Source: Macrostomum hystrix (lineage: Eukaryota; Animalia; Platyhelminthes). Taken from it: a stretch of 64,000 nucleotides of DNA. A program made the translations under genes and the position numbers. A model generated the notes under the pieces. That model saw only the letters and a program-made list of their open reading frames with translations. It did not search any database and was not told where the DNA came from. Shown piece after piece: positions 1-64,000 of the stretch (its first letter is position 1; the number at the start of each line of letters is the position of its first letter). The stretch lies in the NCBI GenBank assembly GCA_950097015.1, contig CATNEN010000037.1, positions 3,038,001-3,102,000 on the forward strand. Direction: 5' to 3'.

Positions 1-1113
1 AGTTCTATGCCTTCCCATCCCTCAGTTCCCTGCCTTCCCATCCCTCAGTTCCCTGCCTTCTCACCCCTCAGTTCCCTGCCTTCCAACCCCTCAGTTCCCT
101 GCCTTCCAACCCCTCAGTTCCCTGCCTTCCAACCCCTCAGTTCCCTGCCTTCCAACCCCTCAGTTCTATGCCTTCCAACCCCTCAGTTCCCTGCCTTCCA
201 ACCCCTCAGTTCCCTGCCTTCCAACCCCTCAGTTCTATGCCTTCCAACCCCTCAGTTCCATGCCTTCCCATCCCTCAGTTCCCTGCCTTCCCATCCCTCA
301 GTTCCCTGCCTTCCCATCCCTCAGTTCCCTGCCTTCCCATCCTTCAGTTCCCTGCCTTCCCATCCCTCAGTTCCCTGCCTTCTCATCCCTCAGTTCCCTG
401 CCTTCCCATCCCTCAGTTCCCTGCCTTCTCACCCCTCAGTTCCCTGCCTTCCAACCCCTCAGTTCCCTGCCTTCCAACCCCTCAGTTCCCTGCCTTCCAA
501 CCCCTCAGTTCCCTGCCTTCCCATCCCTCAGTTCCCTGCCTTCCCATCCCTCAGTTCCCTGCCTTCTCATCCCTCAGTTCCCTGCCTTCCCATCCCTCAG
601 TTCTATGCCTTCCCATCCCTCAGTTCCCTGCCTTCCCATCCCTCAGTTCCCTGCCTTCTCACCCCTCAGTTCCCTGCCTTCCAACCCCTCAGTTCCCTGC
701 CTTCCAACCCCTCAGTTCCCTGTCTTCCAACCCCTCAGTTCCCTGCCTTCCAACCCCTCAGTTCTATGCCTTCCAACCCCTCAGTTCCCTGCCTTCCAAC
801 CCCTCAGTTCCCTGCCTTCCAACCCCTCAGTTCTATGCCTTCCAACCCCTCAGTTCCATGCCTTCCCATCCCTCAGTTCCCTGCCTTCCCATCCCTCAGT
901 TCCCTGCCTTCCCATCCCTCAGTTCCCTGCCTTCCCATCCTTCAGTTCCCTGCCTTCCCATCCCTCAGTTCCCTGCCTTCTCATCCCTCAGTTCCCTGCC
1001 TTCCCATCCCTCAGTTCTATGCCTTCCCATCCCTCAGTTCCCTGCCTTCCCATCCCTCAGTTCCCTGCCTTCCCATCCCTCAGTTCCCTGCCTTCTCATC
1101 CCTCAGTTCCCTG
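1..1113. repeat. Minisatellite, 23-bp unit (tgccttcccatccctcagttccc), running off the window start
   Basis: Direct tandem periodicity; all three + frames give the same 23-aa repeat. Confidence 0.97.
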
Positions 1114-1740
1114 CGTGAGAAAAGTGCAGAAAATATGTTTAGGTTTGATATAGTATTCAGATAAATTAGATAATTTTTTATATTTTACTGTTGCACTGTT
1201 TTCACTTTGCTTGTTGTCCAGATTAACGCCACATTCTCTAACATAACATGAATGTGTTTACAGATGAACTTTTAGTTTAAAATCACGGTTGCCATGCAAG
1301 CCTATCCTTGCTTCTCATTAATATATTATACTACCTAAATTAGATACAAAAATACTACACACCTTGAAGTTAAACTCGTTCAATATATATCTCCATGAGA
1401 TTCTATTAACTTTTCAACCATATGACATCTTCAAACAACAATAGAATAGAATTTCACAATACTTTCTGGCGGAATCTAGAACCTGTTTTCAGTTTTTATC
1501 TCGGATTAAGTTTGGTTGTCGTTGTTCTAATCACTGCCTAGTTCTTTGTGTGTTTATTTTATTTGCTAATATATGGGCTTCGATTTTTTCTTATTTCGTG
1601 TCTCCCATAGCTTTATTTTGCGTATCTGCACTGAAATAACCTCGCTTACTGTGCTGCACCTCAGAAAATTAGCTCGTTTAGCTGTTTCCTGTATGTTTTT
1701 GTTTCACCGAACACTGCAGGGGAGAAATTTAGTATTGAAA

Positions 1741-3820
1741 GTAGAGATTATAGAGACAGAGGTACAGAATATAGAGACAGAGGTGCAGATTATAGAGACA
1801 GAGATACAGATTATAGAGACAGAGGTACAGAATATAGAGACAGAGGTACAGAATATAGAGACAGAGGTGCAGATTATAGAGACAGAAATACAGAATATAG
1901 AGACAAATACAGATTATAGAGACAGAGGTACAGATTATAGAGACAGAGGTACAGATTATAGAGACAGAGGTACAGATTATAGAGACAGAGGTACAGAATA
2001 TAGAGACAGAGGTACAGAATATAGAGACAGAGGTGCAGATTATAGAGACAGAAATACAGAATATAGAGACAAAAACAGATTATAGAGACAAATACAGATT
2101 ATAGAGACAAATACAGATTATAGAGACAGAGTTACAGATTATAGAGACAGAGGTACAGATTATAGAGACAAATACAGATTATAGAGACAGAGTTACAGAT
2201 TATAGAGACAGAGGTGCAGATTATAGAGACAGTAATACAGATTATAGAGACAGAAATACAGATTATAGAGACAGAGGTACAGAATATAGAGACAGAGGTG
2301 CAGATTATAGAGACAGAAATACAGAATATAGAGACAAATACAGATTATAGAGACAAATACAGATTATAGAGACAGAGTTACAGATTATAGAGACAGAGGT
2401 ACAGATTATAGAGACAGAGGTACAGATTATAGAGACAGAAATACAGATTATAGAGACAGAGTTACAGAATATAGAGAGAGAAATACAGATTATAGAGACA
2501 GAGGTACAGAATATAGAGACAGAGGTGCAGATTATAGAGACAGTAATACAGATTATAGAGACAGAGGTACAGAATATAGAGACAGAAATACAGATTATAG
2601 AGACAGAGTTACAGAATATAGAGAGAGAAATACAGATTATAGAGACAGAGGTACAGAATATAGAGACAGAGGTGCAGATTATAGAGACAGAAATACAGAA
2701 TATAGAGACAGAAATACAGATTATAGAGACAGAGTTACAGATTATAGAGAGAGAGGTACAGATTATAGAGACAGAGTTACAGAATATAGAGACAGAAATA
2801 CAGATTATAGAGACAGAGGTACAGAATATAGAGACAGAGGTGCAGATTATAAACACAGTAATACAGATTATAGAGACAGAAATACAGATTATAGAGACAG
2901 AGGTACAGAATATAGAGACAGAGATGCAGATTATAGAGACAAATACAGATTATAGAGACAAATACAGATTATAGAGACAGAGTTACAGATTATAGAGACA
3001 GAGTTACAGATTATAGAGACAGAGGTGCAGATTATAGAGACAGAGTTACAGATTATAGAGACAGAGGTACAGATTATAGAGACAGAGGTGCAGATTATAG
3101 AGACAGAGTTACAGATTATAGAGACAGAGGTACAGATTATAGAGACAGAGTTACAGAATATAGAGACAGAGGTGCAGATTATAGAGACAGAAATACAGAT
3201 TATAGAGACAGAGGTACAGAATATAGAGACAGAGGTGCAGATTATAGAGACAGAAATACAGAATATAGAGACAAATACAGATTATAGAGACAAATACAGA
3301 TTATAGAGACAGAGTTACAGATTATAGAGACAGAGGTACAGATTATAGAGACAGAGTTACAGAATATAGAGAGAGAAATACAGATTATAGAGACAGAGGT
3401 ACAGATTATAGAGACAGAGGTACAGATTATTGAGACAGAAATACATATTATAGAGACAGAGGTGCAGCTTATAGAGACAGAAATACAGATTATAGAGACA
3501 GAGGTGCAGATTATAGAGACAGAGGTGCAGCTTATAGAGACAGAGGTGCAGATTATAGAGACAGAAATACAGATTATAGAGACAGAAATACAGATTATAG
3601 AGACAGAAATACAGATTATAGAGACAGAAATACAGATTATAGAGACAGAAATACAGATTATAGAGACAGGGGTGCAGATTATAGAGACAGAGGTACAGAT
3701 TATTGAGACAGAAATACAGATTATAGAGACAGAAATACAGATTATAGAGACAGAGGTACAGATTATTGAGACAGAAATACATATTATAGAGACAGAGGTG
3801 CAGATTATAGAGACAGGGAT
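1741..3820. repeat. Minisatellite, 21-bp unit (gattatagagacagaggtaca) with 19-bp variants
   Basis: Direct tandem periodicity; source of the IIETEVQ-repeat ORFs. Confidence 0.97.
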
Positions 3821-4209
3821 TATGAAACTCAGAGAGGGAAGTTAAATAAGACAGAGGAAAACAGAGAGGGGAATGAATAGAGAGTTAGAAAATGATAAAG
3901 AATGAGATGGAGACTAGGGGATGGGTAGGGAGAAGATGTTTTAATCCATTCATAAGTGTACCAGTTCCTATTTGTTTCTGTAACCTTTTAAACCGCCAAT
4001 CGCTACGCTAAGGAAGATTATCAGTGAATGTATTATAGTGAAAAAGCGAATGAACTAATCTGAATACATCTCACCTTTGTCTATGGTCCAAAAGGTATTT
4101 TTTTAATTCAGCAGTTTTTTGCCTCAGCGCGCACTACGAAATCGGAGTTGCATTTCAGCTCAATTTTATTCATATAAGATTTTGCTTGGCTTTGGATTGA
4201 AATAAGATC

Positions 4210-7200
4210 ATGAGTGAAACTGTTGCTGAAGCCGATGTGTGCAGTACTCAGTGCCAGGGTGACTCCGATCTTCTGAATAACGATGGTGAGTAAATCCTAT
4301 TTTTATCGAAATCAGATGCTTGTTATTATCATTTCCGCCGATATGTATAGAAATTTTCTAAAATTCTTTCTTCAGCCGAACAGCTGGTTGCCCAAGAATC
4401 TGGCATCTCCCAGGTCGAGTTAGTTACGACTGATAAAACTGATCGTCGCGATGAAACACACAATAAAAAACCTGCCAAAGACAGCAAAGACAGCCCAGAT
4501 GAGTCGACTGAGCCGCAGCCAAGTCTGTCAATCAAATCGGGCAAGCAGCTTCAAAAGCCGGCCAGCTATTGTCGCTTAGAGGAGAGCGTCTGGCTGGAGG
4601 CCTTCAAAAGTCGCCTAGCCATTCCCTATGAGGATTACGCGCAGCACAGCCAGCTGGGTCGCATCAACTGGTCCGAATGGGCCCTAGTCGAACGAGAGGA
4701 CACAATTCGCCGAGGTGAGACCCTTCGCTTAGTGCATTGCTCGGCTTTGGCGGCCAATTAACTGGCAAATTTGTTGCACAGATTGGTCGTTGATTGACGT
4801 TTTTTTAATTTAAGAGTTCAATTAAGACTTAAGACTTAATTTAAGACTTAAGAGTTCAATTGAGCAGCCCTTCGAGCGGTCAATTGCGCAGCCCCTTTAA
4901 GCGGTCAATTGATCAGCCGCTTTGAGCGTTCAGTTGATGAGCCCCTTTGAGCGGTCAATTGCTCAGCCCCTTTAAGCGGTCAATTGATCAGCCCCTTTGA
5001 GCGGTCAGTTGAGCAGCCCTTTGAGCGGTCAATTGATCAGCCCCTTTGAGCGGTCAGTTAAGCAGCCCTTTGAGCGGTCAATTGATCAGCCCCTTTGAGC
5101 GGTCAGTTGAGCAGCCCTTTGGGCGGTCAGTTAGCAGTCCTTTGAGCGGTCAATTGATCAGCCCCTTTGAGCGGTCAGTTGAGCAGTCCTTTGAGCGGTC
5201 AATTGATCAGCCCCTTTGAGCGGTCAGTTGAGCAGTCCTTTGGGCGGTCAGTTGAGCAGCCCTTTGGGCGGTCAGTTGAGCAGCCCTTTGGGCGGTCAGT
5301 TGAGCAGTCCTTTGAGCGGTCAGTTGAGCAGTCCTTTGAGCAGTCCTTTGAGCGGTCCGTTTAACCGTCGTTCAAAAGCAATCAATGCGATTGAGAGCCC
5401 CAGTGCTCAAGCATTTCTATTCATTTCCTATTCCGCAGGCCATCACGCGGCTTGCCCGCTCATGCGCAATCGCAAAACTGGCGCCCTCTACCGCTGCAAG
5501 ATAGTGACCTGCAGCCGGGTCCACTTCAACCTAACAGCTCTCGGCTTCAAGGCCAACGAATTCGAGCGACAAATTCGTGACTGTCTGAACGAGCGGCGCC
5601 TCCTGTTCGCGTTCGACAATCCGTTTGTGCGCGCTGGTCTGGGATTTTTCACCGACGCCTACTGCAACTTCGGCGTCTTCCTTGAAGAATTTCCCTACGG
5701 CACACTGCTGGATTATTATGACAGAAATGAAAATAATAGAATTATTAGCAGCTTCAAGGTGAGCCTTAATTAACTTTCTTACATCTGATCTTCGTCATTG
5801 CAAATTAAGTTCTGGCTGCATTCACGTGAGGGGTCTTATCAAGGTCGCTGAGCTCGATTCCGCGGCGAGGCCACATTCAATTGGCCTCAATTGTACTTGT
5901 CGTGCAATTTACACACTCAAGGGCAAACCTCCTCATCGTCATCATCGTCTCATCGTCAGAAAGTCTCATCGTCAGGTACTTACACAGCTTACTACCTGTG
6001 TGAGCGTATGCCTGCGTACAGTATCTGTGTGCTTGTGCGCTCAGGAGTCAGCGAAATGGGCAGAATTGCCTCCTCGCTGGCTTCAGGTCTAGTGTCACCA
6101 AATGATGTGCCATTGCCAGCAGCCCTCCTGCAATTATTATTATTATCCGCATTCACTCCGCAGGAGGACGCTATTAGAGGCATAGCCGCACAGACAGTGC
6201 TAGCTCTGGAGTATCTCCACTGTATTGGCTGCGTTCATCGCGATGTTCAATCCGCCAATTTGCTTGTTGACGCCCGGGGCTACGTTAAACTCACCGACTT
6301 TGCCATCACGGCGCTGTGTGGCCAGCCGGGTCGCGGCGACGCTGAGCAGCTGCTCACCGATGTCACGTGCTTTCGTTATTACGCCGCGCCGGAGTACTTT
6401 AACGGAAAGGGTGCGTCTGTGTCTTGATTGTGTCTTTGAGTGTGTCTTTGAGTGTGTCTTTGAGTGTGTCTTTGAAATTGTCTTTGAGTGTGTCTTTGAG
6501 TGTGTCTTTGAGTGTGTCTTTGAATGTGTCTTTGAATGTGTCTTTGAGTGTGTCTTTGAGTGTGTCTTTGAGTGTGTCTTTGAATGTGTCTTTGAATGTG
6601 TCTTTGAGTGTGTCTTTGAGTGTGTCTTTGAATGTCTTTGCATGTGTCTTTGAATGTCTTTGAATGTGTCTTTGAATGTGTCTTTGAATGTCTTTGAATG
6701 TGTCTTTGAATGTGTCTTTGAATGTGTCTTTGAATGTGTCTTTGAGTGTGTCTTTGAGTGTGTCTTTGAATGTGTCTTTGAATGTCTTTGAGTGTGCCTT
6801 CGAGTGGAACCCAAAACTTTAAATGTGCTGATCTCAGGGCCTGCCAACTAAAGTACTTGTGTTAAAAACATGTTTCACAGGCTACGGCAGCCCCGTCGAC
6901 TTCTATGCTCTCGGCCTGGTGCTGTATGAACTGCTGACTCAGGAGTGCTTCTGCGAGCAGGAGGATGTCTTCGACTCTGATGGCCACGTTGATTGGGGCC
7001 TAGTGCCAGAGGAGGTGGCCATCGTTGAGCACAGGAGAAAGCTGACTCAACAGCTGCTGGGTAAGAATACATGGAGATAAGGTTTATGTAGGTTGTTTGT
7101 TTCATTTCATTTTAGATTTTGGGTCCGTTTTAGAATTTTTCGATTCAGTTTAAGTTTTGTTTCATTTTAGGTTTACTTACTAGATTCAGTTTAAGTTTCT

Positions 7201-7792
7201 TTGACATGTTTTGTTTAATTTAGACTCCGTTTAGGTTTCTAGGTTCGCTTCGGGTTTATTTAGATTCAGTTTATGTTTTTTGGTTGCTTTCAGGATTCCG
7301 ATTCGGATTCGGATTAAATTTTTTGGTTTGGTTTAGGCTTTTAGGTTCAAGTTAAGACTAATTATAGCTTGATAATGTTTGACATTATCTATCTGGGTTG
7401 CCAGTTTACTAATGATCCGCCTTCATGCCGCAGACGCCCAGGCCCTCGGCGGGCAGGCCCGTTCAACTTCCGCGGCCGTGTCGGCAGCTGCGTCAGCCCC
7501 GCCGCCAGCCAAGCGTCCGACACCGTCGCCAGAGGCTCGCGCCTTCGTTGAAGACTGCCTGCTAGCCGAGCCGGCCTGCCGACCCGATCGTAGAACAGCC
7601 CGATTCTATCCTTGGTTCGATCGCATTGATTTCGATCGGCTTTACAATAAAACCCTGGAGCTGCCATGGCGCCCGCCGTCTGGCAGAGCTGTCTCCTATC
7701 AGCCTGATGTTGACGAAGAGTATCCCATAGCCTCTGTGCTGGAACGGAAGCCGGTGCCGCAGGAGTTCCAGCAATTCAAGCACCTGTTCTGA
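4210..7792 (+). CDS. Divergent PKA catalytic-subunit-like (AGC) kinase, about 506 aa, probable pseudokinase
   Basis: Exons 4210-4285, 4376-4714, 5439-5758, 6164-6410, 6881-7060, 7434-7792, all GT-AG and phase-compatible. Motifs HRDVQSANLL, VKLTDFA, YYAAPE, VDFYALGLVLYELL, WFDRIDFDRLYNK..PWRP and terminal FQQF match the PKA layout. The last acceptor was chosen by phase. Confidence 0.8.
4861..5360. repeat. Intronic minisatellite, 24-25-bp unit (gagcggtcagttgagcagcccttt)
   Basis: Tandem periodicity inside kinase intron 2. Confidence 0.93.
5826..6148 (+). mobile_element. tRNA-derived SINE family A, 5'-truncated copy
   Basis: B-box-like gagctcgattcc, body shared with five other copies, (att)n tail, flanking direct repeat gcattcac (5818-5825 and 6149-6156). 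Confidence 0.85.
6420..6800. repeat. Intronic minisatellite, 12-bp unit (gtgtctttgagt)
   Basis: Starts about 10 nt after the donor at 6411. Confidence 0.95.
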
Positions 7793-8049
7793 CAGATACA
7801 AATAGTTTGCTTATTATTAGGCTATTCATTTTACACTCAGCTTAATGCTCTTCTGTTAAATAGTAAATGCTAGTCGTAGTGTTATTAATTTAATCTACTA
7901 ATAAAAGTACATGTCTCGTATTTTCCATCACCTCCCATTCACGCTTCCTAAATAAAATAGATAGATTCTGTTTATTTTCTAGGCTTTGTTATTTACAGCT
8001 GCAGCAAACGTCTTTGTTGTTTTTTTTTGACCCTCTGTGCCACCTCCAT

Positions 8050-9424
8050 TCTGGCTACTTGGCTAAATACAGTCTGGCTAATAGGCTACTTACAGTCTGG
8101 CTAATAGGCTACATACAGTCTGGCTATTAGGCTACATACAGTCTGGCTATTAGGCTACTTACAGTCTGGCTAATAGGCTACATACAGTCTGGCTATTAGG
8201 CTACATACAGTCTGGCTATTAGGCTACTTACAGTCTGGCTATTAGGCTACATACAGTCTGGCTATTAGGCTACTTACAGTCTGGCTATTAGGCTACATAC
8301 AGTCTGGCTATTAGGCTACTTACAGTCTGGCTATTAGGCTACATACAGTCTGGCTATTAGGCTACATACAGTCTGGCTATTAGGCTACTTACAGTCTGGC
8401 TATTAGGCTACATACAGTCTGGCTATTAGGCTACTTACAGTCTGGCTATTAGGCTACATACAGTCTGGCTATTAGGCTACATACAGTCTGGCTATTAGGC
8501 TACATACAGTCTGGCTATTAGGCTACATACAGTCTGGCTATTAGACTACATACAGTCTGGCTATTAGGCTACATACAGTCTGGCTATTAGGCTACATACA
8601 TTCTGGCTATTAGGCTACATACAGTCTGGCTATTAGGCTACATACAGTCTGGCTATTAGGCTACATACAGTCTGGCTATTAGGCTACTTACAGTCTGGCT
8701 AATAGGCTACATACAGTCTGGCTATTAGGCTACATACAGTCTGGCTATTAGGCTACATACAGTCTGGCTATTAGGCTACATACAGTCTGGCTATTAGGCT
8801 ACATACAGTCTGGCTATTAGGCTACATACAGTCTGGCTATTAGGCTACATGCAGTCTGGCTATTAGGCTACATACAGTCTGGCTAATAGGCTACATACAG
8901 TCTGGCTATTAGGCTACATACAGTCTGGCTATTAGGCTACATACAGTCTGGCTATTAGGCTACATACATTCTGGCTATTAGACTACATACAGTCTGGCTA
9001 TTAGGCTACATACAGTCTGGCTATTAGGCTACATACATTCTGGCTATTAGACTACATACAGTCTGGCTATTAGGCTACATACAGTCTGGCTATTAGGCTA
9101 AATACAGTCTGGCTATTAGGCTAAATACAGTCTGGCTATTAGGCTACATACATTCTGGCTATTCGGCTAAATACAGTCTGGCTATTAGGCTACATACATT
9201 CTGGCTATTAGGCTAAATACAGTCTGGCTATTAGGCTAAATACAGTCTGGCTATTAGGCTACATACATTCTGGCTATTCGGCTAAATACAGTCTGGCTAT
9301 TAGGCTACATACATTCTGGCTATTAGGCTACATACAGTCTGGCTATTAGGCTAAATACATTCTGGCTATTAGGCTACATACAGTCTGGCTATTAGGCTAC
9401 ATACATTCTGGCTATTAGGCTACA
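8050..9424. repeat. Minisatellite, 23-bp unit (catacagtctggctattaggcta)
   Basis: Direct tandem periodicity. Confidence 0.97.
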
Positions 9425-9831
9425 TGGTATACCTGGTATTGATACCTGGTATTTTAAGACCCTATTATCCTTTGTCGAGTGTGTTTTTTTAAACCTATTA
9501 GAAATTGCCAATAGTAGCTACATTTATCTAGTCATAATAATTTCCTAGAAGTCACACATCGCCTATTATGTTCGTTGCCTAAAATCCTTTGTGTTGTTGC
9601 ATCGTCCTCGCAGACTTCGCTTATCACCACATTGTTTCTTTGAAAAAGAAGACGAATTTGTGTTCTCGTGCACTACATGTACTCATATTAGAAGACAGCT
9701 GGGCTGTTAAACTAATCAACCAAATGTCGTGTTACCTGACTTCGATTCGATAATTTTTAACCGCCGCCAGCGAGTTAGTCTCAAATCCTCTCTTTCTCTC
9801 CGCTCCTCTCCTCCTTCCGCGGCTTCGACAG

Positions 9832-12800
9832 GCCAATTTTCTGACCCCAGTGATCCCAGTCGGCATGGCAACCGTGTCCAGTATGAAAATGTGGAAAAGC
9901 TTTGAGATTGACATACAGACTCAGCGCGCCGCATTGAAATCGCAGCGGGCCGTTGTTGCCAGCGGCGGTCTCGGCGCCGGCAGCGGCCTGCCGCCTAGAA
10001 CTCGCAGCGTTGAAGCTCGGAATCTTCCAGCCGGACCCTCGCCACCTCCGCCACCGCCTCCGCCGCCGCCACCACCACCACCGCCGATTCTGCCGATTGG
10101 CTCGTCTGGCAGTAATTTCTCTGGCAACAATGGACAGTCGCAGGCTGTGATTCCATCTATCGGCGACGCAGCCACCGTCTGTCACGAAAATAACGTGCTG
10201 CTGAATGCGGAGGTCATTACTGACGAGCGCACCCAAGCCCTCATGCTTGCTGTGCTGGTGAGTTCGGCCAATTATATTTTTTCTGTGCAAGAGTTTGGGA
10301 GCGAGAGGTTAATAATAATAATTGCAGGAGGGCTGCGGGCAATGGCACATCATTTGGTGACAGTAGACTCGCAGCCAGCGAAGAGGCAATTCTGCCCGTT
10401 TCGCTGACTCCTGAGCACACACGCACACAGATACTGTACGCTGGCATACGCTCACACAGGTGTGTACATCTGCCCTGACTTTCTCATCGTCAGACAGTGT
10501 ACACTTCACTGTGCCTTGGAGGTTGGCCTTTGAGTGTGTTAATTGTACGACAAGCCCCCCAAGCCTTCTCTCCGCGTCTGCGCCCCAAATGAATGTGGCC
10601 TCGCCGCGGAATGAGTTCAACGACCTTGATGCGCAGTCACGCGTTAGACCGCTCTGCCACTGCCCCCCCTAAGATTACACTTATTTTCGCAATGTTAGTT
10701 TTAGTAGTAATCAATCAAACCTTTTATTCCGTAGGGGATCAAATAATTTTACGCTCTGTTTTCTTTACACACTACTCTTAGCGGCAGTAAAAGAAAAAGT
10801 GGCGGCCCTTAGAAGGGCCGTTTTAATGCTTTATGATTGTCATGACCATTTTATCTCTCTCCAATATCTACTCCAGGTGACACTGGTGCGCAACACAACG
10901 GACGAGAATGAGTCTCGCATCCTGTACGAATACTTAGCCGAAGCAAGCGTCGTTTTCTCTAAAGTGTTTCCAGTCATGTGAGCTGCGTGTATTTCATTTG
11001 CACTTTGGCTTAATCTGTAAATTAGAGCTTAGCTTGGGCAACTAAAAGATTTATGTCATTCCTGTATTATTTAGATACTCGCTAATCGACGCCAAGATTA
11101 ACAACGTGCTGGCAAACTGTCACGATCAGGTGATACTGAACGCGGTGCACAGTATCATACAGAATATGCTGTGCACAGAGGAGCCAAGCCAGCAGCAGCT
11201 CAGCTACCTGCAGAGCATCGGATTCGGCGGCCTCTGGCGCTTCTCCGGCCAGTTTACTAAGGTCCGACTGCATTTTAGCTTGTTAGAGCCATCGAAATCG
11301 CCATTCTTGACCTCTGACCAATGACCACCTTCAGAATCATTTATATTCACTAATGACCACCTTTAGAATCATTTATATCCACCATTGACCACCTTTAGAA
11401 TCATTTATATTCACTAATGACCACCTTTAGAATCATTTATGACCAATGACCACCTTTAGAATCATTTATATCCACCAATGACCACCTTTAGAATCATATA
11501 TTCACCAATGACCACCTTTAGAATCATTTATATCCACCAATGACCACCTTTAGAATCATATATTCACCAATGACCACCTTTAGAATCATTTATATTCACC
11601 AATGACCACCTTTAGAATCATTTATATCCACCAATGACCACCTTTAGAATCATATATTCACCAATGACCACCTTTAGAATCATTTATATCCACCAATGAC
11701 CACCTTTATAATCATTTATATCCAACAATGACCACCTTTAGAATCATTTATATTCACTAATGACCACCTTTAGAATCATTTATGACCAATGACCACCTTT
11801 AGAATCATTTATATCCACCAATGACCACCTTTAGAATCATATATTCACCAATGACCACCTTCAGAATCATTTATATTCACCAACGACCACCTTCAGAATC
11901 ATTTATATTCACCAACGACCACCTTCAGAATCATTTATATTCACTAATGACCACCTTTAGAATCATTTATATTCACTAATGACCACCTTTAGAATCATTT
12001 ATATCCACCATTGACCACCTTTATAATCATTTATATCCACCAATGACCACCTTTAGAATCATTTATATTCACTAATGACCACCTTTAGAATCATTTATGA
12101 CCAATGACCACCTTTAGAATCATTTATATCCACCAATGACCACCTTTAGAATCATATATTCACCAATGACCACCTTTAGAATCATTTATATTCACCAATG
12201 ACCACCTTTAGAATCATTTATATCCACCAATGACCACCTATAGAATCATTTATATCCACCATTGACCACCTTTATAATCATTTATATCCACCAATGACCA
12301 CCTTTAGAATCATTTATATTCACTAATGACCACCTTTAGAATCATTTATGACCAATGACCACCTTTAGAATCATTTATATCCACCAATGACCACCTTTAG
12401 AATCATATATTCACCAATGACCACCTTCAGAATCATTTATATTCACCAACGACCACCTTCAGAATCATTTATATTCACCAACGATCACCTTCAGAATCAT
12501 TTATATTCACTAATGACCACCTTCAGAATCATTTATATTCACTAATGACCATCTTTAGAATTATTTATATTCACTAATGACCACCTTTAGAATCATTTAT
12601 ATTCACTAATGACCACCTTTAGAATCATTTTTGACCAATGACCACCTTTAGAATCATTTATGACCAATGACCACCTTTAGAATCATATATTCACCAAATG
12701 ACCACCTTTAGAATCATATATTCACCAATGACCACCTTTAGAATCATTTATGACCAATGACCACCTTTAGAATCATTTATGACCAATGACCACCTTTAGA

Positions 12801-14401
12801 ATCATTTATGACCAATGACCACTTTTAGAATCATTTTTGACCAATGACCACCTTTAGAATCATTTATGACCAATGACCACCTTTAGAATCATTTATGACC
12901 AATGACCACCTTTAGAATCATTTATGACCAATGACCACCTTTAGAATCATTTATGACCAATGACAGCTTCTAACGTCATGCAGCCATCAATCGCCATCGA
13001 TACTATCTTAACCCAACAGGCCAATCAAAACAAGGGCCACGCGGAGCACTTCGTCAGCCTGCTAGAAGCCATGGTTGAGACCTGCCTGCCGTCCTCCAGC
13101 GACTCGGACTCGCGTCTGGTCGGCGGCTCGGCCTTCTCCGGCGCCCTCAGCCTGGCTGGTCCCGTCGGCGGCAACACCTCCGGTTCGCTGTCCAGCTCGA
13201 GCGCAGCCAGCCTGCATAGTCCAACAGAGCGGCTTGCCCAGCGAGCCGGTGAGACTTCACACCTGCGGCCACCTGAAGCAGGACACGGAGCTCTGAATCT
13301 AGACACTGGAGAGACAACTCCCCGCCAAGCCCCCAGTTTCCGGACCAGTCTGGGCTGACTTCAGAGCCGTGTCTAGATTCAGAGCCGTGTCTAGATTCAG
13401 AGCCGTGTCTAGATTCAGAGCCGTGTCTAGATTCAGAGCCGTGTCTAGATTCAGAGCCGTGTCTAGATTCAGAGCCGTGTCTAGATTCAGAGCCGTGTCT
13501 AGATTCAGAGCCGTGTCTAGATTCAGAGCCGTGTCTAGATTCAGAGCCGTGTCTAGATTCAGAGCCGTGTCTAGATTCAGAGCCGTGTCTAGATTCAGAG
13601 CCGTGTCTAGATTCAGAGCCGTGTCTAGATTCAGAGCCGTGTCTAGATTCAGAGCCGTGTCTAGATTCAGAGCCGTGTCTAGATTCAGAGCCGTGTCTAG
13701 ATTCAGAGCCGTGTCTAGATTCAGAGCCGTGTCTAGATTCAGAGCCGTGTCTAGATTCAGAGCCGTGTCTAGATTCAGAGCCGTGTCTAGATTCAGAGCC
13801 GTGTCTAGATTCAGAGCCGTGTCTAGATTCAGAGCCGTGTCTAGATTCAGAGCCGTGTCTAGATTCAGAGCCGTGTCTAGATTCAGCCGTGTCTAGATTC
13901 AGAGCCGTGTCTAGATTCAGAGCCGTGTCTAGATTCAGAGCCGTGTCTAGATTCAGAGCCATGTCTATCTTCAGAACCGTGTCTAGATTCAGAGCCGTGT
14001 CTAGATTCAGAGCCGTGTCTAGATTCAGAGCCGTGTCTAGATTCAGAGCCGTGTCTAGATTCAGAGCCGTGTCTAGATTCAGAACCGTGTCTAGATTCAG
14101 AGCCGTGTCTAGATTCAGAACCGTGTCTAGCTTCAGAGCCGTGTCTAGATTCAGAGCCGTGTCTAGCTTCAGTTTTCAATGGAATTCTCTCATGAATTAT
14201 TGTGTTTTATCTTACGCAGGGGCAGCACATTTTGAGTACACCGGGTTGCTTGGCCATAAACCTACAGCGGCGTTAGCATCTGCCAAGCCCAGTCAACAGC
14301 CGCCTCCACCTCCGCCACCGCCACCGCCGCCTGTTGTGCGCATCTGCCGCGAAGAGGCAGCCAACGCTGAAGGCGCCGAATTCAATGAAACGTCAATGTG
14401 A
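9832..14401 (+). CDS. NF1: Neurofibromin (NF1) C-terminal region only
   Basis: Exons 9832-10257, 10877-10977, 11075-11261, 13020-13248, 14220-14401, phases consistent. NVLLNAEVITDERTQALMLAVL, RILYEYLAEASVVFSKVFPV and SYLQSIGFGGLWRFSGQFTK match the NF1 C-terminus as recalled. Confidence 0.9.
10311..10669 (-). mobile_element. SINE family A copy in NF1 intron
   Basis: Reverse strand reads tRNA-like head gtggcagagcggtctaacgcg..., shared body and (att)n tail. Confidence 0.88.
11319..12964. repeat. Intronic minisatellite, 29-32-bp units (aatgaccacctttagaatcatttatattcacc) with higher-order structure
   Basis: Fills almost the whole NF1 intron 11262-13019. Confidence 0.96.
13360..14172. repeat. Intronic minisatellite, 18-bp unit (tcagagccgtgtctagat), near-perfect
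   Basis: Direct periodicity in the last NF1 intron. Confidence 0.97.
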
Positions 14402-15377
14402 CACAATGTACACGAGGCTTAGTAAACTTTAACTGCTAATAACATGACGAGGCATCTGACGTTCTCTAATTAGACATTTTTACTCGCGCTGTTTACCGGA
14501 AGCTGTTTTGGCTGTTTAAATGTATTTTTTGTTTCCCTTGTTATAGTACTTTTAATGTAAAAGTTACCTTATATTTTATAATCGCATCTAATTAGCGAAA
14601 TCTCCCGAGTCAAAAAATATTTTTAGTAACTTTCTTTGTGAACTTTTATCAGTCATTTTATTGTCTTTGAACCTCAATACTTGTATTTATTTAATTACAA
14701 TGCAACAGCTGTATTTTCTAATTATATTTTACCAATTTTTTAACATAGACTTTCAATTCAAGTTTGACAAGTAGTTAAAATTTATTGCTTTTTTTTCTTT
14801 GCGAAATGCGTATCTCGACTAAATGGTTAGTTTCTCGTCTTGTTTTCGTCACCTACACTACTGCCAGTAACTAGCAGCGGTTGTTTTCTATGTATTTATT
14901 TTTTCCTTGGCCATCTAATCCTAACGTCATACTGGTATGACATTTATTTGCAATGGAACAGTTTTTCAGTAGGCAATCGAGTGTCTCTGCCTGTTTTGTC
15001 TCTTCGCATTTCTCAGTCATTCCATTTTTGCTTACTCCAGGCCTTTGAAGCTTTGCTGTTAATCAATATTTAACTATCGTTCTCATTGTTCTATGCCATT
15101 CATGGGGGCGTGTTAAGTCACTTTTTGTTGTCATGAAATAAGTAAGAGTTTTTTGTTTTCGCAGTGTTACTTCAAGGTTTTCATGGCTTTTTGAGTACAA
15201 AATAATGTTCGTCACTAATTTAAAATATGCGGTATTTATTTCGAGTGGTTTGAACTGCGTTTTTATTCTATCAAGTATTCAACCAGCTGAAACAATTGTT
15301 GTTCTATTTTAATTCACTATCGTACACACAAAAACTCACATCTTGCCATCTCTTCTCGTGTCTCAATGTTATTTTTT

Positions 15378-16555
15378 ATCTCCCTCTGTCTCAAAGTCCC
15401 GTCTCCCTCTGTCTCTAAGTCCCGTCTCCCTCTGTCTCCAAGTCCCGTCTCCCTCTGTCTCCAAGTCCCGTCTCCTGTCTCCAAGTCCTGTCTTCCTGTC
15501 TCCAAGTCCCGTCTCCCTCTGTCTCCAAGTCCTGTCTCCTGTCTCCAAATCCCGTCTCCCTGTCTCCAAGTCCCGTATCCCTCTGTCTCTAAGTCCCGTC
15601 TCCCTCTGTCTCCAAGTCCTGTCTCCTGTCTCCAAGTCCCGTCTCCCTCTGTCTCCAAGTCCCGTCTCCTGTCTCCAAGTCCTGTCTTCCTGTCTCCAAG
15701 TCCCGTCTCCCTCTGTCTCCAAGTCCTGTCTCCTGTCTCCAAATCCCGTCTCCCTGTCTCCAAGTCCCGTATCCCTCTGTCTCTAAGTCCCGTCTCCCTC
15801 TGTCTCCAAGTCCTGTCTCCTGTCTCCAAATCCCGTCTCCCTGTCTCTAAGTCCCGTCTCCCTCTGTCTCCAAGTCCTGTCTCCTGTCTCCAAATCCCGT
15901 CTCCCTGTCTCCAAGTCCCGTATCCCTCTGTCTCCAAGTCCTGTCTCCTGTCTCCAAATCCCGTCTCCCTGTCTCCAAATCCCGTCTCCCTGTCTCTAAG
16001 TCCCGTCTCCCTCTGTCTCCAAGTCCTGTCTCCTGTCTCCAAATCCCGTCTCCCTGTCTCCAAGTCCCGTATCCCTCTGTCTCCAAGTCCTGTCTCCTGT
16101 CTCCAAATCCCGTCTCCCTGTCTCCAAGTCCCGTATCCCTCTGTCTCTAAGTCCCGTCTCCCTCTGTCTCCAAGTCCGTCTCCCTCTGTCTCTAAGTCCC
16201 GTCTCCCTCTGTCTCCAAGTCCTGTCTCCTGTCTCCAAATCCCGTCTCCCTGTCTCCAAGTCCCGTATCCCTCTGTCTCTAAGTCCCGTCTCCCTCTGTC
16301 TCCAAGTCCTGTCTCCTGTCTCCAAGTCCCGTCTCCCTCTGTCTCCAAGTCCCGTCTCCTGTCTCCAAGTCCTGTCTTCCTGTCTCCAAGTCCCGTCTCC
16401 CTCTGTCTCCAAGTCCTGTCTCCTGTCTCCAAATCCCGTCTCCCTGTCTCCAAGTCCCGTATCCCTGTCTCTAAGTCCCGTCTCCCTCTGTCTCCAAGTC
16501 CGTCTCCCTCTGTCTCTAAGTCCCGTCTCCCTCTGTCTCCAAGTCCCGTCTCCCT
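15378..16555. repeat. Composite pyrimidine-rich minisatellite (gtctccaagtcccgtctccct-type subunits)
   Basis: Tandem variant subunits. Confidence 0.93.
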
Positions 16556-17100
16556 GTTTTTTTCTCTTGCCATCTTTTTGCTTGGTTAGCTTTTATGTCA
16601 GACACAACTGGCATGAGTATTGCAATAATAGAAATAATAAATGTTTTGTAACGATTTTATGTATAATTAACTAAGTAAATAAAAATCATAGATTATGATT
16701 TATTCAAACCAGTGTCATGGGTTTAGTATGTCGCAAATATTGCAATACAATGCTATTTCCTAACCATCTGCTAACCATCTTTGTCCCTTGTCTTTTGCTT
16801 GCTACTTATTTCTTGTTGTGTAAATTGTTGGCGCAATAGGAGAGCTACTCATTAGTAGTCTGTCATGCTTTTTCTACCAGTTTTTTATTCACAATGAAGA
16901 AATATTTATAATTTATTCTATTTGATGTACTTTTTATTAAGCAGCGATTTTTTTAGAAACTCGATATTGTTTAATTGAGAATAAATTTGTCTTTTTTGTC
17001 TAACACGCTTGTGTTGTGTGCCGCTAGCTTTCATTCTGGGTTAATCTTGCGAATCTTATTTTCTGGATATCTCTATCAGAAAATCCCAAAATCAGAAAAT

Positions 17101-17880
17101 TTCTCTATCCCACACCTTCCTTCTCTATCCCACACCTTCCTTCTCTATCCCACACCTTTCTCCTCTATCCCACACCTTCCTTCTCTATCCCACACCTTCC
17201 TTCTCTATCCCACACCTTCCTTCATTCTCTATCCCACACCTTCCTTCTCTATCCCACACCTTCCTTCTCTATCCCACACCTTCCTTCTCTATCCCACACC
17301 TTCCTTCTCTATCCCACACCTTCCTTCTCTATCCCACACCTTCATTCTCTATCCCACACCTTTCTCCTCTATCCCACACCTTCCTTCTCTATCCCACACC
17401 TTCATTCTCTATCCCACACCTTTCTCCTCTATCCCACACCTTCCTTCTCTATCCCACACCTTCCTTCTCTATCCCACACCTTCATTCTCTATCCCACACC
17501 TTCCTTCTCTATCCCACACCTTCATTCTCTATCCCACACCTTCCTTCTCTATCCCACACCTTCCTTCTCTATCCCACACCTTCCTTCTCTATCCCACACC
17601 TTCATTCTCTATCCCACACCTTTCTCCTCTATCCCACACCTTCCTTCTCTATCCCACACCTTCATTCTCTATCCCACACCTTTCTCCTCTATCCCACACC
17701 TTCCTTCTCTATCCCACACCTTCCTTCTCTATCCCACACCTTCCTTCTCTATCCCACACCTTCCTTCTCTATCCCACACCTTCATTCTCTATCCCACACC
17801 TTCATTCTCTATCCCACACCTTTCTCCTCTATCCCACACCTTCCTTCTCTATCCCACACCTTCCTACTCTACCCCATACT
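17101..17880 (+). repeat. Minisatellite, 20-bp unit (ttccttctctatcccacacc)
   Basis: Direct periodicity; the same unit occurs inverted at 19888-20115. Confidence 0.95.
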
Positions 17881-18032
17881 CTCCTTCTCTGTCCTACACT
17901 CCCCCTTTCTAGTTAGGTTATTGTTACTTATGACACGGAAAGTTAATATATTGGTGGTTTACTTTGCAGATGTATAGTTAGCCCCCTAATATAAATATTA
18001 TTATTTTCGCAGCGATCCGGCCCGCTAGAATT

Positions 18033-19215
18033 ATGGAGCAGCAACGCAGCAATAGACGGCATCCGGACCAGCAGCTCTATAGGCCGCCAGTGACTGACCG
18101 AGGCGGAGGCGGCGGCGGTGCCGGAGGCGGTGGCGGCGGTGCCGGAGGCCGCGGCGGCGGTGCCAGCGGTGTCAGAGGCAGGGGAAAAATCGCTGTTGAG
18201 CCTTCGCCTGAAGTTGGAAACTCATTGTCAACCGCGGCTTCTACTGGCAGAGGCGGCAGAGGCGGTGGGGGCGGCGGTGGCGGAGGGCGCACTTTCTACA
18301 ACAAGAACCGCAGGCGTGGTGACCCTAGTGCTGAATCTACACAGCATCAGCAGCAGCAGGCGGCTCCGTCACAGCAACCGCAAACGCAACAATCGCAAGC
18401 CGCTACGAAGCAGAAACAGCAGCAGCCCAAACAGCAGGAACAGTATCAGCCGCCTTTAGGCATCTTGCCACCCCAAGCCGGCGATGAAGGCGGTGGTAGG
18501 AGCGCTAGAAGGAATCGTCGCGGTGGCAGCAAACAAAAACAGCAGCAGCAGCAGCAGCCACAGTTATCAGCCGGAGAGGCAAGTGTTCCAGACGATGGCG
18601 GGTTAGAATTTTTTGCCGACGACGAAATGTGGGACGCTCAGCCGCAGGTGGGGGCCACCTGGGCGCATCGCCCGCCACCGCAGCAGCCGACTCACAGCCG
18701 CCAACGCGGAGGCGGAGGCGGCGGCGGAGGCGCCAGACGAGAGAAGCGCTTCTCCGAGTCGTCGCGTCGCGGCTTCTCAGACAGCTTCTCGGAGGCGGAG
18801 TTCGACCGGGGCGAAGTGCTGCGACCGGATGCTCGGCTCTACGACCCGGCCAAGGATCCAGTCGTGGCCCTGCCGTCGCCAAGGTTACCGCAGCAGCAGC
18901 AGCAGCAGTCACTTGCGCAGCAGAATGCGGTGCAAGATCCAGCAGCGGGGCATCATCAGCAGCATGCATTGGATTCTGCCGCAACGGTGCCAACAAGTCT
19001 TGTTCAGCAGCAGCAGCAGCAGCCACACACTGGAGGTCTCATCCGGCTGCCAGAGCAGCTTAGACGAGATGCGATGCACCTGGGGCCTAGAAATGTATGT
19101 TCTATACAAATAGATTTAATATTAAAATATATTCTCGTTAACTTTTATTGACTTTTTAAGCCTTCAACTCTGACAGGTTCCAGTGGTTGTCGTTAGGCCT
19201 CAATCGCATCACTAT

Positions 19216-19263
<48 letters not shown>

Positions 19264-22200
19264 AACCCGTACCAGCATCCGCCCTCAGGCGCGCAGCCGG
19301 CGATGTCCGAGGAGGCTCGGGCTGCCGCCGAGCAGCTGGCACGAGTCGCCGAGCTGGAGGCTGAAGTGGATCGCCTAGTTGGCCAGTGGAGTCCCAGCAT
19401 GGATCCGGCTGTCTGGTGGGGCCTTGTTCAACGACCTCGCCTCGACCTGCTGCATTATTGCGCCGAATCTCTGCGCGCTGGCGTCGGCTGGCAGGAGACC
19501 GGCCCGACGGCTTCGGCGCCGCTAGACCAGACAATGTGGCGCGGCGGTTTTCATGCAGTTGTTGAACAGCTTCGCCGAATGGTCTCGCCGCCAGCTGAGC
19601 AGACTCGCCTATCTGATCGCGGCCGCGATATGGCCCTGGACATGATCAGCTCCGGCTGCCAGTTTCTACAGCAGCTGGCAGGCCAACTAGCCGAGGAGCA
19701 CAATCTGCCGGTGGCGCTGCCGCTTAGCATCGGCTTCCTGCCCCCCGCGATTCGCTGCAGTCGCTGGCAGCGGCTGGGCCTCCTCCTGCTGCAGCGGCTC
19801 TACCTCAACATTGGCGACCTGCTGCGATACAGGGAGATGTTCGCCGGCGGGGCTGACTACGGCGAGGCCAGGAGGCAAGCGGGGAGAAGGGTGTGGGATA
19901 GAGAAGGAAGGTGTGGGTAGAGAAGGAAGGTGTGGATAGAGAAGGAAGGTGTGGGATAGAGAAGAAAGGTGTGGGTAGAGAAGGAAGGTGTGGGTAGAGA
20001 AGGAAGGTGTGGGTAGAGAAGGAAGGTGTGGGGTAGAGAAGGAAGGTGTGGGGTAGAGAAGGAAGGTGTGGGTAGAGAAGGAAGGTGTGGGGTAGAGAAG
20101 GAAGGTGTGGGGTAGACAAGGGCAGTATGAAAGGATGGCTAGTTTAGGTGTTTGACTCGGTAAAAATATTACACAAGAGATTGAAGGAATGATAATGAAA
20201 CAAGAAGAGTGTAAACTATATAAACTATGAACTCACTTATTTGTTTAGTGAGTTTATTATGATTGTCTAAAACTTTACTTGCCCAATTTTTAGCTGGTAC
20301 CTGAAGGCCGTCGCTCTGGAGCCAAAGAACGGTCGCTCCTATCACCAACTAGCTATCCTTGCCACCACGACGGTAAGGCGCTCAATTTTTATTCACTCAC
20401 ACTTACTCTAGCCATTTGTTAATTACTCTATGCAGCTGGAGTATCGGCAGCTCAAAAATATCTCCCAGCACAGACTCACCCACCCAAAAACCAGCCACCT
20501 TAAAATCTTCCACTTCTAAATCAGCCACCCCAGAATCAGCCACCCGAAAGTTAATACCCCAGAATCACCAACCCCACTTTCGCCCACCCCAAAATCAGCC
20601 ACCCCAAAATCACTGACCCCAGAATCACCCACCCCAGAATCACCCACCCCACTGTCACCCACCCCAAAATCAGCCACCCTACTAGAACCACCCACCTCAG
20701 AATTACTGAACCCAAAATCACCCACCCCAAAATCACTGACCCCTGAATCACCCACCCCACTGTCACCCACCCCAAAATCAGCCACCCTACTAGAATCACC
20801 CACTCCAGAATCACTGAACCCTAAATCACCCACCCCACTGTCGGCTACTCCAAAGTAGAGACTATTTTCTGGCCCCCCCTGTTTGTACGATTGCAGAAGC
20901 GCCGCTTGGACGCCGTGTACTTCTACATGCGCTCCCTGGCCGCCAGCCACCCGGTGGACCTGTCCCGCCAGCATCTCGTCCAGCTCTTCGAAGAGGCCCG
21001 CCGTCGGGCTGAGGCCTCCTGGAGACAGCGCGAAGCCGAGCAGAGCAAGCGCCAGCGGGCGAAGAACGCCGGCCAATCCGGGCCGTCGCTCAGCTGCACC
21101 GGCGGCCTGCGGGCTATTCATCAGCAGCAGCCCAACCGGCGCTGCCGCGTTGAGGTCTGGGTGCCCGTCTCCGGCTCCGGCCGACAGTCCAGCTCCGGCC
21201 TGCTCAACTCCGACGAAGAGGATGTCGAACAGGAAGAAGACCTCGACCAATTGTCCTTCATTGAGATCAACACTGCCTTCACCGCCAGCTATTTGCACTG
21301 CCACGGCAAACTATTTAGTCGCATCGGCATGGAGAGCTTCCAGGAGGCCTGCTCACTGGCTCTGCTGGAGCTGGCCGCCTGGCTGCGGCACGAACCTCCG
21401 GCTGAGCGGCTGCTGCAGCTGGCGGCCGGCTGCGTATTCTCAGCTAGCTGGGCCGCCCGCCAGGGGCCCGCCGGTACCGCCCAGTACCGCTGCATGCAGC
21501 TGGAGTGCGCTGTGCGGCTGGCTCTGGACTTTGCTGCCGTGCTGGCCAGGCACTGCCGCCACCTGCTGGCTGTGAGTCTCGTTTTGCTCACCTCAGTCTA
21601 CTTTGTCTACTCTGCCCACCTCAGTCTACTTTGTCTACTCTGCCCACCTCAGTCTACTTTGTCTACTCTGCCCACCTCAGTCTACTTTGTCTACTCTGCC
21701 CACCTCAGTCTACTTTGTCCGCTCTGCCCACCTCAGTCTACTTTGTCTACTCTGCCCACCTCAGTCTAATTTGTCTACTCTGCCTACCCCAGTCTACTTT
21801 GTCCGCTCTGCCCACCTCAGTCTACTTTGTCTACTCTGCCCACCTCAGTCTACTTTGTCTACTCTGCCCACCTCAGTCTACTTTGTCTACTCTGCCCACC
21901 TCAGTCTACTTTGTCCGCTCTGCCCACCTCAGTCTACTTTGTCTACTCTGCCCACCTCAGTCTACCTTGTCTACTCTGCCCACCTCAGTCTACTTTGTCT
22001 ACTCTGCCCACCTCAGTCTACTTTGTCTACTCTGCCCACCTCAGTCTACTTTGTCTACTCTGCCTACCTCAGTCTACTTTGTCTACTCTGCCCACCTCAG
22101 TCTAATTTGTCTACTCTGCCCACCTCAGTCTAATTTGTCTACTCAGAATACCTGAGTCTAAGAATCTTGCAAGTGAATGCGCTACACTCGCTACTTTTGT

Positions 22201-25200
22201 GAGTAGACAGTATTCATGTATTGATAGCATATACGAGTACATCAATTTTATCTGACTCAGGAGCACAGCAAGCAGGGCGGCAGTCTGCCCCTACCCGAAC
22301 CGATCCGGGCCCTGCTGTCAGCCCTGAAGCTGGTGCTGGACTGGATGGAAGTCTCGCCAGAGGCCTGGAACCCGCCGCCTCTGCAGCGGGATCCTCATCT
22401 GCAGCCCCAGCTGGATGTCTGGGAGGATCTGGCCAATCTTTTCACCGACTGCGGCAGATTCTCCGAAAAACCAGAAGTACGGCGCCAACTGCCAGACTTC
22501 GAAGAGTCCAAGACTCCGCCAACCTCGCCGCCGGGCTGTCGCCGACTGCACGTCATCCTTCAGGAGGACGTCTTTGCCAACGGCTTCACACCGATGCTAA
22601 ACCGGACCCCGATATTCTATGTGGCCAAGCTGGACCCGGTGGAGGCGGCCGCGGCCGACGATGCTTCAGCCGACTGGTCTAGGCGCGAACGCCTTCTAGA
22701 AGACTCAGTCAGGCTGGAGGCCTGCGCTGTGTTCGCCGACTATTTGTGCGGCCTGGAGCCGCCACTGCTAGGCTACAGCATGGACTCTGGCGGGGCCTAT
22801 TTTAGTCAGCAGGTTGACAAGCTGGTCTCCGAGAAGGCTGAGGACAGACCGACGGATGAGTCGGCTGCTGATGCTGCTGCTGATGCTGCTGCTGCTGCTG
22901 CTGCCGAGGCGCCAGATCATGATGACCAAGCTGCCTCCGAAGCCGAATGCGGCTTCGGCGAGTTGGAAGAGGCGGCCGGCGGTATTCGGGAACTGCGACT
23001 GCGCAAGATGGAGCTGAAGAAGACTCTGTACGAGCAGCAGGAGAGGCAGCGGGCTTACAAGGTGAGTGTTGAGCCCCCGAGTGACTTTGGAGTGCTTAAC
23101 CGAGTGACATTGGGTGATTTTCCGGGTGACTTTAGAGTCCTTAATCGAGTGAATTTAGAGTGCTTGTCGGAGTGAATTTAGAGTGCTTGTCGGAGTGAAT
23201 TTAGAGTGCGTGTCCGAGTGAATTTAGAGTGCGTATCCGAGTGAATTTAGAGTGCTTGTCCGAGTGAATTTAGAGTTCTTGTCCGAGTGAATTTAGAGTG
23301 CTTGTCCGAGTGAATTTAGAGTGCGTGTCCGAGTGAATTTAGAGTGCGTGTCCGAGTGAATTTAGAGTTCTTGTCCGAGTGAATTTAGAGTTCGTGTCCG
23401 AGTGAATTTAGAGTTCTTGTCCGAGTGAATTTAGAGTGCGTGTCCGAGTGAATTTAGAGTGCTTATCCGAGTGAATTTAGAGTTCTTGTCCGAGTGAATT
23501 TAGAGTTCTTGTCCGAGTGAATTTAGAGTGCTTGTCCGAGTGAATTTAGAGTGCTTGTCCGAGCGAATTTAGAGTTCTTGTCCGAGTGAATTTAGAGTGC
23601 TTGTCCGAGTGAATTTAGAGTTCTTGTCCGAGTGAATTTAGAGTTCGTGTCCGAGTGAATTTAGAGTGCGTGTCCGAGTGAATTTAGAGTTCGTGTCCGA
23701 GTGAATTTAGAGTTCGTGTCCGAGTGAATTTAGAGTTCGTGTCCGAGTGAATTTAGAGTTCTTGTCCGAGTGAATTTAGAGTTCGTGTCCGAGTGAATTT
23801 AGAGTTCTTGTCCGAGTGAATTTAGAGTTCTTGTCCGAGTGAATTTAGAGTGCTTGTCCGAGTGAATTTAGAGTGCTTGTCCGAGTGAATTTAGAGTGCT
23901 TGTCCGAGTGAATTTAGAGTGCTTCTCCGAGTGAATTTAGAGTGCTTGTCCGAGTGAATTTAGAGTTCGTGTCCGAGTGAATTTAGAGTTCGTGTCCGAG
24001 TGAATTTAGAGTGCTTGTCCGAGTGAATTTAGAGTGCTTGTCCGAGTGAATTTAGAGTGCTTGTCGGAGTGAATTTAGAGTGCTTCTCCGAGTGAATTTA
24101 GAGTGCTTCTCCGAGTGAATTTAGAGTGCTTCTCCGAGTGAATTTAGAGTGCTTCTCCGAGTGAATTTAGAGTGCTTCTCCGAGTGAATTTAGAGTGCTT
24201 CTCCGAGTGAATTTAGAGTGCTTCTCCGAGTGAATTTAGAGTGCTTGTCCGAGTGAATTTAGAGTGCGTGTCCGAGTGAATTTAGAGTGCTTGTCCGAGC
24301 GAATTTAGAGTTCTTGTCCGAGTGAATTTAGAGTGCTTGTCCGAGTGAATTTAGAGTGCGTGTCCGAGTGAATTTAGAGTTCTTGTCCGAGTGAATTTAG
24401 AGTTCGTGTCCGAGTGAATTTAGAGTTCTTGTCTGAGTGAATTTAGAGTTCTTGTCCGAGTGAATTTAGAGTTCTTGTCCGAGTGAATTTAGAGTGCGTG
24501 TCCGAGTGAATTTAGAGTGCTTGTCCGAGTGAATTTAGAGTGCGTGTCCGAGTGAATTTAGAGTGCGTGTCCGAGTGAATTTAGAGTGCTTGTCCGAGTG
24601 AATTTAGAGTGCGTGTCCGAGTGAATTTTGAGTCCTTCTGCTGATTGCTTCTACTCGTAAGTACATTCCAAAATGACGTTTCTCAAAGCTAATCCTGACT
24701 CTCCGACCCGCCTCTCCCCACCAGTCGGCTCTGGAGTCCTCCGGTCAGCGCTACATGGAGCTGGAGATTGTGCCCATCAACCTGCTCCCGGATACCAACT
24801 GCTATATTCACTATCTGGGCGAGATTCGCAGCTTATTGGCTATGGGCAAGCACAATATCATCTTGCCGATTGTTGTGCTCAACGAGTTGGACCACCTGGC
24901 TAAACACGGCGACTCCAGTGAGCACGCCGGCTACGTGGCATCTCAGGCCCGCTCAGCGGTTGCCATGCTGGAGGAGGCATTCGAAGCCAAGGGAAGCTCG
25001 GAGCGCCGGCGAATCAAGGCGGTCACGGCCAAGGGTAGCACCCTAGACACCATCGCCTTCCGGACAGAGGTGATCGGCCGCCCCGCCAAGAATGACGACC
25101 TCATCCTGTCCTGCTGCATGAACCACTGCCAGGACAAGGCCAGCGTCTTCATGCCCAAGGATAAGGGTGAGCGACAGTCTGTGATGCGCTGAGTCACATG

Positions 25201-26553
25201 GAGTGAGTCACTGAGTAACTGAGGGAGTGAGTCACTGAGTAACTGAGGGAGTGAGTCAGTGAGTGACTGAGGGAGTGAGTCAGTGAGTAACTGAGGGAGT
25301 GAGTCACTGAGTAACTGAGGGAGTGAGTCACTGAGTAACTGAGGGAGTGAGTCAGTGAGTGACTGAGGGAGTGAGTCAGTGAGTAACTGAGGGAGTGAGT
25401 CACTGAGTAACTGAGGGAGTGAGTCACTGAGTAACTGAGGGAGTGAGTCAGTGAGTGACTGAGGGAGTGAGTCAGTGAGTGACTGAGGGAGTGAGTCAGT
25501 GAGTGACTGAGGGAGTGAGTCAGTGAGTGACTGAGGGAGTGAGTCAGTGAGTGACTGAGGGAGTGAGTCAGTGAGTAACTGAGGGAGTGAGTCAGTGAGT
25601 GACTGAGGGAGTGAGTCACTGAGTAACTGAGGGAGTGAGTCACTGAGTAACTGAGGGAGTGAGTCAGTGAGTGACTGAGGGAGTGAGTCAGTGAGTAACT
25701 GAGGGAGTGAGTCACTGAGTAACTGAGGGAGTGAGTCACTGAGTAACTGAGGGAGTGAGTCAGTGAGTGACTGAGGGAGTGAGTCAGTGAGTGACTGAGG
25801 GAGTGAGTCACTGAGTAACTGAGGGAGTGAGTCAGTGAGTGACTGAGGGAGTGAGTCAGTGAGTGACTGAGGGAGTGAGTCAGTGAGTAACTGAGGGAGT
25901 GAGTCAGTGAGTGACTGAGGGAGTGAGTCAGTGAGTGACTGAGGGAGTGAGTCACTGAGTAACTGAGGGAGTGAGTCAGTGAGTGACTGAGGGAGTGAGT
26001 CACTGAGTAACTGAGGGAGTGAGTCAGTGAGTAACTGAGGGAGTGAGTCAGTGAGTGACTGAGGGAGTGAGTCAGTGAGTGACTGAGGGAGTGAGTCACT
26101 GAGTAACTGAGGGAGTGAGTCAGTGAGTGACTGAGGGAGTGAGTCAGTGAGTAACTGAGGGAGTGAGTCAGTGAGTAACTGAGGGAGTGAGTCAGTGAGT
26201 AACTGAGGGAGTGAGTCAGTGAGTAACTGAGGGAGTGAGTCAGTGAGTGACTGAGGGAGTGAGTCAGTGAGTGACTGAGGGAGTGAGTCAGTGAGTGACT
26301 GAGGGAGTGAGTCAGTGAGTGACTGAGGGAGTGAGTCAGTGAGTCAGTGAGTGACCGAGGGAGTGAGCCAGGGAATGCGGTATCTCACCGACTGTCCTAA
26401 CATTCCGCAGACCAACCCGTCCGCCTACACCGGGACATTGTGCTGCTGACCAGTGATCGAAATCTCCGGCTTAAAGCGATCAGCAGCAACATTCCGGCAA
26501 AAACTGTGCCCACTTTCTTCAAATGGTCCGGCCTGACAATGTGCAGAAATTAA
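18033..26553 (+). CDS. SMG6: SMG6/EST1A, NMD endonuclease (EJC-binding motifs, EST1/TPR domain, PIN domain), about 1299 aa
   Basis: Exons 18033-19094, 19177-19874, 20294-20372, 20897-21571, 22261-23061, 24725-25166, 26411-26553. Motifs ARSWYLKA..PKNGRSYHQLA, RRLDAVYFYMRSLAAS, WNPPP and PIN acidic sites PDTN, NDDLILSCC, LLTSDRNLRLKA. N-terminal HPDQQLYRP and RPDARLYDP resemble EJC-binding motifs. Confidence 0.95.
19888..20115 (-). repeat. Intronic minisatellite, reverse complement of the 17101-17880 unit
   Basis: gtgtgggatagagaaggaag units directly after the GC donor at 19875. Confidence 0.9.
20480..20840. repeat. Degenerate C-rich tandem repeat (cacccaccccagaatca-like) in SMG6 intron 3
   Basis: Imperfect periodicity. 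Confidence 0.75.
21586..22143. repeat. Intronic minisatellite, 28-bp unit (ctcagtctactttgtctactctgcccac)
   Basis: Begins about 15 nt after the donor at 21572. Confidence 0.95.
23140..24632. repeat. Intronic minisatellite, 23-bp unit (gagtgaatttagagtgcttgtcc)
   Basis: Direct periodicity in SMG6 intron 5. Confidence 0.97.
25190..26372. repeat. Intronic minisatellite, 24-bp unit (gagtgagtcagtgagtgactgagg)
   Basis: Fills SMG6 intron 6 (25167-26410). Confidence 0.97.
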
Positions 26554-26914
26554 CATGTCTCAGTCTATTTGTTGCCATATTTATTTCATTTTATTATCAT
26601 TGTAGCATTAGATATTTAAAAGTGGATTGCTAATCTAACTCGCAGTCTAGTCGTGTTTGTTTCGCTTTAGTTCAAGTTCAGTTCAGCATAGCGATATTTA
26701 GCCAAAATTAACGAGATTTAGGTTGAAAAAGAATCTTCATAACGCAAAGCAGCTAATATCTAGTATAAAATAGTTTTCTTTTTATTCAGTGCTTCGACAC
26801 TACTTACATTATAGTACTAAGTAGTAATACATTAATTTAGATTATATTAAAGTTAATGTCATTAATAGATGTGTGAGTAAGGTAATCATTAGATTAATAA
26901 TAATGTGAATCATT

Positions 26915-27968
26915 GAGGAAATTGAGTGAGTCATAGAGTTAGAAATTGAGTGAGTCATGGAGTTAGAAATTGGATGAGTCATGAAGTTAGAAATTGAGTG
27001 AGTCATGGAGTTAGAAATTGAGTGAGTCATAGAGTTAGAAATTGAGTGAGTCATGGAGTTAGAAATTGAATGAGTCATGGAGTTAGAAATTGGATGAGTC
27101 ATGGAGTTAGAAATTGGATGAGTCATGGAGTTAGAAATTGGATGAGTCATGGAGTTAGAAATTGGATGAGTCATGGAGTTAGAAATTGGATGAGTCATGG
27201 AGTTAGAAATTGGATGAGTCATGGAGTTAGAAATTGAGTGAGTCATGGAGTTAGAAATTGAGTGATTCATGGAGTTAGAAATTGAGTGAGTCATGGAGTT
27301 AGAAATTGAGTGATTCATGGAGTTAGAAATTGAGTGATTCATCGAGTTAGAAATTGGATGAGTCATGGAGTTAGAAATTGAATGAGTCATGGAGTTAGAA
27401 ATTGGATGAGTCATGGAGTTAGAAATTGGATGAGTCATGGAGTTAGAAATTGGATGAGTCATGGAGTTAGAAATTGGATGAGTCATGGAGTTAGAAATTG
27501 GATGAGTCATGGAGTTAGAAATTGGATAGTCATGGAGTTAGAAATTGGATAGTCATGGAGTTAGAAATTGAGTGAGTCATGGAGTTAGAAATTGGATGAG
27601 TCATGGAGTTAGAAATTGGATGAGTCATGGAGTTAGAAATTGGATGAGTCATGGAGTTAGAAATTGGATGAGTCATGGAGTTAGAAATTGGATGAGTCAT
27701 GGAGTTAGAAATTGGATGAGTCATGGAGGTAGAAATTGGATAGTCATGGAGGTAGAAATTGGATGAGTCATGGAGTTAGAAATTGGATGAGTCATGGAGT
27801 TAGAAATTGGATGAGTCATGGAGTTAGAAATTGGATGAGTCATGGAGTTAGAAATTGGATGAGTCATGGAGTTAGAAATTGGATAGTCATGGAGTTAGAA
27901 ATTGGATGAGTCATGGAGTTAGAAATTGGATGAGTCATGGAGTTAGAAATTGGATGAGTCATGGAGTC
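26915..27968. repeat. Minisatellite, 24-bp unit (gagtcatggagttagaaattggat)
   Basis: Direct periodicity. Confidence 0.96.
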
Positions 27969-28509
27969 GTGGAGTTAACTTAACATGGCGTTTTATTGTT
28001 AGTCATAGATTTGTGAGTACATCATTGAGACCTTGAGAAAGTGAGTCGTCAGAGGTGTGTGCAGTGGTTCGTTGTAAAAGAACCAAATGCTGAATTCCTG
28101 TTTGTCTTCTTCATTCCCACGAGCTGCCACTCACTAGCTCAATGGTCGTCACATATTTTCCTTCCTAATGCGAAACATTGCTTACCTATTCCACTCATTC
28201 GTCCTAATTTACTAATTAACTTATTTATATCCTCAAAATTGAAGGCTTTTTTCGCATAATTAGTTCAACCCGTCACTGCTGTCAAATTATAATTTATTGT
28301 ACCTGTGTGTAAAAATATTTCTTTCGTTTTACTTTGCTTGTATCTTACGTGTCTTTAAGGCTTATCTGAATTACAAAATAAATTAATAAAAGAACTATGT
28401 TGCATTTTTTATATCTGAAATGTAAAAATGATATTAAATTTTTTAAAGCGCCGTGTTAATTTTCACTTTTTCGTTGCAACGTCTTGCATCACTTCCACAG
28501 CTTCTTGTC

Positions 28510-28795
28510 TATCAGTGCCACTGTTCTATGTCCATCAGTGCCACTGTTCTATGTCCATCAGTGCCAGTGTTCTATCTCCATCAGTGCCAGTGTTCTATGT
28601 CCATCAGTGCCAGTGTTCTATGTCCATCAGTGCCACTGTTCTATCTCCATCAGTGCCAGTGTTCTATCTCCATCAGTGCCAGTGTTCTATGTCCATCAGT
28701 GCCAGTGTTCTATGTCCATCAGTGCCAGTGTTCTATGTCCATCAGTGCCAGTGTTCTATGTCCATCAGTGCCAGTGTTCTATCTCCATCAGTGCC
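28510..28795. repeat. Minisatellite, 23-bp unit (ccatcagtgccagtgttctatgt)
   Basis: Direct periodicity. Confidence 0.94.
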
Positions 28796-28800
28796 CCGGT

Positions 28801-28845
28801 CTCCCCAGTCCATGGACTTAAAAGCTGTACAGCTAGCTGTACGTA
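28801..28845 (+). mobile_element. Fragment of SINE family B
   Basis: ccccagtccatggact..aagctgtac matches the reverse complement of about 34060-34090. Confidence 0.55.
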
Positions 28846-29157
28846 CATTCCGCTAATTCTTTACATAAATGACACCTTCCGTTAATCCTCTAATCTACCC
28901 GGTAATTCTCTAGGATTACCGCTTTATACCGCGTCGAACCAATCATTTATATTGGTTTCGCAGAAAATTAAATTCAAAATCGTAAAAAGTTGTTTAAACA
29001 AATTTGTCTCAGCCGCGCTAGTAAAATACTCTCGCATATATCGATAATTTGTTCCAGGTGTGTAAGGTTCACTCACAATTGCTAGTCTAAGAAGGATGTC
29101 TGGTTGGGAATGACAACAACACAGGTTGACTAGTTTATTGCACATTTGCTGAACTCT

Positions 29158-32131
29158 TCAATTGGAATTCTCGCCTGCTTTGCTGTCGTCTCCGCCCGAG
29201 TCTAGCTCTGTGGAGCGCCAGAGTTCCAAGTTCTTCAACTGGAAGGCGGCGGCTGCTGCGGCGGCTGCTGGGGAGCCACCCTGCAGTCCGCGCCTGTAGC
29301 TGCTGTAATGAGCCGCCGCCGAGGATGCGGCCAACCGAATGCGGGACAGTCGCCTGCCCGCGCTGGAGCCAATCGGCGAGCCGCAGCCAGACCCGCCAAG
29401 GCTCATTGTGCGGCCTCGGTTGATTGGCAGCTGCTGTAGCTGCTGTAGCTGCTGATGATGCTCAGGCTGCTGTTGCTGCGACTCCTTCATGCTACGCTGC
29501 ACTGTTGCTGAATGCATTTTGATGGACAGAAGAACCGCTACGAAAATAGCTTTAAACACGGCTTCACATTCTATGTCTCATTGTACCTGTCTCATTCTAC
29601 CTGTCTCATTCTACCTGTCTCATTCTACCTGTCTCATTCTACCTGTCTCATTCTACCTGTCTCATTCTACCTGTCTCATTCTACCTGTCTCATTCTACCT
29701 GTCTCATTCTACCTGTCTCATTCTACCTGTCTCATTCTACCTGTCTCATTCTACCTGTCTCATTCTACCTGTCTCATTCTACCTGTCTCATTCTACCTGT
29801 CTCATTCTACCTGTCTCATTCTACCTGTCTCATTCTACCTGTCTCATTCTACCTGTCTCATTCTACCTGTCTCATTCTACCTGTCTCATTCTACCTGTCT
29901 CATTCTACCTGTCTCATTCTACCTGTCTCATTCTACCTGTCTCATTCTACCTGTCTCATTCTACCTGTCTCATTCTACCTGTCTCATTCTACCTGTCTCA
30001 TTCTACCTGTCTCATTCTACCTGTCTCATTCTACCTGTCTCATTCTACCTGTCTCATTCTACCTGTCTCATTCTACCTGTCTCATTCTACCTGTCTCATT
30101 CTACCTGTCTCATTCTACCTGTCTCATTCTACCTGTCTCATTCTACCTGTCTCATTCTACCTGTCTCATTCTACCTGTCTCATTCTACCTGTCTCATTCT
30201 ACCTGTCTCATTCTACCTGTCTCATTCTACCTGTCTCATTCTACCTGTCTCATTCTACCTGTCTCATTCTACCTGTCTCATTCTACCTGTCTCATTCTAC
30301 CTGTCTCATTCTACCTGTCTCATTCTACCTGTCTCATTCTACCTGTCTCATTCTACCTGTCTCATTCTACCTGTCTCATTCTACCTGTCTCATTCTAACT
30401 GTCTCATTCTACCTGTCTCATTCTAAATTTCTATTCTATCTCGCCACCTGATCTTTAAACGGAGCTGTTTTATTCCTCACCCAATGCGCTGCCCAGGCTG
30501 GCCCTGTAACTCAGGACACCGCCGCCTCCGCTCGCACTCTCGAAGGCCGACTGATGACGCATCAATCGCCTTTTGGTGTTTCCGAATTTGTCCGCCTCTG
30601 TATCTTCTTTGGTAGGTCCGCTCTCTCCTTTGGCACCGATCATTTCCCTTGAAATTTTCAACGATTCGCTGCTGGCCTGCGACATCCGGCTGCTGACTGC
30701 CTTCATCAGAGTCTCCTGCAGGGCTGCGGCCTCGTGACGGCTGAGCGTCTGGAATGAGTGGCACACTGACACTGAGTGACACACTGAGTGACACACCGAG
30801 TGACACACCGAGTGACACAACGAGAGACACACCGAGTGACACACCGAGTGACTCACCGAGTGACACACAGAGTGACACACCGAGTGACACACCGAGTGAC
30901 ACACCGAGAGACACACCGAGTGACATACCGAGAGATACACCGAGATACATACGGAGTGACACACCGAAAGACACACCGAGTGACACACCGAGTGACACAC
31001 CGAGTGACACACTGAGTGACACACCGAGTGACACACTGATTGACACACCGAGTGACGCAGTAAATGACAGTGTCTCAGCGGTGCCCACCTCAACGAGCAG
31101 CTCCGACGGCTCAGTCGGGCTAGACGCCACCGCAGCGCCTTCGCCCGGCGCATCGCCCGGCAGATGCCGCAGACGCAGTCGTCGGCGATCCCGCTGGCAG
31201 CCGATTAGTCGGCTCAGCTCAAACAGGTGCAGCACCGTGGCGCAGCTGTGATCGCGGCCTCCCCCAATCAGGGCCACCGCTCGGTCAGTGACGCAGATCG
31301 CCTGCCAGACGGCGCCAGCTTCGTCCGCCGTACCCCGCTGCTGACCGCATCGGCGAGCTGGCGTGCATCGCATGATGCCACCGGCAAGTCCGGCGATTTC
31401 GGCAGTCGGCAAGCCGGCGAGTCGGTCCGACCAGGCGTCGAAGCCGGCCCGATCGGGAAAGCGCAGAGCCAGCGGCTCTGTGGCGTCCGCGAACACCAGG
31501 GACAGAATCTGTCCAGGGAGGGTGTTAGACTCGAGATATTAAGATATTTGGCATAACCTGTTAGACATTTGGCATAATCTGTTAGACATTTGACATAAAC
31601 TGTTAAATATTTGGCATAACCCGTTAGGCATTTGACATCAGCTGTTAGGCACTTGATGTCACCTGATGGACACTGTTTATTACCTGTTATATACTTTATA
31701 TCACCGTTAGACATTTACAGTTTCCTGCTTGCCAAAACACCTGTCCGACTGGCTTATTTTTTTTAAAGTCGAAATCGCTGCCACAAAATGTACCAGGTGG
31801 ATTGCAGACCCTGAATCGGCTGACCCACCTGCTTTTTCGGCTCAGGCTGCGCCCAGGCGAGACGGGACAGATTGCGCCATCCGAGCGCCACCCCGGCCTG
31901 CAGCTGGCGGCGACCTTCGTACACCACCAGGAGAAGAGGCTGCTGCTGCTGCTGCTGCTGCTGCTGATGCAATTGAGGTTCTGATGCTTCATCCGACGCC
32001 AATGACAATCGAATCAGATGTGGCCGTCTGGAACTTCTAGCCCGCCGACTCAGTCGCCGACCCACCGGCTCGACGCCGACAATGTGGGCGAGGCCGTGCA
32101 GCTGCTCCTCGCTTATTGACGTTGTTGACAT
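29158..32131 (-). CDS. PH + IRS-type PTB adaptor (IRS/DOK-like), about 446 aa
   Basis: Exons 32131-31829, 31508-31089, 30748-30481, 29507-29158, phases consistent. PH-like end [17 protein letters not shown]; PTB-like [11 protein letters not shown]...[10 protein letters not shown]...[17 protein letters not shown]. Gene structure is firmer than the family call. Confidence 0.6.
29575..30423. repeat. Near-perfect intronic 14-bp tandem (ctacctgtctcatt), about 60 copies
   Basis: Direct periodicity. Confidence 0.98.
30755..31060. repeat. Intronic 12-bp tandem (gagtgacacacc)
   Basis: Fills the intron 30749-31088. Confidence 0.93.
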
Positions 32132-32149
32132 AGCAACTGGATTGCAGGA

Positions 32150-32520
32150 TAATAATTATTTAATAATAATTGCAGGAGGGCTGCGGGCAATGGCACATCA
32201 TTTGGTGACACTAGACCCGCAGCCAGCGAGGAAGCAATTCTGCCCATTCCGCTGACTCCTGAACACACACGCACTCAGATACCGTACGCAGGCACACATT
32301 CCCTCAGGTGTGTACATCTGCCCTGACTTTCTCATCGTCAGGCAGTGTACGTTCTCACTGTGCCTTGGAGGTTGGCCCTCAAGGGCGTAAATTGCACGAC
32401 AAGCCCCCAAGCCTTCTCCCCGCGTCTGCGCCCCAAATGAATGTGGCCTCGCCGCGGCATCGAGCTCAGGGACCTTTGCGCGAGAGGCAAACGCGTTAGC
32501 CCTCTCTGCCACTGACCCCT
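32150..32520 (-). mobile_element. Full-length SINE family A copy with 13-bp TSD
   Basis: TSD ctggattgcagga at 32137-32149 and 32521-32533; A-box-like tggcagagagggctaa, B-box-like gagctcgatgcc, (att)n tail. Confidence 0.92.
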
Positions 32521-32716
32521 CTGGATTGCAGGAAATTCCTAAGGAATTGTGGCTTTCTCTGCCACTCACCCCTCTGGATTGCAGGAAATTCCTAAGGAAT
32601 TGTGGCTTTCTCTGCCACTCACCCCTCTGGATTGCAGGAAATTCCTAAGGAATTGTGGCTTTCTCTGCCACTCACCCCTCTGGATTGCAGGAAATTCCTA
32701 AGGAATTGTGGCTTTC
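32521..32716. repeat. 53-bp tandem (about 3.7 copies) made of the SINE TSD flank plus SINE 5' end
   Basis: Units start at 32521, 32574, 32627, 32680. Confidence 0.93.
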
Positions 32717-33804
32717 TTTGACCCTAAGTTTTCTTAGAACTAGTTTCGACTTTAAAATGTCATGCTTAAAATCGGAGAACAGTTGGGAAATCTGCAGCTG
32801 CTTATCGTTCTCCTTGGATGGAAAGTAAGGATCGCTGCAACGTGGAGCTCTTTATAGTATTCTTAAAGATGCTGTTATGATTCAGCGATAAACAAGACTT
32901 GAAAACTATAAGGGTATATAGAATGAAATCAGAAACAAGATTCCAGATCATTCCAGTTTCGCTTATCGGAAGGGGGCACACAGCTAGTCTTCATACACTA
33001 AATTTGTAACGTGAGCAGATGGACAATGAGGACAGGCTTATGCAAGATATCGATGCACAACTTTGGTCAACTTACAACTGATGCTTCGTCGGATGCTTCG
33101 TCAAACTGTCTGCGTCTGAATGCACACCTCAGTCTATCGAGCACAATGAGCCAATGAGACAGTAGCACAGGGAATGTTCTTTCAGTCCGAAGAAAAAAAC
33201 GAGGTGGATTAGGGATTAGCAGCTGGGAGCAGTGCACGTTGAATATATTTAGGACATCGAGGGGGACAGGCCAAGGAGTTGAGCTGCATGACAGCACAGC
33301 CAATCGTGTTAGACTCCGTGAGATATATTCGCCTGCTACCCCTTCTACGCAGATTTATAATCCCCCCCTGACCACTGCGCCTCCCCCTTATCCCCATTTT
33401 CCGCTGAGATAGAGATAAGAGGAGGTGAGGGCAGCTCGTATCATTCTAGTTGATGAATTTTCCCGGCAAGTCTGGCCTTCTCATATTTCCTTTTCTCTAA
33501 TCTCTTCTGCTATCCCTACCCCCCTTTGGTCGGATTTTTTTAAACAGAGATCTTCGCCGTCAAAATCAGGCCGATTCTCTCGTGGGCGTGGGGTGGGAAC
33601 ATTTGGTCAATTTCCTGGGCGCGGTACTCAAATTAACGAGGTGGCCCAGGTGACGTGCGCTGCCTCATCTTTATGAGGCTTAGGAATTTTTTTCTTCATT
33701 TTTTCTAGCTTCGAATTTCTCAAGCAGATTCAATTCCTTTGTTAGAGCTGTTCCTGGAAGCTCACATGGCTTGTTTAAAGTAATATTTAGTCAAAAAAGT
33801 ATTT

Positions 33805-34540
33805 CACTAAGTCAGTCATTCCCTCTAAGACAGTCATTACCCTCTAAGTCTAAGACAGTCATTACCCTCTAAGACAGTCATTACCCGCTACGACAGTCAT
33901 TACCCGCTAAGTCGGTCATTACCCTCTAAGACAGTCATTACCCTCTAAGACAGTCATTACCCTCTAATAATAATAATTAATTGATTACACCTGCCCCAAT
34001 CGGGCCAGATGTGCAGCCGACAGCACAGCCGCAGCTATTGCGCGGCGCATCTGAAGGCTGCGTACAGCTGTTCAGTCCATGGACTGGGGGGACGCCACAC
34101 CCACCTTCAATTATCCCAGCTGATGCTGGAACCCATTTAACAGCTGGGTGAACTGAAGCAATGCAGAGTTAAGTGTCTTGCTAAAGGACACAAATTGTTT
34201 CAGTGGAGTCGGGAATCGAACCCCCGACCTTCAAGTCGTGAGTCCGACGCCCTAACCACTAGGCTACAACCTCTAAGACAGTCATTACTCGCTAAGTCAG
34301 TCATTACCCTCTAAGACAGTCATTACCCTCTAAGACAGTCATTACCCTCTAAGGCAGTCATTACCCGCTAAGACAGTCATTACCCTCTAAGACAGTCATT
34401 ACCCTCTAAGACAGTCATTACTCGCTAAGTCAGTCATTACTCACTAAGACAGTCATTACCCTCTAAGACAGTCATTACCCTCTAAGACAGTCATTACCCG
34501 CTAAGTCGGTCATTACCCGCTAGGACAGTCATTACCCTCT
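33805..34540. repeat. 19-bp minisatellite (ctaagacagtcattaccct) interrupted by a SINE
   Basis: Periodicity resumes on both sides of 33968-34269. Confidence 0.92.
33968..34269 (-). mobile_element. tRNA-derived SINE family B with CORE-like central domain
   Basis: Minus strand: gtagcctagtggttagggcg (A box), ggttcgattcccg (B box), then gtgtcctttagcaagacacttaactctgcattgcttcagttcacccagctgttaaatggg (CORE-like), (att)n tail; direct repeat cctctaa at 33961 and 34270. Confidence 0.88.
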
Positions 34541-34841
34541 GATCCTTCAGTGAGGCAGTCACTGCATTTAGAAGCGACCTGGCTTCTTTCAAGCTTTTTT
34601 CATATTTCGAGAAGATCCACTTGACAATTTTTCTATTCTGGAGCACGAACTTCAAAATTTCAGTCTGCCTGCTACATTTCAGATTCCTATTCGATTCAAC
34701 ATTCGATTCTTAACACATAAGTGAGCGTGCGCCAACTAGGAATCGCCTCATAAAATCCCCTGAGTGCTTTTTATCTCCTTTATAAAATCCTTTCTTTCTA
34801 AGTCGCTACGAAAAAAATACATTTTTGTTAAACCTTTAAGT

Positions 34842-35453
34842 CAGGGGTAGGCAAACTTATTTGCTGGCGGGCCAAAGAGAGAACCTAAAAGACGACAGCG
34901 GGCCGCATTGACTGTATAAATATGAGATTGGGGAGAGATGAGACACGGGAGAGATGAGACACGGGAGAAGATGAGACACGGGAGAGATGAGACACGGGAG
35001 AAGATGAGACACGGGAGAGATTAGGCACGGGAGAGATGAGACACAGAAAGATGATACACGAGAGAGATGAGACACGGGAGAGATAAGACACAGGAGAGAT
35101 TAGACACGGGAGAGATGAGACACGAGAGCGATGAGACACAGGAGAGATTAGACAGGGGAGAGATTAGACACGGGAGAGATGAGACACAGGAGAGATTAGA
35201 CACGGGAGAGATAAGACAGGGGAGAGATAAGACAAGGGAGAGATTTGACAGGGGAGAGATTAGACACAGGAGAGATTAGACACAGGAGAGATTAGACACG
35301 GGAGAGATAAGACAGGGGAGAGATTAGACAGGGAAGAGATTAGACAAGGGAGAGATGAAACAGGACACTGTAGATGTCAGAAGGGGCAACGGGCCGGATT
35401 TGGGAGCTTCGAGGGCCGCACCTGGCCCGCGGGCCGGAGTTTGCCGACCCCTG
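34842..35453. mobile_element. hAT (Charlie-type) non-autonomous MITE with internal 16-bp minisatellite
   Basis: TIRs caggggtaggcaaac / gtttgccgacccctg; perfect 8-bp TSD ctttaagt at 34834-34841 and 35454-35461; gggccgca/ggcccgcgggcc subterminal motifs. Confidence 0.93.
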
Positions 35454-35818
35454 CTTTAAGTGGACTTCGTCCCTTTCATTCTGCATCTTCGCTTTTGTGC
35501 GGACTCTAATACTGTGAGCTAAAAATAGCCTAGGGAGGGTACACTAGCACGAGTGGAAGAGGCGATGTACTTCTCGCTTGCGGTTTTGGGTGGGGGTTCT
35601 ATGGGTTGCGTACACTCTTCTGAGTACATTTGACTCGTAGGGTTAGAAATTAAATGAATGATAAGCAAAAGCCTCTCTACCCCCTTCGAACGCGCCACTA
35701 GAAGAAACAGAACTCTTGGCGCTTAATATGTTACACAGTTGGCGTGAACTTGAGGACCAAGCGAAAATCAACCGCCATCACACAAATTCTTAGTAAGCAC
35801 AAGAATATCCGGCACAGC

Positions 35819-37208
35819 ATGGCTGAGAGCCAAGTCCGCACAGAGCCAAAGTGTCCCAGCCTACTTGCAGTCCTCCTATTAATACTTGTCTCTGCAACAC
35901 CTTGCTCAACGGCAGCGTCATGCATCGAATGCCCGGCTGGGACAGTGTGGAACCACAGCGATCCAGGCTGCGCGCAATGCTCGCTAGGCCGTTGCACAGA
36001 TGCCAGTCTGTGCGCCCAGTGCCCGCCAGGCTCCAGCCAGGCCAAGCCAGGCCAAGCAGCCTGTTCGCCCTGCCCTGTGGGAATGCACCAGGCGGAGTCT
36101 GGCCAAGCCGGCTGCTCTCCCTGCCCGGCTGCCGAGGAGGCGCTGGCCAAGGGCGCCGTCAATTGTACAGTGTGCCGGCCAGGCTATAATAAAACTGAAC
36201 CTGGCGTCCAGCTGTGCGCTCCGTGCCCTGCCGGAACCTTCACTGGGGACCCGGCTAGCTTATACTGTCAGGTGACTGAGCCGCTTGGACTTGGAGACCT
36301 AAAAGATATTCCTTATAACGATATTCCCACCGATTCCCCATTCTCTATCAGCTTAGATCCCCACTGATTATTCTCCAGCAACACATATCCCCACCGATTC
36401 CTATTCCCCATCAACACAGATCCCTACCGATCCCCTATTCCCCAGCAACACAGATCCCTACCGATCCCCTATTCCCCAGCAACACAGATCCCGATCGATG
36501 CCCTATTCCCCATCAACACATTCCCTATTCCCAGGACTATCTTAAAATTCGCAGGATTGCCCAGTCGGGCACTTCACCGGCTCAGCCGGGCAGCCGGCCT
36601 GCCAGTCCTGTCCTGCGGGCACCTTCGCTAACTGGACGGGCGCCAGCGCCTGCGTTGTCTGTTCGGCTGGCCGTGAGCAAAAGCAGCCGGGCAGCCGGGA
36701 CTGCCAGGCCTGCAGGCGCGGCTTCTTCAAGGCCTACCCGGCCATAGACGACTGCTCGCTTTGCCCTCCCGGCTTCTACAACCGGGCCGAGGCCTCCTTG
36801 GGCTGCTCGGCCTGTCCGGCTGGCTTCTACTGCCCGCGGCCCTGGGTGGACCCGGAGTCCTGCCCCGCCCTCTCCGTCTGTCCCGCGGGCAGCTACGAGC
36901 CGATTCAGTGCCGCGGTCCCTTCCTAGCCGCCGACAAGCCTAACAACGCTTGCCAGCCAACCGCCAGCCTGTACATCGTTCTGTCCGCCTCAGCTGTCGT
37001 CTCCGTGATTGTCGGCCTCGCCGTTGCTGGCTACTCACGCGCTTGGCGACGCCGACGACGCCAACGCCTGATGAACAATATCTCCGGTGCTGCTGCTGGC
37101 GAAAATAGCGACGGCGCTGACTTTGCTGATTCCATGATGGCGTCGCAGAGCGAACGTGTGCCGCTGATGAAAGGTGTCGATGGGGGGCCAGTCTACTCGG
37201 GGCTGTGA
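35819..37208 (+). CDS. Type I membrane protein with tandem TNFR/ephrin-receptor-like (GCC2/3) cysteine-rich repeats, about 368 aa
   Basis: Exons 35819-36271 and 36555-37208 (phase 0). Signal-peptide-like LLAVLLLILVSA, repeated CxxCPxG motifs, TM segment YIVLSASAVVSVIVGLAVAGY followed by RRRRR, tail ending VYSGL. Confidence 0.85.
36365..36530. repeat. Short imperfect tandem (about 34 bp, attccccagcaacacagatccc...) in the intron
   Basis: Four to five imperfect copies. Confidence 0.75.
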
Positions 37209-37399
37209 TCGAATTCCAGATTCGAACAGTCGACAGTACCGCTCCGCCTGACTCGATCTGATCAGGGTAGGTGGCCCCTCATTCTCTGGCCGTTGATACA
37301 TAGCTTTGTGTCGCGTGAAAATTCCAATGCCATGCATAAGAATATTTGTGCGGTCCTTCGGTTAGCTGGGTTAGATTTTAAAGTCAGCATTTTATTAGA

Positions 37400-37830
37400 G
37401 GGAGAGAGGGAATGAGGTGGTGGGTAAGTGGATGTATAGTGTGAAAGAGGAAATGAGGCGTTGGGTGAAAGGGTGAAGAGTGCGAGAGAGGAAATGAGGT
37501 TGTGGGTGTAGCGGTCTATCGGTGTGAAAGACCAGGAATGAGGTGGTGGGTAAAGGGGTAATAGGGTGTGAGAGGAAATGAGGTGGTCGGTAAATGGGTG
37601 TATAGTGTGAGAGGAAATGAGGTGGTGGGTTAATGGGTGTATAGTGTGAGAGGAAATGAGGTGGTGGGTAAATGGATGTATGATGTGAGAGAGGGAATGA
37701 GGTGGTGGGTAAAGGGGTAATAGGGTGTGAGAGGAAATGAGGTGGTGGGTAAATGGGTGTATAGTGTGAGAGGAAATGAGGTGGTGGGTAAATTGATGTA
37801 TGATGTGAGAGAGGGAATGAGGTGTAGGCG
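37400..37830. repeat. Imperfect about 39-bp tandem (gaggaaatgaggtggtgggtaaatggatgtatagtgtga)
   Basis: Imperfect periodicity. Confidence 0.85.
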
Positions 37831-39048
37831 CAGGGGTGAAGGGAATAATGTTTAGTTTTATGAAAGAGTGAATAAACATTTATTGTTTTCTTTGTTTCAA
37901 AATTTCAGGACGGCTGAAGTGAGCATCGGAATCTCTCCTGACATCAGCAATTGTGGAAGGGAAGCAATCGATTTAGCTTGCGTCAAGTGGCCTAACCAAT
38001 CATCAGGCGCTTTACCATTATTTTTCAATACGGATGCCCATGTGCAGTGACCCAAAGGGCTTTCCATCTATAATAGTTACCTTCACTATTCTCGCACTCA
38101 TTCCACTGTCAATCCTCTTTCCCTCTTTCTCATCTGTCAAAGTTCTCATCGCATTTTCCCTATTTTGCCTTGCGACAATCAAATTTGATCTTTCAATTGG
38201 TCACAGCCAATTTGAAATTTGGTTATGGAGATCTTTTGTGGTATTTGGTTCATTTATTGTGCTTTGTACACGAATTTCATTTTTTTATTAAAAAGTATAA
38301 TAAAAGTGTTAAATTTGACAAAAACTTCGAAAAATGTCGCTTTTCTTCTCAATGAACTTTGACCCGAAACGAATTTTGACAATGATAAGGCTTTTGGCAT
38401 GGAACATTTTTATCTTAAGTCTGCACCCCATGGTCCTAGTGCTCGGTCACAAGCAGTGATAAGTAGTTCCATTAGTTACATGCTACAGCTAAGCTAGAAC
38501 CCTACGCACAGTCACGTATCATAACCCGCCTGCTAAACTTATGTCTCATCATTATTCTAGAGTTCTTAGCATTCAAACGAAAAAAATTCTTCTTTAATGT
38601 TTGAGTCTATGCTCAGCATGATAACTGCAAAGCGCATTGATTCTTATAAATCTGCCAATTTTTTAGAACACTGAATCAGATACCTGTAGTGATTCTCAGA
38701 AATTCTGATCTGATTGCTTCCAGGAATACTAATTAATCCAATTTTTTCTTCACCTCTTTTCAAGCCTAATTTTGCAAGGTTTCTTTGCCCTCAGGCGATT
38801 AAGCCAGGGATTACAAGGATGCACTAATGAGAACCTAAATTTGACATTCTGCCCTTTGATGGCGCTAGCTTTGATTAGCTCTGTCAACCGAATATAGCAG
38901 AATTCGTCAATCAGTTAAGTTGACTGTCGATTCCTGCACGTGAAGGGATTCATTTAGACGTAGTCTAAGATTAATTTGCCAATACAATTCAAGAGAAAAT
39001 TGTAGAATTCTACCGGTAACAAAGCATGAGTTTTTATCAAAGTTAGCA

Positions 39049-39207
39049 GGGGGGACTGGCAGAGCGTTTAACGCGTTCGCCTCTCGCAACATAGGTACCC
39101 GAGCTCGATTCCGTGTTGAGGCAACGTTCAGACAGAGTGTACACTGCCTGACGATGAGAAAGTCAGGTCGGATGTTCAGCCCTCCTGCGAATAATAAAAT
39201 TATTATT
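39049..39207 (+). mobile_element. Internally deleted SINE family A copy
   Basis: Head tggcagagcgtttaacgcg..gagctcgattcc, hairpin cctgacgatgagaaagtcagg, tail gccctcctgc(att)n; 13-bp TSD with one mismatch (39036-39048 / 39208-39220). Confidence 0.85.
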
Positions 39208-39367
39208 ATCCAAGTTAGCATTAGGGAGTAAAACATTGAAGGTCGACGACCAATGTTACTGGGTTAAAGAGGCTCGGAGTTATAGACTTCTGTCGAGTAA
39301 ATATCCGAATTAGTCGATAAACACTAAGACTCATTGTCACTTGACCAGAAGATCTAGCAACTCAAAG

Positions 39368-42300
39368 CTAGTTGTGAGCAGTCACCGTTCCCGGAGCAGT
39401 TGTCGACCCCCACAGACGCAGCTCAGCTCGAATCAGGTCCTCCAGGCGGATTCTAGTCTGACTTGGTGACTCAGCCGAGCTTGACGGTGCCCTCGCCAGA
39501 GCCAGCAGTCGGTAGAGAGCCGTGCGACGTTGCAGCTTGAGGCGTTCCAGCCTCTCCAGCGACATCAGCACCCGGTCGATGCCGTTGAGCGCGCCGCTGA
39601 CTCGTACCTCGAGTCGGTCGACCCGTCGCGTCAGAAAAGCCAAATCGTCACGCGAGACTCCGCCAATGGATCGGCGAGATCGTCCAGGGGGCGGCGGCGA
39701 AGCTCCTTCTTCGTCGTATTCGCCATCATATTCGTCTTCCGATTCTTCTTCATGCGGCGCAAGAGTCTTCGATACCGTCCCGCCTGCTTCGGCCGCGATC
39801 TCCTGGTCCAGTTTGGACTGCGGAAGTGAGTCGATTTGTCTGCCTTATCTTGTGACAGGATAGATAGATAGAAACTACAACAAAACTGCTCAACCTGTGT
39901 CACAGCCGCACCTATTGCTTGGTGTGTCCAAAAGCTGCGTACATCCGCATTTCAACCAAAGTTATTGTTTGGTATCCTATTTAATGTAATATTTATGTCT
40001 TGAAAAGGGGTAAGAATTTTCATGTATTTGGCTGAGATAAGAACTCCCGACCTCACAGTCAAAAAGTTCAAAGCTTTAGCCACTGGCCACAGCTCCATTA
40101 TCAAAGTAGTTTAATAATAACATCATCTAGGATCATTCTCGTTGCCACCACTACTGTTTTAACGAGTAAAAATCACAGTTAATCTCTTGGCAGTGTCGCC
40201 GCCTCCTCACCCTCTCTCCCTCCAAGTCGCACCGCATCTGCATTCGCTCAGCGACGCTGAGCGCCTGATCTCCGTCGGCGTCGTATTTGGCAAAGAGAGC
40301 CTCAATCTCCGCGTCTGCGAAGCCGTGCCTGCGGAGTACGCGATAGGAGGCGTCTTCACATTAACACGCTGACTGATAGACGAGGCTGGTGGCTCAGGGG
40401 GGGTAGTTTTGCTAGTCTCATATACTAATATCCTGTGGTGGGAACAGTATCGCTAAAACTTTATTCCGTTTTGGACAAACTTAAAAAATAAATTTTGCAT
40501 GCAACGTATTTTTGGTGATCAACTGGTAAACTACAAAGTAAGTAAGAATTTATTACCAAGCTTCGATTTACTAACATGTGAGAAGCACTTTAATAACGAA
40601 GGTAGTAGAAAGAAAACGTAGGGTTTTTCAAATACACACATTTTTCTGTATCTGTATCTCCCACAATATTCAACCATAAAAATCCAGATCATAGGCTAAA
40701 ATTTTACGCTATATCACCTATATCTAAGACGTAGTTTTTCTGTTCACAAAATTTCATTTTGTACCATTTCGGCTATAGTATTGATTATTATGCTAATTAT
40801 TCTATAATTTAACCAATATGAATTCGCCATGAGTTTTTTACAGAGCGATGTTAGTTGTCCTTGTCACCCGGGTCTTCGACGAGAATCGCTGAATATTTTG
40901 ACGATGCTGACGTCGGATGTCTAAGAAAGTTAGTTCATCGCTAATGGTAGCAAAATGTATCCATATGATGGACTTTGACGAAAATCTGCCGAATTGTTTT
41001 CAGAGCTATCGTGAAGTATAGGTATGGGTAATTGAAATTCCCCAGATGTTCTTTCACATAGGGCAAAAATTGCGTGTTGTTTCTACTGTTAATGAAAATA
41101 TTGCTACAAATTTTTTAACGATTAAGCGTAAAATTTATTTCGACAAAATCGTAAAATATTTTCGAAATAGCAGTTATCAGTAAATTAACCAAATAAAAAA
41201 GCGATTTCCTCTAGTCCACATACTGCTTAAACTCATCATTAACTTACGGCCTTAGCTGCTTGCGCCAGCCCTCAAAACTCAATGTTGCCTCGTCACCGCA
41301 ATGTAGAACGGCCCGCTGAATGTCCAGCACCTTCTGGCGCCTCGCTGACAGCTTGTTCAACAGCTTGTCGGCTCTCTGAAAATTTTCATCAGAGGAAACT
41401 TTCTTTCTTTGAAAATTTAGAGAGGGTCCATTGTAGGAAGCTTTACTTTTCCCATAGAATTGTTGTATATTATCCCTTCACTTTGGCCACAAAAATGCGT
41501 CTGAAGTTCACTAAACTACGCTAGACCAGATACTCTGCAGGTCTGACCCCAGGTTAATTTCATTTAATTTTTGCCACTAAGGCCATTTCCGCGCATCTAC
41601 CCACCCTGCGTAGAAATCTGGCTACATCGATGCCAGTACGCCCGCCGCCGTATTCATTTTCAGCTTTCACTTCTCCGAATTTCTCATTAATGATGGCCAG
41701 AAACATGTTTAATAAGATGAAGAACACAAAGAACACGTAGAGCAGAAAGTACACCGGCCCTATCACTCTGTTAGCCTGTTGCATCTTGTCGAAGTTCACG
41801 TCGCCCAGAATGATGCGAAACAGTGTGAACACGGACTGTTGAAAGTCTTGAAAGTCGTCGACCTGGGTGCCAAACACCAGATTGCCCAGCAGAGCAAAGG
41901 CGAAGAAGATAATGAAGAAGATGATGCAGAAGGCCAGTAGGTCCTTGGCGCACGAGCCTAGGGTGGCGTTCAGCATGGTCAACGTACGACTGAAGCGGAC
42001 ATACTTGAACAGCTTGATCCAAGCCAGGAATACGGCGATGGCGATGGCGTGGTTGAAGCAGGTCTGCCAGTAAGACAGCGAGACGAAGTTGGGACATTCC
42101 AGCGCGTCAGAAAGTAACTGTTGGAGCTTCTCGGATATCGCCACAATGCGATAAATATTGAAGCCGGCGCAAACATAGCAGACGATTAACAGTGCCAAAT
42201 CCAGCCAGTTGCTCAGCACCTTCAGGTAGGCCAGTCTCTGACGCCTGATCTCCATGACCTCCTGCACAGTGTAATAGCAGCACAAAGCGAGCAGGCAGCA

Positions 42301-45107
42301 CTCGCATGCCGCTATGAAATAGTCAAACGGTTCGGCGTAGCGGAGCAGCTTCAGGGACCGGAACTCCCACGATGTGACCACGCCACCTAGGGAAACCAGG
42401 AGGTTACAGAACAGTGCGGCAGACTCTACTCAACACTGACTCTCCTCCTCACTGACTCTATTCCTCACTGACTCTATTCCACACTGACTCTATTCCACAC
42501 TGACTCTACTCAACACTGACTCTCCTCCTCACTGACTCTATTCCACACTGACTCTATTCCACACTGACTCTACTCAACACTGACTCTACTCCTCACTGAC
42601 TCTATTCCACACTGACTCTATTCCACACTGACTCTACTCAACACTGGTTCTGCTCCACACTGACTATATTCCACACTGATTCTATTCCACACTGACTCTA
42701 CCTATGCGAGTAAATAGCATTACCTGTTGCTGGTATCTCGGCGATCAATCGCGCAACACAGAACAGATTCACATTGGGATTGTAGACGGTGAAGTCGATA
42801 AACACCGCCCTGGTGCCTCGGTCTAGCCAGAGTCCGTGGTACAGACTGCTCAAGATCTGCTCAGAGGCAGACCGATTTGGCTGCAGCAGCACTCGATAGC
42901 CTCCACCATCGTAGGTGCCCACCGAGCCGGAATAGCTCGTGCTGCCTATGCGGTTCCAACGAAAATTTCGCTTATACGCTCGCATTTCTACTAAAAGTAG
43001 GCTGATCCAACATTTCTATGCCCTTTCCAGCTCACCATCGAGACTGTCTGAGCTCTGATAAGTCCACGCCCTGCCGCTGCCGAAGGCGTTCTTGTCCTCG
43101 GCCCAAGATGAGTAGGGCCCGTAGCACCAGCCGATGACGTCGCGAAACGGTTGAGCAACTCTGCAGCTGCGGTTGCTGACTCGAACCTGGCGAATCTGAG
43201 CTACGCCAAGCAGGACACTTTCGTAGTAGATTGTGGGCTTCGGCTCCCATGCGCTGGAGTTCACTGATGCTGAACTGCTGCTGTTGCTGATGCCAAACAC
43301 ACCATCCAGCAGTGTACTGTTGGCGAACTGATGGTGACAAACCTGCTAGCTTGATTATGATCATTACATCTGCAGCCAGCGAGGAGGCAATTCTGCCCAT
43401 TTCGCTGACTCCTGAGCACACACGCTCACACAAGTGTGTACATCTACCCTGACTTTCTCATCGTCAGGCTGTGAACACTCTCACTGTGCCTTTAAGGTTG
43501 GCCTTCAAGGGCGTAAATTGCACGACAAGCCACCAAGCCTTCTCTCCGCGGCTGCGCCCCAAATGAATGTGGCCTCGCCGCGGAATCGAGCTCAGGGACC
43601 TTGGCGCGAGAGGAAAACTCGCTATACCGCTCTGCCACTCACCCTCCCTCGACGGGAGATAGAAAATTTGTACTTTTTTTCATACAAACTAGTGATCTTT
43701 TTTTCTTGGAAGCAGATCCAAAGCTCTTCTTTTGATACAACGCATACCTAGCATGTCTCTCATTTCTCCCACCTCCAATAAGAAACAGTTTCTGAATTTG
43801 TGCAGAATAAAGTGAAGATTTCCTATATTCGTAGTGTATTTATCGGCAAAAACGAGGTTCCTAAACTTTTCGAAGAAACGTTATTTCCTGACCTTCTATT
43901 CCTAGTGTTCATTGGCACACAGTTACACAGGAATTGTGCACATATTCCCTGGGTAAGAAATTCTTAAAAGTCTATCACTGCTCCTTAACATCGAATTTAA
44001 GGGTAGAATCGTCAAAAAACTCACAGTCCACCAGTCCTTGATGGAGTTCATACTAGCAAAGGTTGTAGTGTCATTGCCGATTGGTACGTTTAAAAATATG
44101 CCACTGATTGTCTGCGTATAATTGTACATGCTGATGCTGCGCGTGCCGAAGGCCACTAAAAATTAGGTGGTGTTGCAAAAAAATCGCCCACTTCTCTCCC
44201 TGATCCTCTCCTTCTCTCCCTGACCCTCTCCTTCTCTCCCTGACCCTCTCCTTCTCTCCTTACCCTCTCCTCCACTCCGCTGACCCTCTCCTTCTCTCCC
44301 TGACACTCTCCGTCTCTCCCTGACCCTCTCCGTCTCTCCTCCTTCTCTCCCTGACCCTCTCCTTCTCTCCCTGACCCTCTCCTTTTCTCCCTGACCCTCT
44401 CTTTCTCTCCCTGACCCTCTGCGTTTCTCCCTGACCCTCTCCTTTTCTCCCTGACCCTCTCCTTTTCTCCCTGACCCTCTGCGTTTCTCCCTGACCCTCT
44501 CCTTTTCTCCCTGACCCTCTCCTTTTCTCCCTGACCCTCTCCTTTTCTCCCTGACCCTCTCCTTCTCTCCCTGACCCTCTGCGTTTCTCCCTGACCCTCT
44601 GCGTTTCTCCCTGACCCTCTCCTTTTCTCCCTGACCCTCTCCTTTTCTCCCTGACCCTCTCCTTTTCTCCCTGACCCTCTCCTTCTCTCCCTGACCCTCT
44701 CCTCCTCTCCCCTGACCCTCTCTTCCTCTCCCTGAACCTCTCCTCCTCTCCCCTGACCCTTTACTAGTCCTCCCTGACCTGAATTCTCTATCTGCCCTCT
44801 CCTGTCCTGTCCTGTCCGACCTTCGAATTTATCATCGGCAAATTATCTCACCGACAGTCAGCAACGCCAAGAAGCAGCAGTAGATGGCCAGCTCTCTCAG
44901 CGTAGCCTTCACGCTGCTGTCTTCATCCAGATTGGCTGCAGAATTTTCCAATTCTTTGTCGGTCTTAGCAACCGCCTGGCAGCACCATCCAACGCAGCGT
45001 TTATCGCCGTCCTCTTTCGGCACCGCATCAGCCGGGGCTTCCACACTTTGCACCGCTTGAGCTGTCACTTCAGCGTTTCTTATCGCGCACTGACTCTCTG
45101 AACTCAT
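39368..45107 (-). CDS. PKD2: Polycystin-2 (TRPP) channel, about 797 aa
   Basis: Exons 45107-44852, 44155-44025, 43342-43036, 42945-42724, 42386-41605, 41375-41248, 40328-40211, 39817-39368, all phases consistent. Motifs LGVAQIRQVRV, LWLDRGTRAVFIDFTVYNPNVNLFC, pore LGDVNF, FFILLNMFLAIIN, EF-hand EIEALFAKYDADGDQ, coiled coil LTRRVDRLE. Confidence 0.95.
39900..40097 (-). mobile_element. Degenerate SINE family B copy in last PKD2 intron
   Basis: cacagccgcacctattgc..gctgcgtaca matches 34025-34068; decayed tRNA-like head at about 40040-40097. Confidence 0.65.
42430..42700. repeat. Intronic 16/19-bp tandem (ctgactctattccaca)
   Basis: Direct periodicity. Confidence 0.92.
43371..43650 (-). mobile_element. 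SINE family A copy lacking its 3' tail, in PKD2 intron 2
   Basis: Shared head and body with the other copies. Confidence 0.87.
44190..44760. repeat. Intronic 20-bp tandem (ctctccctgaccctctcctt)
   Basis: Fills PKD2 intron 1. Confidence 0.95.
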
Positions 45108-45219
45108 GATGCCAACCTTTAGTTGCCTTTATTGCTTGGCCTATCTTTTTAAAGACAGATTCGGAATTGAAGAATATACCAGACTGTTGATTTGCGACTT
45201 TGTCCTTGACTGATGCCAT

Positions 45220-45700
45220 GTCACTCTGACTCTCCCACTGTCACTCTGACTCTCATAATCTCACTCCGACTCTCACACTGTCACTCCGACTGTCACACTG
45301 TCCTTCTGACTCTCACACGGTCACTCTGACTCTCACACTGTCACTCTGACTCTCACACTGTCACTCTGACTCTCACACTGTCACACTGACACTCACACTG
45401 TCACTCTGACTCTCACACTGTCACTCTGACTCTCACACTGTCACTCTGACTCTCACACTGTCACTCTGACTCTCACACTGTCACTCTGACTCTCACACTG
45501 TCACTCTGACTCTCACACTGTCACTCTGACTCTCACACTGTCACTCTGACTCTCACACTGTCACTCTGACTCTCACACTGTCACTCTGACTCTCACACTG
45601 TCACTCCGACTCTCACACTGTCACTCCGACTCTCATACTGTCACCCTGACTCTCACACTGTCACTATGACTCTTACAATGTCACTCTATTGTCACACTTT
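45220..45700. repeat. 20-bp tandem (gtcactctgactctcacact) upstream of PKD2
   Basis: Direct periodicity. Confidence 0.95.
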
Positions 45701-46660
45701 TCCTATGACTGTCACACGATCACAACCTCTATTAGAACTACGAGTCTGCAAATATTTCTCACTCAAAAATCTTTAAAATCTTAACCGTCTAAAAGTTTGT
45801 GTTGGCTTTTTAGTTTCTCACCTTGAACTTTGCTGGTTTTCGTTAAAATTTATATTTTACTTGCTTTTTTGTCGATCTATTTTCTCACTATCCATGAATT
45901 CATACTGCTATTTATTTAGAAATTTTCCATAGCAACTAGGACTGAGTGATTCAACTGAGAAAGCTGTACTCAAGTAGCCTCATAACGCTTAAAAACCTCA
46001 CTGAATCGCGACATATAGAAACCATCATACAGATTAACTCGATTAGCCAAATGAGATAGGCAATTATTTTTGCTTTTGTAACCTTTTCGATTCTACAATG
46101 ACCAGGCAAATGTATGCTCTGTTGTCCTAGTTTCCATGGCAACCAGATAATTGAATCAAAGCTAATAATTGTCAGCACGGGATTTAAGAATGAAAGCACC
46201 ATTGAGCACACAGAAAAGAGTGGACCATTGTTATTCAAATAGAAGCATAACAGCAATGGAATTGTCCTGCAACGGACACTTTTTAAGCCGCACACTTTAT
46301 TCTTTAAGCTCACTATCTGATAGCAATGAAAATCGCATTATATTTCAGTCAGTTTTAAAGCAAAAAAACGGTACCTAAATATGCTACTGACATATAAAAT
46401 AATAAGTAGTATATAAGTAAAGTGGAAAGAAGCATATATAATATTAGAAAACTTAAGTTTAACAAAAAATTGAAAAATTCTGAAAACAAATATGCATCGA
46501 TTTCCAAAGCCATCTAAAGAGAGTTCAGATAATTTCCCGATAAATATTTTTCCTTTAGTGTCTTCAAACGATAAATCATTTTTTATAAAAGGCCACTACG
46601 ACGAAAGGTTTCAGGGTAATTCTTTCATATGTAGTAATTTTAACGCGAATATATTTTTTG

Positions 46661-49600
46661 TCATTGCGAACTGCCTTCGCCGATAAGTTTCAGCAGGCCA
46701 TCAAGATAGACGCCCCCAGCGAAGCCGCGAAGGCAGCTTGCCAACTCGTCACCGTGGGCGGCACTGAAGGCCGTCTTGATCTGGACCATGTCCACTTCGC
46801 AGCGGCCGATGATGACGCGAAGGACAACGCGGTCATCGCGGTCTGAAAAAAGCAGTTAAAAAGTTTCAAAAAAAAATATCCTTAACTTGCTATGTGTCCA
46901 AATTAAAAATGTATTGCTCCATTTCCGAACCTTTCCCTTCCTGAAGGTTTCCCTTGCTGAAGGTTTCCCTTCCTGAAGGTTTCCCTTCCAGAAGGTTTCC
47001 TATCCTGAAGGTTTCCCTTCCTGAAGGTTTCCCTTCCTGAAGGTTTCCAATCCTGAAGGTTTCCAATCCTGAAGGTTTCCAATCCTGAAGGTTTCCCTTC
47101 CTGAAGGTTTCCTATCCTGAAGGTTTCCCTTCCTGAAGGTTTCCCTTCCTGAAGGTTTCCCATTCCTGAAGGTTTCCTATCCTGAAGGTTTCCCTTCCTG
47201 AAGGTTTCCCTTCCTGAAGGTTTTCCATTCTGAAGGTTCCCCATCCTGAAGGTTTCCAATCCTGAAGGTTTCCAATCCTGAAGGTTTCCCATCCTGAAGT
47301 TTTCCTATCCTAACTGCCCTAGCCATCACAGCTCACAGGTGCCGTGAACCGCCTTGTTGAGCAGGCTCGCAAAGTAGGCCGGCCGATTGCAGAGACACCT
47401 GAGCAGTGTGAGCAGTCGTTTTCTACTCGCCCCAGCCGGCACCCGGAGCTTCACCAGCGCCTCCAGATTGGCCACCCCGCTGCCGCCTCCTTGGCTGTCG
47501 TCGCCGCACAGCAACCGCTGGCACTCGGCTAACGCAGCCCGCAGGTGGGCATTGCTCCGCTCCGCTAGAAGCTCCGTCAGGCGCCCACCAGCTGGCCAGC
47601 CGACCGGGCCTTCGTCAGCCAGTGCGCGGCCGTCGCGTCGCGCCTGTTCGCTGTCGTAGACGGCGCCCTCAGGACGGCTGCGGCCCGCGAGACCGTTTAA
47701 CAGCGAGCGGAACGGGCCACCAATGCCTTCCAGGGCGTCTTCGGTGAAGCTGCGACCGTACACTGCGATAGAAGTTTGAAAATTTGGAATTTAGCAGCTG
47801 TTAACAAACTCGGATATTGGATTAAACACAATGATAAAAAAATGGTATCAAGCAGTTTTCACGAAACAACTTCGGGCCATTCGCAACATGACTTGGTGCT
47901 CGTAGTCAATGGGAAAGCGCCTAACATTTCTCAAGGTCGTTCTATAACATGCAAACAACTGATGAACGTGGTGAAAATTGACCTTGAATCTAATTGGCTG
48001 TGAGGTCGGTCACGTGATTTGTTTGAGGGTGACGAATAAAACGGTCACTATACGCTTAAGACCGAGATGATGCAGACACTGTGGTCGACCAGCTGATGAA
48101 ATTTTAACGCTCGACAAAGGCAAAGCTGTACTAAGCTGCATTGCTGATAGTCCAGTAAGGGTGTACAGTAAATCTTTCTTGGCCAATCAAATGCAAGTTT
48201 CTCTCACTCTGCTGATAGGCCATCTTCGCAGCTTCAATTTTCGACTGAGTCCTTGAGCACAGCAGCTCAATCAAGCTGGTCTCGTCAGCCTGCGGCGAAT
48301 CCAAAGCCAGCCTGAGCTGGCAGGCGTCAAACTCGGCTGGCCCTAGGCAGAGCAGGCCGCACAGTCGGTCAAAATCGGAGCCGACTTCAGAGGCGCCGGG
48401 CGGCGAGAATTTCGCTGACAATCGCTGGCCATCCGGGTCGATTGTGGCGAAGGCGGCAGAGATGGCCGCTCTCTGCCAGGATGAGCGGCTGGTCAGTAGG
48501 TCCACCACAGTCTGCTCGTCTGGAGGCGACTCTGGGAAATGGATTTGAAGTGACATTAGAGTTCAGAGAGGAGAGGAGAGGAGAGGAGAGGAGAGGAGAG
48601 GAGAGGAGAGGAGAGGAGAGGAGAGGAGAGGAGAGGAGAGGAGAGGAGAGGAGAGGAGAGGAGAGGAGAGGAGAGGAGAGGAGAGGAGAGGAGAGGAGAG
48701 GAGAGGAGAGGAGAGGAGAGGAGAGGAGAGGAGAGGAGAGGAGAGGAGAGGAGAGGAGAGGAGAGGAGAGGAGAGGAGAGGAGAGGAGAGGAGAGAGTTG
48801 AGAAGACGAAAGGAGAGTAAGAATGAGAAAATGGAAATCTCACCAATGAGGGCTCGTTGAATGACCGCGGCGTCATCGGCAGACTTAAAGTCCACAGCCG
48901 GTGCCAGTGTGCCCATCTGTTCCCGTTTGGCTTCTTCAACCATGCCGAGGAGCTGCTCGGTGCGTTCCCACATTGTGGTAGGCGGCTGGTTCGAATCTTC
49001 CATCATTGCGCGCACAGACGACATTATATCCAGCGAGTCCTGCGGAGCAACGGACGGGTGGATTGTATTAGGCGAGAACTACAGGTGGTCTAACTCTAGA
49101 GCCCGAAGCAATTAGAAGGAACTGGGTGTGTAGGAAGAACTATAGGATGGGTAGAGAGCGAGCTGGCTGCAGATAAGAGAGGCCTAGCTGGGTAGGGAGT
49201 GAGGTGGCTGCTGATAAGACAGGCCAAGCTGGGTTGGGAGTGAGGTGGCTGCTGATAAGAGAGGCCTAGCTGGGTAGGGAGTGAGGTGGCTGCTGATAAG
49301 AGAGGCCTGGATGGGTAGGAAGTGAGGTGACTGTATAAAAGAGAGGCCTGGATGGGCATTGGATGGATTGAGTTAGTAAGAGAGGCCTGGATGGGCAGGG
49401 GAGTGGGATCACTGTTTAACATACTTTAGATAGTGTAGCGAATTATTCAGTAAAATCCCATATTTTACGAGCCAATATGGTATACGAGCTAGCAACGTAC
49501 AGGCCCAGCGAGTGACATAAATCGGCCCCTGGAGGCAGTCATAAAGCTGTCATCCTCTGGCACAGCCGACTCCTCTGTCTTTACCGCGATGCGCACAACT

Positions 49601-50536
49601 TTTGACTCTCGACGCTGCTCTGTTGATGGAGCAGGCGGCGATTGCGGCTTTGGCGGCAGTGTCGCTACTGGCTCCGTCTTCTGGCGCGGTCGTTGCATTT
49701 TTATTGACAAAGTGTACGCATCCGGCGACTGGTTTAGCTCTGCCGATGTGATCTTCAAATTCACGAGTATTATCTTATGCAAAACTTTGATTTAAATTTT
49801 CTACCCCATTCAGCCAATCAGATAAAAACCTGCCCGCCATCCCATATTAAAAACTCCAATCCTTCCCCCATTAGCCAATTAGATCACCCCATCAACTCCT
49901 CGCTCTCTTCCTCGCTCAGCCAATCAGATATATTCATGCCCCACCACCCCATTAAAATCGTCGACCCTAATTCTTGTATTAGTTGTCAGCTTACCGACTG
50001 CGGCTGCAGGCGAGCGCTTTTTAGTTGCTGCGCGAACTCACTGTCACCGCTGTTGCGACCGTACTGCAGTAGGCCGGCGTACACTCGCTGAAGCTGTGAT
50101 TTTAATTCGTCATCGCTGCCAGCTGATGTTGCTGACTTGACAACTGGAGTTGGCGGATGTAGCGGCGCAGGCGGCTGCGGAGGCTGCAGTTATTTTATAA
50201 TGGAAACGATCAAGAACTCGTAAGTCTACGAGTATACTTAGTGCTCAAACATACAGCAATCCTAATATTACCTGGGCGACTTTCTCAACCGCAAGAGCTG
50301 GGGGCTCAGCTTCGCCGTCCTTCATCGGTCGAAGCTTCCACTTGCCACCGCCGAACAGGTTAATCTGTGTGCCACCACAGCAGCATCTGGCGGCGGGGGC
50401 GACGGAGGCGGCCGCTGGTTTTGGCGAGTGCTTAGAAGACTCTACGGACGACGATGGCGATGGCGGAGCTTCCAGCAGTTTTTCCTCGCGACGAGTACAG
50501 GCCTCTGCCATTGTCTGATCGTCATCACTCTCTGAC

Positions 50537-50574
<38 letters not shown>

Positions 50575-52187
50575 AGTTACGCTACTCAAGCTAGAGCTGC
50601 TCAGCAGGTCGGATTGTGGCGCCCCGGCTTCAGTCGAGGCCGTGTCGTATCGCCAAGGTCGACAGTGGAATTCCGCCACCTTCAATGTGATGAAATTGCT
50701 GGGTTAAAAATACACAGGATATTCAGAAATCAAATGAGCTTTCTTCTTGGGGATTTTTTTTCCAACACACCTCCGTGGCGCTGCAGTTTAGTCCGTCGCA
50801 GTGGCGCCTTCTTCGACAGCCGCCAACTACAGCAACGGCCTGCACAGTCCGTTTGCCAGGGTTCAGGCAGAATGGCCCCTCATAGAGGAATGTCACCTCG
50901 CGACGACTGCGTCCGTCCGTGTCCCAGCGATGCACCGGGTCAGGCTCCGTGCCATCGGTGGTGAAGTAGATCTCAAGCGGCTCGTCTGGGCCAACGGCTG
51001 CACTGCAGTCGCGACGGTGACAGGTGCAGCCGCAGCCTCTGAGAGCCTGGTGTTGCTGGCAGCGGGAGTCTGGCATCGGGCGTGTTGAATTGGGGTGGGT
51101 CGTGATAGCGTCTACTTCGCATCAGAGCCGATTAGACAGGGTCTAGTTTATCAGAGCCAATGAGACATGGTCTAGTTTATCAGAGCCGATGAGACATGGT
51201 CTAGTTTATCAGAGCCAATGAGACAGGGTCTGGTTTATCAGAACCAATGAGACAGGGTCTGGTTTATCAAAGCCAATGAGACAGGGTCTATTTTATCAGA
51301 GCCAATGAGACAGGGTCTGGTTTATCAGAGCCAATGAGACAGGGTCTAGTTTATCAGAGCCAATGAGACAGGGTCTGGTTCATCAGAGCCAATGAGACAG
51401 GGTCTGGTTTATCAGCTAGCCAATGAGACAGGGTCTAGTTTATCAGAGCCAATGAGACAGGGTCTGGTTTATCAGAGCCAATGAGACAGGGTCTAGTTTA
51501 TCAGAGCCAATGAGACAGGGTCTGGTTCATCAGAGCCAATGAGACAGGGTCTGGTTTATCAGCTAGCCAATGAGACAGGGTCTAGTTTATCAGAGCCAAT
51601 GAGACAGGGTCTGGTTTATCAGAGCCAATCAGACAGGGTCTGGTTTATCAGAGCCAATGAGACAGGGTCTAGTTTATCAGAGCCAATGAGACAGGGTCTA
51701 GTTTATCAGAGCCAATCAGACAGGGTCTGGTTTATCAGAGCCAATGAGACAGGTTTTGGTTTATCAGAGCCAATCAGACGGGGTCTGGTTTATCAGAGCC
51801 AATCAGACAGGGTCTGGTTTATCAGAGCCAATCAGACGGGGTCTGGTTTATCAGAGCCAATGAGACAGGGTCTGGTTTATCAGAGCCAATGAGACAGGGT
51901 CTGGTTTATCAGAGCCAATCAGACAGGGTCTGGTTTATCAGAGCCAATCAGACGGGGTCTGGTTTATCAGAGCCAATGAGACAGGGTCCAGTTTATCAGA
52001 ACCAATCAGAACTATCAGATTTCTTGAAACTGCTCATCTCACCAGCCAATCCGATGATCTCAATCCTGGTTGCCGTGTCCACCCGCCAAGCGCGCCGTCG
52101 CCTATCAAATCGGCACCTGTCGCCTGGAATTGGCCGGATCAGTGGCGGTTCGGGGGGCATCGCGGGTGCCGCCACCGCTGCCGACAT
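46661..52187 (-). CDS. Putative DZANK1-like/annexin chimeric protein, about 780 aa
   Basis: Exons 52187-52043, 50997-(50808 or 50771), (50698 or 50679)-50272, 50183-49995, 49773-49501, 49039-48844, 48531-48208, 47762-47337, 46842-46661. N-terminal EIYFTTDGTEP...TFLYEGPFCLNPGKRTVQAVAV (CHB_HEX_C/Fn3-associated type). The last four exons encode four annexin repeats (VVDLLTSRSSWQRAAI, DETSLIELLCSRT, LTELLAERSNAHLR, VLRVIIGRCEVDMVQIK). Confidence 0.7.
46925..47310. repeat. Intronic 16-bp tandem (cctgaaggtttccctt)
   Basis: Direct periodicity. Confidence 0.95.
48565..48795. repeat. (GAGAG)n microsatellite in intron
   Basis: Perfect 5-bp periodicity. Confidence 0.98.
49135..49400. repeat. Imperfect about 41-bp tandem in the intron joining the DZANK1-like and annexin parts
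   Basis: agagaggcctagctgggtagggagtgaggtggctgctgata copies. Confidence 0.85.
51125..52012. repeat. Intronic 29-bp tandem (tttatcagagccaatgagacagggtctgg)
   Basis: Fills most of intron 1 of the chimeric gene. Confidence 0.96.
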
Positions 52188-52772
52188 CACAGCTGTTGCT
52201 GCTTGATAGTACTGTAAAATATTACGATTTTCTATAATGTAGGGCAACAAAAAGCTTATGCTGGTTTATGCACTTTCTGGTAGACATTCTTGATCCTATA
52301 TTAAAATTAAAATTCATGCAGATGGATAGCTTACAATTGTATAAATCAATCAAGACTTGTATTTATATATTTTTAGAGAAAAAAATGTCTAATTGTACTC
52401 AAGTAGTATGGAAGGTAAAAAATAGATCACATTTCAGCTGGCTGGTCGCGCTTACACATACTGGAAGCTTTGTGATTTAAACATATTTTTAATTAGTGCC
52501 ATTAGACAATGTTTTGAGATTAAAATTTACGAGAAAAAATACCACAAGCACCTTAATTTTTTACTTACGAGCGTATAATCGAATTTAATTTGTTAGAGAA
52601 TGCTTCAAAGAACTCGAAATAGTAAAAAATAATAAAATTCCGTTTCTAGAAATATTCCTGAAAAAGTTATTTCTAATTAAGGAAGCAGCATTTAAACAAA
52701 TAACTCAGTTGCATGGCAATTAGCGAACGAAAGTTATTAATAATTCACTCCAACAATGCCCAGTCTCATATT

Positions 52773-54033
52773 CTAGTACTCAGACTCTTCCTCGGGCTCC
52801 ACCGTGCCCTTCATCACCCTGTCTGTGATGGCCGTCAGGTCCAGAATGAACTGCTGCACGCGAGCCAGCTGTTCCGACGTCACCTCTTGAATGTCGCCTT
52901 CGGGATCAATCTCCTCGCCTTGGTCGCGGTAGCGGGACACCAGCTGGCACAGGTTGTACGTGGCCACCCGCACCATGCCGATTTGCAGGGTCCGGTCGGC
53001 CACCGAGTTCTTCACCTGAGTCCATTCAGCCTCGCGTTGCAGTGCTCGACTAGCGGCTTCGTCCAGACGCTCTCTTAGGCCGCTAAGGACATTGTTTTGC
53101 GCCAGCACCTCGTTGGCTTTGGACTCCTTGTAGCGCGACTGGTCCGTCTTGTGACCTTCGACGCTCTCTTGGTTGCCGTCCTCCCGACGCTTGAGCTCCT
53201 GGAGGGTTGAAAGTTTGAAGACTCAGGGTTTAACTCATACGTCCCCAAGTCAAGCTGCAATATGAAGGTTTGGAACAGCCTCATCCTACCTTCTTGGTGG
53301 AGCTCAGTGTCTCATAGCGATCCATGACTTCTCGAACCTCCGTGAATTCGTTTGACTCTTCGATGACCTTCTCCAGAAACTTCTGATAGCGTTCGTATCT
53401 ATCGGAGAGACCCTTGAGTCGTTCGCGCAGTTTGGAGTAGATCCGCATTTCCTCTCCGATCTCCACAATTTCCTGCTCTTTCTGACGCCGGTATGCGCGC
53501 TCGTCGCTGGCCTTCTTTACCGCGCGAACTCGCTTCGCGTCCGTCTCCTTCAGGAAGCGGTCGAACTTCAGCAGACTCTCCTTCAGCTGGTGCTCCTTCT
53601 TCTCGAGTTCTTCGCGTCGCTGTTGCAGGGACTCCATTTTCATTTGGAACTCCTCCTTCTGAGCCTGTGGACCCGAGTGGGACGAAAATTTAACTTTAAC
53701 TTCGATCCTAATCCACGTCATTTATTCTTATTACTGACCATAAAAAGTAAATAAATTAACAGATACACCAGCTGATGCTTACACTCAGTGCCGTCTCCAC
53801 CTCCATCATTTCCCGTTTCTTCTCAAGAAGCCTAGTGGCGGATGTCAGATGGTCATCCTCTCGCTCTGGCATCTTTCTGAATGTCAAATAAACGCGATTC
53901 ACTTAATAAAACTCATGACTTCCCTTTCTGAAATATCGAAAAACAATGCGTGCGGCTTTAAGGTAGCGTCAACTTACACAAGAAGCTTATCCTCAAACGT
54001 CGTCCGAAAGTACTCTTCCATGCTAACATCCAT
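52773..54033 (-). CDS. CFAP73: CFAP73/CCDC42-family (DUF4200) ciliary coiled-coil protein, about 316 aa
   Basis: Exons 54033-53978, 53876-53783, 53664-53290, 53198-52773, phases consistent. MEEYFRTTFEDKLL, DHLTSATRLLEKKRE, QKEEFQMKMESLQQRREEL, LKESLLKFDRFLKE match the family; the CFAP73 versus CCDC42 choice is from recall. Confidence 0.8.
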
Positions 54034-55623
54034 GGTGCTTCGGGCTGAAAATTTTGCGATTAAAAAATTCGTACAGTTCTTCGCCTAACTGTTTCGTATG
54101 ACTAATTCAAAGAAATTTACGATTTACAATAATAATGCAAGAAATTTTAACAGCAACCGAAGTCCTAAGATGATTTACAAATAAAAATTTATTAATTAAT
54201 AGAAAATGCATCGCTTGTGAATATATCAGAAGCCTATAATATGATCTTGAATAAATACAGATGATATAAATAATGGCTGCTTAAGATTAATTAATTGTTA
54301 TTAATGCAAAGCAAGTTCAAATTAGTTTAATTCATGAGACATTTTAAAAGACATCACTTTATTTCGCTAACGAAAATGTAGGTATAAAACGTTATGCTTT
54401 TTGCGTCAATGTGATCACACTTATAAAAAAGTATTTTCGAACACTTCAATTAGCTATTATGTACTCAAGCCTTAAGGCGAGAATCAGAACAGTAAAAATA
54501 TTCCCGACTAGTTTAGCTTGGAGCTGATGACAAGAAATACAAATTAAACATTAATTAATACTGAGATAGAAAAGAACGAATTTAATTTAGGCCCAGAAAG
54601 TAAAGAACTTGTTCTGTAATATTACTTGTATGGATTCGAATATATGAGTAAAAGTAAGAATACTAACAGAGAGACTTTATGTTTCTTCGTAAATGTAGTC
54701 TAAAAAAGAGGATTTTGAAACCAAGTCAAATCGATGTAATTTACATGAGAGAAGCTAATTAGTATTAAAATAAGTAAAAAAGCACATAATATTTCAGTAG
54801 ACCAATACAATAATATTTTTAGTCTTATCTAGATAACCTAATAGAAATAACTATATAATGTTGTGCTTTTATTTGTTTTACTTTGTCATTCCAAGAACAA
54901 AAAGAACCGTGATTCCGTGAATCTGTCAAGACAACAATTTCTTGCATACAAACAATAGTGTGTTGGTAATTATTTTTTGCTGCTTGTCTCTATTGGGAGC
55001 ATAGTATTGATATGAATTTCCTTCGCAGAGCTCAACTTTGCACATTTCAGCTGTTTTCCAGGTAAGCGCCAACGTTTTTATCACAACTTTTACTTAACTG
55101 TCAATTGTGAATTTCTGCAAATACAGACAATGTCAATGTTTTGGTTTTGCTGTCATTTTTTTCTACTGTTCTGTGTGCTATGGCTGTGGACCCTGTAGAT
55201 TCTTTTGTTCGTGTTGCAATTACGATTGTATTTCTTATATGTTTCTGTTTTTGGTTTGCATATTTTTTCTATTTTATCTAGAGTAGATTTTTGCTGGATT
55301 TAGCTAGGTTTATTGCTACTTGGCAAAATTATAAGTTAATTAAAGAGCTATGACTAAGAGCTATTGGCCTATGCTTTACAGCTTTATTGTTTGCCATGGC
55401 TATCAACATATTTGGTGCATAAGGACTATTATGTTTGTGATGCCTCATGTTAGGTTTCATGAGCAACAAGAAAATGTATAGAATATTTCTAAAATATATT
55501 TATCATATCAGTATCATTTGAAGCCACTAGCCTAGCTTGCCTATCTAGTCTTGGAAGCCAAAAGTCACAACATAAAATAACTCATTGCTGAAGTATAAAA
55601 TTAAAGTATATCTTTGCAATATA

Positions 55624-56268
55624 TACTCAGCAACAGCTAAACCCCCCAACTCACGCTGTCCCATGGGCACAAAAGTTAAGCAATGTCTTTAATTATAGCA
55701 GTATTGTGTATCGTCTCAGTATCGTGTGTAGGAACCATGAGCATGCAAAAGTGCCGTGACTCGTTGTGGCATCCTGATCACTAGCCGGTTGATGAACTCT
55801 TGGGGCAGCTGCTGCCAGGCATTCAGCACTGCCAGTCGCAACTGTTCAGCATTCTGTGGGGCATCCTGCTGAACTCTTTGCTTTACAAAGTCCCAGACAT
55901 GCTCGATGGGGTTCATGTCTGGAGACTTTGACGGCCAGTTCAATGTGCGAATGCCAAGCTGCTCCTTTAGCAGCTGCACGTGTGCTGCTCGATGTGGCAT
56001 AGCATTGTCGTCTTGAAGCATGCAGTTCTGTGGGCCGCCAAAGGTTGTCGTAGCAAATGGCAGAAACTGCTGCTGTAGCAGCTCTGCATAGGTCTGCCCA
56101 GTTACATTCTGCTCCAGAATGACAAGCTCTGTTTTGCCATTCAGTGCGATGCCAGCCCAGGTGTGCAGTGTGGCGGCAGCCTTCACACATTTCTGAGTCA
56201 CCGATGGCATACAAAACTTTTGGGCCCTGTGACAGCGTGAGTTGGGGGGTTTTAGCTGTTGCTAAGTA
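55624..56268 (-). mobile_element. Internally deleted Tc1 (DD34E) transposon
   Basis: About 50-bp TIRs (ctcagcaacagctaaaccccccaactcacgctgtc... / ...gacagcgtgagttggggggttttagctgttgctaag) flanked by TA; ORF 55716-56210 has QDDNAMPH..WPSKSPDMNPIEHVW with D-E spacing of 34. Confidence 0.92.
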
Positions 56269-56834
56269 TATATTATAAAATTCTAATTAATTAATTGCTT
56301 TACAATTCTTATAATATTCTTATAATAATTTAGTTAAATCTATACTTATTATCTGCTGAGCTATATCATGCAGCTAAATTATTATATTACCAAAGTAGCT
56401 TAGGCTAAGCCTTTGTCATGTGGCATGAACATGCTGTCTGAATAAAGCCCTTTAAATAAAAGTCATACTTGGCAGCATGCCTATAAGTTGCAAAATTGTG
56501 GACATGGCTGCCATATCCCTAATATAGAGTTGTGGCTTGCTTTTATAGACACTGTGACTATGTCTCTTAGTTACTAAACTTAAGGGCATAGCAGCTATCA
56601 ATAATTTTAGTCCTTGAAATTATTGCTTAGCCTTAGGATCCGATTGGGTAGGGAACCTAGAATCCTTAAAGTGATGTTTAGTGTTTATTTCAAACATTTT
56701 GTCTATTGATTATTTTTGTCAATCTAAAAAAATACTGTGTATAATTATAACATTTTTGTTAACCATTGACTTAAAACTGATTTTAGACAGCTGCATGGTA
56801 GTCCAGCATTGTCTGGTTTTTTCTCTGGCATCAG

Positions 56835-59394
56835 TGGCTCCAAGCAGAATCAAATTGGAGCACAAAGCAACAGGCTCTCTGATGGACATGAGATTTTTGA
56901 AATCCAAAGTAAGCGAAGTAGCTCAAATACTTTGCAATATTTTTGCTATCTGAGCTAAACTGGTAATAAATATTTGTTTGCTTTGTTTCTTTTTACTTCT
57001 AGTTCATCTCGTGAGGCCTCATTTTATGCAGACCTATTTAGAAGAGACGTGAGTGCATTTTATTGCTTGTAATTTTACTACAATGGGCCTTGTGTAGTAT
57101 TTTATAATTAGTATTAGGTCTACCTAACTGTCGATTCACTGAATGTTCTGGTCTAGCTAACTGCCCATTATTATTTGAATGTTCAGGCCCTAATGATAAA
57201 GAGCCAAGCAAAATTTTCGAATATTTGTGTTCGCATTTTTTCACGACTTTAGAATCAGGCTCAATAGATATTTTAAATGAACATCCTCATAACGACAGCA
57301 AGCGATTTCTGGACCTATTCAAGAAGAAGGACTCCGGAGCCGAGCTGATCGGCTCATTCACCTGCGAAATCGGCGCCCAGGATGAGGCGCTGCACATCTG
57401 GCGGTTTAAAGGCGGCTACCAGGTGCCTATCATTGATCGAATTGACATACACTAAAATGATTCTCATCCATTCCTTATTATGCAGCAAAATCTGTATGAC
57501 TCCTTGTGTACTCACCTCTCCGCAGGCCTACCAGAAGCACTACCACTTGTACAGGTCCGATCCGGAGCTGCTCACCTATCGCCAGAAGCGCAACGAAATG
57601 CTCCGCTCTAGGCGCAATCAGATCTGCTTGAAGTTCACCTTCTGGCCAGAGATTGGGCCGCGCACCGGCGAGCATATCTATGAGCTCAGAAGCTACAACC
57701 TGCGGCCTGGTGAGTAGTGTGAGATACAATTCAGACTACTGACAACAGTAGAAGAGCAAAGACTTGGCTGCAAAACTCTCACATAACACTAAAAAATATC
57801 GCCATAAAAATGGCAAGGTTAAAAGAGACTTCTGTGCACACTAAGAGTGGAGGGAGAGGACTGCGTGTGGCTATGGCTGACTGACGAAGGAAAACAAGCC
57901 AGAAACCGGTCTCGGTCTGCCAGCGCGAGGTTCGTTCCCCACTTTTAGTGTGTTACAGGTAGTGCTTCAGCGGCCTCTGCTTCACTTCAGCGTTGAAAAA
58001 AACAGTTGCATGAGGGCTGTGGGCAATGGCACATCATTTGGTGACACTAAACCCACAGCCAGCGAGGAGGCAATTCTGCCCACTCTACTGACTCCTGATC
58101 ACACACGCACACACATACCGTACGCAGGCACACGCTCACACAGGTGCGTACATCTGCCCTGACTTTCTCACTTACTTTTTCACTGTGCCTTGGAGGTTGG
58201 CCCTTGAGTGTGTGAATTGCACGACAAACCTTCTCTCAGCGGCTGCGCGCCAAATGAATGTGGCCTCACCGCGGAATCGAACTCAGGGACCTCGGCGCGA
58301 GAGGCAAACGGGTTAACCGCTCTGCCACTCACCCTCCATAGATCTCTCAGCATTATACTACTCTCCCTCAGCATTATACTGCTCTCCCTCAGCATTATAC
58401 TACTCTCCCTCAGCACTATACTACTCTCCCTCAGCATTATACTACTCTCCATCAGCATTATACTACTCTCCATCAGCATTATACTACTCTCCCTCAGCAT
58501 TATACTGCTCTCCCTCAGCATTATACTACTCTCCCTCAGCACTATACTACTCTCCCTCAGCACTATACTACTCTCCCTCAGCATTATACTACTCTCCATC
58601 AGCATTATACTACTCTCCCTCAGCATTATACTACTCTCCCTCAGCATTATACTACTCTCCCTCAGCACTATACTACTCTCCCTCAGCATTATACTACTCT
58701 CCCTGAGCATTATACTACTCTCCCTCAGCACTATACTACTCTCCCTCAGCATTATACTACTCTCTCTCAGCATTATACTACTCTCCCTCAGCATTATACT
58801 ACTCTCCCTCAGCACTATACTACTCTCCCTCAGCACTATACTACTCTCCCTCAGCATTATACTACTCTCCCTCAGCACTATACTGCTCTCCCTCAGCATT
58901 ATACTACTCTCCCTCAGCACTATACTACTCTCCCTCAGCATTATACTACTCTCGCTCAGCATTATACTACTCTCCCTCAGTACTATACTACTGTCCCTTC
59001 AGTACTATACCACTGTCCCTTCAGTACTATACTACTGTCCCTTCAGTACTATACTACTGTCCCTTCAGTACTATACTACTGTCCCTTCAGTAATCTATTG
59101 TTCTTTTCCACCCGGCCGTCAGGCAACCTTCTCGAGTGGGGCAACTACTGGGCCCACGGTCTGCGCTGTCGCGGCTCCGACGACGAAGCCGTCTGCGGCC
59201 TGTTCTCGCACATCGGCGACCTGCACCAGGTGCACCACCTGTGGTGCTACAACGATCTGGTGCACAGGAACGATGTGCGCGACCTGGCCTGGCACAATCC
59301 GGCGTGGTCTGAGACCGTGCGCAAAACTGTCAGCCTGGTTGAAACAATGAGCTGCCGAGTTCTGAAGCCGACACCGTTTAGTCCGCTGCAGTGA
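56835..59394 (+). CDS. NIPSNAP: NIPSNAP-family protein (5' exons unresolved)
   Basis: Exons 56835-56908, 57003-57048, 57299-57422, 57526-57709, 59123-59394, phases consistent. GAQDEALHIWRFKGGY, IYELRSYNLRPGNLLEWGNYWA, LHQVHHLWCY, FSPLQ stop. Confidence 0.9.
58010..58340 (-). mobile_element. SINE family A copy in NIPSNAP intron
   Basis: Minus strand head ggagggtgagtggcagagcggttaacc, B box gagttcgattcc, shared body. Confidence 0.88.
58345..59090. repeat. Intronic 21-bp tandem (cagcattatactactctccct) grading into a cagtactatactactgtccctt variant
   Basis: Direct periodicity; starts next to the SINE head. Confidence 0.96.
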
Positions 59395-60394
59395 TTGCTG
59401 ATTGAGGCCAACTAAATCCCAGCTGTTACGTAATTGAAAATTTAGAATTTGTTATGTAGCTTTTCGATAACACATTTTCCACTCTCTTTATCTATCAAAT
59501 CAGGTTGGTTGATCTGGTAAGATTGATCGATTCGTCTATGGCCTTGACTCGTTAGTAAGTCCTATCTAATATGATGAACCCCCATTAAGGGCATTGTTTG
59601 CTACTGAGAGTTGTTTTCGTTTTTTAAGATATAATCTGCCAGGAATTTTTGACGACCATAATGACAACTATATTTGTTTAATGGTGCTGCAGCAAGGTAG
59701 TTACTAAGATATTTTCCTAGTTGCTGTGCCGTTGCTGTGGTCTAGAAAAATTAACGCTTAACTCTTACCCTGAGTGTTTCGCTTATTGTTTAGCTTCCGC
59801 AGTCTGTGGGTTCCTGTGTTCTTTTGCTTAGCTCCTAATTTGATCATGATTATTGTTACTCAAGTATATTTTATTAGTTGTTAGTACTCTTAGTATAGTT
59901 GAAAACTGTTTTAGAGCTTAGAAATTTTCCGTAAATAAAAGTCTGTAGTTTTGCCTAAAAACAGCAGTAGATTTTTGTCTAAGATTCTAACGTTGCTACT
60001 TACTTTTGGTTACTAGTAGTATGGCTAGATTGTTATATATTTTTAAGGCAACACTGTTTCATAATTCGCTTTAGCTTAGCTGTTTGAGTAGACTATGTTT
60101 TTCACTGTAAATCGTACCTTTCGACTTGTTTGTCCTAATAAGATACATTTTAGGTCTGAATTATGATTCATCCATTAGATTTTCGTGGCCTTAAACTGTA
60201 TTTGTATGAACGCAAAGCCTAATTAAAAGTTGTTTCAACTACAGACTATATTTACAATTAAAAATTAAGTTGAACAAGTTAACAGCTATAAGTGTCGTTG
60301 CGTGCGTGCGTGCTTGACCTGGATCACTTAGACTAATTGAGAGTACAGTTCTGCATTCGAAGTTGATTTTTTTCATTACTGACTTGCCTAACTT

Positions 60395-61475
60395 TTCTCT
60401 CCCTCGGTGTCAGCCTTCACCGTGTCATCTCTCCCTCAGTGTCAGCCTTCACCGTGTCTTCTCTCCCTCAGTGTCAGCCTTCACCGTGTCTTCTCTCCCT
60501 CAGTGTCAGCCTTCACCGTGTCTTCTCTCCCTCGGTGTCAGCCTTGTCCATCGTGTCTTCTCTCCCTCAGTGTCAGCCTTCACCGTGTCTTCTCTCCCTC
60601 AGTGTCAGCCTTCACCGTGTCTTCTCTCCCTCGGTGTCAGCCTTCACCGTGTCTTCTCTCCCTCGGTGTCAGCCTTCACCGTGTCTTCTCTCCCTCAGTG
60701 TCAGCCTTCACCGTGTCTTCTCTCCCTCGGTGTCAGCCTTCACCGTGTCTTCTCTCCCTCGGTGTCAGCCTTCACCGTGTCTTCTCTCCCTCAGTGTCAG
60801 CCTTCACCGTGTCTTCTCTCCCTCGGTGTCAGCCTTCACCGTGTCTTCTCTCCCTCGGTGTCAGCCTTCACCGTGTCTTCTCTCCCTCAGTGTCAGCCTT
60901 CACCGTGTCTTCTCTCCCTCAGTGTCAGCCTTCACCGTGTCTTCTCTCCCTCAGTGTCAGCCTTCACCGTGTCTTCTCTCCCTCGGTGTCAGCCTTCACC
61001 GTGTCTTCTCTCCCTCGGTGTCAGCCTTCACCATGTCTTCTCTCCCTCAGTGTCAGCCTTGTCCATCGTGTCTTCTCTCCCTCAGTGTCAGCCTTGTCCA
61101 TCGTGTCTTCTCACCCTCAGTGTCAGCCTTCACCGTGTCTTCTCTCCCTCAGTTTCAGCCTTGTCCATCGTGTCCTTCTCTCCCTCAGTGTCAGCCTTGT
61201 CCATCGTGTCTTCTCACCCTCAGTGTCAGCCTTCACCGTGTCTTCTCTCCCTCAGTTTCAGCCTTGTCCATCGTGCCTTCTCTCCCTCAGTGTCAGCCTT
61301 GTCCATCGTGTCTTCTCTCCCTCAGTGTCAGCCTTGTCCATCGTGTCTTCTCTCCCTCAGTGTCAGCCTTGTCCATCGTGTCTTCTCTCCCTCAGTGTCA
61401 GCCTTGTCCATCGTGTCTTCTCTCCCTCAGTGTCAGCCTTGTCCATCGTGTCTTCTCTCCCTCAGTGTCAGCTTT
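60395..61475. repeat. 32-bp tandem (tcaccgtgtcttctctccctcagtgtcagcct)
   Basis: Direct periodicity. Confidence 0.96.
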
Positions 61476-62749
61476 TACTCTATATTTTACCTCTTAGCCT
61501 TACAGAGACAGTCTAGAATGATGCAGTCTGGTTGATGTGAATAATGTAAAGTATTTCTCTGCCAGTAGATATTAAAAAGCAATTGTCTTGATTGGTCAGT
61601 GTTTGGTCAATCTGCTGCAGTTGCCACACGTGCTGTCTAGCGGGGATCGAGCAAATAAACAAAACGGATCGTCCCCAACTTGGCTAATAATCAGTGAATG
61701 CATCGAAGGGTCACTGCAGTGCTGTCCCTATGCGTCATCATTATTACTGCTCAGTCCTAGGCACTGATGCAATCACCTGACTATAACATAGCATCGAACG
61801 CCTGCAGTGTATAATCTTTCAGCTCCTCTTCTTCTTTTTAGTTTGCTAGAAAAAGGTCGCGCCATAAAAGTTATTAGTCACGAAATTGTTGCGGGACCAG
61901 ATTTTTCTTCCTGTGTGGCCATTGCTGGCTTTTTGTGTTAATCTGCAACAAGATTCTTTTTCTACATTGGTTGGTTATTCCTTACCCATTGTGGAGGAAG
62001 ATTTTGGACAGCTGTCCATCTGTCTGTCGGGATCGACCGCCATTGCTGGTGCTGCTGCTGCTGCTGCTGCTGCTGCTTACATCTGTTTCTCCGAATCTAT
62101 TCTCTCCCCTCTTACCCTCAATATGTAAATGTTATAGTGGTCAGTTTTGCATTCGGAATTGAAATAATATCATTTAAGCCTTGAATAACAAAAAAATGTA
62201 TTATTTTTTTAGTGCAATAAAAAATCTAAGTCTAGACTGCTGGGTGTACGTTATCTTCTGTCGCGATAAAAAAGCTTTCTTGTCAACTCCATTCCAAATA
62301 GTTTTTGTAACAAAAAATTTCCCCCTACAGGAAGTGAGCCATTATTGCATAGTTTTACTTTATTCAAATTCATACACGATAAAATCCACTTTTTTACCAG
62401 TCAGTGGTGTTAACGTACAGTGGCAACCATCAACGAAAGCATCAACTATTTCTCTTACACTAAAATAGTGTTACAAAAATAGTTTTAAAAATTCTCTGAT
62501 TCTGAAATGTCAGACGTGTCTGAAAAATAATGATGCCAGTAGAATTTTGGGCTGAAATTCGCTGCTGCCTTTTTTGCACTCCAAACAGACGGCAAAGTGA
62601 TTCAAAGAATTTCAAAGCTCTCTCTTTTAGTCTTAAATGTCAGTTTTTTGCACAATCTTTTGGCTGAACAGCATTGTACATTATAGTACAGCATTATATC
62701 ATATCGTACTATATAACATTACATATACTCGCAGCATTCAATAACATCA

Positions 62750-63510
62750 GTATACAGCATCAGACACAACAGTACAGCATCAGACACAACAGTACAGCAT
62801 CAGACACAACAGTACAGCATCAGACACAGCAGTACAGCATCAGACACAGCAGTACAGCATCAGACACAGCAGTACAGCATCAGACACAGCAGTACAGCAT
62901 CAGACACAGCAGTACAGCATCAGACACAGCAGTACAGCATCAGACACAACAGTACAGCATCAGACACAGCAGTACAGCATCAGACACAGCAGTACAGCAT
63001 CAGACACAGCAGTACAGCAGCATCAGACACAGCAGTACAGCAGCATCAGACACAACAGTACAGCATCAGACACAACAGTACAGCATCAGACACAGCAGTA
63101 CAGCATCAGACACAGCAGTACAGCATCAGACACAGCAGTACAGCAGCATCAGACACAGCAGTACAGCAGCATCAGAAACAGCAGTACAGCAGCATCAGAC
63201 ACAACAGTACAGCATCAGACACAGCAGTACAGCATCAGACACAGCAGTACAGCATCAGACACAGCAGTACAGCAGCATCAGACACTGCAGTACAGCATCA
63301 GACGCAGCAGTACAGCAGCATCAGACACAGCAGTACAGCAGCATCAGACACAGCAGTACAGCATCAGACACAGCAGTACAGCAGCATCAGACACAGCAGT
63401 ACAGCAGCATCAGACACAGCAGTACAGCAGCATCAGACACAACAGTACAGCATCAGACACAGCAGTACAGAATCAGACACAGCAGTACAGCATCAGACGC
63501 AGCAGTGCAG
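62750..63510. repeat. 20/23-bp tandem (cagcatcagacacagcagta)
   Basis: Direct periodicity. Confidence 0.96.
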
Positions 63511-64000
63511 TGTGAAAAATGCGGGCCATTGGGTCGGACTGACCACACTTAGTGTGCGCGGATAATTAAGAAAAAAGGTTCAAATTAAGAAAAAAACTTG
63601 CTTGGCTTCACAGTTGTGTGAATACCGGGTGGTTCCGAATATTCGCATTTGAATTGGAACTAATTGATACAATTATTCATATATTTCGCAATTTTTAAAT
63701 CTTCTTGTTGTTCCCAAGTCGTGTGGTAATAAATGCATAACTTTATTATTTATAGTTATTCGGGTGATATACTTGTATATTTTATAACTGTACCTAAACT
63801 TGTCTCATAAAATTCATAAGCCTTTTGTGATCAAGGATTTGCTGGACCACGTGACCTCACGGGTATTATTTAACCCCCCTGTGCACATTCTGTAGGGCAA
63901 ATATTCATAATATTTTTATGACTGAGTTTATGGCGCCAAAAACTGTTTTAAAATTTAGCAGTAAAAACAATGGTCTTGGTGAATTTCACAAAACCAGCTG

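What the first reader, a model, noticed from the sequence alone, without database searches (positions are those of the whole stretch)
46661..52187. Apparent DZANK1-like/annexin chimera: ciliary scaffold domains joined to a four-repeat annexin core
Seen: nine minus-strand exons splice into one reading frame, with a phase-0 intron (49500-49040, gtacgt...ctccgcag) linking the two halves. From recall of human DZANK1: the N-terminus (PPLIRPI...RVDTATRIEI; EIYFTTDGTEP; TFLYEGPF.L.PGKRTVQAVAV) and a middle block (QLQRVYAGLLQYGRN..SEF...KITSAEL) resemble its N-terminal CHB_HEX_C-type domain and its pre-ankyrin segment. Here there are no zinc-ribbon CxxC pairs and no ankyrin repeats; an Ser/Asp-rich linker and a complete annexin core take their place. 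Inference: domain swapping may have produced a membrane-binding DZANK1 derivative. I do not know of this architecture.
Basis: partly seen in the sequence, partly recalled or inferred. Interest (0 to 1): 0.85.

Follow-up and report, generated by a model that had tools for sequence, protein, structure and literature searches.

The report
DZANK1-head annexin gene, calcium sites lost
This is a real, expressed flatworm gene that joins the front part of the ciliary protein DZANK1 to an annexin membrane-binding core; the combination is not a new chimera but an old, widespread and unstudied invertebrate gene family, and this copy has lost all four annexin calcium-binding loops.

Summary
Nine minus-strand GT-AG exons (52187-46661) join into one 782-aa frame, or 806 aa with an upstream exon-2 acceptor. 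Intron-less contigs from four public runs of one study join exons 3-4-5-6 and run into exon 7. They remove exactly 49500-49040, so the two halves are one mRNA.

The N half carries three DZANK1 parts: an Fn3_assoc/CHB_HEX_C beta-sandwich, a conserved G-T-Q-I motif and the pre-ankyrin block. It has no zinc ribbons and no ankyrin repeats. The C half is a four-repeat annexin core.

The claim of novelty fails. The same head-plus-annexin layout occurs in Macrostomum lignano (syntenic ortholog, 59% identical), parasitic flatworms, molluscs, annelids, nemerteans, a brachiopod and Priapulus. Echinoderms and hemichordates have it with ankyrin repeats kept. RefSeq calls these proteins "annexin A6-like" or "DZANK1-like". 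Head domains of fused proteins separate from true DZANK1 in a tree (98/93), which fits one old duplication and fusion.

The distinctive point is that this gene and its M. lignano ortholog are a fast-evolving paralog. It has lost all four K-G-x-G-T calcium loops yet stays under purifying selection.

No paper I found describes the family. The scan noted the same chimera elsewhere in this genome.

The parts
52043..52187 (-). Exon 1. ATG at 52187-52185; start of the DZANK1-type head (P-P-L-I-R-P-I at 52148-52122). A second in-frame ATG lies at codon 10.
   Evidence: 83% identical to M. lignano locus L001 3049-3156
50771..51069 (-). Exon 2: Fn3_assoc / CHB_HEX_C_1 beta-sandwich core (LEIYFTTDG 50977-50951; GKRTVQAVAV 50857-50828). 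Acceptor 51069 adds a Cys/His-rich 24-aa insert and is favoured by cross-species conservation.
   Evidence: Pfam; DZANK1 profile; PDB 11xu_G1; acceptor comparison
50272..50679 (-). Exon 3: Ser/Asp-rich low-complexity linker, including (GCT)12 at 50539-50574, and the conserved G-G-T-Q-I-N-L-F motif at 50376-50353. This is a TQT-type putative LC8/DYNLL site.
   Evidence: 3' part and its donor confirmed by RNA contigs
49995..50183 (-). Exon 4: first half of the DZANK1 pre-ankyrin middle block (SAGSDDELKSQLQRVYAGLLQYGRN, 50126-50052).
   Evidence: family middle-block profile 33 bits; both junctions in RNA contigs
49501..49752 (-). Exon 5: second half of the middle block (ITSAELNQSPDAYTLSIKMQ, 49752-49693), then a Pro-rich linker. 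The phase-0 donor is followed in the intron by V-R-C-stop (stop at 49491-49489).
   Evidence: junctions in RNA contigs
49040..49500 (-). Intron 5 (461 nt, GT..AG), holding a 41-bp x 5.1 tandem repeat at 49148-49356. It is removed in the transcripts of all four runs.
48844..49039 (-). Exon 6: linker into the annexin core. It has an internal ATG at 49024, not conserved in M. lignano (V-V-S-P-V there), and the start of annexin repeat 1 (AVDFKSADDA, 48898-48869).
48208..48531 (-). Exon 7: annexin repeat 1 and the start of repeat 2. The AB loops read I-E-S-P-P-D-E (spanning 48856-48512 across intron 6) and L-D-S-P-Q-A-D-E (48310-48278) in place of K-G-x-G-T-D-E.
   Evidence: Pfam Annexin 4.5e-9; alignment; start read as the loose end of the RNA contigs
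47337..47762 (-). Exon 8: end of repeat 2, repeat 3 and the start of repeat 4. Repeat 3 has loop G-W-P-A-G-G-R (47613-47578) instead of K-W-G-T-D-E-S, plus an 11-aa Gly-rich insert.
   Evidence: alignment; 72.5% identical to the M. lignano exon
46661..46842 (-). Exon 9: annexin repeat 4 and the stop codon. The loop H-G-T-Y-R-D-D spans intron 8 (47352-46826), and G-F-A-G-G-V-Y (46726-46706) replaces D-D-T-S-G-D-Y.
   Evidence: Pfam Annexin 3e-4; alignment

Best explanation
The locus is one protein-coding gene of a Macrostomum-type flatworm. Its product is about 782-806 aa.

The layout, from N to C terminus, is as follows.
- A DZANK1-type head: an Fn3_assoc beta-sandwich, a disordered Ser/Asp-rich linker with a conserved G-T-Q-I motif, and a small folded helix-plus-hairpin block that precedes the ankyrin repeats in DZANK1.
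- A four-repeat annexin core.

It belongs to an old bilaterian family of DZANK1-head annexins. That family is a paralog of true DZANK1 that lacks the zinc ribbons and carries an annexin core at its C end. Within the family, this gene and its syntenic M. lignano ortholog are a fast-evolving duplicate of the canonical flatworm copy (M. lignano P0032 type). The duplicate has replaced all four K-G-x-G-T calcium loops.

Likely mechanism (inferred, not shown). DZANK1 is reported to bind the LC8/DYNLL dynein light chains, and a preprint assigns it to the outer surface of ciliary transition-zone doublet microtubules. The head would therefore place the protein, probably as an LC8-bridged dimer, at the ciliary base or on dynein-linked cargo. 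In canonical family members the annexin core would couple that site to acidic membranes in a calcium-dependent way. In this copy the core cannot use type II calcium sites, so it probably acts as a calcium-independent membrane or protein-binding scaffold.

Shown: the gene structure, the fused transcript, the homology of each part, the distribution of the family, the loss of the calcium loops and purifying selection. Inferred: LC8 binding, ciliary location and what the annexin core binds.
For: Fused transcript.
- Joints at all three laid introns in four runs, including 49500/49038.
- The runs' word share equals the exonic share.

Homology of the parts.
- Pfam hits for the head domain and the annexin repeats.
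- True-DZANK1 profile against the head, 3e-13.
- Middle-block profile, 33 bits.
- G-T-Q-[TIV] is present in all 18 fused proteins checked and in several true DZANK1 proteins.

The M. lignano ortholog.
- P0001 is 59% identical over the full length.
- Every window exon except exon 4 has a match in the same order at that locus.
- The neighbours are the same: DUF4200 gene upstream and polycystin channel downstream.
- It has no Met at the annexin start.

Selection. dN/dS is about 0.22 for the head half and 0.15 for the annexin half.

The family.
- Members were found across phyla.
- The head-domain tree splits fused from true DZANK1 at 98/93, and places this gene inside the protostome fused clade at 99/98 on a branch of 2.33.
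- In the annexin tree the pair is sister to M. lignano B at 83/81, on a branch of 1.98.

Calcium loops. They are lost in all four repeats here and in M. lignano A. They are kept in every other aligned repeat, apart from one G-A-D-E loop in Priapulus and the garbled C-terminus of the Schistosoma model.

Structure. An AlphaFold model of the Lingula head gives a confident beta-sandwich (residues 1-110), a disordered linker and a confident middle block at residues 300-360.

DZANK1 biology.
- DZANK1 binds NINL and associates with dynein subunits, and it co-localises with DYNLL1 at the ciliary base (PMC4617706).
- A DZANK1 dimer and an LC8 dimer are assigned to the transition-zone A-microtubule (bioRxiv 10.64898/2026.06.11.731632).
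- PDB 11xu holds a DZANK1 chain.
Against: - No data on the tissue or the subcellular site of this protein.
- LC8 binding rests on a three-residue anchor whose +1 position is Ile rather than Thr.
- The DZANK1 placement on the doublet in the preprint is itself a model-guided assignment.
- The middle block is largely missing from the annotated M. lignano ortholog, so it may be dispensable in this paralog.
- The RNA evidence is from assembled contigs of one study. Contigs cannot show transcript ends, strand or minor isoforms, so an additional annexin-only or head-only isoform is not excluded.
- Exons 1-3 and 7-9 were not checked with reads.
- dS is near saturation (1.2-1.6), so the dN/dS values are rough.
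Confidence: 0.8

Rival explanations
1. There are two adjacent genes. A head-only gene ends at the V-R-C stop (49489). A separate annexin gene starts at ATG 49024, perhaps trans-spliced at the 49039 acceptor. The joined form is then only a minor read-through product.
For: A stop lies four codons past the exon-5 donor, and an ATG lies 15 nt into exon 6. Older M. lignano models P0002 and P0005 start near the annexin half. Contigs drop rare variants and cannot show transcript ends.
Against: - In all four runs the only contig across this region is the spliced E5-E6 form, and no loose end (spliced leader) is seen at 49039.
- The M. lignano ortholog is annotated as one protein and has V-V-S-P-V where this gene has I-M-S-S-V, so the internal Met is not conserved.
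- The same head-plus-annexin layout is conserved in many phyla.
- P0002 and P0005 are clearly faulty models that run on into the neighbouring polycystin gene.
Confidence: 0.05
2. The gene is real, but it is a decaying duplicate. After duplication of the canonical head-annexin gene this copy lost calcium binding and is drifting towards loss of function. The head and the core then no longer work together.
For: - Very long branches in both trees (2.33 and 1.98).
- Amino-acid composition unlike the rest of the family.
- All four calcium loops lost.
- The middle block is eroded in M. lignano.
- Low-complexity expansions in exon 3.
Against: - The frame is open over nine exons in two species separated by dS above 1.
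- dN/dS is 0.15-0.22 in both halves.
- The replaced loops are themselves conserved between the two species: ESP(P/V)D, SPQADE, GW(P/A)AGGR and HGTY(R/H)DD.
- The gene is transcribed and correctly spliced.
Confidence: 0.1
3. The head is not DZANK1-derived. It is a generic Fn3_assoc/CHB_HEX_C beta-sandwich of the kind common in bacterial glycosidases, and it was joined to an annexin independently of DZANK1.
For: The protein atlas and the fold search return bacterial Fn3_assoc proteins as nearest neighbours of the domain alone. The direct pairwise match to solved DZANK1 is weak (E 0.11).
Against: - The family shares three separate collinear DZANK1 features: the head domain, the G-T-Q motif and the pre-ankyrin block.
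- Ambulacrarian members also keep the DZANK1 ankyrin repeats and match the DZANK1 profile at 1e-134 to 1e-147.
- The Lingula head matches solved DZANK1 at 3.4e-33.
Confidence: 0.03

Closest known systems
DZANK1-head annexins of other invertebrates. Examples: M. lignano PAA68959 (P0001) and PAA61558 (P0032), Schistosoma rodhaini CAH8579822, Lingula LOC106160214, molluscan 'annexin A6-like', Priapulus LOC106807208, and Asterias rubens 'DZANK1-like' (P0109).
   Same: The order of parts is the same: Fn3_assoc head, G-T-Q-[TIV] motif, middle block, annexin core. P0001 is the syntenic ortholog, with a counterpart for every exon except exon 4, and 59% identity.
   Different: - All others except P0001 keep the K-G-x-G-T-D-E calcium loops.
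- Molluscs, annelids and Priapulus have 8-11 annexin repeats, against four here.
- Echinoderms and hemichordates also keep the ankyrin repeats.
- This gene has a Cys/His-rich insert in the head and a poly-Ser linker.
[quoted passage not shown]
   Same: N-terminal Fn3_assoc beta-sandwich, TQT-type motif and pre-ankyrin middle block, in the same order.
   Different: No double zinc ribbon, no ankyrin repeats and an annexin core at the C end. The head domains fall on the other side of a 98/93 branch from true DZANK1, and both genes coexist in the same species (for example Priapulus, Acanthaster, Patiria and Glandiceps).
Classical annexins (A4, A5, A2, A6; for example PDB 2zhi, 1avh, 1m9i).
   Same: Four collinear ~70-residue annexin repeats. 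The ortholog's core matches annexin VI at 6e-67 and annexin A4 at 2e-35.
   Different: A structured DZANK1-type head of about 410-430 aa replaces the short variable N-terminus. All four type II calcium-site loops are replaced.
Annexins with degenerate calcium sites (vertebrate annexin A9 and A10; some parasite annexins lacking the endonexin motif, discussed in PMC3795353).
   Same: Loss of the K-G-x-G-T endonexin motif while the fold is retained.
   Different: Here the loss is complete in all four repeats and occurs in a protein with a ciliary-type head. The statement about A9 and A10 is from my own knowledge and was not tested here.

Membership tests
Annexin superfamily (PF00191) | Four tandem ~70-residue annexin repeats forming the core | tested here: met
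   Pfam Annexin on exon 7 (4.5e-9, two stretches) and exon 9 (3e-4). Collinear alignment over all four repeats with canonical annexins. The ortholog P0001 matches solved annexins at up to 6e-67.
Annexin superfamily (PF00191) | Type II calcium site: K-G-x-G-T in the AB loop plus an acidic residue about 38 positions downstream (typical, not obligatory) | tested here: not met
   The loops read IESPPDE, LDSPQADE, GWPAGGR and HGTYRDD. The downstream acidic positions are lost in repeats 3 and 4 (VPAGASR, GFAGGVY).
DZANK1 (true orthologs) | N-terminal Fn3_assoc/CHB_HEX_C_1 domain | tested here: met
   Pfam 4.4e-7 and 2e-6; DZANK1 profile 3e-13.
DZANK1 (true orthologs) | Double zinc ribbon (PF12773 / ZnF_RBZ) | tested here: not met
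   No hit at E<=1 on any exon. The DZANK1 profile positions of about 140-430 are unmatched in all fused proteins.
DZANK1 (true orthologs) | C-terminal ankyrin repeats | tested here: not met
   No Ank hit at E<=1. The DZANK1 profile beyond about position 610 is unmatched in protostome fused proteins.
DZANK1 (true orthologs) | Head domain groups with true DZANK1 in a tree | tested here: not met
   Fused and true DZANK1 are separated by one branch, 98/93.
DZANK1-head annexin family (database-visible, unnamed) | Fn3_assoc head, then G-T-Q-[TIV] motif, then pre-ankyrin middle block, then annexin core, on one polypeptide | tested here: met
   Head; motif at residues 227-230; middle block residues 276-375; core; one transcript.
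DZANK1-head annexin family (database-visible, unnamed) | Placement inside the clade of fused proteins | tested here: met
   In the head tree it lies inside the protostome fused clade, 99/98. In the annexin tree it is sister to M. lignano B, 83/81, which is weak.
LC8/DYNLL-binding proteins | Functional TQT-type anchor in a disordered segment that binds the LC8 dimer | not testable with these tools
   Only the motif (G-T-Q-I), its universal conservation in the family and its position in the low-confidence, unstructured linker of the model (pLDDT about 55-70 around the motif) were seen. Binding is inferred from the DZANK1 literature.

The most novel reading that the evidence does not exclude
DZANK1-head annexins would be a conserved but never studied bilaterian family. 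They would tie the ciliary base or transition-zone microtubules, or LC8/dynein-linked cargo, directly to membrane through an annexin core. They were lost in vertebrates, where only DZANK1 remains. The Macrostomum A paralog would be a calcium-independent derivative with a new binding role. Together with the CFAP97/Hemingway-annexin fusions seen in Nematostella, a sea slug and reportedly this genome, this would point to annexins as a recurrent membrane anchor for ciliary proteins.
Probability: 0.3. Interest if true: 0.7.

Novelty: new member of a known kind. Interest (0 to 1): 0.45.

Why it matters
For genome annotation, the result settles that the two halves are one gene. It also gives a corrected model, and it shows that older M. 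lignano models fusing the annexin half to the neighbouring polycystin gene are wrong.

For biology, the value lies less in this locus than in the family it exposes. A DZANK1-type ciliary head joined to an annexin core is conserved from priapulids and spiralians to echinoderms and hemichordates. It appears in databases only under misleading automatic names, and no paper I could find describes it.

DZANK1 has recently been assigned to the outside of transition-zone doublets together with LC8. These proteins are therefore candidates for a direct microtubule-to-membrane or dynein-cargo-to-membrane link. Macrostomum is a tractable model (RNAi, transgenesis). It carries both a canonical copy and a copy without calcium sites, which offers a natural comparison.

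Tried and rejected
- **Protein atlas.** Exon 2 returned only generic bacterial Fn3_assoc clusters. Exon 4 returned chance phage clusters with low recognition. Neither helped.
- **The window's own protein.** I looked for it in the protein collection to get a full-length reference. It is not there, so the spliced protein could be used only in scripts and as exon pieces in the other tools.
- **Solved structures.** Exon 4 alone gave nothing meaningful.
- **Fold search.** I ran the Lingula head model against solved structures to learn which DZANK1 parts are resolved on the doublet. The fold library ends in April 2026 and lacks entry 11xu, so only bacterial beta-sandwich modules came back.
- **Literature.** DZANK1 plus annexin, Fn3 associated plus annexin, and Mlig030870 gave no relevant paper. 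The invertebrate annexin survey PMC3795353 does not mention such a head.
- **Reads.** I deliberately did not lay reads on the whole gene, to stay clear of the long tandem arrays and the (GAGAG)n and (GCT)n runs. Exons 1-3 and 7-9 therefore remain unconfirmed by reads.
- **Two-gene or operon reading.** Considered and rejected (see rivals).

Full report
**1. What is in the sequence**

On the minus strand between 52187 and 46661, nine open segments can be joined through canonical GT donors and AG acceptors. They give one frame of 782 codons. The exons are:

| Exon | Coordinates |
|---|---|
| 1 | 52187-52043 |
| 2 | 50997-50771 |
| 3 | 50679-50272 |
| 4 | 50183-49995 |
| 5 | 49752-49501 |
| 6 | 49039-48844 |
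| 7 | 48531-48208 |
| 8 | 47762-47337 |
| 9 | 46842-46661 |

If it is not spliced, the frame stops after V-R-C at 49491-49489. Several introns are filled with tandem arrays.

**2. Is the junction between the halves real?**

Four public runs from one study and one organism hold 0.42-0.44 of the sampled 31-letter words of the 5527-base stretch. That is its exonic share, 2349/5527.

I laid their contigs on 48800-50530 only. This kept clear of the long tandem arrays and the simple-sequence runs.

- Every run has a contig of 1.3-2.0 kb that lies on exon 3, exon 4, exon 5 and exon 6.
- The contigs skip exactly 88, 242 and 461 bases.
- The ends of the skipped parts read CT..AC on the plus strand, that is GT..AG on the gene's strand.
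- Each contig runs on at 48844 into letters that are the start of exon 7.
- No contig shows a foreign 5' end at the exon-6 acceptor.

The contigs are intron-less, so they derive from RNA, although the runs' kind is not on record. The E5-E6 splice is therefore real. Contigs cannot show ends or rare isoforms, and all four runs are one study.

**3. The parts**

Pfam places Fn3_assoc (4.4e-7) and CHB_HEX_C_1 (2e-6) on exon 2, and Annexin on exon 7 (4.5e-9) and exon 9 (3e-4). Nothing else reaches E<=1, and there is no zinc ribbon and no ankyrin.

- **Head.** A profile I built from 26 true DZANK1 proteins hits residues 31-110 at 3e-13. The solved DZANK1 chain 11xu_G1 aligns with LEIYFTTDG...AVAV, but only at E 0.11 as a single pair.
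- **Middle block.** A profile of the corresponding block from other fused proteins does, matching residues 276-375 at 33 bits. That block in those proteins matches DZANK1 profile positions of about 480-580 at 1e-11 to 1e-21. The aligned stretch is ...SAGSDDELKSQLQRVYAGLLQYGRN..SEF.....ITSAELNQSPDAYTLSIKMQ, spanning exons 4 and 5.
- **G-T-Q motif.** It reads G-G-T-Q-I-N-L-F in exon 3 (50376-50353). It is present in all 18 fused proteins examined, and as G-T-Q-T-V-G-L-F-Y in starfish and vertebrate DZANK1.

**4. The architecture is old and common**

A search of 1.8 billion representatives with exon 7 gave Macrostomum lignano PAA68959 (P0001, 748 aa) as the best hit. It has the same layout.

Fn3_assoc plus annexin also occurs in many other animals:

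- a second M. lignano gene (P0032);
- Schistosoma, Echinostoma and Anoplocephala;
- Lingula, Owenia, Paralvinella, Lineus and Tubulanus;
- a chiton, many bivalves, gastropods and cephalopods, usually named 'annexin A6-like', about 1100 aa with eight repeats;
- Priapulus.

In all five echinoderm classes and in hemichordates the same protein also keeps the DZANK1 ankyrin repeats. RefSeq names those proteins 'DZANK1-like'. They coexist with a true DZANK1 that has zinc ribbons. Against the true-DZANK1 profile they match the head and everything from the middle block to the ankyrin repeats. They skip only the zinc-ribbon part.

A maximum-likelihood tree of the head domain puts all 18 fused proteins on one side of a branch and all 17 true DZANK1 on the other (98/93). 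The protostome fused proteins form a starred group (99/98) that includes this gene. The tree is unrooted and rests on 139 columns. It is compatible with a single ancient duplication and fusion but does not prove one.

I saw no vertebrate, arthropod, nematode or cnidarian member. The searches select candidates by shared words, so absence is not shown.

**5. What is special about this copy**

The window's protein is 59% identical to P0001 over its full length.

The M. lignano locus has a match for every window exon except exon 4, in the same order. It also has the same neighbours: a DUF4200 gene upstream, and a polycystin (PKD-type) channel gene downstream. The window is therefore the orthologous locus of a related macrostomid.

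Synonymous divergence is high (dS about 1.2-1.6). dN/dS is about 0.22 in the head half and 0.15 in the annexin half.

Both trees put the pair on a very long branch (2.33 and 1.98), nearest to the canonical M. lignano B copy. The support for that sister relation is weak (83/81).

In the alignment of annexin cores, nearly every other aligned repeat has K-G-x-G-T-(D/N)-E in repeats 1, 2 and 4 and G-T-D-E in repeat 3. The exceptions are one G-A-D-E loop in Priapulus and the garbled C-terminus of the Schistosoma model. This pair has I-E-S-P-P-D-E, L-D-S-P-Q-A-D-E, G-W-P-A-G-G-R and H-G-T-Y-R-D-D instead. The acidic partner positions of repeats 3 and 4 are also gone. The replacements are themselves conserved between the two species.

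The copy also has a poly-Ser/Asp linker. It probably has a Cys/His-rich 24-residue insert in the head as well. I count 13 identical residues of 24, eight of them through synonymous codon differences (my reading of the sequences). I therefore prefer acceptor 51069, which gives 806 aa.

The annotated M. lignano protein lacks most of the middle block.

**6. How it probably works**

DZANK1 binds NINL and associates with dynein subunits, and it co-localises with DYNLL1 at the ciliary base. Its loss disturbs vesicle transport to photoreceptor outer segments (PMC4617706).

A 2026 preprint assigns a DZANK1 dimer and an LC8 dimer to the outer face of the A-microtubule of transition-zone doublets. That assignment is model-guided. 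A solved entry, 11xu, contains a DZANK1 chain.

The fused family keeps the parts that lie outside the zinc ribbons. These are the head sandwich, a TQT-type anchor in a disordered linker, and a small folded block. In an AlphaFold model of the Lingula head, the sandwich (residues 1-110) and the block (residues 300-360, two helices and a hairpin) are confident, and the linker between them is not.

I infer that the head brings the protein to LC8 and to microtubule-associated sites at the ciliary base. In canonical members the annexin core would then bind acidic membrane when calcium rises. In this paralog that switch is gone, so the core would act without calcium, or bind something other than membrane.

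None of this was or could be tested here.

**7. Rivals**

- Two separate genes with rare read-through: about 0.05.
- A decaying duplicate: about 0.1.
- A head unrelated to DZANK1: about 0.03.

The evidence for and against each is given in the Rival explanations section.

**8. Novelty and verdict**

The scan has also noted the same chimera on another piece of this genome (s1-408141), and a CFAP97-annexin fusion (s1-291386).

I found no paper on the family. This locus is a new member of a kind that is visible in databases but uncharacterised. Its particular feature is the complete loss of the calcium loops. Interest is moderate.

Noticed in passing
window 51121-52010, 46932-47311, 48566-48795, 49148-49356: Four of the eight introns are largely made of tandem arrays: 29 bp x 30.6 in intron 1, 16 bp x 23.7 in intron 8, (GAGAG)46 in intron 6 and 41 bp x 5.1 in intron 5. 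One run has a 71-nt contig at depth 3 inside the intron-5 repeat. It could be pre-mRNA or another copy of the repeat.
   Followed up: partly
window about 41560-45107 (minus strand): The next gene downstream is a polycystin (PKD2-type) cation channel: PKD_channel 1.8e-63 and Polycystin_dom 4.8e-26. It is collinear with the M. lignano locus. Older M. lignano protein models P0002 and P0005 wrongly run the annexin half into this gene.
   Followed up: partly
window about 52773-54063 (minus strand): The upstream gene on the same strand matches the M. lignano gene annotated with DUF4200 (PF13863), with 80-100% identical exon translations. Its last exon alone gave no Pfam hit. It ends about 590 bp before the start codon of the fused gene. 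I have not tested whether a DUF4200 gene, the DZANK1-head annexin and a polycystin channel stand together for a functional reason.
   Followed up: partly
proteins P0018 (Nematostella vectensis, 1969 aa) and P0146 (Plakobranchus ocellatus, 949 aa): Annexin cores fused to a different ciliary head, Hemingway/CFAP97 (PF13879, about 1e-16). The scan's note s1-291386 reports such a fusion, without calcium sites, in this genome too. Other heads seen on annexin cores are NARG2_C in a goby model and a weak, sub-threshold zf-UBR match in a choanoflagellate.
   Followed up: partly
window 51069-50998 and 50376-50390: Cys-rich stretches peculiar to the Macrostomum A paralog: R-G-C-G-C-T-C-H-R-R-D-C inside the head domain, R-H-C-D-G-L-N-C after it, and C-C-C just before the G-T-Q-I motif. 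All are conserved in M. lignano. Whether they bind metal or are lipidated is unknown.
   Followed up: no
window 52213-52188: A good acceptor-like site (attttacag) lies 26 nt upstream of the first ATG. It could be a spliced-leader acceptor if this species trans-splices as M. lignano is known to do (my own knowledge).
   Followed up: no
proteins P0174 (Aplysia), P0181 (Biomphalaria), P0192 (Mytilus): Molluscan entries named DZANK1 have the head, middle block and ankyrin repeats but no zinc-ribbon hit, and are 600-655 aa. They match the true-DZANK1 profile at 1e-198 to 1e-227 with the ribbon part skipped. They may be isoforms or models lacking the ribbon exons.
   Followed up: no
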